Source: Bispira polyomma
Taxonomy: Eukaryota
Direction: 5' to 3'
DNA length: 64,000 nt
Assembly (NCBI GenBank): GCA_965649765.1
Contig: OZ287753.1
Location: forward strand, 73,532,001-73,596,000
Shown: positions 1 to 64,000 of the stretch, piece by piece
How positions within the stretch are numbered: the stretch's first letter is position 1
Layout of the letters: each line of letters opens with the position of its first letter
Notes under the pieces: model-generated
What the model saw: the letters and a program-made list of their open reading frames with translations, nothing else
Databases searched by the model: none
Told to the model about the DNA's origin: nothing
Translations under genes and position numbers: made by a program

Positions 1-999
1 AGATGGACCAGTTCTTTGAATAAAATTTTAGGTAGTCTGCTTGGGTATTCTAATGTACATCTTGTGGGAGCACACATTATTTCCCACCAGCTGCACTGTA
101 CCATGCTGAAGGTAAATGTTCATTCCGGAAGAACGTCAATATGGAAGGTTTAAATTTTCCTGATTTTTGTTCTAAACAGCATTATTGTTGATTAAGATGA
201 ACCATACTGATTGCTTCAGAATTTTAGTGCTGTGTCAGTTTCACCTGTGATTAACTTTGTGTCTCCATACTTAAGTCGATCAGGTAATCCGGGAAATGAG
301 CAGACGTTAGAGGTTGTTCCGTTAGACTCTTAACAATTATTTATTCGCATATTTTGAATGAGACAACTGCAAGGTTTCATTCAGCTTCTTCCATATATAA
401 AGACTTTTACTTTTACAACAAGTACAGTGTATGACTTTGTATTTTGTCCAGAGCAGAAGCGATTGGGTTCATACAGTCCAGATAATCTTCAGTGTTTCAG
501 TGAAATTTAAAAAAAAATAAAATATTTTATGCAAGGTTGTTGTCTATTTGATCCCTGTGTTCCTCAAACACCTTCAATAAAATGGACTGGTTTTTTGGAT
601 AAATTATATGCAGTCAGTTTGGGTATTCCAATGTTGTGGAAACACAAAGTTTTCCTCCTGCACTGTACAATGCTGAAGGTAAATGTTCATTCCGTAAGGA
701 CTTCATTATTATGAACTATATGTATGTCTTCCTTAATACCACTTGTCTCCATATCTTTTACAAGCGAATATCCATATTGCTTTACTTCAATTTCAAATAT
801 CTTTTCTTGTCTTAGTTATGTTACTGGCATTGTCTGTAAACAAAACTTGCAACTCTGCCGTTGTAGCGACGTTGAAGAGACTGCATAGCTGATGAGGCAG
901 CATCTTGAAGACACTCATTTATGTGTAAAGTTGACTTTAGGTGTGGACTGTCTCTGGTTCATGCCCTCTCCGGTTGTAACAGATACACTTACAACAGAT

Positions 1000-1400
1000 T
1001 CATTGAGAATAATACTCCAGCCATCCACTTGCCGTCTAGTGAATCCTGTACTTTGTTAATCATAGCGTGAAAGTGGTTTATAACCAGGTCTAAAGAGAGT
1101 GATGACGTTGATAAATTCTCGGATTTGATTACAGAGAATTGAGAGTTTGTCACATACACAACGCAAGAATTGCCTCTTGTGGTAGAAGGATCCACTGGCT
1201 TGAACCCCAAGGACTTCCCTGATTGCATTAATGGCCGGTAATTCAAAGTCAATCATTATCTTTTCTGGATCTGGATAGAGCTGCATACTGTGAGCCTTTC
1301 AGCATCTCTTTATAAATGGCTTGTGTTTTCTGCTGTAGGAGAACAGACAGAACTGACACTGCAGTTTTACCCAGAGGCACCCGTATAACATGTTCAATCC
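1000..1400 (-). mobile_element. Mutator/MULE transposase relic
   Basis: Minus frames give HVIRVPLGKTAVSVLSVLLQQKTQAIYKEML and PDPEKIMIDFELPAINAIREVLGVQASGSFYH, matching the MULE DDE core (IxDFExAxxNA...GCxFH); frameshifted. Confidence 0.75.
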
Positions 1401-1825
1401 TGTAGACACTTCTGTATCTGGCCCATTGTCATACATCAATTATTGTAATGATTTTCTACAATAAAAGTATATCATGATTATAATATCCATTATATTAATA
1501 TGTATTTTGGTTCTAGTTAATAAATTATAAAATACAAAATTAATAGAAGTACAACACTATAAAATGACATTAAAACCACTTTTCAAGACAAGCTAAATCT
1601 TGGCAATCTCCATTTTTGAGATGGGATCTGGGGTGCCTGGGACAGAACTTTGATACATTGACCAGTGGCTGCAAGGAAGTCTCATTGTTTTGGGACCATG
1701 CGATGCTTATTCATGGCCTCAAAATGCAGGTGGCTGTTGCTACAATGGCACACAACTTAAAACAGATTACTATTTTGCTAAATGGATACTTTTTAACAAG
1801 CTAAGTAGTAGTTAAAGAATATTAC

Positions 1826-2396
1826 TTACCAGTTTTCTGTGTGTGCTTTGTGAAGTCTCTGACTTTTTGCACAGCCCTAGCTGACATGTTTGTCCACTTT
1901 TTCTTCACTTTATCTTTGTCTCTACCTTCACCCACAGCATTTACAGCATCAGTAATGCTATCCCGGGCCTTTTTTTCACTATTAGTGATAGTATTACTGA
2001 GCTTTCCATTAAAAACATTGCTTCTCTTCAAAGATTCAGTGATTAGCACTTCTTCTTCTACATCACTTCAGTTCTGTGACCTTTTGTTGAGTTTGGACTG
2101 AGGAAATCCCTCTATTTTTACAAAAAAAATTTAATGTCTGCTATTACAAATGTAAACACAGAAAGTAATCATGTGACCACAGGTTTAATATAACAGTCAG
2201 TTTGATTGGCCTGTTGTTATTTTGGACCTTTGCCAACATTTCTAGATTTAAGTCTGTGCTGAGCAAAAAGCTCAGCTGAGCATGAGTCAAAATGTGTTTG
2301 ATAATACCACATTAAGCAAAAACATAGCTAAGTCAAAATCTCAGATTTGAGCTTTAGTCTTATTTTAAAATTAGGTGTTTTTCGAGAATATGGCCG
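1826..2396 (-). mobile_element. PIF/Harbinger fragment with Myb/SANT-like accessory ORF exon
   Basis: EVLITESLKRSNVFNGKLSNTITNSEKKARDSITDAVNAVGEGRDKDKVKKKWTNM...KTG followed by a GTAAG donor is Myb_DNA-bind_5/NAIF1-like. A Harbinger-type end GAGAATATGGCCG followed by CTG lies at ~2384-2399. Confidence 0.7.
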
Positions 2397-2949
2397 CTGT
2401 AGTACATGTTGTTGTGGAGTTATAATAGAGTTTGTCTTTTTCCACATGTCATCTTCCACACTCAGAAGAGTGCATTTCATCACTTGCTGGAATCACCATT
2501 TCCACTCACTACATGGATTGTTGACCATGCTTTACGGTTTTTCTGTAAGATGTACTCTGTCCTGTACAGAGTCATCTGTTTAAAATTGTGTACAAGTACT
2601 TGCAAGCAAGTTTATTCCATTTTAGCTTTCTAAATTGTAGAGCAATTTTTTACTCATATGAATTTTGAATCTGAGACATCACTAAGGCAAACATGAGCTT
2701 TGTGATTGAAATAATCACCACATAAGATGAATATTTCCTCATCAGATGATTTCTGGTGGATTATTCCGAGATCCTATACATATAGTGGATTTTCTTGAGA
2801 TTAATAGGAGGACAAATCAACCAGATTTATAAGCAACGTGGAATCTGCGTGAGCAACAAAATACTAATAAGTGCATTATATTTAAGTTCAGTATCAATAT
2901 AACTATGACCATTATTATATATTATTATTGTCTGGATATTTAACTGCTG

Positions 2950-3130
2950 AAGCCCGATTGCTTTGTCATGCACAAAATTGTCATAATCTAAGCACAAGGG
3001 AAACCTGAACAATACGTATTCTAAGATTATTGAGTGTGCTTCCACTACCCATTCATTAAAACTGGGGATTTCCAAATCTGTACTAACCAACATATCATAG
3101 GAGATATGTGCCAGAACCCCGTATCTTGAT
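2950..3130 (-). mobile_element. Probable DIRS-type pol N-terminal relic
   Basis: VSTDLEIPSFNEW...IILEYVLFRFPLCLDY resembles the pre-RT segment of the DIRS in this window (SGLNIQAWEDVL...LIQYIKFGFPLSL). Confidence 0.4.
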
Positions 3131-3249
3131 TTTTGATTAATTTTGACTTTTTGACCGTTTATGGTAATTGTCTCTTTGTGGTCTCCCTTTGTCAGCTGAC
3201 TCTATTCTTGCATTTACTTTTCTTATTGGAGGGTCTTCAAATTGTTGTT

Positions 3250-3385
3250 ATTTCTTCTGTGTTCTCTGTGCTTTTGCTATATCATATTTGGTGCAAGTTT
3301 GACACTCGTCTTTCTTTGGAACATAAAATGAATAATTGAATTCTTCATTAAATATTTTCCTGTACACAAAAGGAGAGGTGATATC
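3250..3385 (-). mobile_element. Sola-type DNA transposase fragment
   Basis: Minus frame SPFVYRKIFNEEFNYSFYVPKKDECQTCTKY matches the YxxIFxxxFNxxFxxPKKDxCxxC motif of Sola1-like transposases. Confidence 0.65.
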
Positions 3386-4419
3386 CGAGTTATTATTTTT
3401 TTTTTATATTTATATTTATATTTTTTTTTTCTTTTTCATATACAGATATATTTCACACATTGACATATACTGAGTGTTACACATAACAAAATAATGTTCC
3501 CACAACAAACTTTAAAAGGAAGAAAGACTTTTTGCATACAGATGTAATTGTGTACAGTACAATATTTAAATTTCTTGTTAATACTTGTTAATAATAGGTG
3601 TTGTGAAAAAAGATACACCATATTTTTCCTTTTATTGAAAATGCTTTCAGTTGAATTTATTTTTAACAAGTTCTTTTGTTTTGAATATGTACAGACAACG
3701 ACATTGATCTTTTGCCAGATTGCATCAGCGATACACATTTAAACCCGTCAAGTAGAACCCCTAGGGAACACAAAATTACTTCTATTTAACAAGGAATTCA
3801 AGGGGATTAATAGTAGTAGAGTAATGCAATAATTCTACACTATTCAAGAAGATAGTGTCGCCTTAAAGGGACCCCTAGAGCAAAACGTAGCAGCTTATTA
3901 GATGCTGACATGGTCACTATACTAAACAAAATTTGAAATGTTTTCAAAGGTTGACTTAAGAAGATATAATACCACTTCTGGTACCAATCAAGTAAACTCT
4001 TGTGTACTAACCTGGCCGCTATATGTTACTGCTCCAGCTCTTAAGCTTGTGTTGTTTACACTTCACAGAGCTGGCTCTAAACACTTGGTTAATACAACAA
4101 CCCACTAACTTTGTAGCCTGTTGTTGTAAAATGCCTCGACTGTCGATTAACAACAGCAAAGGCTGAGTATCTTTAGGCTTTCCAAAATGGTGCTCTTTCT
4201 TTGAATTTCTCAGTACGACTACCCCGATTCCAGGCTGTCCTTGACCTTCTATACCACTTCGAGGCTCTGCGGTTGGGGTTCGTACTAAAAGCCAAACCCC
4301 GGTTTCACTACACTTCTTCCCCTCATGAAAGGCCACATCAACAGCTCCTTGACTCTACATTATTTTACTTGGAAATACTAATTTTAAAGTTCATATAATT
4401 ATGTTATTGCAGCCACCTA

Positions 4420-4560
4420 GATTTACTTTTATTGCATTGTTCATAGATGATATAAACTTCATCTAAATTTACTTTTTATTTTACATTGTTCACAGATGAT
4501 CTAAACTTCATCTAAATTTACTTTTTGCTTTATATTGTCCATAGATGTTAAAATCTTCAC
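4420..4560. repeat. ~49-bp tandem repeat, ~3 copies
   Basis: ATTTACTTTT...ATTGTTCAyAGATGAT.TAAACTTCATCTAA recurs three times. Confidence 0.7.
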
Positions 4561-4801
4561 CAGGGTGATTACAATTTTAAATAAAAATAGCTATCTATAC
4601 TTTACAATTGTCCATAGCTTTCACCTGGGTGGTTACATACCTTCATCCACTACATTCTAGGCTGCAAGTTACACATTTTTCACCCTTACAAAATATACCC
4701 CCTGATTTTACTGAGGTTATCCCTAATCACCCTGGTTGCTCAGAACGCAGTACCATACTTGTTAAGTCGGTGCCGCTCCCTACCCCCTACAGATAGCCTC
4801 T

Positions 4802-5640
4802 TTACCTCAGTGAGTACAGCATTTTGGCGTTCCCAGAAGTAACACTGAGAACCTCCTCCACTGTACTCTGCTTTAACTCTGCTACCCTTCTTGCTATAAC
4901 TCCCACCCCGTAGCAAGTGTTGTAGGTACAGCTATAATGTTCTGGGGCTAACAGATGCGGGGAATCTGTTTCCAGCAGTATCTTTTCCAAAGGCAGTTCC
5001 TGTACTACCTGATCTACTTCGTGGTGTCGTGATGCACGCAATAATAACCTGGTAAATCCGAACAGTACCCAGGAAAATTTTCCTGCCATTTTTTCATCTC
5101 CTTCATTCCCCCTGTTATAACAATGTCTATGCACTTTATGCTTTTCGTCCTTTTCTTTAATTATGTCCGTCATCATGGCCAAACACAAATCACTGGCGTC
5201 CTGCGAGGTATTGAAATCTCGGCAATGGATCACTATCACCTTTGACCACAACTGTTTTTTGACATAAAATTAAGGAGTTCTCACAACAACTTGATTTGAT
5301 GTTCACGCCACCTGGAAAAACCATCGGTAAACTCCATTCCTATTTCACCAATCCCGACACATCGAAGATCCTTTTCAATGGAAGACTTTACAATCTCCAG
5401 CTTCTTTGGTGAAATAGACCTTGCTTGCTTTGGGTGCACGCCATATGTAAAGGATAGCCGATTGTCCCTCTTGAACACGATCATCTCTTCACAACTTGGT
5501 ATTTCAAAACAAAAGCTTGCTACTGCAGCTTTCAAGCGTACAGGCACTTCAGGCATAACACCCACCCGTAGTAAGTCGTCCAATCTGGTCATGCGTGTCA
5601 TTTCCTTAAGCTTGTCCATGTGCATATGCGAGTCAACAAA
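4802..5640 (-). pseudogene. TatD-family metal-dependent DNase domain, intronless, disrupted (C-terminal part of a larger element-borne ORF)
   Basis: FVDSHMHMDK, YGVHPKQA, CVGIGEIGMEF, VIVIHCRD, HRHCY, LPLEKILLETDSPHL and VTSGNAKMLY are all hallmark TatD motifs in order. In-frame TGA at 5281 and a frameshift near 5260. Confidence 0.88.
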
Positions 5641-7291
5641 TGGTATCTTTCATGACTCCGGACAGGTTTCCAAAGTTGACCTCCTTTGCTCCCAACTAAA
5701 CTCTGAGCAGGCTTTCCCAACATCTTTTATCCGAGGTGGCGGCTCTACTTTCTCAGCTGGAGGCTTCTGCAATACCTCTCTTTAAGATGGCTTTGCTTCT
5801 TCCCATGCTGTCTCCTCGTCCATGAAGATAATATGGAAGAACTGAGACTGTGTTAATTCTCCAGCCTTATACCGTCTTGACGTCTCCGAGGCAGTCATTG
5901 CAAAGGATGATTCACCTTGCTTGTACTTGGATGCCCCAGCTTCACTGTCATTAGGCCCAGCCTCAGGTTCTCCGTCACCTCCACATGGGTTACTGCAGAG
6001 TTTGCTTCTTTGGCTTCTGCATCTGCTTCACTGTCAGTTAAACCCAATGCCACACTTAGCTCACTGACAAGTGCATCAGTATCCATCAGCGCAGACTCAG
6101 CCTCAGCTGACGCACTTGGTCCTGGTTCTTTTTGCAGTGCTTGCTTTATAGCCTCTGCTACAGATTGTGTTAGTACTCTAGACAGCATGGATTTTGTCTT
6201 GCGAGTCTTGAGGTTGGCACCACTACCTTCTTTACAACAGTTGCCTCAAAAGGATCTTTTGTTTTAGCTGTCGCACCTGACATGTCTCCAATACGGACTT
6301 ATATTCAGAGTTTTTGGAGTTTTGACCTGTGCCTTGTCTTCCCCTACATGGTTTATCATGCAGGCTGCGACTCTCCAATGCACAAGCGAGGCTGTACAAT
6401 TTGGTGGACTAGGATTGGGAGTACACTTCAAATGACTTCCTGACAGCCAGAGTTCAAAATGATCCATTAGACGATAGTCGTCCTTTGATGTCTCGAGGTG
6501 CACTCGACAAGGATCCGGATACAACTTCTGCGTTTGAATTTTTTGAAGCAGTTCCTCATAGTTTCTACATTCCAACAGGTCCTGCATGGTTACCACGAAA
6601 CCTTCCAACGATGCCATCCTTTTGTCATCCGTCATTTCCCTTGCGGTATTAAAACCCTAAGGTAGGTGCTTCCCTATGACGTGTGCGCCTGAGGTTTTCC
6701 ACAACCCTTCATGAAACATGCAGGTATTTATTTCTTTTTAAAAGAGGGACCATCAGGCGTTTCCTCGTAAGGAGGACCTTTTCTCTTGACAGGCTGAACT
6801 TGGTTTCTGACAACATCCGACTCGCCACTTGGTCCTGTATCTTTCCCCACACCTTTTCTAGCTTTGGGTTTACACTTTGTAGGCTCGCCTGGCCCTGGTT
6901 TAGGTTTAAAATTCCTCTTCCTTGACCCAACGACTTGCCACTTTCCCTCAGCCCGCATTTTATATTGTCTTTTATCTTGCGGCTTTGGTGTAGGGAATAC
7001 CTTCTTATCTTGCTAAACATAAGACTTCCTTTTTCCAGCTTAAAACTCGGAATCCTCTTGTGCCGCTCAATAGACATTGCCTGGCGACACATTGCTTTTG
7101 CCCTTAGCTTTGGTTTGCACACTAGCTCCTGAGGTATGTCCCTGTGCTGGTTGCGTTTTTCTACTCTGGGTAGCCGACGTACTGGGGAGTTCTCGGTACT
7201 CTGGTGTTGGTGTCCCTAAAGCAGATGAAGGCGGGGCTGCTTGAACTCTAATATCCTTTAAACATCGTTCCATCAGCAGTGCCTGGTTAAT

Positions 7292-10200
7292 TGTAATTGT
7301 AATTAGACTTTTATTGTGCTTAATCTCCCCTTAACAAAGGGGACTCTAAGGCGCACCAGCACAAAAGACAGTTATCCAATTGCCAAAATCAAGGGACAGA
7401 AAAAAGGGTCAGCAACGTAGAGCGCGCCGGGGGATGATTGAAACTAAGGTGGATATGCTTTAGTGTACAAGTGGGTTTTAAGCTTCTTTCTAAAACAGGC
7501 TAGTGAGGGGGAAGCACGAATCACATGAGGGAGACCATTCCAAACAATGGGAGCATCAAAAGCAAAGCTGTGACCAAACTGTTTAACCGACTTTTGAGTA
7601 GATGAGTGGAACTTCGGAACAACAAGGAAATTACTACCACTCTGACTACGTCGGGTATTGTAGGAACTACTGTAAGTGGAAAGATATGGGGCAAAATACT
7701 TTGGAAACCCAGTGTGGAGAAACTTATAAACAAGTGTAGCTGTCTTAAACACTGAACGCTGTTCAACAGGGAGCCAATGCAATTTCTTCAGAACAGGAGT
7801 TATACTAGTGTATCGACTGGTGTTTGACACAATTCTAGCTGCACTATTTTGAATGCATTGTAATTTGTGTAAATTAAACTTTGAGAGACTCCTGAAAAGT
7901 GAATTGCAGTAATCCAGTCTACTACTGACAAAAGCATTGGCTACAAGTATAGAAGCATCATAAGTGAGAAACCGTCTGACACGTCTAAAGTCACGGAGTT
8001 GCATAAAACAGCTTTTGCAGACACTCTGAACGTGTTTAGAGAAAGAAAAGTCAGAGTCAAACCATACACCCAGGTTCTTGACAGAATCAGCTGGACTGAA
8101 AGGGCTACCCAAGATGTCAACTGGGAACAATGCTTTCAACTTATCCCTCTGTTGTTTTGAGCCAAAGATTATGAACTCAGTCTTATCGGGATTAAGTTTA
8201 AGTTTACCAGTTGACATCCACTCTTTCACATCGTCAAGGCACCTATTCAACTGTTCAAAGGCAGTAGATGTGTTTTTATGGGATAGGTGCACATAAATTT
8301 GGGTATCATCTGCATAAAAATGAAACTTTATACCTGTGTATTTGCCAATAACCAATCTAAGAGGGGAAGTGTATAATGAGAACAACAGAGGGCCCAAAAC
8401 AGAACCTTGAGGAACACCAAACAAGAGTTTACAAAGATCGGACAGAGTAGAGCCAATTTTTATCGACTGATAACGATCAGTTAAGTAGGAAGTGAACCAT
8501 TTAAGAACAGAGCCCCTAACTCCAAACCAAGTCTGAAGACAACTGAGAAGCGTGGAATGATCAATGGTGTCAGATGCAGCAGAGAGGTCAAGCAATACCA
8601 GGGCAGTAGGTTCCCCTCTTGACAAAGATAGGTGAACTTAATTTTTTATAGACAGGAGAGCTGTCTCAGTCGAATGACCAGTTTTATACGCAGACTGGTA
8701 TGGGTTGTCTAAGTCGTGGACAAAGATGTGATCTAACAGTTGCCTAGCAACCACGCATTCAACCAGTTTTGATATGAAACTAAGACCAGATACAGGGCGA
8801 TAATTCTTCAGGTCATCAACTGGAAGAGAAGCCTTCTTAATAAGAGGAGTAACCACAGCTGTTTTAAAACCATCAGGTACATGTCCCTCCGTAAGTGAGC
8901 AGTTTACAAGCTTTGTAATGGATGGTAGTAATATATCACTACATTCTTTAATAAGAGATGTTGGCCATGGATCCAACATGCAGGATTTTGTAGGCGAGTT
9001 ACTTATTATTTTACTAACATCATCTTCGGAGACTCTGGTAAAGGCAGTAATTTCTGGGGGATCAGAAAGAGGATGAACATCAATTTTAGTTCCAGAGACA
9101 ACAAAAGTATCTCTAATTCTCTTAATTTTGTCCAAAAAAAAGGAAGCAAACTTATGAGCTAGTGATTTATCCGAATTATGGGACGGGAGTGCCACATTGG
9201 TATCCATATTAAGGGTCTTGCGCAGTTCGTGCCACAGCTTCCTGGAGTTGTGACTGTTGTCAGAGATAAGCTTGCTGTAATACACCGACTTATCCTCGTT
9301 AACAAGTACATTGCACCGAGCAATCTGGCGACGTAGTCAACTTCTATTTAATGGATTCTTGGCCCTTCGCCAAGTTCTTTCATATTGGCGCCTGAGAGAT
9401 TTTGCCCGTCGGTAAGAATCAGAGAGCCAATGCACAGAATCTTTCTTTGACATTCTGGATACAAGTGGTGCATGCTTATCTAGTACATCACCCAAGTCAT
9501 GTATGTATTGTTCATAAAGTTTGGCTACAGAATTGGCAGGTGACTTAATAAAGGAAGTACTCTCAAGATCAGTACGGAGGTCAGACATGTTAATACGGTG
9601 GTACCTCCTATAATGCACTGTATTAGGTATGTGAGCCACCTGTGGGGGAGAGGCAATTGAGCATTTGACTAATGCATGATCCGATATGAAATCACAGACT
9701 TTGACATCCACAATAGCATCCTGATCACAAGGAGATAAAATAAGGTTCAGAATGTGACCATGCAGATGGGTAGGTTGTCTAATTGACTGTTTTAAATCGC
9801 ATGAATCAAGAAAGGTCATAAATTTATGACCGTCACCAACTGGTGCATCAACACGGATGTTAAAGTCACCACAGATATGATATGAACTGTTAATGGAAGA
9901 CAAGAAACCAACAAATGACATAAATTCTTCTAAAAATTTACAGGTACATGATCCTGGGGGGCGATAGACGCAGGCAAGCAACAGTGAGCGGCCATGAAGC
10001 CCAATTGATACCACCATATTTTCAAAGGACTGATAGACAGGAGAATCTATTTTATGTGGTTTGTAGGAGGCTCTGATGAAGAAACCAACACCGCCACCAA
10101 TACGTGAGGGACGAGGCGTTTGAGGAAACACAAAATCTGGAGGAGTAACAGACCGTAGGAAGCTATCCGTATCAGATAGACGGACATGGGTCTCTGTAAC

Positions 10201-11239
10201 ACAAAGGAAGTCGAGGTCGTGCGATGTCACAATATCTGCAAGGAGTGGACCCTTGTTCCTCACGGATCTAGCATTTAACACCCCGAGCATGACAGGACCA
10301 GGGTTAAGGGACACATCTCCGGCGAGTAAAAGTAACAAGACAAGACCTCTTCCATTAATGGTGGTAGGAAATTTACGACAAGAACAAGTGTATGAAAATT
10401 TTTTTGCAACTTTAGCCAATGAGGTTGCTGATGTATGAGCAACACTGTGATGCAACAACTCATACCTATGAGCCATAGCCACAGCAAACAGTGCTGAAAA
10501 AAGGACAACCCAAAGCAGAAACATGCCTAGTGAGGTTGTAGAAAAAGAAGAAGCCCTTAAACTGAACTCAACAATGGGGAGCCTCAGAAAGCTTGTCCCT
10601 ACAACTCACCGCACAATTCTTCGTCCCGTGGGCGACTCACGGGCACCCTAGCACCCCACACTATAGCCTGACCTTAAGCTAAGTACAACCACACCAACAT
10701 GTAGCAACAAAAGATGAGACAATAATTATATTGGTAATTTTAGAATATAGAACAACAAAATGAGACAAGAATCAATGTAAAAGGGGTAGAAAAATCATAA
10801 ATAGTAATAAATAAATGTACAGATATAGGCAAAAATTTACAATATAGAACAGCAAAATGAGACAAAAATCAATGTAAAAGGGGTAGAAATATCAAAAATA
10901 GTAATAAATAAATGTACAGATATCGGCAAAAACCACGACCTTATTACAAAATATTATGGTACAGTAGAGGACGGCCCACTCCCGCCAAACGAAGTGGGCG
11001 ATAATCGGGTACTATGGTTTCTTGCTAAAATTCACAATCCAAAACAGCAAAATTACTCAAATTTAATGTAAAAATGGTAGAAAAACATGAATAGTAAGAA
11101 ATAAATGTGGAAATATAGCCCAAACCGACGATCTTTTACAAAGTTTTATGGTGTTTTTTTCGTAGCGGTCTTCCCCCGGTACACGCTAATCATAATATTA
11201 AATGGTTCCACCCTGTTTGAAGGATGTAATACCCTGGTT
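7292..11239 (-). mobile_element. Near-intact single-ORF L2/CR1-group LINE (APE + RT)
   Basis: ORFs 10524-9337, 9285-8638 and 8625-7444 are one frame with two point stops. APE motifs (LNARSV, VTETH, VYRPPG, GDFN, SDH) and RT motifs (QSAY, DLSAAxD, VPQGSVLGPLLF, YADD). L2-type 3' stem-loop with (ATTACA)n tail at ~7290-7350; ATTAA duplicated at both junctions. Confidence 0.93.
10735..11140. repeat. ~97-bp repeats in LINE 5' UTR (two tandem copies plus one diverged copy)
   Basis: AATGAGACAArAATCAATGTAAAAGGGGTAGAAA...TAAATAAATGTACAGATAT at ~10759 and ~10856; diverged copy at ~11040-11130. Confidence 0.8.
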
Positions 11240-13699
11240 TTAATCACTTCTGGTCTTACCAGGCCGAATATCTGGGTCAGCATACTTATTACTGCCTCAT
11301 CTTCTTCAACTGCGGTGATGTTAAGGATACTTCAACAGGTTTTTGGTATGGTTTTAGGTGCCTTTGAAGCACCTGTGTTTTTGTTTCATCGGGTCCATTT
11401 GGTGCGACTGGGTTGCCCATGGTCCCCGGAACGACCCCTACCACCATACCTACCAGGACCAGTGTTAGAGGACCTTTCCCTATTCTGTTGTTCCCGCCCT
11501 GACTGAACGTTTGAACCAGCCTGCCCTCTTACCTGTCCTTGTTGCCTAGGTGCTATCTCATCTTCCTCATGACGGAGACCCACACTTGCATGGCTTACCT
11601 GCCTTGGTGCTCGCCCATCTTCCTTATAACGGAGACCCACACTCTCATGGCTTACCTGGGGAACGTCGTGACTTGCCCGTGGCCCCCTTGGTTCAGGTTG
11701 ATTCCCTCGCCCTCTACCTCTTACCTGGGGGTTAACACTACCTGGGTGTGAACGCCTACCGTACGGATGGTACTAAGGGCGATACCCTCCACTCCTGTAA
11801 CCACCAGAGTTGTCGTGTCCGCGGCTCTGACCTCGTCCTCTTCCTACTACACCTCTGCGGCCGGTGCCCCTTCGCTGACGGCCCCTTACAAAGGGAGACT
11901 CTCCCTGCGGCATCTGCAATAAGGCATTTCAAACAACACAACATGAATAAACAGTTAGATTACAAGAGCATTTTAGTAACATATGCTAAACCTTCACCTG
12001 AACCGAACCATGCAAGCTACATAACAAATTTTTAAGTAAGGTAATCTGCTAGATGACCAGGCCGCTTTCACTCTCGTCACTAATCCATTTGCGAGTACTA
12101 AGCTATTTGTTGGATCTTGTTGAAAACAAAAACAAAGAATCCAGTCGAGTTCTCTTGTATTAGGTTTCAAGAATGAGCTGGGGATTAAATATTTGCAAAT
12201 CAGTCGTCAATGTTTGTTTAAAAACTGTATCATGATGACATGTAAATCAAATCTAGCTTCATGGTTAGGTATATGGAAATGAACTAATAACCTCCAACTC
12301 CATAGGATAATCAACTTAGAGATGACAGTTGTTTCCGATAGATCCAGTACGTGATGACATCTTCAATGATAGACTGACATCCTGTTATAGATCCTTTGAT
12401 CAATCCACTATCTGGTGACATCTTCATGGATAGACTACCATCCTTTTATAGAAGAGGGAGGAATGTAGTGACACTCGTTATCGGCAATCTTCGCAAACTC
12501 TCGTGCTTTGCGAGACCTTAACGAGATGTCCTCGTTTACTAACGGGAGTAACGAGAGTTGAAGAAAGAGTAGGAGATTTTAAGGGAGAACCTTACGAGAC
12601 ACTGAACAATAAACATCTACCTGTGGAGAAATACAAGTCAGACCTAAATTCAAAAGGGTCATATGGATTACCCCAAATGGATTTAAAATTAGCTCAAAAT
12701 CTGAAACTGTATCTAGATTTGTTATGAAATGATGTAAAATTTGATATAAATTGCTCTATCAGCCATATTCAACAGGATGCAAAAATCAAAGGTGGCTGCT
12801 TAAATTGTAAAATTTTCCTTGGGCTGTAACACAAGGGCTACATCATTATCTCAAAAAAACTCTTTTACATTTATTCTAGATATCAGTCATTTAAAACAAG
12901 AGAAATGTAGATTTAAGATGGTGGATACAGCGGCCATCTTGTTTTTTTAAATGACTTCCAAATCAATAACAAGCAGGCTACTAATATAATACACATGAAT
13001 ATAAAATTTGGCAGGGCTAGCTGCAAATATTTTCACAGAAGAGCATCAGACACCATATTCTAAAATCATCTCTGGCAGCCACTTTGTGTTGGCTAGGGCT
13101 AAAAATCTTTACAAAATGACTGCAAAGCACAACACATGCACAGAGCTTATGATGAAAACAATGTACACCACATATTGTCGAAGGTAAACATCTTAGATTT
13201 TCGTTTAAGTGAAAGACGAACTTAGGCTCTTGAGATCCAAAGTCCCCCATCTTACCTCCCACACCATCAACATATCAACTAGTTTGAGCAAGCGCAAACT
13301 GGTTAAAACTTACCCAACCATATTCAGTAGAATAAAATCGAATAATTTTGAAATAGAAGCAGTATCAATAAAAGCTTACTGTAAAACAAGGAATTATATT
13401 GAACTCTGGCCTCAAACTTTTTCAAAATCTCTGACTTCAGCGAAGCTTGTAGTAAAAGTTGTTCCTTTTTGCATCCTATAAGTAGACAAAAGAAACAGGA
13501 GTTGATGTAGTGATAAGTCATCCCAAACATACAGGAATATTAGTTTGGTTCTGTTGTCTTGTTTGCACAAAACAAAAGAAAGATTATCATCATACAAAAA
13601 GCACCAATATATATGATCACATCAATTTACACAATTTAATCAGTATAAACAATCATGTTGACAACATCCAAGCTAAAAATGGATTCAAGTGTACTTGGC

Positions 13700-14860
13700 C
13701 AACTTAAGAACTCGTTTATGCACAAAATAGTAATAGAAAAGCATTCAACAAGATACACTCAGGGTGGGCTACTTTCTATCCATAAGTTGAAAAACATCCA
13801 CTAAAACCCTCAAACATTTGGTATGCAGCAAAGTTATGAACATCAAAAGATGACTAATAGAAGGTCACTGCCAGTTCTTGATTCGTGTACAGCCAACACC
13901 TCTTTTTGTTGGCCAATAAAATTTAGTCTACTAAGGTAGTTTGTTAGATTAAATTTTATTGGCCAATAGAAGTGACAGTGTATTTATCCTCTAATAACCA
14001 TAACTTTTTTATAAACTTTGTAAAGCTGCATTTTACAGCTTAGCATGAACTCACTATTTTTTGTGATGGCCTTGACTTGTACATTACCTCATTAATTTCT
14101 TTTTGCAAAGAATGCAATGAAGTTTCAGTCTCTCCTGTAGGGAGCGTCAAATCCTCGGACACTATTCCTCTTCTTGGCTTTTTGATGCTTGTGTGTGGTG
14201 GAGTGGCATCCGGTTGATCTATTGATTTCCTCCCTGTATTTGTACTAACTTCTGGGAGATCTTTTAATTGTTTCCTGAGGTTCTCCATCTTGAACTTTAA
14301 GGAAATCACCCAATGATTAAAACCACCAAGACACTCATTTTTAGTTTTGGGTAAGTGTCAGTTAAAGTAATGCACATATTCCTAATATCCTGATGAGTAG
14401 GATACAGCGTATACTTTGCGATCTCTGTGGCCGTAGCTGAAACTTTTTTTTTTGATGGCAGGTGACATGTTCGCTGGTATACACTTGTTTGGACTTCAGT
14501 GTCAAATTCAGGTAGGGAAAATACTTTGGGCCAAGCTTTCTGTGTGCTGGGTTCATTCTTTTTACTAATAGGGGATTTCTGACCTAAAAGTCTCGGTAGT
14601 TTGACAGTACCATAACTTTCAACATCCTCAATACTGTTCACGTTTAAGTATGATTTGATGTCTCTATCTTTATACTGAATGCAATGCAAGTTAAAGTCAA
14701 CAGTCAGTTTAATTTTAATTTGTTCTATAAACTCTTCTACGGAAACAGGCTTCTGCAGCAACTTTAGTTTTGTAATGTCTATTTCTGAAAAAATGACTTT
14801 CAGTAAAAAATTGTCCTGCTCCATAATTCCTGAAACTTGACTTTCCTTTAAGTTTGGCAA
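13700..14860 (-). pseudogene. SAMD3-like transposon accessory ORF (PB1-like N-terminus), disrupted
   Basis: LLKVIFSEIDITKLKL...PVSVEEF...IQYKDRD; WPKVFSLPEF; EIAKYTLYPT...YPKLK; WVISLKFKMENLRKQLK; KKPRRG...PTGETETSL follow the motif order of 'SAMD3-like' ORFs found with CMC/EnSpm-type elements. Frameshift near 14320. Confidence 0.7.
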
Positions 14861-15228
14861 TTACCACAAGTAAAGGCCTGCTCTAAAATTAGGATGAAGT
14901 CTTCAATTAAAATAAAAGTTTTGTAACACTTTAGGTGAATATACATGTGACAAACTTGACATCTAAGCCAAAGTATATTGTGAACAATATGTACCGACCC
15001 TTGGTATCTTAAGTATGATTGAGCTAAGTCACCATCATAGTTATTTGTGATCCTACAAATTGCACAACTATGTTCTTTTTTAAATACTCCAATTTCTGCA
15101 TCATCACTCGAAAGAATAAATGCTTCTGTTTCAGCCTCTAAATATCTTTTGGTTGTACTATTAAAGCATGTTGTCATTTTTTGAAAAAACAATAAAGTAC
15201 AGCAATTAGAACCGGAAATATTCATCAA
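14848..15228 (-). CDS. Small PHD-finger-like ORF, probably element-borne
   Basis: CAIC...WLRCQVCHMYIHLKC...FTCGNC gives a C4HC3 pattern. Intronless; its stop overlaps the start of the SAMD3-like ORF. Confidence 0.5.
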   Translation of the reverse strand: MMNISGSNCCTLLFFQKMTTCFNSTTKRYLEAETEAFILSSDDAEIGVFKKEHSCAICRITNNYDGDLAQSYLRYQGSVHIVHNILWLRCQVCHMYIHLKCYKTFILIEDFILILEQAFTCGNCQT

Positions 15229-16569
15229 ATATTAGTTGTATGAGCTACAACATACTCAACCAATATTTTAATGGGACAACAACCTTGCTGTAAAAGACAT
15301 ATAAGGTATAATTTTAAAGTGTACAAGACAGGGACCTCAAATAGTTCATAATTACAACTGATTTATCAAACAAAAACACAAAAATAATGTCTGATTTTAT
15401 TTGTGTTTGCATTAAAAAACAATTTTATTTACAAAATATAGTTATAAGATTCAGCTGCATATAGTATTTTGCCATTAAGTACCCACAACTTTCTGTTAAA
15501 ATAACAAAGTTATTAGTAAAAACGTTAGTATGCCCATATTGCGCCCTTAGTTGCCGTTTCCATATGCGCGGGTTGCGGCAGTGGCTTGCGTAAAAAAAAT
15601 TGATCCTTAGTAAAATAGAAGAACCGTTTCCCTTAGGCCAAATAATCTGTCCTTATTGGCGAGATTTCTTGCTGTTATTATGACGACTGAATCACATAAA
15701 GGGACAGGACGGATACTGCTACCAAAACATTGTAAATTTAGTCGGACGTAAAATGCCAATGTTTGTGGTTGTTGTTTTCATGTTATATTAATTGATATGT
15801 ACCATGTCAACATGAAATAAGACAAAATCGGCTACTTTATCATATCTAAGAAGTGAGGGTACGTATTGATTTCATCCAGATTCTATCACTGTATATGCCG
15901 CTTAGGATTTACAACGTTTTGCTTATGGTAATCGCTCTGTTTCCAATCACTTAAAATACCGTTATTGGCGGCAAAATACTCGGTCTACATTTCCATGTGC
16001 TGGGTGCAGTAAAATTTGATCCCAGAGCAACCGCAAACCGGAAGTACACAAAAATACTTACCCTGACTTGAATATTTATAAGATTATTCGGTATTAAATT
16101 TTTGAAAATAATTAAGAATAAAATAAAAGAAATAAAAAGAATTTTGAAAATCCGTCCCGAAATAAGAAAGTTGTCATTTTCAGAATAAAATACCATATTT
16201 GGTTTTTCCTATATCCCACAAGAAATATAACACCTGCGCACATAAAAACGGCCACTTATGCACATAATGCGCAGGGTAGCAGTACTCTGTTTGAAACTAA
16301 AACTCTTCAGACACCTGATGCTGAGGCTGTTGTCAAGGACACTTGTGATCAATCTAGCGAAGTAACTTAAAAATGGTATACCCTTAAAAACCCGCAAGTG
16401 AGCGGTAATACCCGCTAAACAGACAGCAGTATTTAGTAAAAGTACAAACGCAGTAATGTGTATGGCCTTAAGATAAGATGTTATGTTTCTTTTGTCATAT
16501 GTAATGAAATGCTAGATTTGTGCATGTGAGTGATATTTTGTGATACAATTAGTAAACAAAGTTTTCTTA

Positions 16570-17084
16570 CCATGAGTTCCTTTGCTGTGTGAGGCAAATT
16601 GTCTCACAGATTTGTAACTGCCACATCTCAAATTAATCCATATCTTTTTTACTTGAGAAGTGGAAGTGTTGGCACAACCAACAGCATTTACTTTCATCGT
16701 GATGTCTGTCCACACTTTATTCTTTTTCTCTGTCGTTAAACTGGGTGAAAGGGCCCCATGTAAGATACTGTAAGGGCCACAACATTCTAATTGTTGGTTC
16801 TCTCCCTAAATTTCTTGAAAACTAAAGTATCTATCTCTTCTGCCATTTTTATAGACTATAATTGACAGATGACTTTTTGTTTACATCTTGTGCAAAGTCT
16901 CAGTGGTTATTCACAATCTCGTGAGAGTATGATGCTTCAGACTAAGATTATCTATGACAAAAGTCTTAGCTAAGACTTGCTTTGTGAATACTAATTTAAG
17001 ACAATTCTAAGCTAAGACAAAATTCTTAGATTTAAGACTAGGTTAAGCTTAAGATAAGACTAAGACCTTTAGTGAATACCGCCC
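16570..17084 (-). mobile_element. Second PIF/Harbinger fragment with Myb/SANT-like ORF
   Basis: SPSLTTEKKNKVWTDITMKVNAVGCANTSTSQVKKIWINLR...GTHG followed by GTAAG. Terminal GTGAATACCGCCC followed by CAG, with CTAAG-rich subterminal repeats. Confidence 0.7.
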
Positions 17085-17260
17085 CAGAATTTTGCTGCCA
17101 CAAAACAGGTTTGATTTATTTAACAGGTTGATTATGAATATGATTAGTATATTCTTAAATAATACATCCATTGGCCTGAAAAAGTTACAGAAGGTAGAAA
17201 ACATTTATACAAATGAGGAGAAAGAAAATCAAATTTTCATTTAAAAAGTCATGTACAGGG

Positions 17261-19385
17261 TTATTATTAATTTATTTATTCATACACAAGGTATAATATT
17301 ACAAATACAGAATACATAAATGTTTTCTCAACCAGGAACAAGGAAAAATGTTATTGAACACTATTTACAGTTTGGCAGTTACATTAAATTTTATACAAAT
17401 CTTCAAGATGTCCATAAACATTCTAACATACAAATCAATCTCAGTATAATTAAATTTAGTATGATTTCTCTCTTTAATACTAATGAGATCTCTAATATTT
17501 CCACATATTATTTCATCGTCTATGTTAATCTGAGAGTTAACAGGCTTGTCACTTATATTTTTAAATTCTTGAGCTGCTTTAAGAGCACATTTATAACTAC
17601 AATTAAGTTCCTTTGAAATTACATTAATATTTTTTCCTACATTGGAATGACTTCCATAAACAGCCAGTCTACCAGCAAGTTCTACACAATTGTTATCACT
17701 GGTCAGTATTGTATTTATAAATTTGTTGAATCTTTTATACAACTGCACATTAATTGGGACATCATTGCATACTAAATGTATGTATCTACTATGGGTTCTG
17801 TTTGACAGGTTAAATAGTCTTCTTATTGCTTTTCTCCATGCTGTATAAAATTTTAAAATTTCTCTGGATTCAAAATCCCATAGTACACAGCCATAGAGAG
17901 GCATACAATAACTTTTAAACAATTTGTATTTCACTGACACAGATGCATTTTGAAATGTATTAAGTATACTATTTAAAGCAACATTAAATGAATTTATAGC
18001 TTCATCTATGGTTTTTACTTTTGCATTTAAACCAATTATGTGACCTAAATGCACAGACTGTGAAACACATTTAATATATATATTATTATGACATACGCCT
18101 GCAATCATTTTCCCTTTTGAAGCTGGAAAGTGCAGAAGTTGATATTTTTCTGCATTAAACAACACATTATATTTATGTCCGAAAACATCACATATTTTAA
18201 GCATTTCTTTCATTGAAGACAGTGTAGGAGATATTAATACAGCATCATCAGCATACCCTAATCCACCCATAAACACATTTCCAATATAACAACCTAAACC
18301 ACTCCCTTTTAATTTTTCAAACATTTCATCCATATAAATTGTGAAAAGCACAGGGGATAGAATGCCCCCTTGTTTTACACCATTTGATATTTTAACATAT
18401 TTTGAAACATAATGGTCCCATTTAATTCTAATTGATTGATGTGTGTACATATAAGCCAGTAGGCGACATATAAGAGGACATAAACCTTTATCTACCAATA
18501 GAGAAAACAGTCTTGTATACTCTACACGATCGAAGGCCTTACTGGCATCTAACATCATTACATATACGTCATTCCTATTATTATTATAGTATTTGATTAC
18601 TTCATTTAACACAAATGTACATTGAGTAGTTGACTGTTTTCTTTTAAAACCAAACTGTAAATCACTTGATCTTAGAATAATTCTACTGCTGGATAAAATT
18701 AACAATTCAAGAACCTTACCTATGATGCTACTAAGGGCTATACCTCTGTAATTTTTTTAATCATTTAATGATTTCTTTCTATTTTTGGGGATTGGTATAA
18801 CTGTTGATACAAGTAGGTCGCCAGGTGAAAAACAATGCTTTAACATAGAGTTGTACAGTAAATTCAGATATACATATAATTTATGACAACCATGGATAAT
18901 GTTATCAGACCATTGATTAACTCCATCACTTTTGTTATGTTTTAGTAGTTTAACAGCATCAATAACTTCACTAACATTAAAGAAGTGTTGAAAGTAACAG
19001 CTATCTGAAGTACATTTTTGCACAATTGACTCAATTGAAACAAGAGACTGCATTACATTAACATTACTGAGTTATATAACTCTTCGTATTTATCAGAAAA
19101 ATGGTTACTTATATTTATACCACCAACAACACTATCTATATTGTTAGGATTAACTGATTTAACTCCTTTGACTTTTTTTACACTGGTCCAAAAATCATTA
19201 GTTTTATTGCATAAAACACATTCAGCTAGTTTATTTGCAAGAATAACTTCTTTGTCTCTCTTTACTTGCCTTAGAGCATAATGGTATTTGGCTCTAGTTT
19301 TCTTGCGAATCTCAGCGATCCAACCTGATCTTGGACAATCATTTTCTTTCCATAACCGATGCCAAAACATTATGACGCTAAACCG
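17261..19385 (-). mobile_element. 5'-truncated LINE, Proto2/RTE-X-like RT
   Basis: WHRLWKENDCPRSGWIAEIRKKTRAKYHYALR; QFGFK..ST; LDASKAFDRV; NGVKQGGILSPVLF; YADD. (TAAA)n tail near 17261-17280. Frameshifts and stops present. Clade assignment is from motif memory. Confidence 0.85.
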
Positions 19386-19399
19386 ATGCTTTGGCATTA

Positions 19400-19535
19400 C
19401 AAAACTCTTTCCACTCAAGATGCTTAGTTACAAACAAAACTATGGTAACTCCTTTCTAACTATGTTTGTGTCATAAAAATCTTTCCACTCAAGATCATTA
19501 GTTACAAAGCGAACCATGGTACCTTCTTTCTAACT
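19400..19535. repeat. ~73-bp diverged tandem duplication at LINE 5' junction
   Basis: CTTTCCACTCAAGAT..TTAGTTACAAA...ATGGTA...CTTTCTAACT occurs twice. Confidence 0.7.
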
Positions 19536-20034
19536 TTTACTATAATGTTTTTACATATTACATATATTTTCAGTATTTGTTCGTCCTGTAAATTTTAGCT
19601 TGGAAATTGTTTTTTACTCTAGTTCCTTCCACTGACGGATAATGGTTGACCCTCAGTGATGGAAGTAGTATTTTAAAGTTTGAAAGAATTATTTCCATTC
19701 AGCAATAGATCCACCAACAGAATTTTCACACGTCGTTGACACAGATTGGGCAGTTAAGCCTGGCAACACAAATGATTAATATATCGTCACGTTAATATAT
19801 AAATTGAACTTTAATTACATATACTGTGTAGTGTCTCGAAAACATCTATAACTATTATACAGCTCAAGTACAAGTATAATATTGTCATCCTGTGTTCAGT
19901 AATATCAAACTACAAAACTACAAATCAAATTACAAGCCAAGATCCATACTACTGTTCAACTGCACTGCATATGAAAACTTTAGTGTGTAACAATGCAATC
20001 TAACTCTTCTAATATTCTTTTCACCTGTATTAGG

Positions 20035-20445
20035 TAGTCTTTGTTGGTTTTGAAGTCAAAGGGCCTGGGAAATATTGTTGATATGAGGATGGTAATGTCA
20101 GAATTTCCTTTTGTCATTGATTCTAATAAAGTTTTGTATTCTTCAACAATTTGCTCAACTGGGGTTCTAGTATGTGGGGGGAGTCTTCCTTCATTTCTTG
20201 TTTTTTCCTTTTTTTTCTCTGCTTATACCATTGGCACCATGATTTTGAGGTCATTTGTTGCTATTAATTACAGGACTACTTTGTGCTTTTTAAGTCTCAA
20301 TGTAGGAATTCTTGAAGTTGCTCCCGCAATTTTGATACCTGAGTATGAAATTGCAGTGGCTCTTGTTAAATGTCCAAAACAACTTTCAATAGAGTCGGTT
20401 ATAAACAGGGCTTCCTTTTTTGGCAAATTCTGGGCCAACTGCCCC
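20035..20445 (-). pseudogene. SGNH-hydrolase/esterase-like relic (element-derived)
   Basis: Minus frame EALFITDSIES...YSGIKI...VVL*LIATNDL...IVEEYKTLLESM...ITILISTIFPRPFDF resembles SGNH blocks I-III; in-frame stops. Confidence 0.55.
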
Positions 20446-20814
20446 TAAAAATTGACAAAACATTTATTGTGATAAACGATCAAGACTTGCACTGTAAAGT
20501 TTAAATCATACATTTCAATCTAATTAAAATAAAATGCTACATTATGTACATCTACATGACAGGGTATTTCATTTTGGTATTAATCAACAGATGTTAGTTT
20601 TGTACTTTTTTTCTTATACTTATTAGACCCTATATTAGATAGATATCAAAATCTAATAATACAGTATCAAAGGTGGAGTTTATACAAGTGGAGCTTTACA
20701 CACAATTTATCCAAATAACCGATTCCCCTCTATCAAAAAATCATTGTTGAAATATTAGAATATTGAGCATAGTATGGTATCTTAGGATGCAGAGTGTAGC
20801 ACACAGCTAAACCG

Positions 20815-21300
20815 CAATAGAGTGTTATTACCCTTTTGAATGATTTGGGCTAATTCAGATCTAACATTTTCTAGAATTTGTCCCATTAGATTATTTGCCT
20901 TCCCCTATTTTTGTATGTCCTATGCATCCTTCTCTAAGCTGTATCCTATTAAAAAAATACATTATGTGGATTTGCCTCTGCTATTTTGTGAGAGCCTGTT
21001 CTTTGTAGCAACTCACCAATGTACTCATTTTGATTTATTTTTGCCCTTATGCCTGGGGTAACTAATGTTTGGACCTGGTGTTGCCAGGTTTCCTTTTCAA
21101 AGTTTTTTACGTTCTTGCCAATCATCTTTTGAAGTTTTGGATTCTCTTCCTGCATTATTGCCTTAACTGTGTTGTTATCGTTGAACAGTTATGCCTTGCT
21201 TGCCATTATAAATTGTTCACTGCAGTTGTATTTCATTCCATTACAGGTAAATGTCTACAGGTTGTGGTTTGACACAGGCGAATTTTGACTAACAACAAGA
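20815..21300 (-). pseudogene. NADAR (YbiA-like) domain relic, probable C-terminus of a LINE ORF1
   Basis: SQNSPVSNHNL*TFTCNGMKYNCSEQFIMASKA*LFND...PKLQKMIGKNVKNFEKETW...AKINQN...LLQRTGSHKIAEANPHNVF...NLMGQILENVRSEL is the full NADAR motif series, with stops. Confidence 0.85.
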
Positions 21301-21304
21301 CTAT

Positions 21305-24300
21305 ACTATTGTAGAAATAACACACTCCAATCATGGTGTTGTGCTGCATTTTTACGAGTAGCGATATTAGGATTACGAAGGCGAAGTCTGGGGGATTCTA
21401 ATGCGCTTCGTGTTGTAAATGCAACACAACACCACGATTGGAGTGCGTTATTTCTATTCTAACAGGACCAATTCCTTAATTTGCAAAAATAAATGTTACC
21501 TGCAGTGAAATTCCTTTTTTTGTTAAAATGTGGCTCTTCCATCAGCTGTTTGCAGAGGGTGTTACAGAGCTGTTTCAATAATAATAGAGTCAAAGAAAAC
21601 ACCAGAAGTATACCATAACAGATTTTTAAGACATTATATGACTCATATTTTACACAAAATATTAACAAACAAAAAACATTGAAATATATTTGAACAATAA
21701 ATAGTCTTTTAACAATATGAATTTTAAGTTCATATATTACATAGCTTAACTACATCAAATTTACAACATTTTAAAATGTCTCCACATACTGTCTTTGAAC
21801 GATGCTGTAACACTTTTAATTAATTTTTGAACATCATGTTTATGGTTATATATCTGCCAGAGATATTGCCATTTTCAAACATTTTTAAGGGACTATCTCT
21901 CTACTGAGATGTTCTTAGTAGTAACAGTGGTACTACTCTGCAGACTGGTAACACTTTCTGTTGATGTTGCTTTTCCATAATTGTAGAGGATTTCACTCAT
22001 TTCTTTACATTTTTTGTTACAAGTTGTGCCAATGTAAGGTTGTAAACTGTTGGTGCCAATGTAAGGTTTTAAACTGTTGGTGTCCAGTGACCTTTATTAA
22101 GTCATTTGAGTCAATACTTTTGTTAGCTAAAACTTAGCAAGAGGTGTTGCTCGAATACAGTGATTACTGTATATTTGGGACAACCCTGCAAGTTTGGAAA
22201 TGTTCTTCATCATTGAATCCAATGTGTTTATCTCAATTTTTCTAGAGTACCAAGTATCCAAAACATTGAATGGTGTTTTCTGGGTTTTCCTTGCAGTTTG
22301 GAAAAAAAGATTGTTCATCTGGACTTAGTTTTGACAGATACAAATGCAGAGATGCCACGGGGCAGTTGGGATCATTGGTGTGTGAATACATACGTTGGTC
22401 TTTGTCTGATGGGCCTCTACACCATGATTTTTCTTGGATGACGCATTAAATTTTATGGTGGCTTATTCGAATTTAGAATTTTCATCATCTTGAATAAAGA
22501 TGAAATCAGTCTTTTTTAAATCATGGAGCCCCTCATGGCTTCTACGCCCAAAATGAAGGGACACTTACAAAAACACCTTGTACTGAAGGCTTGCAGGATT
22601 GTCTTTAGACACCACACAAGTGTTACACGTTTTTTTAATATCACCAAGAGCAATGGGAGCCTTATGCTTGGTAATATGTAGGCCGGCAGCCCGATTTATT
22701 CTAATACGGCTTGTTAGCACTTTTTTTGCTGGAACAAATATTTTATCACCGACAATGTTAATGGGTCTACTTGTTGGTTGGGTGGAGTAGGGTTTTCCAT
22801 CTTTGGTGTTCACCTCACCATAAAAGCATCTCAGTATATCAGAAAGTTGTGATTCTGGAATGGTTGCAAAGTCGATATAATATAACATATTGCATTTGAT
22901 ATTGCGCATTTTTACAATTCTACTTGTAATACTTGTCAAAGAGATATTTCTTAACTTTTTTCCTAAACAGTTTTAGATTGTTACAGTCCTTGATGTTGCA
23001 GAGTAACTCATTCCACAATGATGGGCCGCTCACACTGAATGATCTTGATGCAAAAGTGTATCGGCTTGTTTTAGGTACATGAAGATTGTTTGAGAAAGTC
23101 GAGGATCTGAGTCCTTCTCTGAACACTGGTTTTTGAGTCGGCAGGTTCTGCAAATATTCTGGAGCATTTCCTTGCGGGCATTTGTACACAATCACCATAA
23201 TTTTGAATTCAATCTTGGCAGCAATTGGTAGCCAGTGAAGTAGCTTTCTGGATTCGGTCGAGCTTTCATATTTTGTCCTGTTAAGTACTAATTTGGCAGC
23301 TAGATTTTGAACTCTGCAATTTCTTGATTGAGTTTTGTGGTAAACCAAACAGTACACTATTGCAAAAATCGAGATGTGACAATACTAAGCCTGAAACTAC
23401 TGTGTGTATTGCTTCCATTGTAAGGGTGGATCTGATGTTTCCAATTCGGTGAATGTTTAGCATAGCTACTTTGCATTTATGAGTAATGTGTTGTTTGAAG
23501 TTGAGGTGATTATTCAAATAGACTTCTAGATACTTAATGTCAGCACTTAAATTAACATCTTCACCATTCACTTTTAAACTATGTGAGAAACGTTTCTGGA
23601 GTTGCTTTATATGGCCAAACAGGATGAATTCAGTTTTAGAGCTATTCATTTTAAGACGGTTGGAATCTATCCACAATTTTATGTCCTCAGCACAATTTTC
23701 TAATGATCTAGGAGTGGTGGCTTCTGCCTGTTGTTGGCTGAGAATGACAATTTGATTGCATGATCGTCTGCATATCCGTGCAGTGACATATCAGCTGGAA
23801 CTACGTATTTCAGGGTACTGACATAGCTAGAGTAGAGAGTTGGACCTGCACAACTGCCCTGTGGTACTGAGAAATCTAGTGGAGTTTTCTTAGAATAGCT
23901 TTTACCTATGTTCACACAGCATGATCTTGGGTTTAGATAGTTATTGAACCATTTCAGAGCACTTCCAGATATACCATATTGTTTGTTTAAAACTTTAAGT
24001 AGGATTTCATGATCATCTGTGTTGAATGCAGCTGATAAGTCAATCGCCATCATTGCAGTTACTTTTTGATGTTCCATGGCCCACAAAATGTCATTTGTTA
24101 GTTTTACCAGTGCAGTCTCACAGGAAAAATCCTGTCTGTAAGCAGACTGATAGTCAGGAAAGAGACTTTGAGTTTCAACATGGTCATTGAATTGTTTTAG
24201 AACTGCCTTTTCTCAAACCTTGGATAAAAATGACAAATTACTAACTGGTCTGCAGTTACACAATTCTAAGGCTAGTCCTTTTTTCTTGAGGAGTGGTCTG

Positions 24301-26828
24301 ATAATTGCGTTCTTTCATATACTTGGAAAGGTACCGGTTTGCAATGACTTATTGATTATGAGAGTGATGTGTTTAATAATGGCTCCAATAACTTTTTGAA
24401 TAACTTTGGTTGGAAGAGCATCTAATTCACAAGTTTTGCTAGCCATGCCACAGATTATGCTTTGTACTTCATCTTCACTGAGGGGAACAAAGTTATGTAG
24501 TATTGTACAATTCTTTGGGACCTCCAGTGAGTTCGGTGATCAGTTTATAAAGTTTTTTTGACTCTTTACCACATTATTCAATCTTCTCACTTAAGACTGA
24601 AATTTTGGAATTTTTTAACATATACTTGTTTCTTTCTATTTTTAAAGCTTTCAGAGTGTCTGGTGTTCGATATCTTTTCCATATTCTTTCTCTTCTTCTC
24701 ACTTTCTGTTTTTGTGATTTAATTTCTTCATTATACCATGGAAATTTTCTTCTAGGTACAATTCTTTTCTCTACCAAGGGGGCATGTTTGTCCAAGCATA
24801 ACTTTAATTTATCTTCAAAAAACTACTTTATCAATAGCTTTTGACTCATCAGTAGACAGTTCAATTTTGCTTAAATCAACGTATAACTGGTTCAGTTCTC
24901 TATTCCATTTTCTCACTGATTTTACTTGACTTTTTGGGCTATTTTTGTGACATTTTAAAAAACAAATTACAGCACGATGATCTGACACAAATTTTCCTGG
25001 AACACATTTAAATATTAAGTTACTGTCAAATTTGCTAATTACTGCATCTAAATATGTGTCCAGCAACATGAGTAAAAAACTAACATGTTGTTTATATCCC
25101 AGTGAGTTAATTATTTCATTCAGTGTTACAGTGTCATAGCTTTGCTTGTCATTTAAATGAATGTTGAGGACAATTGAGTTTGTATTGTCTTCTATTGCTA
25201 GGCTAGAGAGTTTATCACTGAATTCATTTAGAAAGGTAGCATTTGTTATTGGATGTTTCTTTGAGTATGGAGGATGATATATTGCATTTAGTGTGACTAC
25301 CTTTTGTGGAAGAGAAACCCTCCATTTGGCAAACTGAAATGATTGTAGTTCACACTCATTATGTTTCTTAACTCTATACTCTTTCTTATAAATAAGTGCC
25401 AGACCCCCACCTCTTGATTCTCTGCTAACAGCATCAAGGCAGTATCCACGTTTTGTCAGTTCACAGGTACTTATCCAAGCATCCACCTCATCTGTTTTTA
25501 GCTAGCCAGGTTTCAGTCACAACACACAGGTCTATGTTTAAGTCATTGATGTATTCTGCGAGTATAATATCCCTGTTTGTAATAGACTGGGCATTTATGA
25601 GCAGTATACTGATGTTTTCACTGCTACTTTGTCCTGGCTCATTATCTAATAATATTTCACATTCTGATACAGTAGTTGTATTTGTATCCAGGTATTTCTG
25701 TTTATTGCGGTTTTTTCCATCTTTTGTTCAGCCTATTTTTTCTCATGACTTTTACAGTATCCAGTGATAATGACTTTAATGTTGTGCTTGATTGTACTTT
25801 TTGTCTAATGTCTACTACAGGCTATTGTATTCATCACACAAGTACACATCAATCTCACATGCTTACCACTGCTTAAAAACTGGGTTTACACAGAAATAGT
25901 TATCCACTATATATCTGAAGTATCCTTTTTTTTGTCTTCTTAAAATTGTATTTACTTTACTCCTGGATCCTTTATGTACATTATATTGTAAAATCATAGG
26001 ATAATGGCTAATATTTTCAGTAAAATTCAGCTGATTAAATGATAATTTTCCTAGTGCAGCCACTCAAGGCGCAAGATGGGAGACTATTCAGTTGACACAT
26101 AGAAAGCCAATCTAAAACAAAATTAACTTTGTTCTAGAATAGACTTATCTGGGTTATTTTTCAAATTAAAAATTAAATGCTGATGGCAACTATAATTTGG
26201 GTTCATAGAATGATACACTCTTCATATTCAAAACTTATAAACCTACCTTTAAAAACATCCATAGCCCAAACAATTTGTCCCTTTGTGCTTTTTTTCAGAA
26301 TTGGCATCAGCTACATCATTTAGGTCAGTCTCATTCAATGTGCTGTATCTTTCTAGTTGACCAATACAATTTTCATTAACATTTGTATTTATGTTGGTAA
26401 CTTCTTTTGATTCACTTAATTCCATTTTTTATATTTCCATCATTTTCTGTCATTTTAGTGTTAAAAATTTCCTGAAAAACATTGTCATCAATTTCCTGTG
26501 CGTAAAAGTTATTTTGTAAACAAATTCTTGTTCCTTGTCGTCTGCTACGAGAGACTTACAATTATTATGATATAAACAAATCCCATTTTTATGGTCATCC
26601 AGAAAGTCAAACATTGGCCCACATATTTCAAAATCAGCGCAATCATCCATACTTAATTATGAACAAGATTTGTTTAATGCCTTGCTCACCTTTTAATATT
26701 TAATGTTTATTATGCAACAGCAATGTTTAACAGATGTAATTTCCCACCTTGTTATGTGGATATAACACATGCCGAGGAACAAATCAGAATTGCAGACACT
26801 GCTGTGTCGTGTTAGCATGGTCAATAGT
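21305..26828 (-). mobile_element. Crypton-type (DUF3504 tyrosine recombinase) DNA transposon, split by a LINE
   Basis: Exon 26650-26247, GT-AG intron 26246-26112, then DWLSMCQLN|IDFATIPESQLSDILRCFYGEVNTKDGKPYS...LHFGRRSHEG...CPVASLHLYLSKL...WYS...NTLDSMMKNISKLAGLSQIYSNHCIRAT. Long hairpin at 21312-21455; ends ACTATTG...CAATAGT. Confidence 0.8.
22877..26085 (-). mobile_element. Degenerate L2/CR1-group LINE (APE + RT) nested in the Crypton
   Basis: LINAQSI...VVTETWL, IYHPPYS, VSDH, IDLSAAF, VPQGSCAGP, GYADDH, LHWLPI, RSFSVSGPSLWNEL, with many frameshifts. Excision restores the Crypton frame (AAT|ATC). Confidence 0.88.
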
Positions 26829-26920
26829 GTCCAAATGTTTTGGGATTTGAGTTTTTCAGGGAGTTCATGAAGGTTTTTGCTTGAAAATAGTTTGGCATTG
26901 ACTTTAATTTTGTCCATCAA
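26829..26920 (-). pseudogene. LINE ORF1-like segment that precedes the NADAR domain
   Basis: MDKIKVNAKLFSSKNLHELPEKLKSQNIWT resembles the DKLxING...NLHELP tail of ORF1p. It lies directly across the Crypton from the NADAR start, on the same strand. Confidence 0.55.
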
Positions 26921-26927
26921 AACCTAG

Positions 26928-27185
26928 CGGGCCGTGGTGGCCTAGTGGTTAGCAAGCATTGCGCTTCACAATCACTGGTCTCTCACCTCTGAGCGGCGTG
27001 AGTTCGAATCCCGTCGATGCCTATGTGGGAAAGGTGGTAGTTCCTTACTGTGGGCCGCTGGTTTCTCTGCAGAACCTTGACCGACTGTATGCAGTGTTTC
27101 CTCCAGCGTTTCCAACTACCCATTACAATATAACCTACTAAAAGGTACTAGAGTGGACGTTAAATATCCAAAATTCAAATTCAGT
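26928..27185 (+). mobile_element. tRNA-derived SINE (Meta-SINE-like)
   Basis: A-box GTGGCCTAGTGG, B-box GAGTTCGAATCC, body TGTGGGAAAGG...GTTTCCTCCA...GTGGACGTTAAA, and an (AAATTC)n tail. A close copy lies at 39359. Confidence 0.85.
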
Positions 27186-27664
27186 CAAAAATTACTATAA
27201 AATATAAAAATCAGTACCTAGAAATACCACTCACAAATATTCCTACAACACTGGATAGCATGGATAAATGTAGGCTGATTCAAGTCAAGTATACAACAGT
27301 CACAAAATGTTTTTAAAAGGAATAGGCAACACTTCATACAGAAATTGTAACTTTCAATTAGAATTACTGTAAATAATGGCGAAGCAATAGACTTCAATAT
27401 ACCATTATAAAGAAAAGGCAAAATACAAAATGTATAATGTGTGACAAAATACACATGGCTACTATAACAATGTATATATTATAGAAGTAAACCATAAACA
27501 TTCATTTAAGTTAACTGATAAATTGCAAACTGAAGAAGTGAACAACAAACTGCATTATAAAATTGCCAAAAGTACTGACTATCAAACAGTTCTAAAAAAA
27601 TTGCAAAACAAATAAATGTGACAAGACAAACAAGTATAGTAGAACCTCAATTATCCTACTCCAG

Positions 27665-27771
27665 GGGCCATATTCACAAAGGGACTTAGCCAAGTCTTAG
27701 GCTTAAATCAAGCACAAAAGTATATTGATTTAAGCTTAAGACCTGGCTAAGTCCCTTCGTGAATACGGCCC
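27665..27771. mobile_element. Palindromic Harbinger/Tourist-type MITE
   Basis: GGGCCATATTCACAAAGGGACTTAGCCAAG... and ...CTGGCTAAGTCCCTTCGTGAATACGGCCC form near-perfect ~47-bp inverted arms; flanked by CAG/CTG. Confidence 0.85.
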
Positions 27772-28153
27772 CTGTTTAACTGAATCTCCAGATTAGCTAA
27801 ACTGAACTGATCTGCCTCAACATTACACGCAAACTATCGGTTCTCATTATCAGGAAATGAGGATTTTACCGAATTATTCCTTCATCTGCCTCTTCCTATT
27901 TAATATTTCATCAATTCTTTTATGCTCGTAAGCGTATATTTGTCTTATAAAAGCCAATTGCTAATCAAATAACAAGGAGACAATAGAACTCTTTTTTTTT
28001 GATGGAACGTTGACACACAGTATGAATTAACATCAACCTGGTGAAGTGTACATAAAAGACAACACACCATTTTTGATCAAAATAATATTAAAGGAGATAT
28101 TCAAGGGAGACCATGACAATGAAAGGAAATGAGCGCCCTTTTCAAGGGACACT

Positions 28154-31100
28154 TAATTAGTGTCCGGTCTATCGGGAATCAATTTTCTTCCAGCACGACC
28201 CTTTCTGTCTGGTGCATACTTGAGGTACCTAGTAATATACGTCATAATGTCTGTTTCAGTACCTGCTCTGGCACTTTGCACTACATTTACAAAACAAAAT
28301 TAAGCACCAGAAAACAGTTTTCAATTTGTATGAGATTCTTATTTACAATACAAATAATGCATTACTTTATTTTATTTACTGCTTAAAGTTGCTCAAATAT
28401 TACCTTAAAAAGAAAGAAAAAATGAAATATTCAAGCATTAAAAGTTTGACCAGTAGAACCTAAATATCAGGATTAATAGTCAGCACCACATTGTAAGTAT
28501 GTATTACTGTGATCCAGTTGTGAACAAGTAGATGTCATGCTTTAAAAAATATAAACTACTTACTTTAATACATGATAAATTAAGTAAACAACCTTTTGTG
28601 TTCTCCCTATTATATAAACAAACAAGCATTCAGTGTTCGATGAATCAGTCACATACGTCAGATGGCGCTTAACAAAACAAACGGAAATGAAAATAAAAGC
28701 TGCTGGCAGTACATATTATAAGTACCAGTGAATTTGAATCCATCTTAAGGAAATAAGAAAGCTATAAAATACTGCCATATTCCTCGATGATTGGATTTAA
28801 GGTTTACTATTAATAGTAAGAAAAATCACAAGCAATGTGGTAATTAGGTCAAACTCTTAAAGCTTTAATTACAACGAATAGACAACTTTCTTAAATTATA
28901 AAAATGGCTGCATCATCCTTGGCACCAACCATGTGTAAATACCGAACATAGAGTCCAAAAGCCAAAGAGAAGTAGGTCAGAGTGCTGTCTACACGATCTA
29001 GGAAGGTTTTGTACACTATGTCGAAGATGGATCGCGCATGCATAGATCCATCTTTGACAAAAACAACACATTATTCAATATCTTTGGTAAATGTGAAAAG
29101 GACTATTGCCTTTTACGATCGTACACATTTGAGTTTGTTCAAATGCCAGCATTCCTCTGTTACCATTGATGTTCATATTTGAGATACACATATTTGTCAT
29201 CAATCTAAATATTTGAAAAAGTTCATTGTTATAAAACACTTTTAAAATATCAATAAGGATTGTATTAATAGGAGGTTTGAGGTATTAACGTTTCCTGATC
29301 AGCCATAAAGATATGAATGTCTGAAAATAAACACATATTTAATGCATTATTTAATGCATTCGATTCTGTAGGTTGTATCACAATTCGATTTTCCCTCCCA
29401 AAATATTAAGCCCAGCCCACTTCTTCGCCCCGATCTCCCGGAACCCAAAATCGGGTCATTTTTGCCAATCGAACTTGATAGTAAATCCCAACTCAATTAG
29501 GCCCAGTAACAGGTCCCTGTTACTGGGTCTCAAATGTAGTGTTTTCAGAATTAGCTATATTAGTTGAAAAAGTTAAAGACAAAAATGACAGCAATAATAT
29601 AATGATGTATAATGATATATACCATGTTTTGTTTATAATCTGTCGACAGCATTGCCTCAACTATTGAGAACTCTGCTAGCGAGTCTACCATCTGAATATT
29701 GAAAACATCTGGTGGAACAGATGCAGATTTTGTTTAACTGGTAACAGCATCTCGTATTTCCACTAGTAGTTGCAATACTTTTTTCTGAAACTCTTAAAAA
29801 TAAGTGAAATATAATTATATAATAAATGTGGGATATATTATAAGAAAACATTGTCACACATGACAGTAATAATAAGGCTCGACATATATTTGCTATTTAA
29901 TGAAAATTCTTATTAATTTTATTAATTGACACTAATTTTATAATAGTGCAGTAAGAAATCTGAAGTGATATATATAAAGGTCAGTGGATACCTAACATTG
30001 ACCACAGCAATGACAGTGAATTGTTTGATTAACTCGACAGAGCAGACAAGAAAAATATACAGTGCTTTGAGACGAACAAAATGAGATATTGTGCTAAGTC
30101 TGAAAGTACAACACAATATACAAACAGTAACAATACAGTTTTGAAAAACATACTGGTTGTAGTCAAGGGAAACTGGCCAGATAACTGGACTGCGTCTCCA
30201 GTGGGTGTTTCTTCGTAATTTCTGGACTCTGTCAGACTAACTGTTTGCAGGAAACAATGTAAAACAAAGACATTACAAAAATATCACAAATTTTAAATGC
30301 AACATACTTAAAAATAATAATAAGGCAACATAATTATTTATCCATTATCTTTTAAAAACAAATAATAACACTGAAATTAAAACATTGCTTTTTTAATACA
30401 CACTATAAACTAAGTTGACAACCTATTCAATATCTATGTTTAATTTTGCATTCATAATGTAGAGTATAGACATACCATGTCTTTGTGGGGATCTTGGCCT
30501 TGAAAAATGTTGTGGGGATCTTTCTGTTCCCCGAGTGTCCCTTCTAGGTGACCTAGATCTGTATGTACGATCATAGTGGCTCGCTGGAGTTGTGCTGGGA
30601 GATCGACCGTGACCTCTCACTGTGGACCTCGATTCTCTGTGGCTGGGAGATCTTGGCCACTGCTTCAAACCTACCAAATAACTTACAAATTTAAAAATCT
30701 TTCTTCTAAAGAGTAAATAAATAAGATACATGGCTTCAAGGTTGAAAACCTGAGTTACCTGATCATCACATTCCCATGACCTCTCGCTTCTGTTTGATTT
30801 CACTCCACTGTGCCTCAAACTTTCATGAAAAGAACACTAAGGGATAGTGTACTTTAGTTTTTAAAATTTTGTTTTATATTTTATGGTCCTACATATTATT
30901 TTCCTTTCTAAATTAAAAATTAATGAACTTCACAAACTAAATTGACAAAATATTCAACAAACAGAAGAAGTCGGATAAATGTGAGTTTCAGATAAACAAA
31001 AGATTAACATAATCTTATAGCACTGCCTTGATGAATAAGTGGTTTACAATCGGTTTTTATAAGTAAACGCTTTAAAATAAAATAAATTATACATACTTGC

Positions 31101-33282
31101 ATAGAAAAGTTGTTTTTAATGCTTTATATTATGAAGTTTATCCCAAAATATTTAGGTAAAATACTCGACTTTCCCCCACAAAGCTAATTTTCATAAGAAA
31201 CATGTTTTAAAAATTGGCAACATTAGTCTGGTTTAATTAATCCAGATTTTCGGATGAACGTGGGGTCAGGTAAACAGAATTCTTCTGTTTATGTTTAATC
31301 TCACATTCATAGTGTAGAGTATAGACATACCATGTCTTGTTCTTTGTGGGGATTTTGGCCTTGAAAAACGTTGTGGGGATCTTTCTGTCCCCCGAGTGTC
31401 CCTTCTAGGTGACCTAGATCTGTATGTACGATCATAGTGGCTCACTGGAGTTGTGCTGGGAGATTACCGTGACCTCTCATTGGAGACCTCGATTCTCTGT
31501 GGCTGGGAGATCTTGACCGCTTCCTCAAACCTACCAAATAACTTACAAATTTAACAAGCATTTGGTCACATATTTTGAATGCGACAGCAGGTGAAGCTAG
31601 AGCAATGATCAGTCATTGATGTAAGAAATTACTGTGCATGCCTCCAACATGGCTATAGCTACATAGGTAATATTTGCTTATATATTTTATATAATTACCT
31701 TGAAACAATGAACTGGATCAGGACTAATTTTTAATAACAGATACATGAAATAATAAACTTCAATGATGCGTCTTAATCATACAATAAAACATATTTCAAT
31801 GTGTAGAAAATGTACATCACAATTACTAAGAGATATATATATGGATCTTATCCAAAGAACATTGGAGTTTTGGTAATTATGAAATAAATAGAGGTATTGT
31901 CTATTGGGGTTGTGTTCATTGGGGTTTTGTCAGTTTATCGACACAATATAGGTTACTGAAAAATAATTTGAAACTTACATTGAGTTTTAGATAGTTTTAT
32001 CGGTAATGGTAGTTTCGGCAGCTGTGGACTACCTAAATAAATGAAGTATAGCAAAATTTTAAGTCTTAATATGACAACAGTAACAAAAGTGTATCTAACA
32101 AGCAACCCTCCATAATTGCCTAGGTATATTCCTCTATGTTTTAAATTTTTTTTTTCTTCTATATTTTAGTTAATGAAACATAAAGCACTTAGACATTAAA
32201 TTATTTGATAACATGTAATGTTTCCTAGACTCTATCGCTAACCAAACAAACGAGGACAATAATGGAAGGCTTACTACAGAAAAAGAAACATACTGTGAAT
32301 ATCAACGCCAAACATTCAATGCAAATGTGATTATTAGAAAAATAGAAATCACTATATATTATAACCGTTTGTATGATTGTCTTGTCTTGCCACTGGGGTG
32401 ACTTCTGCCTCACTTCCACTCTCGCCAGCACTGGTGAAGTCACTTTGTAGGTTTTTTCTCTTGACAGTCAGTTTCAGCAGTAGATGTGATGGTATAAGCA
32501 TCACAAACATCATTACTATCTATTCAAATGAACATCAAATAAAAACATTTTGAAGGTACCTCCTAGCTGTAGGAATTCCCACCTTATATTCATTAAACAG
32601 TTGTGTGTATGTGTACTGTAGAAGTTTGGCATCAAAGCTGTTTTAAGTTATGTCAATTACCATACCACTGTCATATTTAGGGGCTATTTCCAACTTAAAT
32701 GAGCTAATCAGAAGCAAGAGGCACTGTAGAGAGATGCGGGGTTCAGTATTTCAAGTTTTATTCCAGTTCTGACTTTTTCAAGGTATTTTGAAGTACATCT
32801 GTTCAAACTCGAGGCAATGCCTGGATCAGTCTAATTCTTTAGTGATCATTAAATTACAGCAAGCTTTATTAGCAATATAATATATATTTTTTACTTCAAA
32901 GAAATACACTGTATCAACAATTATTAATGGACAAAATATATCACAATTTTACATGAATCGGCTTTTTACAATAACAGAAATGATTACTAATTTTATAAAG
33001 GAAAGCCTTTTTATTAAATCATAGTTGCAGAATTAAATTCATGCTGACAAATACCCTTTTCTCATTAGAGCAATTATAGTAAATAGACATACTTAAGCTC
33101 ATTTTAACTTTGATAAGCGGAAATTTCAACCACGTTTGCTGGTTTGTCTCCGCTTGATTTCTGAGCAGCTTCTGTGCATTTAGAGTTGGCCAGAAAATGC
33201 AAGCATCCACAATCCATCATGTGGATGTAACTCCTTCTTCTTGCTTTTCCTCCTGCCACACAGCTCTGGACCATTTACCCAT
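28154..33282 (-). pseudogene. Multi-exon DUF4806-like transposon accessory gene, disrupted
   Basis: Exons: MGKWSRAVWQEEKQEEGV..*WI...FWP...WLKFPLIKVK (33282-~33092); DSNDVCDAYTITS (~32520-32365); SPQLPKLP (~32030); RS-rich exons; GQFPLTT|FQKKVLQLLVEIRD (~30250-29620); LMTNMCISNMNINGNRGMLAF (~29200); ITRYLKYAPDRKG (~28230). Mostly GT-AG boundaries; in-frame stops. Confidence 0.65.
30455..31555. repeat. ~240-bp duplication of an RS-rich exon with flanking splice sites
   Basis: 30455-30693 and 31310-31553 are near-identical (GTAGAGTATAGACATACCATGTC...CTACCAAATAACTTACAAATTTAA). Confidence 0.9.
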
Positions 33283-33649
33283 TGCTGAAATGACATACAG
33301 TTTATATATGAACTAAGACACATTCGTCCTCAGTTAAGAGGAACCACGATCAAGCAACGATGAGATATTGTTTACTTACTCAGAACATTTTAATAAAGCA
33401 TAGAAAACAAAAAGCATAGAAAACAGTTATAATTTTAATAAATCTAACAATGCTTAAAGACAAAAAAACCAATAGTAAAGAATATTGAAACATTCCTAAA
33501 GGGCTCCTTAACATTTTGTCCTACGATTGTGGGGCAATGTATGCAATCTACAAATCGCACTGGTCGGCACTGGTCTCACTAAAGTTTTAGTATTCACCCC
33601 ATGTCCAGGTTGGGTTCTGAACTAGCCCTAACTCAATCTGAACTCTTCT

Positions 33650-34138
33650 GTTTATTTGTGAAACATTTAATAAATGTTTATAAACGTTTTACATATGAAC
33701 AGAAGAAATAAAAACCGAGAAATTATTTCATGTTTGCTAAATGTTTATTAAACGTAACAGCAATTTTCCATTCTCCTACTAATTTGTGAAATGTTTAATA
33801 AAGGTTTATGAACGTTTACAAATACGTAAAACCATTGAAAAACCTTGGGTTACTGAAAATGATAAAAGATTGGTTTAAAAGAGGTTTATAAAATGTTTGT
33901 GACATTTATAAATATTTGTAATGTTTGCTGGGAACACTGTGTTTAATTGACGTTGGTTTCTGGTCTTGTTTTTTTTTTGTTCAACGTGGACAACCAAATA
34001 TCAACTTGGTTTCTAAGTCAGCAGTGACACTATAATTTCATAGGAATTTATAGACATGGAATTGAGGTTGATAGGCCGATGTCGACAACCCAATATCAAC
34101 TTTAATTCTAAGTTAAATCAGGTTGTGTACCCGCTGGG
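33650..34138. mobile_element. Two CMC/EnSpm-like non-autonomous element ends
   Basis: Subterminal short-repeat arrays end in TTTGCTGGG (~33932) and CCCGCTGGG (~34138), i.e. CCCAGC termini on the minus strand. Confidence 0.45.
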
Positions 34139-35417
34139 AGAAGGCGATTCTTTGAATGTTGTAATAACTGCCAAGCAAATAAACATGCAAGTGAAAGTTA
34201 AATAATAAATTGCTTATGAAAGGCCAAATGTTGAAAATTATTTTGCAATGTCCCTTTATCATTAGTGGAACAATTTATACATTAGTTTGCAATCTTTTAA
34301 TTGATGTTAAGCTATTGATTTATAAACTTACAAGTATTAGCCATAACACATGATATATAGCATGTATAGTATTAAATATATCACCATTCCACAATGGGCA
34401 GTTAGTGTTTTGTAATTGTTATATGATGACTTGGAACTTGATGAAAATGTCTTTAGCACATGCCTCTTGCACAGTTTAAATTACATTTCTTTATTGTTTT
34501 TGTTTTGTTGTGGTTGATGTGATCCTTCATGGTTTGCCCTTTTGTCCTGCGGGAAATGTAATCTGTTTTGTAAAGAATGATAATTTGACAATAATAATTA
34601 CTTGAGGGAACTAACAATGATTAAAATGTATTGTGTTTATGGGCACATCCAATGAGACAAATTATTTTAGAAACAGTAAATGCTAGCACATGTACGTCAA
34701 CAATTTACAACACATGTTTGGCCATGACAGCCAAATTTTATATTTTAAAAACATACTGACACTAAAGTGGACCATTAAAGTTTTGTGTGACTAAATTATA
34801 CCTGTGAAAAGAGCTCCAGTGAAACGGGTTGTTGTTGACTTGTTTTGTGAAGGTAGTTTAAGGGGGTTGGAAAGATTTGTGCCAATTCCTTGCTTATAGC
34901 GGATAAAAGCCACACATTGATTTTATTTGACACAAAATAAGTCAGTGCCGATTGTTTATTCCGAAGTTTGTTCTCTCTGCCCTGGTGCATTCTGTGCCAT
35001 TATTTCCTCTATAAGTATATTTAGTTTTGTCACTACACAACACAAACGTGTTAACTCTTTATGGCACACACATTCCGGTCACACTTAAAGCCAAATCTTT
35101 TAGTTTTATTTGTGATAGAAAACTAAATTATATAGCCCACATTGAATATCTTGTCAATGTCAATAATCAATAAATCATATGTTTGAAAGTGATATTCAAA
35201 TAAGGTTGGGTTGGCGATACAGGAGTATTACTCATTCTCTCATAACATCAAAGTTGGATTATGGTGGTGTATAGTTCTGCGAGCAGGTTTCAGAAAACTG
35301 AAGTCTATTCAAAACTTTACCATTTTTTAACAAAAGCAAAAGAACCTCCATTGTTTGTAAGATGGGCTTAAGGTATGTAATTACTATTTGCTCTTTCTAA
35401 TGTTATGTTTTAACTAG

Positions 35418-38400
35418 GTCAATATGAGTATGTCACTGTGGAGAGAAAGGGTGAGAAAGACAATGTTGGCTTGATACGGTTCAATCGCCCCAAAGCTCTG
35501 AATGCCCTGTGCGAACCCCTGATGCAGGACCTGACCAATGCGCTTGCAGAGATGGAAAAAGACCAGAAGATTGGCTGCATAGTCCTCACGGGTAGTGACA
35601 GAGCATTTGCTGGTAAGTTTGTTTTCTTTCACAATCACTGTCATTTCACCAATGTGGATTTCAATCCGCTTTGTAGTTGCCTATATGATCTAAACTGTTG
35701 AAAGCAATGTAAAACCCAATAGTAAAATTTAAATTCATTGGGAACTTGTCCTGTGGGACAGTCTTTTCTGGTACTTTTCCAATTTGATCCAAGCTGTAGA
35801 CACGTTGGCATCAAACCCAACTAAAACCTAAGCCAAGATATGAGCATGCCATTACTTATTAATGCCAACCAATGCTGTGTGGTAGGACTGCCCATTCTTG
35901 GAGAGACAAGCCCCTTAGAGAATGCAGTCATTTATTTAGCCCCAACAAGACCAATTAACTCAATAATCATTAATCAACTACGGAAACAATTAATTGGTCA
36001 AAAGTTTCAAATTGTTTCTTTGTGTGAAAACTTTTTTTTGTACATTGTTATATTAATGCCCAATGTTTAGACTCATTTTTGCTGCAATCACCAAGGTTAG
36101 AGCAGTATTCCCCATTGTTTTGACAGCTGGAGCTGACATTAAGGATATGCAGAATAAGAGTTTCCCACAAGTCTACACAGAGAAGTTCTTGTGTGGTTGG
36201 GATAGCGTCAAGAACACAAGAAAACCTGTCATAGCCGCTGTCAACGGGTTTGCGGTGAGTCACACTTAACAAAGTCAGTACACGGGTGGTCACAATTGTG
36301 TCCATTTTTCCTCATTGATTATTTACATATATTTGAACACAAAATATTATCTACTGAAAAGCCAATTTGATTTTAAACCAAAATTCATCAGACTTAAAAG
36401 CAGCATTTACAGCAACCGAAGTAAACATTAGTTATATGTCCTCATTTACAACTCTCTAAAATTCACATGTTCATTTTGGCAGGACTTTTCACAGTCCAAA
36501 TGTTGCATCTCTGCATTTCAAAATGTTTTCGAAGTCCATCTTTGCAATATTACTTGCACATCATAGTTTCTCAGCTGATTTACATTGTTACCTGTTTTTC
36601 TGTGGATTTTGAACTACATTATGCTGTGATTATGTAGTGCCTTAGAAGTTGCTTTTCTAGCCAAAAAATAAATGGCTGTGTATTATGAACGTATCATGAA
36701 TGGCTAGGATGATGATGCGAGTGCCCTCTCTTGTTGGATTGTAGCCTTGATGAGTTAAAGAAGCTTGTATTTTTTTGTGTGTGAAAATTGATTCAGGTAC
36801 TTTCCACAGCTTTGTCGTATACAGATGGAATTTATGTATTTATTTAGTGCAATGGTTTCCAGAGGAACATCAAATACAAAATATTAAACCTTAAGATCTT
36901 TATAAACCCAAACTGACTCCAGTCACTCCACTAAGCTGGCTGCATCAGCAAGGTTACAGTACCTACTATTATTTATTAGGGTTAGAATTTATACCCCCCA
37001 AAAAATGGAAATATTTCTTTTAAGGTATAATCGCTTTGTTAATATCTACATAGAACTATGGAACCTCCACTGATCTCTGTGAGGACAAAAAAATCAGAGA
37101 AATCACCAGCGACACATTTTATGGAATCGCAAATATAATTACAAATATCTGGAGATTTACTTGTATAAAAATATTGTTCTAGCATTATCAATGAATGGAA
37201 TTCTCAATTCTCAAATCAAATTTAGCCTCAATATAAATACTTCTATTTTTCCAGATTTTTTATTATCACAATTTTGAGCATCTGATGAATTTTACATGGC
37301 TCTTTCTATTAACAAATAGGGGACTCCAATGGCCTGGTGGTTAGAAGCATTAGCTTCACAGTCACTGGCCTCTCACCAATGTGGTTTCGATTCCTGGTTG
37401 TTGCTTCATCTGGAAAAGTTTGTCGGGTAATCACTATAAGCGGGGGGTTTGCAGTGCTACTACACTGGTTTTGTCCACCATTTAAATCTGGTCATTGTGA
37501 TACAACCGAGCTAAAATCAAAATCAGCATATAAACCCAACTAAATTCAGATTCTGTCCGTATATGGGGTATTGTTTTCCTCGTTCTTTCAGCTAGGAGGT
37601 GGCTGTGAGGTGGCCATGATGTGTGATATCATCTACGCTGGGGAGAAGGCCCAGTTTGGACAGCCAGAGATCACTATAGGAACCATCCCGGGTGAGTATC
37701 AGCTTGTGTGTGGACCATGCAGTCTTGTGAGTTAAAAATCATTTCAGGTGTTACAAGACCTATGTGACTACATCTATAGTATCAATGCACAAGTCACAAG
37801 AGAAGGCTATCAATACACAAGTCACAAGAGTAGGCTATCAATACACAAGTCACAAGAGTAGGCTATCAATACACAAGTCATAAGAGAAGGCTATTCATAC
37901 ACAAGTCACAAGAGTAGGCCATCAATACACAAGTCACAAGAGTAGGCTATCAATACACAAGTCACAAGAGAAGGCTATTCATACACAAGTCACAAGAGAA
38001 GGTTATCAATACACAAGTCACAAGAGTAGGCTATCATTACACAAGTCACAAGAGAAGGCCACTGGTTTTTTTTGGTATCAATGGAAAGCTTGGGCTCCAG
38101 AAACCATTATTCTGATATTTTTTAATCAGGCTGAATATTACCAAATATAGGTAAGTACCTGTTTGGCCAAAAACATACAGATTTAACCTCACGATATGAA
38201 AGCATGAGCCGGGTGATAATCATCAGCAACCGTGTGTCGATAACGTAATCTCAGAAGTTATTGAGAGCTGTGCTTTTATATTTGGCATACATATGAAGAA
38301 TGAATGTTTTTCTTTCAATAAATCTTGGACTCGATGATAAATAAGGTTGACACTTTTTTCCGTGCTAAATCCCACAAATATTACACTACTGTATGAATTT

Positions 38401-41400
38401 GACTCTCACCCACAGCATGTGTGTCATAAAGTTGTTAGTATTTTGCTGAAGGGACTGGTACTGCTTTACTCTACCAGTGAACTGTGCATCATCATTTGGT
38501 ACGTAGTTGTAAAAAGGGGTGTTACTGTGAAACACTAGTTGTCCGTAAAAAAAACATCGCGTACAGTGTGACTGACACCCTTCAGTTTGTCCATACAAAC
38601 CACCTATAAAGGCATTGCATGTCATTTTATCATGGCGGCATTATCTGACATCCCTCAGTTTGGCCAGGTCAATTCATGAAAGCGTTACCTGTTTCCAGCA
38701 TGGCCAAGCCCTTTTCAGAATGAAAACAATATCAGACGGCACATGATAAAAATAAAATCAATATATTCTACTTGCAGGTGCTGGAGGCACACAACGCCTC
38801 ACCAAGGCTATTGGCAAATCTAAGACTATGGAGATGGTGCTAACTGGAGACAAAATATCTGCCCAGGAAGCGGAGAAAGCTGGTAAGTCCTGACCTAGGC
38901 GGCATAAAAATTATGTATTTCTGTATTTAACTTTGTATTTTGCTTTTGAAGAACACTTCGCAAGGAATATTTATTTGTTATGTTATCACAATAACTAGTT
39001 TGTAATAGTTATTAAAATGTGTATTACAGTTCTGTCTGATTATGTAATGCCATGCTTTAAGGTGGAATATTTTCACTGACAGGCTATATTTCTTTATAAT
39101 ATCTTTATATGCAACTGTGTTTAAGGGGTTGCGAGCGACGTTAGCCTCTATTTTTATCAGAGGAGCTTCCACAGACTCAGACACAACCTCATCACGGAAA
39201 AATGTCTCGCCCCTAAACTAGTTAAAGTACTTTTGTCATGACCCCTCAACACATAAAGGCAGATTTCTGCGTTGATCTTGTCACACATACAAATGAAAGG
39301 TCAATACCATTTCATAAAATGATTAAAAAGTATTACCGTTATGTCTGCACATATTTGAGTGGCCACGGTGGCCACCCAAATAGTGGTTAGCAAGCATTTC
39401 GCTTTACAATCACTGGTCTCTCACCTATGGGCGGCGTGAGTTCGACTCCCATCGATGCCTATGTGGGAAAGGTAGTAGTTCCTTACTGTGGGCTGCTGGT
39501 TTCAGTGCAGAACCTTGATCAACTATATGCAGTGTTTCCTCCAGTGTTTCTAACTACCCGTCCCAATATAACCTAAACAGGTACTAGAGTGGTCGTTAAA
39601 TATCCCAATTCAAATTCTACACATATTTGCTTTAATAAACTAGGTCATCTGCTACTTCCATTTTTCGCTAGTCAATGTGCTTTCTTAATGACAATATATT
39701 TGTTGTTTATAACCTTTGTGAACTTGAAACGTGATACACACAGCCTAGTTTTGAAAGAAGTTGAGGCATTTACTAAACCTAAAACAAAACTTAGGCCATC
39801 CCGGAATATATGCAAACATTTTATACCATTTTTTACGGTAACCATGATCCCTTAGTTTTGCCAGGCTAGGATGAGTAATTTACCAATTGAAAGTGCATTC
39901 TCAGAAATTTGTATCTTAACAAATACCTTGGACATTTGTTGCAGGTCTGGTAAGTAAGGTCTTTCCAGTTGACCAAGTGGTGGATGAGGCAGTAAAGACT
40001 GCGGAGAAGATTGCAGGGCTTTCTCAAGTCACTGTAGCCATGTGTAAACAAGCTGTGAATGCGTGTAAGTACTTGTGAGTGAAAAGTATGTATTGTGAGT
40101 ATTGTGGTATTACAATATATTAGATCATATAGTCCATTTATACTACATTTTCCCAAAAAAAGTGTAAATGAGTTTTAAAATCGAAAAAGGGACGAAGGTT
40201 TACACAGTAAAAATCAAAATCAGTGATCATGGAACAAAAACTGATGAAAATGACACTAATATTTAATTCATTGAGAGCTGACTGCATCTAGTATTTTATT
40301 TTGTGATTCCGTTGCTGTATACACCTTCTGTATAATAGAATACAGAGAAGTGGATGATCATCAAAGATTTTACTGTGACGCTGATGTAACAAAAACTATC
40401 AAACAAAAGCAACAAATATCTTGCTACTGCAACTCCTGTAAAGAGGGTTTGAGTGTGTGTAAGTGGGAAAAGTTAAAACTAGTGTATCTAAAACATTTAA
40501 TTGTGTATTATGGGATTAATTTCTTATGGAGAATGAAGACTGATGTAGTTGCCTGTGGTAGCTGTTGGTGTGGTACAGCTCATGCGGGCTAATTTTACAG
40601 ACTTCATACAGGTGGTATAGATTTGTAACTGTAGGGTGTGACTTGTAAATTTGTAATCTTGATGGTATTCCTTGTCCCTTGTCTTAGGAAAGCGGCCTTG
40701 ATGTTGTAGAGGTAACACTCTTACCTATCACCAGCTCTGCAATTGTCTGTTTGAATCTGCGTCACAGTCTTTTATGTTCACAAATTGGTGGTAGATTTGC
40801 TGAAAGTTGGTGATTTTGCAGTGTAGTAATCCTAAATAACTTCTCTGCTTTCAACCAATGGTGATATATGATGCTCAGTTGTTGAAAGCTATGTTGAAGC
40901 CAAAATAAATGTAAAAACCTGTTATCTCAGGTAGTAGTTGTCAGATAAGGTTCAAAACTTCAAATATCTATACATATATTGTCGTTTTAGAAGGTGTGTC
41001 CAGTTAAACTGAATTGAACTAAGGCAGCCCATGTAGTGCCCATTTTGGGTAGATCTTTCGTCTGTTTAAAAAAAGAAATTATAGCATGCTATACATTTCT
41101 GTGTGTCTTTGCAGCCTTTGAGATGTCATTAAATCAGGGACTTGATTATGAGAAAACAGTCTTCCACCAAACATTTGGAACGGTAAGTCACAAAATGAAT
41201 GTCCGGTGTTTTTTGTATACATCAATAAACTTAGTTTATTTGCAGAAAATCTGGTATATATATATACTCTAGCTATTTTCTAAGTAAAATAAGCATACCA
41301 GTAAAATATAGATATTATTGGCAGTCTAAACAAATACCTCGGACACCCATGAATATTTACAAGCACCTTACTACTGGGGCAGTCACGACTAGCTGGCAAT

Positions 41401-43062
41401 TCGGCAGCGATTAAAATAGTGACAACTACCGGCTCTAGATTAAAGTAAATGAATAATCGCTCAAAATATTAAAATGGCAAATATATAAAAGTTAGTTTCT
41501 TACTAATATGACTTTTTTATTGATAAAACATAAACTAAATAGAAAACAAACGAAAATTCAGCCATTGTTTGCTTTGTTTACATCCTGACGTAAAACCGGA
41601 AATGAATATTTTAACTAAAATGGCAAACTTCCTGTTTTCTCACATATATCAGAAATGTCCATACATTGAAAAATTGTAACAAGTAAATGAAAGAAAGTAT
41701 ATATTTGACCATTAGTTTACTTATTTCAAAGTATACATACCAGCTTTTTATTAGGTAATATGTAGGATAAACTACATTTTAAAATATTCGACAACTATTC
41801 TGAGCCAATGCGAATAATTAATGAGGACTAGTGGATGTGAATATTTTGCGGTCATTACCTCCGTACTTACTACAGTAGTGGAGTCCTGATTAATTGTTTG
41901 GAATAATAGAATGCTCATCAGTAGAAATGTTAGTTTACCGAAAAGCAATTAGAAATACCATCAATTGTGCACAGGGCAATTGGGTTCAAGGTTGAAATAT
42001 TTAGAAAATTTAAGATTGGGCATGACAGGTTCTATTGTATTATAACCGTAATAAACACGTTTGTTAGTTTACTAATGAATGGACGTTCCTGCTAGCTTGC
42101 AATGACAAACTCACACAGTAGAAAACAGTGTTAAATCGAGGTTTTACTAACCCAGTTATCAGTACAGATGGGACAGCACCAAAAAAAATGACCCCTGAGA
42201 TACTGCTTTTTAAAAACCATGATTCTGATTTGAGGATAAAATATTACCAATAGAACATGCCTCCACAAACAGCAAGTAATCAAAACCAATTCGAAACAAC
42301 ATGTGCATTCTCTGTAGAATATAAAATCAAAAGTTCCAAAGAAATGATATTTCAAAGTCTGCCTATATATATACTGCCCAAAACCTAGTATTATGATTGA
42401 ATAGATAGTCTGCCTATATATATACTGCCCAAAACCTAGTATTATGATTGAATAGATAGAGATATACATTCCCTTCCTAATTTTTATATTCATTCACGAC
42501 CACCTTACAAAAAAGGACATTACAAGACTTGAATATGATCATGATTTATGCGCCTTAGAATCCACTTTATTTGAGATTAAGCTCTATAAAAGTTTGATTG
42601 GATACATACATGTTTCAGTCATATAATCTGTTTTATCCAAACATTCTGTTCACTTCAGATTGCGTTACACAGAAATTCGTCTTCTGTTTTATTAACTTGA
42701 ACAATTTCTACAGAGCCCAATATGGATCATACTGGAGTTGTGAGATAGGTGGTAGTGAACTTTCTGAAAATTGATGATGTGTAGTTTAGTAACCTTGACC
42801 TACTACCCTGGTCCACTTACCTTCCTCCCAGTGAACTACCCTTGGTGATATTAAGGTCATTTTGTCATTTGTGGAAAGCTAAGTTAAAATAAATGTGAAT
42901 CTTTCAATAAGGAGATCAATTGACATTAGAGTCTTTCATTATAATTTGAGCTTCTAATATGTGGTTTTAAGAGCGATTTGTTGTTTGTTCTTCCAGGAGG
43001 ATAGAAAAGAGGGAATGACTGCATTCGTAGAGAAGAGACCAGCGAATTTTAAAAACAAATGA
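35418..43062 (+). CDS. ECHS1: Mitochondrial short-chain enoyl-CoA hydratase; join(35418-35612,36127-36254,37592-37691,38778-38882,39945-40064,41115-41182,42997-43062); exon 1 (transit peptide) not located
   Basis: Spliced translation [31 protein letters not shown]...[15 protein letters not shown]...[68 protein letters not shown]...[21 protein letters not shown]. All introns are GT-AG, frames are consistent, and both crotonase catalytic Glu (GGGCE, QPE) are intact. Exon sizes 128/100/105/120/68/66 match the vertebrate ECHS1 structure as I recall it. Confidence 0.95.
37319..37545 (+). mobile_element. tRNA-derived SINE (diverged)
   Basis: ATGGCCTGGTGGTTAG A-box, GGTTTCGATTCC B-box, GAAAAGTTTGTC...GTCCACCA body. 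Confidence 0.7.
37780..38060. repeat. 28-bp minisatellite, ~10 copies, in ECHS1 intron
   Basis: Unit TATCAATACACAAGTCACAAGAGwAGGC repeated head-to-tail. Confidence 0.95.
39359..39616 (+). mobile_element. tRNA-derived SINE, close copy of 26928-27185
   Basis: Shared TAGTGGTTAGCAAGCATT...GGCGTGAGTTCGA...GATGCCTATGTGGGAAAGGT...GGTACTAGAGTGG.CGTTAAATATCC. Confidence 0.85.
42357..42458. repeat. ~51-bp perfect tandem duplication
   Basis: GTCTGCCTATATATATACTGCCCAAAACCTAGTATTATGATTGAATAGATA twice. Confidence 0.9.
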
Positions 43063-43664
43063 TGTCGCCGGGTTATATGAACAGTTGTGTGATATCTTTT
43101 AAAGTGAACAAGAGAAAACTTTCTCCCTATGTTAAACACATTATTTTGGCATTAAAATTAAGGGGTAAGGATTAACAATAGCCTAAAAGGCATGGTTTAA
43201 GTTGGTCTAATAATAACTAAAGGGAAATGAAGTGTTTTAAACCAGAACATATAAAGCATATAGTAAAGAGATGTGATATTTATAGGTTGATTGTCATAGA
43301 AATAACGGGTAGAAATGATATTGCTATGGTATTTTTGTTGAAGATATAATATGTACAATTAATTAAAACGTGTATGTTTAGAAACCTTGCTTATATAAAA
43401 TAAAATATATGAGAATAAGTTTATTTTAATGTGTTTTGTTGGTCTTTTCTGTTTTGTTTGTTATAAACCTACAGAAAACATTGTCTTGTTATTTGTCTTT
43501 CAACAATATTTAATTCCTTTGGGCAGCAACAAAACATAATTTACTAAATAAGAAAAAAGGATTTTAAAAGTTACATTATAATGTCCTGGCTGTTCCTGAA
43601 ATTTTCTCTGGGTACTTACCACAGAAGATGTGACCTGTTCAGCGTTCACTACTATGGATGATGT

Positions 43665-44050
43665 CTCAGTAGTCTAATGGTAATGCTCTCGTCTCTGACG
43701 ACATGCAGTTGTGGGTTTGAATCTTGACAAAATTGGCAGTAGACTTGCTGTTGAGTAATGGTTTGCAGATCACAACACCCTGACCAACTACCATGTTCTG
43801 ATTTTCTCCATCAGTGAACTGCTGGTCATGATATGACGCACACATGTTAAAAGCATGTATGTGGGATAGGACAGATAGTAGTAGATTTGCTGAAACCCAG
43901 TGGTTTATAGTTTAAAAATATTGCCGCACTAACCTATATGGTTTACAGGTAAAAAATATATTGCCAAACTAACCTGGATTGATATGGTTTTCCTCAATAA
44001 ACAATAAACTGCCTGTTGTTAAAAAAGATAAAGGTGTTTAAAGGAAGTTA
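43665..44050 (+). mobile_element. Two diverged SINE copies (same family)
   Basis: GTAGTCTAATGGTAA...GGGTTTGAATCTT...TTGGCAGTAGACTTGCTG...TTCTCCATCAGTGAACT, followed by a second partial copy. Confidence 0.55.
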
Positions 44051-45239
44051 AATGTTGTCTACTATATATGAATTATGAAAGTTCTTCAAAACCTTTCAGC
44101 GTAAACCAACTTTGGACCAGATTCTTATATTTAGGACATGTATAGTATAATGAGAAACAGAAACATTCATTGGATTATAGTCTCAGGTATCATTTTGGAA
44201 AGTTTTGATATATAAAACGTTTCATAATGAAACTGTCACAAATCCAGTGATATCGAAGGTTAACTTCACTGTTTCCCTCAAAAGGTAATGCCATCTGAAA
44301 AGATATTTTTGTCTTGAAATACAAATTTTGAATAATATTTTACAATTTGAGAAATTCATGTGAACATTATGTGGATTAAATCACTTTAATTTTATTGCGC
44401 CCCGGCAATTTGAAAAGAGATGCCCTCCTCCGTACTCGAGTCCGTCTCAGGGTATGCCCGGCTCGTATCCTATCCTGCGGATTGCGATCATTTTTAGCGT
44501 GAGTGTAACCTATAGTTAAGCAACTAAAATGTACATTTAGATTTTGAAAAAAATCAATATGGTTGCCATAGGAGGTGAAAAAAAGTTGCTGGGGGCATCA
44601 CATGTTTGCACTTGTTGGATGTTGCATGTTCCCACTTGTTGGGAATGTCTTAGGGCAGAGGAAGAGATGGCAACTAGCTGATGAAAGTTTGATACATATG
44701 TATACAAATAACACTCCTCTCCACCTATGCAATCGTGGGTCCAAATCGTCCTACCATGTATATAGGAAAGTTGGCAGTAGACTTGCTGGAGGCTGGTTTG
44801 CAGAGCAGGAACCTCACAAACTACCCTGGTTTGATTTCCTCTATGCGTGAACTGCCCAATGTGATATGACAAACAAAGATATTGAAATCAAAGTCAAACT
44901 ATACAGCAATGATGGGTATCAGTGGCTGCCAGTGATTGTGCGAGTACCTGGATCCCACTTTATTGAACCATATAACCGATTAGAACCTCTTTCACCTATG
45001 CAATATATGCACAAAAAATTCTTTAAAATGAGGCACAGACCGTAGCATCATATTTATTTTTAGTTTGATATTGTAATGTCATAATAAACTACTGCGGCTG
45101 TATGCTTCTGTTGTAGAATTTAAAATACATGTACTTGCGATTTTGCGATGCAACAGCATACATACTCCTTCAAAAGTGTAAAATGTAAATGTGTAGGTTT
45201 ATAGTCTGATATGACCCCTAGTGAGGTCTCGTCCAATGA

Positions 45240-45483
45240 CCATATACACCCCTAGTCTGGGTTCGTTTACTTGGCAACCAATTGTTCACTCACTGCTCTC
45301 TTAAGAAGCATACTAGTCATGCTGCCACATACAAGGTCCAACACTCCATCAATGGCCTGGTACCCATTTATACAGCTGGGTGAAGAGGGACAACTCTGTG
45401 TAAAGTACCTTGTCCAAGGGTACAGTCTCCAGGCCTGCAGCTAGGATCGATTCTGGGACCCTCTGAACTACTAGGCCACAGAG
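45240..45483 (-). mobile_element. Minus-strand tRNA SINE of a different (CORE-like) family
   Basis: GGTACCCATTTATACAGCTGGGTGAAGAG...TAAAGTACCTTGTCCAAGGG...CTACTAGGCCAC is the reverse complement of a tRNA head plus CORE-like domain. Confidence 0.55.
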
Positions 45484-46739
45484 GCAGGTGTTGTGACAAA
45501 AATATTGATAAACCATATTAGTAATTGGTGGTGATTTAATACTTATTTAAATGCATCTGTAGATAGAAGAGGTGGTTTTCACTAGTACAATGATGGAGAT
45601 TTAGATACCAAGATTAGTTAGATTTTAATAGAAGGGAAATGACAAAGGTTGGCTTAGTACAATCAAGAATGGATTTTTGGCTGATTTATTTGCAATTAGA
45701 ATACCTTACAAAATATACCAAGGTTACAGCTGGCAATAGCTCTGACCCTAGTTTAATATATGTACAGCAAGCATTAAGAGAAAAGAGTATAATGATCTTT
45801 TAACTGATTTTTTGACTGAAGGACAAATTTTCATTCTCATTCAGCCTACCTTTCAGAGTAGCCCAAGGGTAAGTCCTCTGACCTACTTTTAACACTACAC
45901 ATATCCCCTCGCTACAGATATCAATAATAACAAATTAAACACATGAAATTTATTGTACCCACTGTTGATGAATTTGAAAGTTTGACAAAAATCTCAGGCT
46001 TAAAATTTGATTTAGTGAGACAAAAATAATTCAGATAGGGGCAAACACCTTTGCACATCCCTCTTCACCAAAACTCGAAAGAAAATTCCAAAGGCCCTTT
46101 GGAGAAATTTAGTACATAATTACATTGACTTGTCATAATGGTTACAGTGGTATTTAAATGATAAAATCTGTCGATTAAGAATGATTTGGTGTAGCATGTT
46201 GTTACGAAATAACAATTTTAGCCCTTGCCGGTAAAAGTTCCCTATTTTGGGCGAATTTCCCCCGGATTTTTCCTGCTCGTAATTTTTAATTTTCCAAGGT
46301 TTAAAAACCACCAACAAAACACAAGAGCGAAAAAGTGTCACTTTTTAGCCAGTTGGTGTGTAATATACTGTATACGCTGTAATATTCCATATTAATTGAC
46401 AAGGTTCACAAACTTCCATCAGATTGTATTGAAAATCCCGACGGGGTTTTGCTTCACAGCGCACAAATGTGTAAATCCCCGATTATCGCCCATTTCTGCT
46501 CGATTCTCAATTATATATGCTCTTAGTAGTAAAAATTATGGAAACCCATTTTTTTCCCAACACAAATTTTATAATTGCATTACGGTATTGCTTGTTTAGT
46601 AATAGTAGACAAGAAAAATATGAAAACAGAATGTAACTTTGCGTTTATTTTACACATAAAATTGAAGTTATATTGTGGGAACACATAAAAAATAGGTAAG
46701 TTTAGGGGTATACATGTAGGGGGCCATTTTTTACACCCT

Positions 46740-47680
46740 TGCCGTTTCGAATCGGGTAGGGGGCCGTTTTGACACCCTCATATATTGGTGTTCAGAGGTT
46801 TCGCTGTATTGCCGATTCGCTGTATAGATGTTTCGCTGTTAAAGTTGGGGGTTTCGCTGGATATATAATGTTAATTACAAGTTCCGCGTTATGTATTTTT
46901 TGACGTTTAATTGATTAAATGGCTGTATCTTTATGAATACTTTACCTAAAATGTTGGTTTTAGTATCACTAGAAAGCTGTAATTATGTTCTTTATGATAG
47001 GTATCTTTAATATCTATTCTAATAAATAATAAGTAAAGCATTGATAGGTAAAGTTGGACGTTACACTTAAAATTGTTAAAAATACAAGTTTTTAGAGTAA
47101 ATGTCATTTATTAAATGCTTACATCGCAGCAATTATATGTGATACCTTTTTTCATATTATATATTCTCAAAGCCAGATAAATGTGCTTTTAGGTTTTTAC
47201 GAAATAAAAATATGTTATATAATAGCTGAGAAAGTTTAAGTTGAAAGGAGTCAAGGAATTTTATCGCGAACCCATAAAAAACGGCAGCGAAACTTTTGTA
47301 CAGCGAATCCTCTTGTAATCCATATTTTTACATTGGTGCTTACTCGGCGTGGCCGTTTTGACAACAAAAAAATAAATGTTTAAGGTTTATTTAAAAAAAG
47401 TCATCATTTCTTGCTTGATTTTAACAAATAAGGTATTATTTGAAAGCTTAAAACACAGAGATTTTAATATTACATGATTATAGCTGGTTTATTAGGTAAA
47501 TCGCTGTCAAACTTATGTTAATTACCATATAAATAAATTTAATTTAAATTTCATTAAATTAATTCATTCTTTGGTGTTAAAACGGCCATGCCAAGTAAGC
47601 ACTGGGGTTGGGTGTCGGAACGGCACCCCTTCTAGGAGGTGCCGATTCGAATCGTCGCCTGGTGTCAAAATGGCACGCAA
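46740..47680. mobile_element. Nested fold-back non-autonomous DNA transposons
   Basis: Inner inverted arms GAGGTTTCGCTGTA (46797) / TACAGCGAATCCTC (~47300); outer GGCCGTTTTGACACC (~46763) / GGTGTCAAAATGGC (47661). Confidence 0.55.
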
Positions 47681-48346
47681 CATACATACTAAAACTCGGA
47701 CTGCACTGGGGTATTATTATTTTTGCTTTTATCTAATTAATATAAATGTCCATGTTAGAGTGCTTAAACATGAATTGCATGCATCTTAGTAGCCGTAAGA
47801 TACGACCGTCTGACTTTTTAGCGGGGACCGCTAGTGCGCTGATACACGATTTTCACCACAGTCTTATTTTAGGGCTAACATCTTAGTTAATTGGCATCAT
47901 TTGGAAGTACATGAAGTAAAGACATCCAATTGCAATCATCATACTTTGCTTTACACTCCTTATAAAAAAGTATACACATATTAACAAGTATATGTTGCTG
48001 AAGACGAGAAAAATTTACAAACTTTACTAAATATTACATACGATTGGTGACATCCTCAAACTTTATTTTTTATTAAGATTGACCCAGGACTTATATGTGA
48101 AAAAAAAGTTAAAACATTTTTTTAAAGACACCCTCATCATAGGCTGACTTTATTCACAATGACCAGACAACATGTATTATATTTAGTGAAACGCATCACT
48201 CAATTAATCAAATGCTAGACCCAGCCAGCTACAAAAACAGCATTAATTTAATATAATATTAGCATTAATGCTATATGAAAGGTAAAAGGAATTTGACCTA
48301 ACATTGAAGTCACAGAATAGCAAGGAAAATACTAAATATGTCATAA

Positions 48347-48683
48347 TGTAATAACAATGTGATTAATGTAACTGGTCTTCTTGTTAAAACATATACTAAA
48401 CTACTCACTTTATAATGTATAATAAAAGTTAAATACTATTGCAAATATTGTGATTTTTGATATCTTTATCCAATATAATCATGTATGCATATGCATCCCC
48501 ATTTTCCCCATTTCAATATTCTTTACTGTAATAACAATGTGATTAATGTAACTGGTCTTCTTGTTAAAACATATACTAAACTACTCACTTTATAATGTAT
48601 AATAAAAGTTAAATACTATTGCAAATATTGTGATTTTTGATATCTTTATCCAATATAATCATGTATGCATATACATCCCCATT
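48347..48683. repeat. 180-bp-period near-perfect tandem duplication
   Basis: 48361-48480 is identical to 48541-48660. Confidence 0.95.
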
Positions 48684-48835
48684 CTTTACTGCTCCAGCAA
48701 ATTTCAATAGGTTAAATGCTCGACATAACATTTTATTGTGGTTTCAAAATATCAAAACACTTTATGATGCTGACCCCATGCATGTACTGTCATGGCTAAA
48801 ATTATGCATGTGCACCCACAGTATTGCTTGTTTAT

Positions 48836-49355
48836 GATGTACGTTGATTTTGCCACACTTGATTTTGCCGCCCATTGATTTTGCCACAGTTTTCACAGGG
48901 CTATGATTTTGCCATAGGGGTGTATTGATTTTTCCACACTTTCTTTTTATTAGACTAAAAAAATACATATGGGAAAAGTACATTGTATTAGACTTAATAA
49001 AAGTATTACTAACTTTATTGTAACAATATCATTAAAGATATTTGTGATATACTGTTATCTGAGAGAATTTACCAAATTAAAGAGTTCCTAAAGAACCAGA
49101 TTAATCCCTCTCCCATATCACTGGGCCATTGTGGTATTTGTAAATTGTAATAAACAGTTATTAGGATATGTAAAAACGTTATACTTTTAGTCTCCATAAA
49201 TGTATTTCTTTAAAATTCAAAACTACATGTATTTTAAAATATAGCAAAAAAGTGTGGCAGTATCAAGAGACCCCTGTGGCAATATCATAGCCCTGTAAAA
49301 ACTGTGGCAAAATCAGTGTGTGGCAAAATTAAGTGTGGCAAAATCCTAAACAATC
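48836..49355. mobile_element. MULE-type MITE with long TIRs and 8-9 bp TSD
   Basis: Arms built of GATTTTGCCAC repeats versus GTGGCAAAATC repeats; (C)TTGTTTAT duplicated at 48827-48835 and 49355-49363. Confidence 0.8.
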
Positions 49356-49489
49356 TTGTTTATATCGCTGGCAGTGTTGATCTGGAAATTGTGGCTCATG
49401 TGTGTAATAAATGCTTTAATATTTACCTGTCATTTATCTTTTAGTTGAAGATGGCCAACAACCGCATATTGAATACATTACTGACAAAT

Positions 49490-51032
49490 GTATCAAAAAA
49501 AGATGCTGTGGTGTTATTGCATGATGTAGGGCCATTATTGAGTGGTAATAACACTCTAAGTGTGACCCCTTTCATCTGGTTGGGTAAGTAACTATAATAA
49601 CTAAGGATAGTATTTTCCTCCTTTAAATGAATTTTTCTGGATTTTTTTTCAAAATTTAAAGACTTGTATTACATTTTAGATTTAGGTTTGAAAATTAACA
49701 GGGAATAGCTGGTGATGTACAACTGCCCAGGTGGTAGGAACTACATGCTGTTATATTTACATTTTGCCAGTTCATGTTAACACCATACAGTTATGGCGTT
49801 GAGTTCTATATTAATTACGTAGGGTCGCCACCTGTCTGTATTGTAAAAGTGGTAAAAAAATAACAAAAACCCTGATATGATTAACAACTCAAAAATACCA
49901 ATAATAATCATGTTACATTTGACTGATGTGTATGATGTGCTATCATCGAGAGAAAGTATAAGATTAGGTATCACTTTTAAAATTGTGATACTTTTTGTTC
50001 GAGGTACTTGCATGCAAACCACTAAGTTCAAGGCATGATAAGCTCGCAATTTATAGACGTAACTAAAGTAATGGTATTTTATAAAATAGAACCCCCCAAA
50101 ATAAAATACACTAGTAACCTGACAACGCAGATAAATTAAGTCAACCAAACTTTTGGAAAAAGATTTGATTTAAACATTTTTAATCGTGATATTATAGTGA
50201 TATCATCATTAAAATCTGGTTGTATCGTGATGCCATTTTTAATTGGTGATGACAATTCTAACCAGGTTACAATGATCTATGGTCCATACCAGGTCATTCA
50301 AACACGTGTTTTGCAATTCAGGTGAATCTTCGGCCAACTTTAGCCACGCTTACCATTATAAATAGTTTATATGCATTACTTGTAATATACAACTTACTCT
50401 TATGTATTCAAAAAAGATGCTGTGGTGTTAATGCACGATGTAAGGCCATTATTGAGTAATGGCACTCTATGTGTGACCCCTTTCATCCATTTGGGTAAGT
50501 AACTATAATAATTAAGTATAGTATTTTGCTCATTTGAATCAAGTTTTCTTGAATTTTTTAAAATTAAAAGACTTGTGAATAGCTGTCCATGGACAACTGC
50601 CCAGGTGGTAGGAACTATTTGCTGTTATATTTGCATTTTACTAGTTCATTTTAACACCATACAGTTATGGCATTGTGTTCTATAATCATAGGTAGGGTCA
50701 CCACCTGTTTGTGATGTGAAAGTGTAAAAAAACCAAAACAACCCTATGATCAAAAACTGAAAAACCCTATAATAATCATGTTACGTTTAACTGATGTGTG
50801 TAATGTATTATCATTAGGAAAATCTGGTGGTAATGTAATGCCATTTCTAACTGGTGATGACAGTTTTTACCAGTTTATCAGATTATATATGACCCATACC
50901 AGGTCATTCAAACATGGTCACGTGAACTATCAACACATGGTTTACAATTCTAGTGAATCTTCCACCCACTTTAGCCACGCTTACCATTATAAATAGTTTA
51001 TATGCATTACTTGTAATATACAACTTACTCTT
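49490..51032. repeat. Diverged tandem duplication (~910 bp and ~625 bp units)
   Basis: AAAAAAGATGCTGTGGTGTTA...GTGTGACCCCTTTCATC...GGGTAAGTAACTATAATA at 49495 and 50410; both units end in AATATACAACTTACTCTTAT. Confidence 0.85.
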
Positions 51033-51174
51033 ATTATATTTACTTATTATCATTTTGTAGGTTTTCAATGTGAGTCTTTGCCAATTTTACCCAGCTTTAG
51101 CACACCGTTTACTTTCTGTTGATAATCTACAGTCCATAGAGATGTACAGTATTCTATCCATATTCAAGGACTCG

Positions 51175-51412
51175 GGGCTGGTATTCTCGAAGGTATACTC
51201 AGCTCAAAGTCATACTCAACTCAAATTTCTCTAAAACTCTGGATACGGCAAAGATATCTAAAATCTAACTTGTTACTTGAATTCAGTGTTGAAAGCACTA
51301 TTAAAACGAATGGTCATAAGTAAAGGTTATTTCCATGTACAAAGATTTTCACATGGCCTGTATTTGAGTTGAGTATGAGTTTAAGCTGAGTATATGTTCA
51401 ATAATACAGGCC
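51175..51412. mobile_element. Harbinger-type MITE
   Basis: GGGCTGGTATTCTCGAAGGTATACTCAGCT...ACTCAACTCAAAT is inverted to ATTTGAGTTGAGTATGAG...AATACAGGCC, followed by CTG. Confidence 0.7.
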
Positions 51413-51519
51413 CTGGAATATATTTTTCCTTTCCTTAAATGGTCAAAAAAGTACTTAAAAAACCCTTCTACATTTAATGTCTATTTTTGATATTTCTGCT
51501 GAATTTTGATAAAACATCA

Positions 51520-51725
51520 AAGGGATTTAATGGTGTAGTGGTAAATCACACGCCTGCCACTTTTGCAGTCATGGGTTTGAATCTTGAGGTATATGTGGGA
51601 AAGTTGGTTGTTCACAGAGCCAAACAAAATTGGCCAACTACATTGTTCTGATTTCCTCCACCAGTGAACTACCTGCTGTGATATATGACATCAAACTTGT
51701 TGAAGGCATCGTTAAACTAAACTAA
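51520..51725 (+). mobile_element. tRNA-derived SINE (diverged)
   Basis: ATGGTGTAGTGGTAA, GGGTTTGAATCTT, TGTGGGAAAGTTGG, TTTCCTCCACCAGTGAACT, CGTTAAAC. Confidence 0.7.
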
Positions 51726-51848
51726 TAGAACATTGGGAAATTATTTCTAACAGGACATTTCGGACATTTTGTCATAAGCTGATCCACTCAGCACATCCTT
51801 CGCTACCAATGTAAGTTTTACCCCACATCCTATATATATACAGAATTT

Positions 51849-51955
51849 GGGGCAAGTCGTCCCCAAAACAAGGTCGTCCCCAACCAACTCGTCCGCATAT
51901 ATTTACAAACTCGGCCCCATATATTTACAAACTTGTTTTGGGGATGACTTGCCCC
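51849..51955. mobile_element. Short palindromic MITE
   Basis: GGGGCAAGTCGTCCCCAAAACAAG ... CTTGTTTTGGGGATGACTTGCCCC inverted repeat. Confidence 0.75.
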
Positions 51956-52683
51956 TATACAGGCTATAGGGTATTATTTTCACCTGGCTTGTCTGGATGG
52001 GAAGTCAGGAGTTTGTTCAGGCTTTAAGTACAGGCAAGGATCTGGTGCACAATAATGTGGCTTTTGGAAATATAAACTTTGAGGAAAATGTCAAATATTT
52101 TGAAATAGGTTGTAGAAAGTATAATACAGTGGTGATAATGTTGTTGTCACAATAAATAATGTGGTTGTCCTTTATTGAGATAAAATGTGATTATAGAAAA
52201 TATTTTAGGGCTGTGCAACACTGCAAGGGCGATTATCCAATATTTTTTGCAGGAATCAATTTGGAAATGTGCGCTTCCATGTTCTTGCAAAAGTCACATT
52301 TTTGACCATTGATTTCTTGATTATATTTCTAGTTAAAATGGTGTTTTAAATTAATGTGGCCAATAGATGAAGTCTCGTTATTATTTTACTCCATTTGGCT
52401 GCAGGATATACTGGTATCCTCATCAGAATAAGCTTCCATAAAAAAAGTTCTATGAAAAAGTAACAAGGTTGCTTGAGGTCAAACAAGTGTCTCTCAGGCA
52501 GGGTGGCCAGTTTATACCAAACTGTTTTGATTGCAGGAATTTTTAAACAATGCTATTTCAGCTAAACTGTTAAACATTATTATTTGAGGTATATGCTGGC
52601 CTACTTGGTGAAATTATTTTGAAATTAACAGATTACTCTGTTTGTAGTAATTACATCAGAAGCAGTTGATTAAAATAGCACTG

Positions 52684-52860
52684 CAGTGGAACCCTTTTAA
52701 GTAGAATCTGAAGGTACCATAAAAATTTGTTCTACTTAACAGAAAAATTAACTTAACAAGGTAAATTTTAATTAGAACTATAGCAGTGGGACCTTAAAAT
52801 AACTTCTACTTAACAGGTAATTCCGTTTATCAGAGTGTTATGTAAAGGGGTTTGACTGTA
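52684..52860. mobile_element. Tc1/mariner-type MITE
   Basis: CAGTGGAACCC ... GGGGTTTGACTG(TA) termini with internal CTACTTAACAG repeats; a related fragment lies at ~3740-3800. Confidence 0.55.
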
Positions 52861-53035
52861 GTTCTATTTTTAGTGTTTGCCATTGTAATGTGACACATGT
52901 GTTATAATTTTGGCCAAACAAATGTGGCATAATACATAATAGTTGTGAGACAGTCTTGAAAATATGTGCCACAGTTCTCCTTGGTGAAATGTGAAGGTCA
53001 AAGTGAAAGTTAGGTTGATTAAGAAGTAAAGTGTT

Positions 53036-56000
53036 TGCAGAAACAGTCAGAGTATCATTTGAGGTATATTTATTTTCTGTACATTGTTAGTAAAGTGTAT
53101 ATATATACAAGTAGGGATAAAATAAAGGAAAATTTTTAAAAACCTGACAATTTTTAAAATCATCCAAGCCAAACTAAGAACTAGGGTATGGAAGAAGCAA
53201 AGGTAAGGGGAACAGCAGAAATGGCATCAGAATTCTGGTGAAGGTAGGACCATACGGCAGATGACCTCCAAAGGCCATGTGCCATAATGTTCTGAAGAGA
53301 TACGTTATGGTTGAAGGCAAACGTGGCGCCTGACCTTCTGAAGGTGTGAAAAGTGTGTTCCTTAAGTGAGATACCCACATGTGTGAGCACTGAAGCTAAA
53401 GCTGACCTTACATGTGATTCTATGACTGGAAAGTGAGGTTGACAAGCATGTACAAACAGTGGATGTTGAGGTGGCAAAGGTCTTGAATGTAGCAAGTTCT
53501 TGAGAGCGGAAACTGGACATAACGCCAAGTTTTTCAGTGAAGGAATTTGTATGACATGGAATTGTGACCTGTTTTGAAGGTTCTTAGCCCATTTAAGAAT
53601 AATGTGGGCTCCTGAGTGGCCAAATACAATATCTTTCCTCAGAAAATGACGTGTAGGGTCAAATTTTGACCTTGAGTGAGGAGCTATATTGGAGAGTCGG
53701 AGGAAACCGAAGAAGGCCATCATGAAGATTGCCCTATATAATGGTGGGTCACTCAGAATATCACATGCCTTGGATATGAGGATCAAATGGTGGATTTGGA
53801 AGATTCCCTTGGGGAGAGGTGTAAATGGTGAAGTATGTGATAAACTCCTTGTGAAAAGGGCCACAGCATTTTTTTTGAATATGTTAATGTCCCAGTACAG
53901 CTTGTTCGCAATGTGCTTTATAGCCGCTATATAATTATTGATCATGTTCACCGATGAACCTGTCTGTACTAGATATTCTAGGAAAGAAATGAAAGAGTGT
54001 GTGGTGACATTTTCTACACCAGCATAACAGTTAAAAGCAACAAAAGTTCTGAACTGATTGTTATAAGTTTGCTGTAGTCTTTGGTCTGAGAGCACTGTTA
54101 ATCCGCTGCCAAGCTGAAGCTGTGAACTTCTGAGTGAACTTGTTTGCACCTGGAATTATATATTAAAATTTAAGTTGAAATAATGTAGTGGAATGTCTAC
54201 CCATGTACATGAGTCCCTTATGATGTTAAACTGCTCTTTGTGTGGTGGTTGATCAGAAAATAATCTTGATAACAGGTCAGCTATAACATTCTTCTTACCC
54301 TCAATATGTCTAATCTCTACAGTAATGTCATAGGTTGCTGAGATCAACCAAATATTCCTTAAGCACAGTGCTAAAAAGTCATCCTTAGTTTTATTGGACT
54401 GAACTACTAGGACTACAGCCATGTTATCACAGTGTAAAACTATGCGTTTATGACTCCACTGCTCACCCCAGGCCCTAAGTGCCAGAAGAATGTTGAGCAT
54501 TTCCAAATGCACTATGGAGAGATTTCTATTATAAATGTTATAAAAAGGTGTAGCGTATATCTGATCGTTATATATTGCCCCCAGTCCCGTGAGGCAAGCG
54601 TCTATGAAAACCTCATTCTCATGGCTTTGTACTATGGGGTTGATATATGTGATACCGTTGTAGTTTGGAAGAAATTTGACAAACCAAAGTAAATCTGCTT
54701 TTATTTCCTCCAATATCTTGAACCTTTTGGCACCACTATTATTTCTAAATGCCATTAGTAATCTATTTATAAAAACTCGAGCCGGCTTAACGCATTTATG
54801 TATATAAAGTAACTTGCCTAGAATAGACTGAAATTTTGTACGGGATATCCAGGTCTTATTAATAATGTCTACGCATATGTCAAGTGTTTCTTTAATCTTA
54901 TCCGGTGTGATGCTTATGGTGCCTTTATCTATATCGATATCAATGCCAAGGCAGGTAATTTTTGAACTAGGCCTTGAAATTTTGTTTGGATTCAAAGGGA
55001 AACCCAAATATGTGACCAAGTCATGCACTGTGTCGAAAGCTGCATCCGCCTGATCCATAGTCGAAACACCGATATAATCGTCGATATAACAATACTTTAT
55101 GGTTGCTCTTGTTCAAGGTGTAAGCTATGATGTCAGAGTAATGCTGAAAAGCAGCCGAGCCGTGGACCCAACCAAAAGCCACCGCAGGATCAACGTACTT
55201 ATTGTTGTTGAAATTAATACCTAGTTTCATTGCGTCAACTGGGTCCACCCTCAGGTTGCGGAACGCGCGCAATACGTCCAGTTTAAAAATTTTGAGGTTA
55301 TGTGTAATTCGAATTTGTTCCACTGTATCATCTATGGTTGGAAATTTCAGTACGAAATCTATACGGTCAAATTTTGTTCTATCAACATTGTCATTAACCG
55401 AGTTATCTCGAGGATGTGATAAATTCAAAATGACTGGCCTGGTCTGGTAAGCAGTGGAGAGCAGTGAAAAGATTTGCTGGCAATTGTTGGACTAGGGCCT
55501 AACATTGCACCGCATTGTTTCTCTTTGGTTAAGTATTCCTCGATGGCTTCCTTGTGTTGAAGAGCAGAGTAATGGTTAACTGTTTCCTTAACTTGTAATA
55601 TGTCACTATTCTTAAGGGATAAGGGGAAACCGAACTTAATGTACTGAATGAGTAATTCATCAGGGTAATCTCTCAAGACGTCCTCCCAGGCTTGAATGTT
55701 CAAACCTGAGATCAAAGGAATCCTTGCACCCTTATAGTTAGGACATCCCGTGTCCCCAATGATGTGTGTTATGTTGTATGGAGGTAATGTGTATGGGGGC
55801 CCTATCCGGACCTATAAATTTGAAATTGGTTTTGGAAGTGGTCAAAAACCCTCGGTTCTTATGTGGAAAACTTATATCCCTAACCTGACTGTGGTGCACA
55901 GTATCCTGTGGTTCAAATTTTTGGGAATTATCGAAGAAGTCGTACGACGCCATCTTACCTTTATGACAGGATTTAACTGTCTTAACCATTGCTGGTTTGT

Positions 56001-59000
56001 CATTGCTGACTCTACACATTTTATTTTCATTCAATTCAAGTGACATCTTATCAATAATATCAACTATATACTCTGTGTAATTGACATTAAATCTATTTTT
56101 ACAGTTAGCGTCTCTCTGATAATCTTGCCAAACATTTATTGCTAACCTTTTATCCTCATCACTAACATTGCTCAACTCGTTTAAATTATCTCTGTATGCC
56201 AGTGTCTGACCAGTGTAAACCCGAGTGGAATAATATTCTATGATATTCATGCAACCCGCTGGGGGGTGTTTACATTTGAAATATTGTCCCCTTTGTCCAA
56301 TGACCCCATCCCCCAAGATATAAAATCCCGAAAGGTGAGTTTGATGGCACTGTATATATGCCACATGCAAGCTGTGGTTTCTATCTGGTATATAATATGA
56401 CCAACTGGTGACAGAGACAATTATTTCCATGTAAGACCCAACAGGGCCACCATATTCAAACTGTTTATCAACATTATGACAACTTAAAGTTTCCCTCTTC
56501 ATTACCGTTAGCTTCAATAAAATGTTTACCTGCTTCAGTATCACTTGCATAATCCGAATTGTAACTGTCGGGATAATTATGACTCTGTAAGTTATGTCCA
56601 ATGTTGTGGGAAAACTCGTTTCCCCTACCCGAAGCCGAGTTGTGAATACTACCTGAATGACTGTCAGTATCAAGACTGCACTCAGTACCTATGAACTGTT
56701 TAGGGTTGATAAAATCAAGGTGTTTATGATTGACACGCTTGACTGCCCTGTTACCGTTTATGACCCCTTGGTGGTGTTGATACAGGTCAGTATGTGGTAT
56801 GTGGTTTATATCATTATGACCACAATCGACTAACAATACATTTATAATTGCCTTGTTCCTTGACTCGAGTGGGATATTATCAGGTACACCTGTAAGAGAA
56901 ATATTATTCCAACAGTTACTGTTAACACCAGATTCTAGCTTATCCTTCACAACATCAACAGGATTATTATGCCTACATTTATTGTTATTACCAGATTCTA
57001 GCTTGTCCTTCACATCATTAGTTGGTGACTGACATTTGCTTTTCACACATACACTGCCCTTGGAATTAATATTTCCAACGGGTTCTAATATGTCTTTTAC
57101 AATTTTAACTAATGGTTGCTTATAACATTCGACTTTGTTATTTTTGTATAGTAACTTATTTTTATCTTTAACTTCTGCTAACTTATCTGTTCTCAGAACA
57201 CTGTTCCTATTCTCAAACATACTGTCCCTAACTTGAGTTCCTAGTCCTAGTAGTTGTCCGTCGTCCTAACGGCTAGACCCCTGAACCGGATCTGTCAGCT
57301 TGACTGAATTTGCTTTGTAACATTTAAATTCCGGATGGTATACGTCCTTGTGTAGAACCGTGGCGCAATGCCAACATACGTGCTTAAAATTACTATGGTC
57401 GGATTTATGTGAGCATTTGCCTGAGTTTTAAAGTTTGCATATCTTCATCGCCCCGTTGTTACTGGGGGTAGAGCTAGTGGTTTTGGAATTCATCATAGCG
57501 AGTTGGGAGGCACTGAGGCGGTTTAGGGCCCACTGGGTAGAGTCGCCCCAAGCCAGCCGACCTTCCTCGACCTCTGTCATGCTGGTGGCCCATGCTGTCC
57601 GCACCACCTCCCAGGGCAACGAGGACGCGTCCTTAAGAGCCAGGATAACTTGTTGGATCATATCTTTAGAAGTGGCCGGATCTGTAACTTGTAGTGTGAT
57701 GGACAACTGTCCTGACGCCCACTGGGGAAGTGATAAGTCATCGAAAAGTGGCTTTTTACGTAGGGAACCGCCCGTCCAGCCCTCATTCGCCCACCTGACG
57801 TTGGGGTTGGCAGTGGGAATATCAGTGGCATTAAATCTTCCGGACTTTTGACGTAAAGCATTCTTACCTTGGCTAAAAGCCATCTGTGCCTGGATGTTGT
57901 ATTCAGCGAGTCTTGCCTTGACACATCAGGAAGTGACTTGTGCACGTCAGCTCTAGGAACGATCCCATCTGTCGAATAAGCCGCAGCGGTGTGAGACCCG
58001 GGGATGTGTGTTGGTAGCTGATCCGTGGTTGCTACCGGCAATGTGAATTGTGGAGTACAACGCTCTGCAATTGTGTTGACAGGTAACCTGGCCTCATGGC
58101 CTGGTGGGGCTACCATAGGTACTGCCGAGACAGTCATAGATGAAGGCATCTGCGACGCAAAATGCTGCTGGGGTACATTCGCTGTCGGCGGATGAGTGCT
58201 CAGATCTCTCGCTTCTACACGTGCTAGTCTCTGACCTAATGCCGCGTTTGAGTCCTCCAAACGCTTCAAGATAGCTAGCATCTGGGAGCTATTGTCGTCG
58301 GGAACCAAAGGGTTGATAAGTTGGAATTGGGTGGTTGCAGGTGATGCGTGTTGTGAAGCTTGGGCGAACGGGCCGCTGAGATCAGTTACCAGACTGTCAT
58401 AGATGTGGCTATGCTTACCCGTCCGCTTTGAGGAGCTTTTCTTTGACGCTAACTTCTTGGCTTTTCCATCTGTAGCCGGAGTTTTGGTTGTGCGAGTTCT
58501 CCCCATAACGACGCACAGAACACATAAATATATATAGTATAGTTAAAAACAAATAAAAAGATAAAAAACTAAAATACTAAAACAGTGGAAAGCAACAGTG
58601 CCTTCATTAACCTGGCATATAAAAGAAAAAAGTCTGTGGACGCTGCATAACCAGAACCGAGCCGGTCCTATCAAGTCTAACTCTAGAGGTATCAGGCTTT
58701 ATGTTAAGCTTTAGTAAAACCCTTAAAATATTTTAAATCAGCTGTGGTAAAAGGGGAGGAGGTGGGAAAAAGTCTGTGTTCCTCTGTTGCTTTCCCTTTC
58801 CAAAATGGCTGGTCAATATTACCCCAAGGTTAAGTTTTTAGAGGGAATGAATCTGATTGGCTGTGTGCTAGTATGCCAGCCAAATAGTAGTGTAGCCCCA
58901 TTCGCTAGGGGTTAAGGTAAGGAGTAAAATTTCTAGTGGGAGAACTGAACTATCAGACCCCCGTTGGGTCGTGATGTGCAGTGTACCTACCCACCTAGAA

Positions 59001-59020
59001 TCTGACTTTGATCTCTGCAC
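53036..59020 (-). mobile_element. DIRS-type tyrosine-recombinase retrotransposon, near full length, mildly disrupted
   Basis: gag-like 58506-57250 with a Cys/His knuckle; pol 57220-54156 (FGFPL, DVLRAFRNL, FGWVHGSAAFQ, YIDDY via frameshift, RNase H IDACLTGLG...HCDN...NVIADLLSR); intact YR 54149-53181 (FFGFLRLSN, CPV, HTFRRSGA, HGLWRSSAVWSY). Imperfect inverted ends TGCAGAAACAGTCAGA / TCTGACTTTGATCTCTGCA. Confidence 0.92.
53181..54149 (-). CDS. Tyrosine recombinase of the DIRS element
   Basis: 322-aa open frame with the catalytic R...HxxR...H/W...Y series. Confidence 0.88.
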   Translation of the reverse strand: MQTSSLRSSQLQLGSGLTVLSDQRLQQTYNNQFRTFVAFNCYAGVENVTTHSFISFLEYLVQTGSSVNMINNYIAAIKHIANKLYWDINIFKKNAVALFTRSLSHTSPFTPLPKGIFQIHHLILISKACDILSDPPLYRAIFMMAFFGFLRLSNIAPHSRSKFDPTRHFLRKDIVFGHSGAHIILKWAKNLQNRSQFHVIQIPSLKNLALCPVSALKNLLHSRPLPPQHPLFVHACQPHFPVIESHVRSALASVLTHVGISLKEHTFHTFRRSGATFAFNHNVSLQNIMAHGLWRSSAVWSYLHQNSDAISAVPLTFASSIP

Positions 59021-59776
59021 CCGCGTTAAATAATATTTGCATAATGTTCACCTCTATATCCCACACGCTGTACCACACCAAAATATAAAGTGCTTTTAAA
59101 ATTACAATTTCAACAAAATCTTAGTGCAACTAGGTTATAAAAATATATATATCTGCATAAGTTTTTTTAGTTGTGAGATAAAATGAGGTTAAATGATAGA
59201 TTATAATAATTTTTTTCTGACTCACAGGAAACATGGAAGTCCATAATTAGCCAATGAAATGCTGTATTCTGTGGGAATATTAGTGCTTTTATGAAATTGG
59301 CCAATCAGAATCCACTTCCCACAGGGGATTTCCATTGAGTTATATATCTGAGGACCGAAACATTCGAAATCATTCTGAATTAAATTAAAAATGCTCCCGT
59401 TTTCAGGTGAAATCAATTAAATGTGGAATAACCTGGGCTTAAGGATGGAAGCAAATATCAGTTGCGTCATGCACGATAATCCAGAGGATTTTAAATAATA
59501 AAAGCAACAGATTTGTCTGGTTTGTTACTATTCCTTGTAAAATATGTTGTATGTTTTTTCTTGAACCATGTCATATTGGCTCCTCAGAAGATGATATATC
59601 AATAGGACTCCACAGAAATATTTGAATAATAACCAAAAAAAGTGACAATATAATTTCTCAAGCATTTGGGCGTGCAAAGGAGTGATTTTCCTCTCTGAAG
59701 CGAGTTGAGATTGTGCCCTAATACCAGTAGTTTTCTTGTTCAATGTATATTCTTTCTTCATGTTTTCCCTTTGTAG

Positions 59777-61425
59777 ATGTAGAGAAGAATAAAATACCCA
59801 TGCATGCAAGGGAAACCAGCAAGGGAATCACTGCAGACAGATCCCTGGGAGATGGCCCATTGTTGACTTCTGTACCATCACAATCGCCACGGAGAAGTGC
59901 AAGAGTCAAAGGAAAGCAGCCTTCGAATGATCCTGAATTGGTCCGGGCAGGCCCCATAGAAATGGTTTCCAAAAGGCAGCAAAAAGTCGGATCTAGAGAT
60001 GTTGTTGTAAGGGAGTTATTTGAGAAGTCAGAAGAAGCAAGAAGTATAGAAGCAGACAGGTATGATGATGAACCCCAGGAGTCGGAGGAATTATTGAACA
60101 GAACAGAAGAAAGTTTTAAAGTGGAAGATGTCACAGTGAAAAAAGAATCGGACGTTTCCGAAGTATCCGACCAACATGACACCAGCCATACAGGATGGCA
60201 TGGTCCTAACAATACTGTAAAAAATGATGATAATCTTAAAGATGATGTTAAGGATGAGAAGATTTTAAAGATTGCAGAACAATACAGTACAGCAGAGGTC
60301 ACAGCGAAAAGGGAATCAGGCTCCTCAAGAATATGTCAAGACGGATTGGGATCACGCGACATAAGCCAAGTGGTTTTAAGGAAGCGCAAGGGTCATTGTT
60401 TAAACTCACCTTTGAAGTGTAGACTATGCGCAAAGGCCTTTCCAAAGAAAGCCTACTTACGCAGACATGTCTTTAGCCATAACAAAGCAGACTACTTCCC
60501 ATGTCTGCTGTGTGACGAGAGCGGCACCTGTCGACCTTGGTTCGTGGAGCATTGGCGGAAAACACATGGCGAAAAAGAGAAGGCCCAAAGAGTGTCTGAC
60601 ACATTTAGTTGTACCAAGTGTGGAAAAATGTACTCATCGATGCACTCGCTGAGAAGTCACAAGCGCAAGAAGCACAGTAAGCAGAATAGCTTGTGCAAGA
60701 ATTGTGGGGTCACATTTCCTAGCCATATGGAAAAGAAGCAGCACAAATCGTTTTGCCACAAGCGTGAGAAGCACAAAAAACTGATCTCTTGCAATGTGTG
60801 TGGCAAATCTGTGTCGTCTGCACAAGACCATTTGAACATGCATGCGGGTGTGCGTCCGTACTTGTGCCGGGAGTGTGGGAAAGACTTCCTGAGGAAACAC
60901 GGGTTGGAGCGACACACCCAGACGGTGCATTCCGGCGGCGTAAGACCCTTTGTGTGCGAGACGTGTGGAAATAGCTACAGGGCTGTGTCCTACTTGAGGG
61001 TTCACCAGCGCAAACACACGAACGAAAAGCCCTACAAGTGCCAGAAGTGTGGGGCAAAATTTAGACTTTACATAGCCTTGCAGGACCATAGGCGCACACA
61101 TAATGGTGAACGACCATACAAATGCAAGGAGTGTCCAAAGGCATATAAGACCTTCAGCCAATTGAAGACCCACATTAAGATGCATTCCAGCATCAAAGAG
61201 CACAAGTGTTTGATCTGCAAATCCAAGTTTAGGCTGCCACATCAGTTGAGGGCCCATGTTGCCCGTATGCACGAGACCTTGAGCCAACTCAAGACCCACG
61301 CCAACTTTGCCAAGATGCATTCCAGCATTAAAGGGCACAAGTGTGTTATCTGCAAATCCAAGTTTAGGCTCCCACATGAGTTGAGAGCCCATGTTGCCCG
61401 GAAGCACACCGCAGAGGATTATTAG
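59777..61425 (+). CDS. C2H2 zinc-finger protein, terminal coding exon (~11 fingers); upstream exons not identified
   Basis: Open 560-aa frame with an acidic/low-complexity N-part followed by tandem CxxC...HxxxH fingers and TGEKPY-like linkers (HAGVRPY, HTNEKPY, HNGERPY). Pyrimidine-rich acceptor TTTCCCTTTGTAG ends at 59776; stop TAG at 61425. Confidence 0.9.
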
Positions 61426-63244
61426 AAAGCAAAATAGATCTTTTCAAAGAAAACAGGTGGACAATGTCATGGGATTTCTTATCTTAAACAGTTGCAGTAC
61501 AAACTTTACTAGTATCTGCCTATCTGGAGTAGAGTAGAATCTCTTTTCTGAACTACTGTTGTACAAATATTTAATTGTATGGACCTGCATTTATACTTTG
61601 CTATTGTTTTACTAAAATAATAGTCTATTAGTTGACTCGATTATCATTTGGATAATAGAGGTTATACTGTCTTGTGGGATGGGATTTCGTTCCAATAATA
61701 AAGGATTGTTATTGGGATTTCAACATGTACGTTATGAACATCAATGGTGACGAAATAAGTTTGGATAACAGGAAGAGCATAGAAGTGCAAAATGTACTAA
61801 ACCACAACATCCATTTGGGTGATTTTCAAAACTTTGTTTATAAACCTTATGAAAGAATTTGACTGCAAATAACTGTTCTTGTGAATAAAGCCATTTTGGT
61901 TAATATTATTTTACTCCTGTAAAACCCAAAGGCTGTGTCTGGATATATAAAAGCAGCTTTCATTTGTTGTGAAACCCAAGTGAGACGAAGGGTTTAGTGG
62001 TAAAAAATGTGGATATTGTTTACAGAAACATGGCTTAAGCAATCGTACACTGAAATTCTGACTGATATGAAGTAAATAGCACTGACATAAGCATTTGGAT
62101 GACTTTTGTAAACCTAATTTTGCAGAAAAACAAAATCTCCAAAGTATAGTGTAGGATATATTGGAAAATGTTTTTGCCTGAAATATAGATTGATAGTATA
62201 TTGCTGGCATAGAAAATATTTGATGCATATAGAAAGTTAGAAACATTACCTGATTGGTAATATGATGATTTTGACAAAAAGATTTGTAAAGACGCACTCA
62301 AGTACAACTTTCTATTATTTCGCCTTTTAATTTACATAATTTTTGTGAAGTATTCTTTTACGTCACCTGTCATGTTTACTTAACTGGTTACCTGAATTAT
62401 TTCATACTAATGCAGGAGTCTAATGCGGAAGTGCATCAACAGTTTTGTGGCCACTTTGGCCAGACTTTGTGTGAACAACTTAACCATGTATGTAAGTTTC
62501 TGTACTGTAATTCTGTAATTATTGGGAAGAGTGCAAAATAGATTGCCAAAACACTCGCATAGAAAATAGTCAGCCCGAGTGGGAAGTGATTACTGGGTCT
62601 GGGTTTAGTCACTGATCACTGACAACCATTTTATGCAACTATGCAGATTCAAACATCTCTTAGTTTATGACAAAAACACATTTTGGAGTATACAAATTGT
62701 TGCTTCGGTTTTCTCCACAAGTCAGACAGTTTTATCTGGCCACCCTGTCAGCAGGATCATTAATGGTTGTACCAAAAGCGGCAGACACGTTATATGTGCA
62801 TGTTATTGTGTTATGGTGGTGTGGTTTTGTTACTTGAAATCTATGAATGAGAATTGATATCTGTTTGTGTAATTGTCCTTTGTGGCAAAAATATCAGTTA
62901 AGTAATTGTAGTTTGTTTTACTCAACCTCTGGTTATTTCCATTAAGAGACTTGACACTTTTCTTCAGCAAGGTCAATTAATTGGAAATCCATGACTTAAT
63001 GGATTTTGGTTTTGGTATCGATTTTTGCTACTAAATTTGTGCCAATCAAATTTGCCAAATATGGTGATAAACAGAAAATGTAAATAGTAGCACTTTGAAA
63101 CTGCCTCATTGATGTACAAAATTGGGATGTTTGAAACTGCCTCACTTAATATGTAGAAAATTGTGATGTTTTGAAACTGCCTGACTGGTGTACAAAATTG
63201 GGATCTTTCAGAACAAACTCAAAGTACATCTTCCAATCAACAAC

Positions 63245-63812
63245 TCGGTGGTCTGGGGTTTATATAAAGTCATTGGCCTCTCACCTCTGGGTATCGAATT
63301 CCACAGATTCCTTCTTGAAGTGAGAAAGTTTGTCAGGTACTTGCCATAGGTAGGTGGTTTACAAGTGAACCTGGCCATCGCAGTATGATGAAAGCGGTTG
63401 AAACTTCAACTTGAAAACAACATAAAACCAAAATAAATTCAAATTTACCAAAAAACAAAAGTCCCGAAGTTTGACAAAAGCAAGTAAACACAAATGCACA
63501 ATTCATTTACTTTAGAATTCAAAACCAGTTTATTTGTTTTAGTATTCTGGAAAACACTCCACTCATTTCTTTCTTGCTATAGTTGGTACTATGCAGCTTT
63601 TCTTGCGAGTTTGATGGGCCTCGATGGAGCAGTGCTAATCTCGGCTGGGGCTATAAGTGAGAAAGTTGGCAGTTACTTGGTGATGGTTGCTGGTTTACAG
63701 TGTAGAATCTTGACCAATTAGTATACACTGGTTTCCTCCAGCACTAAAACTGCCTGTCGTGATATTACCTATATAATGTGTTAAAAGTGACGTTAAACCC
63801 AAATAAAATAAA
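63245..63812 (+). mobile_element. Two more Meta-SINE-like copies (63245-63430, 63620-63812)
   Basis: GTGAGAAAGTTtGtCAG.TACTTG...GGTTT...GGTTTCCTCCAGC...AAAACTGCCTGTCGTGATAT...AAAGTGACGTTAAACCC. Confidence 0.7.
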
Positions 63813-64000
63813 ATCCTTAAACTCTGGCCTGATTCTTCATTACAGAAATGCTAGACCATATTTTCAGTTTGTTATATCTCCGTGATGGGTTGGTTAGACT
63901 GGTGGTGAGTTTGCTTTGGTCACCAATCACAAACAAGGTGAGCTACTCCCTTCAAGAAGTCTATAAGAACTGCCTGTGTTGCTCAAAAAGTTAAAATTGA

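Follow-up and report, generated by a model that had tools for sequence, protein, structure and literature searches.

On the minus strand of the analysed stretch of DNA (64 kb, hereafter the window), scattered open reading frames resemble parts of one long gene ending in a TatD nuclease domain, and LTR-like sequence of the opposite orientation lies beside them. To which element does this gene belong, in which sense is it carried, and what might its product do? A sequence-only reading had answered that a mobile element captured a nuclease and expresses it antisense. Half of that answer stood: the gene is a retroelement gene, but it is not antisense.

The TatD gene of the window lies in a dead Gypsy element

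Window positions 3972-12078 are, on the minus strand, a dead, 5'-truncated Ty3/Gypsy LTR retrotransposon interrupted by a LINE. Read along its strand, this copy consists of an integrase tail, a third open reading frame (ORF3) split by the LINE, a PPT, an LTR and a PBS remnant. Its closest relative lies on another chromosome (C2:94.28 Mb, the C2 copy) and was matched by blastn at 88% over window positions 3990-7290 and at 90.5% over 11198-12078. The homology stops at 12078, and the last ~15 codons of the integrase with its stop (..PGHLADYLT-stop) occupy 12032-12078. A pyrimidine-rich tract ending in CAG (11914-11945), which resembles a 3' splice acceptor by consensus only, directly precedes the ORF3 start codon (ATG, 11913-11911).

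The 5' part of ORF3 (11198-11913) is RG/RGG-rich with short repeats and contains a helical motif conserved in the ORF3 protein alignment (..VISMLTQIF..EVIKTRV.HPSNRVEPF). In tblastn it was 75% identical to the N-terminal ORF of the C2 copy, with 2 stops. The decayed 3' part (4802-7290) was identified by the Pfam TatD_DNase profile and by tblastn against the C2 ORF3, to which it was 73-88% identical, with frame changes and in-frame stops. It holds a C2H2-type finger and a helical PPN..HWR module (~6720-6300) between a K/R-rich spacer and an acidic linker, followed by the TatD domain (~5650-4802, stop codon 4804-4802). TatD_DNase (PF01026, curated cut-off 27 bits) matched the minus strand at 4802-5251 (E 1.6e-20, 74.1 bits) and 5281-5625 (E 2.5e-06, 27.5 bits). 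The two halves of the gene were searched separately. The window ORF3 has at least 4 frame changes, and 19 stops lie inside the overlapping tblastn alignments to the C2 relative. Despite these stops and frame changes, the TatD motifs HxH, GEIG, IHCRD, HRHC and ETDSP are still readable.

The inserted LINE (7291-11197, minus strand) encodes an AP endonuclease and a reverse transcriptase (Pfam Exo_endo_phos and RVT_1; coding region 7444-10524) and has an (ACAATT)n-like 3' tail. Its limits follow from the break in blastn homology with the uninterrupted C2 copy at 7290/11198. Unitig depth in three DNA-type runs of one study was about 1,000-fold or more higher inside these limits, and a single unitig spans 11162-11296. 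The LINE is a member of a very abundant family. The fourteen codons at 11239-11198 (KTRVLHPSNRVEPF) belong to ORF3 and not to the LINE.

Downstream of ORF3, the PPT gaggggaagaag (4313-4324, minus strand) was read directly and adjoins the start of the LTR, an arrangement shared with the C2 copy and with a second fuller copy (e1, C6:54.48 Mb). The LTR (3988-4312, minus strand, ~325 bp) starts with TGTAGTG, aligns with both LTRs of the C2 copy, and is the only one in the window copy. It is directly followed by a PBS-like remnant, ttggtaccagaagtgg (3972-3987, minus strand), as is seen behind the 5' LTR in fuller copies. In line with this, the 5' LTR and PBS of the C2 copy align with window positions 3972-4308 in blastn, and matches of the 5'-LTR type begin at query position 73-74 in the LTR search of the genome. 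A PBS remnant in this place marks a tandem or 1-LTR-circle-type junction. When the proteins of an intact copy were used in tblastn, no gag, PR, RT or further IN was found within the 64-kb window. The window copy thus has neither its own gag-pol nor two LTRs, as a complete member would, and is an inert, non-functional fragment.

The observations of the sequence-only reading were partly borne out. It had joined the minus-strand pieces into one decayed gene of ~1,050 codons, and both flanks of the LINE indeed align to the fuller C2 copy. Its domain order, with the CxxxxC..HVIGKHLP finger, the PPN..LVHWR block and the TatD motifs, was correct, as was its start codon at 11913, and the proposed TatD domain was recovered in both pieces by the PF01026 profile. 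The LINE that it had seen is present, but the limits of 7292-11239 had to be moved to those given above, and the LTR it had described has another owner.

The plus-strand LTR belongs to a second element

The Gypsy copy abuts a plus-strand fragment (12079-12652) of a non-autonomous LTR element, called element B here, which is present in at least 40 genomic copies of 78-92% identity. By alignment to two fuller copies, the fragment consists of the tail of an ORF (..SLIHLRVLS..) and the 3' UTR, which lacks ~470 bp at 12143, followed by a PPT (~12449-12462) and an LTR of ~190 bp (~12463-12652), the latter recognised from LTR pairs in the fuller copies. These pairs measure ~195 bp and stand 5.4 and 6.4 kb apart. 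The internal ORFs of the two fuller copies encode a coiled coil and the same finger/PPN..HWR module as ORF3, without pol or TatD. Element B is unrelated to the TatD-carrying Gypsy element and merely adjoins it on the opposite strand. The PPT and LTR noted earlier at 12450-12635 are therefore real, but are owned by element B and not by the TatD element.

ORF3 is the third gene of a Gypsy lineage

In fuller copies, gag, PR, RT-RH, IN and ORF3 follow each other on one strand. The Pfam domains of the intact copy (L015) were, in order, Retrotrans_gag, RVT_1, RT_RNaseH, Integrase_H2C2, rve and Integrase_p58_C. Its PR ORF had no Pfam match; aspartic-protease matches, weak ones, were obtained only in the pol of an ENA element (ERZ27286572). 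The best match of RT-RH was Ty3 (4ol8, E 2.5e-69), and the D-E-D-D residues of RNase H are kept. As in the Ty3/Gypsy family, paired direct LTRs flank the internal region, the 5' one followed by a PBS and the 3' one preceded by a PPT. The two LTRs of the C2 copy (328 bp) are 96% identical to each other, and the genome yielded ~35 further LTR matches, some of which form pairs 3.6-12 kb apart. In e1 the 3' LTR and PPT are visible; no matching 5' LTR was found within 5.5 kb.

ORF3 follows the integrase and precedes the PPT/3' LTR, and it reads in the gag-pol sense. The genome contains at least 150 TatD matches (from 275 candidates). Among the matches listed, TatD lay downstream on the same strand, at 1.7-4.9 kb, for 50 of 57 related integrases (at least 60% identity) and for none of the 21 Gypsy integrases of other lineages (below 50% identity). 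Among these matches, the strands differed in one pairing alone, in which a neighbouring integrase match and a TatD match 6.3 kb away face each other. The order gag, pol, ORF3 was also found on two ENA contigs, one per assembly. In Mytilus edulis (GCA_905397895.1), an integrase is followed on the same strand by a 451-aa ORF with the finger, SLLHWKV and the full set of TatD motifs, which is absent from the gene calls. On one ENA contig, two tandem finger-TatD genes were seen and no pol was called nearby. ORF3 is a lineage-specific third gene of a Ty3/Gypsy element, in the env position. The earlier suspicion of a retroelement was thus well founded: the element is multicopy, it has paired LTRs and an associated pol, and both halves of the gene occur together in other copies.

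ORF3 combines a TatD barrel with an unfamiliar module

ORF3 is a multicopy and intronless gene. The encoded protein begins with a basic, RG-rich region, followed by a small conserved helical motif, a K/R linker and a finger/helical domain; an acidic linker then leads to the C-terminal TatD domain. The intact copy matched TatD_DNase with E 2.9e-38 and 132 bits over profile positions 1-248 of 253. The metal-binding residues, in the motifs HxH, GxGExG (Glu), IHCR (His), HRHC (His) and ETDSP (Asp), are kept in all aligned full-length Gypsy ORF3 proteins. An AF2 model of the TatD domain (pLDDT 93.4, pTM 0.91) has the (beta/alpha)8 TIM-barrel fold, and its best 17 Foldseek matches in the PDB were all TatD proteins. 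Judged by motifs and model, the TatD nuclease in ORF3 is complete and apparently active. Two distant finger-TatD proteins (P0046 and P0139) have degenerate catalytic motifs. Between subfamilies, synonymous sites are saturated (pS at least 0.75) and pN of the TatD domain is 0.24-0.40; within subfamilies, dN/dS was mostly 0.37-0.67, with one pair at 0.94.

The ~570 N-terminal residues of ORF3 contain no known Pfam domain. The finger/helical middle module was predicted with a pLDDT of 91. Foldseek against the PDB returned nothing below E 4 for this module except a generic C2H2 finger, a wide VIA-align search gave a best Z of 3.3, and a shape search of the ESM Atlas gave TM values of at most 0.35. 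When whole ORF3 was used in a feature search of the Atlas, only generic TatD clusters were returned, with scores below 0.8. As modelled, the helical domain fused to the finger is without a recognisable structural relative. The module occurs without TatD in element B and in ankyrin-repeat proteins; the proteins P0019 and P0018 carry the module only. No transmembrane segment was found in three ORF3 proteins (maximal 19-residue Kyte-Doolittle mean 1.1-1.2), and their pI is 8.4-9.5.

The pyrimidine tract with CAG directly before the ORF3 ATG is present in three divergent elements, namely the window copy, e1 and the ENA element encoding P0001. In more distant lineages it was not seen ahead of the starts, which were predicted there by a gene caller of prokaryotic style.

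The TatD domain of ORF3 is a sister of vertebrate TATDN2

Bacterial TatD/YcfH and human TATDN1 and TATDN3 have the same fold as the ORF3 TatD domain (1yix, 6l25, 1xwy, 2y1h and 8efg; Foldseek E 1e-12 to 3e-17, TM by target 0.69-0.84) and share its metal-binding motifs. In contrast to ORF3, to which they are 15-30% identical, they are stand-alone cellular proteins of ~260-300 aa that are not borne by transposons. In a tree with two vertebrate TATDN2 sequences and without TATDN1, TATDN3 or invertebrate TATDN2, vertebrate TATDN2 and the finger-TatD clade split from bacterial YcfH-like TatD (support 100/99). The ORF3 clade excluded TATDN2 (support 97/94); it is sister to the TATDN2 sequences and is not nested in them.

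Vertebrate TATDN2 resembles ORF3 in that a long low-complexity N-terminal region precedes a C-terminal TatD barrel, with 25-29% identity between the barrels across the full length of the domain. However, TATDN2 lacks the finger/PPN..HWR module, the ORF3 clade has a specific insert after the IHCRD motif, and ORF3 is intronless, multicopy and situated inside an LTR element. ORF3 is accordingly no TATDN2 orthologue or processed copy, since it is not nested in the two vertebrate TATDN2 sequences of the tree and shows no likeness outside the barrel. On this point, that host TATDN genes did not give rise to it as a processed pseudogene, the sequence-only reading was supported.

Discussion

LTR retrotransposons usually consist of gag-pol, sometimes with env, and retroviral and errantiviral env is translated from a spliced subgenomic RNA. 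dUTPase is carried by some Gypsy and retroviral lineages. In env-carrying metazoan Gypsy elements and insect errantiviruses, a third ORF is described in the env position (PMC13524379). The TatD-carrying element shares with these the one-strand order LTR, gag, pol, third ORF, PPT, LTR, a third ORF that begins just after the integrase, and an acceptor-like site that likewise suggests a spliced subgenomic mRNA. In contrast to their fusion glycoprotein, the ORF3 product is predicted to be a soluble basic zinc-finger/TatD nuclease. We considered ORF3 as an env gene and rejected this, because the product is basic and without a membrane segment. Plant Tat/Retand elements have long regions between pol and 3' LTR with extra ORFs (PMC11963269). 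Like these and the dUTPase-bearing elements, the lineage described here has gained and kept accessory coding capacity; the protein families and hosts differ, and none of theirs is TatD. TatD goes unmentioned in the available text of this literature on retroelements with extra ORFs, and no description of a TatD or TATDN2 gene in LTR/Gypsy elements was found in the searchable literature, which excludes Repbase and subscription journals. In a figure of the giant-squid Hox cluster, a TATDN2 label stands among transposon-type genes (PMC6962438).

Taken together, the account we consider probable is that of a dead Gypsy copy with a sense ORF3, whose nuclease would serve the replication of the element itself. 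Since a pyrimidine tract and CAG precede the ATG in three divergent elements, we propose that splicing probably yields a subgenomic RNA from which ORF3 is translated, as in the case of env genes. With its finger/helical module and RG-rich tail, the nuclease would be targeted to nucleic acid, where TatD would clear away or trim the hybrid or single-stranded intermediates that arise when the element reverse-transcribes its own RNA; R-loops at target sites are an alternative substrate within the same proposal. TATDN2 is a Mg-dependent nuclease for RNA:DNA hybrids, R-loops included, in which it digests the RNA strand (PMC10711561). The hybrid-clearing role is suggested because the TatD domain is closest to this protein, so that the putative substrate is extrapolated from an enzyme just 25-29% identical. 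TatD would supplement the intact RNase H of the element without replacing it. A role as stand-in for a lost RNase H was considered and rejected, as the D-E-D-D residues are retained. The apparent integrity of RNase H also counts against a replication role, as the need for another nuclease of hybrids is not evident. The degenerate catalytic motifs of P0046 and P0139, and the failure to see the acceptor-like motif in more distant lineages, likewise speak against the account.

Antisense expression of a captured nuclease gene, against the LTR-driven transcription of the retroelement, could appeal to the genuine PPT and LTR at ~12449-12652, whose orientation is indeed opposite to that of the TatD gene. 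This LTR, however, is that of element B, with at least 40 copies and its own LTR pairs and ORF, and the TatD gene has its own PPT and LTR downstream on its own strand. Every informative copy, all fuller ones included, carries ORF3 downstream of the integrase in the gag-pol sense, and TatD followed on the same strand for 50 of the 57 related integrases among the matches listed, which leaves antisense expression hardly credible. The positional data also bear on the proposal that ORF3 is a passenger, either a transduced host TATDN2-like gene or processed pseudogenes or a host family near Gypsy insertions. In its favour, TatD enzymes are elsewhere cellular, no named relative is nearer than vertebrate TATDN2, and the ENA contig with tandem finger-TatD genes and no pol called nearby would suit such an origin. 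Yet the catalytic motifs are intact across subfamilies although synonymous sites are saturated, ORF3 keeps its position in three other assemblies, that of Mytilus edulis included, and the association with integrases (50 of 57 against 0 of 21 among the matches listed) is specific to the lineage. Furthermore, the slot between integrase and PPT/LTR is the place of an element gene and not of a random LINE-made retrocopy. We regard a passenger as very improbable.

A functional nuclease may alternatively be directed at the host, for instance by destroying unproductive cytosolic cDNA or hybrids against innate sensing, by degrading small-RNA precursors or targets, or by attacking competing elements. 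Conservation, the intact active site and the nucleic-acid-binding modules are as compatible with this as with a replication role, which the intact RNase H makes non-compulsory, and the occurrence of the module without TatD in element B and ankyrin-repeat proteins suggests targeting or interaction. On the other hand, nothing points to a host target, the dispersed copies give no defence context and the case is purely inferential, so that we consider a host-directed nuclease unlikely.

Returning to a nuclease that serves its own element, a broader reading can be put forward tentatively, as a possibility that falls somewhat short of an even chance. A metazoan Gypsy lineage, found at least in this genome, Mytilus edulis and three other assemblies, would long have carried a TATDN2-like hybrid or 3'-5' nuclease, fused to a hitherto unrecognised zinc-finger/helical domain for targeting nucleic acid, as an essential third gene in the env position that is expressed by splicing. 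Nucleases may also have been exchanged between cellular finger-TatD or TATDN2-type genes and elements. ORF3 genes are probably annotated as host "TATDN2" genes elsewhere. In summary, a conserved TatD nuclease in the env position, apparently active by its motifs and predicted fold, widens the retroelement repertoire by a new accessory enzyme, together with a confidently folding predicted domain that has no structural relative. The hypothesis that follows is that retrotransposition or host evasion involves a second nuclease, with RNA:DNA hybrids or 3' ends as its substrates. If the broader reading is true, ORF3 would represent a new class of retroelement accessory enzyme.

A sense-strand third gene in a Gypsy lineage

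The pieces of the window's ORF3, the gene for the RG-rich, finger and TatD protein, were used as separate search queries with their breaks left unjoined. The TatD piece gave at least 150 matches in the 1.035-Gb genome (from 275 candidates), several of them within open frames of 640-855 aa, and the gene is part of a multicopy retroelement, in line with the mobile element supposed from the sequence alone. In three divergent copies, Gypsy pol ORFs are followed directly, on their own strand, by a TatD ORF of 750-850 aa; copy L015 carries the full series gag, PR, RT-RNase H and IN. Pfam matches were obtained to Retrotrans_gag, RVT_1, RT_RNaseH, Integrase_H2C2, rve and Integrase_p58_C. The RT-RNase H region aligned to Ty3 at E 2.5e-69 and keeps the RNase H D-E-D-D residues. 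The closest fuller copy to the window, e2 (C2:94.275-94.299 Mb, on another chromosome), is flanked by two 328-bp LTRs of 96% identity, with PBS TTGGTACCAGAAGTGG located 3' of the 5' LTR and PPT GAGGGGGAGAAG located 5' of the 3' LTR. A search for paired LTRs and a sense gag-pol was therefore positive, with the LTR pair seen in e2 and same-strand upstream pol in the three copies.

Genome-wide TatD matches were then crossed with integrase matches, which were binned by identity to e1, a copy at C6:54.48 Mb. For integrases with at least 60% identity, TatD followed 1.7-4.9 kb downstream on the same strand in 50 of 57 cases. The same arrangement was seen for 6 of the 18 matches at 50-60% identity and for none of the 21 below 50%. 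The one pair on opposite strands consisted of a TatD match and, facing it from 6.3 kb away, a neighbouring integrase match. Thus ORF3 is a lineage-specific third gene on the sense strand, in the "env position". The sequence-only reading had proposed an antisense gene, which is contradicted by the 50 of 57 integrases with TatD downstream on the strand of pol. ORF3 is basic and a scan for a transmembrane-like segment found none, so that, judged by these features, its product is not an envelope protein.

The window copy is a LINE-split pseudogene

In the window, the TatD_DNase Pfam profile matches minus-strand ORFs at 4802-5251 (E 1.6e-20) and 5281-5625 (E 2.5e-06), and the minus-strand ORFs at 7444-10524 belong to a LINE with AP endonuclease and reverse transcriptase. 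Blastn of e2 against the window aligned 3990-7290 at 88% and 11198-12078 at 90.5%, and the two blocks join at one and the same point of e2. Therefore the flanks are a single gene split by the LINE at 7291-11197, in agreement with the initial interpretation of the scattered minus-strand pieces. The upper LINE boundary had been placed at 11239, which wrongly cut off 14 codons (KTRVLHPSNRVEPF) that are also present in e2. ORF3 runs from an ATG at 11913 to a stop at 4804-4802, and the suggested size of about 1,050 codons holds. Alignment to e2 reveals at least four frame changes, with a count of 19 stop codons inside alignments that overlap. The window ORF3 is a pseudogene.

Depth of public DNA unitigs rises from tens to 10^4-10^6 (summed) within the LINE, compared with about 10-100 in the flanks, and climbs steadily towards the 3' end, the usual 3'-biased gradient. 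A single unitig spans 11162-11296 without any difference, in runs that are possibly from the same sample as the assembly. The nested LINE (7291-11197, minus strand) is a member of an extremely abundant family, and the depth gradient fits many 5'-truncated copies.

Read along the minus strand, the copy opens with the 3' end of integrase (~15 codons and the stop, 12078-12032). The ATG is immediately preceded by a pyrimidine tract with CAG at its end (11945-11914), and ORF3 with the LINE inside (11913-4802) is followed by a 3' UTR, the PPT (4324-4313), an LTR (4312-3988) and 16 nt that match the PBS region exactly (3987-3972). Past 3972 homology to the element ends, and therefore the copy has no gag or pol; tblastn found no match to Gypsy pol within the whole 64 kb. 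On one side of the only LTR of the TatD element in the window lie ORF3 and the PPT, as at a 3' LTR, and on the other side lies the PBS remnant, as at a 5' LTR. Such an arrangement would be expected of a fragment from a tandem array or from a 1-LTR-circle-type junction. About 35 further matches to this LTR were found genome-wide, some paired 3.6-12 kb apart. The copy in the window is, taken by itself, an ordinary dead piece of a transposon.

Other features were also seen in the window. An ORF run at 53181-58506 (minus strand) with a tyrosine-recombinase match (Phage_integrase, E 6.7e-05) and an RNase H-like match (RVT_3) looks, from these domains, like a DIRS-type retroelement. Another reverse-transcriptase ORF (RVT_1, E 1.4e-23) lies at 17365-18705 (minus strand), and a 560-aa multi-C2H2 zinc-finger ORF at 59743-61425 (plus strand).

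The LTR-like end belongs to an abutting element

The interval 12079-12652 is part of a different repeat, termed element B, which is present in at least 40 copies. The window piece was aligned to two fuller copies, which were also compared to themselves. These copies, L033+L031 (C9:46.99 Mb) and L032+L030 (C11:25.74 Mb), have ~195-bp LTRs 5.4 and 6.4 kb apart. In the window, the B LTR of ~190 bp lies at ~12463-12652 on the plus strand with PPT AGAAGAGGGAGGAA immediately 5'. The previously noted LTR-like end is hence a genuine LTR with a PPT, but it orients element B and not the TatD element. The window holds only the 3' end of B, with a ~470-bp internal deletion, set tail to head against the truncated piece of the Gypsy element. 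Neither pol nor TatD is among the ORFs listed for the two fuller copies. The internal ORFs of these copies code for a coiled-coil protein, then an ORF3-type zinc finger (CFIRDC..HMKKHVIRKHL) and a PPN..SLIHWRV block. Since the start of the B LTR (TGTAGTGA) is like that of the TatD element, B, a non-autonomous LTR element, may be mobilised by the TatD-carrying Gypsy lineage.

Domain structure of ORF3 and its relation to TATDN2

The domain order was read from an alignment of 11 ORF3-type proteins. A variable RG-rich N-terminus is followed by a conserved helical motif (DE.VV.ML..., HP.NR.EPF, LLMERCLRDIR), a K/R-rich linker, an invariant C-x4-C...H-x4-H finger and a helical region ending in PPN..SL.HWR and GEE. 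An acidic linker and a G.PY..EW motif then lead to the TatD domain. The series of RG-rich N-terminus, K/R spacer, finger, PPN block and TatD first read from the decayed copy is therefore borne out. The TatD domain scores 132 bits across the entire Pfam profile, its predicted fold has pLDDT 93.4 and pTM 0.91, and TatD proteins take all of the first 17 places among its PDB neighbours. The HxH, GxGExG, IHCR, HRHC and ETDSP motifs are kept, and as far as these residues indicate the active site is intact.

The 139-residue finger/helical module was predicted from only nine sequences with pLDDT 91 and pTM 0.85, and structure searches with it gave no convincing neighbour. Its profile found 228 cluster representatives among 1.84 billion proteins. 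Some are TatD fusions and some have several module copies next to ankyrin repeats. Proteins P0041, P0044, P0027 and P0033 (1,560-2,990 aa) contain the module three to five times; ankyrin repeats adjoin it in P0041 and P0044, the two scanned. Its presence in large multi-module proteins means that the module also has a life outside retroelements.

The best named matches of ORF3 were vertebrate TATDN2 proteins at 25-29% identity, a similarity confined to the barrel. A maximum-likelihood tree was rooted on bacterial YcfH-like TatD, and its only TATDN members were two vertebrate TATDN2 sequences. In this tree TATDN2 and the finger-TatD proteins formed a clade (support 100/99), and the finger-TatD clade excluding TATDN2 had support of 97/94.

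Selection and spread

Between subfamilies, synonymous sites are saturated (pS at least 0.75), compared with pN of 0.24-0.40 in the TatD domain. Within subfamilies, dN/dS is mostly 0.37-0.67, with one pair at 0.94; these values reflect both selection in lineages that are active and neutral decay of copies that are dead. Beyond this genome, the ENA contig ERZ22147071 encodes gag, pol, IN and a 1,017-aa ORF3 at 44% identity, and ERZ27286572, from a different ENA assembly, a distant ORF3 overlapping the end of pol. In Mytilus edulis (GCA_905397895.1, CAJPWZ010000873.1; L055:11241-12596), a Gypsy integrase is followed on its own strand by a 451-aa ORF that has a finger, SLLHWKV and full TatD motifs and is absent from the genes called there. 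A related element examined in Saccostrea has no ORF3. Among named integrases, those of the molluscs Mytilus, Saccostrea and Batillaria come closest, at ~50% identity.

In two distant finger-TatD proteins, P0046 (L035:1573-4041) and P0139 (L036), the catalytic motifs are degenerate (E to D, H to Y, D to N), and no pol gene is called in the flanks shown. On these changes they may be inactive or domesticated derivatives. L035 has a tandem second finger-TatD gene at 7453-9954.

A possible role for the nuclease

In the open literature, outside Repbase and non-open journals, no LTR retroelement was found described as carrying a TatD gene. The sole trace was a "TATDN2" label adjoining transposon-type genes in a figure of the giant-squid Hox cluster (PMC6962438). 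The data establish the position and strand of ORF3, its conservation, an intact active site and the lack of a membrane anchor. The pyrimidine tract with CAG directly 5' of the ATG is common to the window copy, e1 and the ENA element. More distant lineages, in which starts come from a prokaryote-style gene finder, did not show it. ORF3 is probably expressed by splicing, with the CAG as putative acceptor.

TATDN2 is a Mg-dependent nuclease that removes R-loop RNA, and it also acts as an RNA 3' exonuclease (PMC10711561). For ORF3, a counter-defence role and a TATDN2-like role in the element's own replication are equally possible. In the latter, by analogy with TATDN2, the ORF3 nuclease would act on reverse-transcription intermediates, either RNA:DNA or single-stranded, or on R-loops at target sites, and the finger/helical and RG-rich parts would guide it to such substrates.
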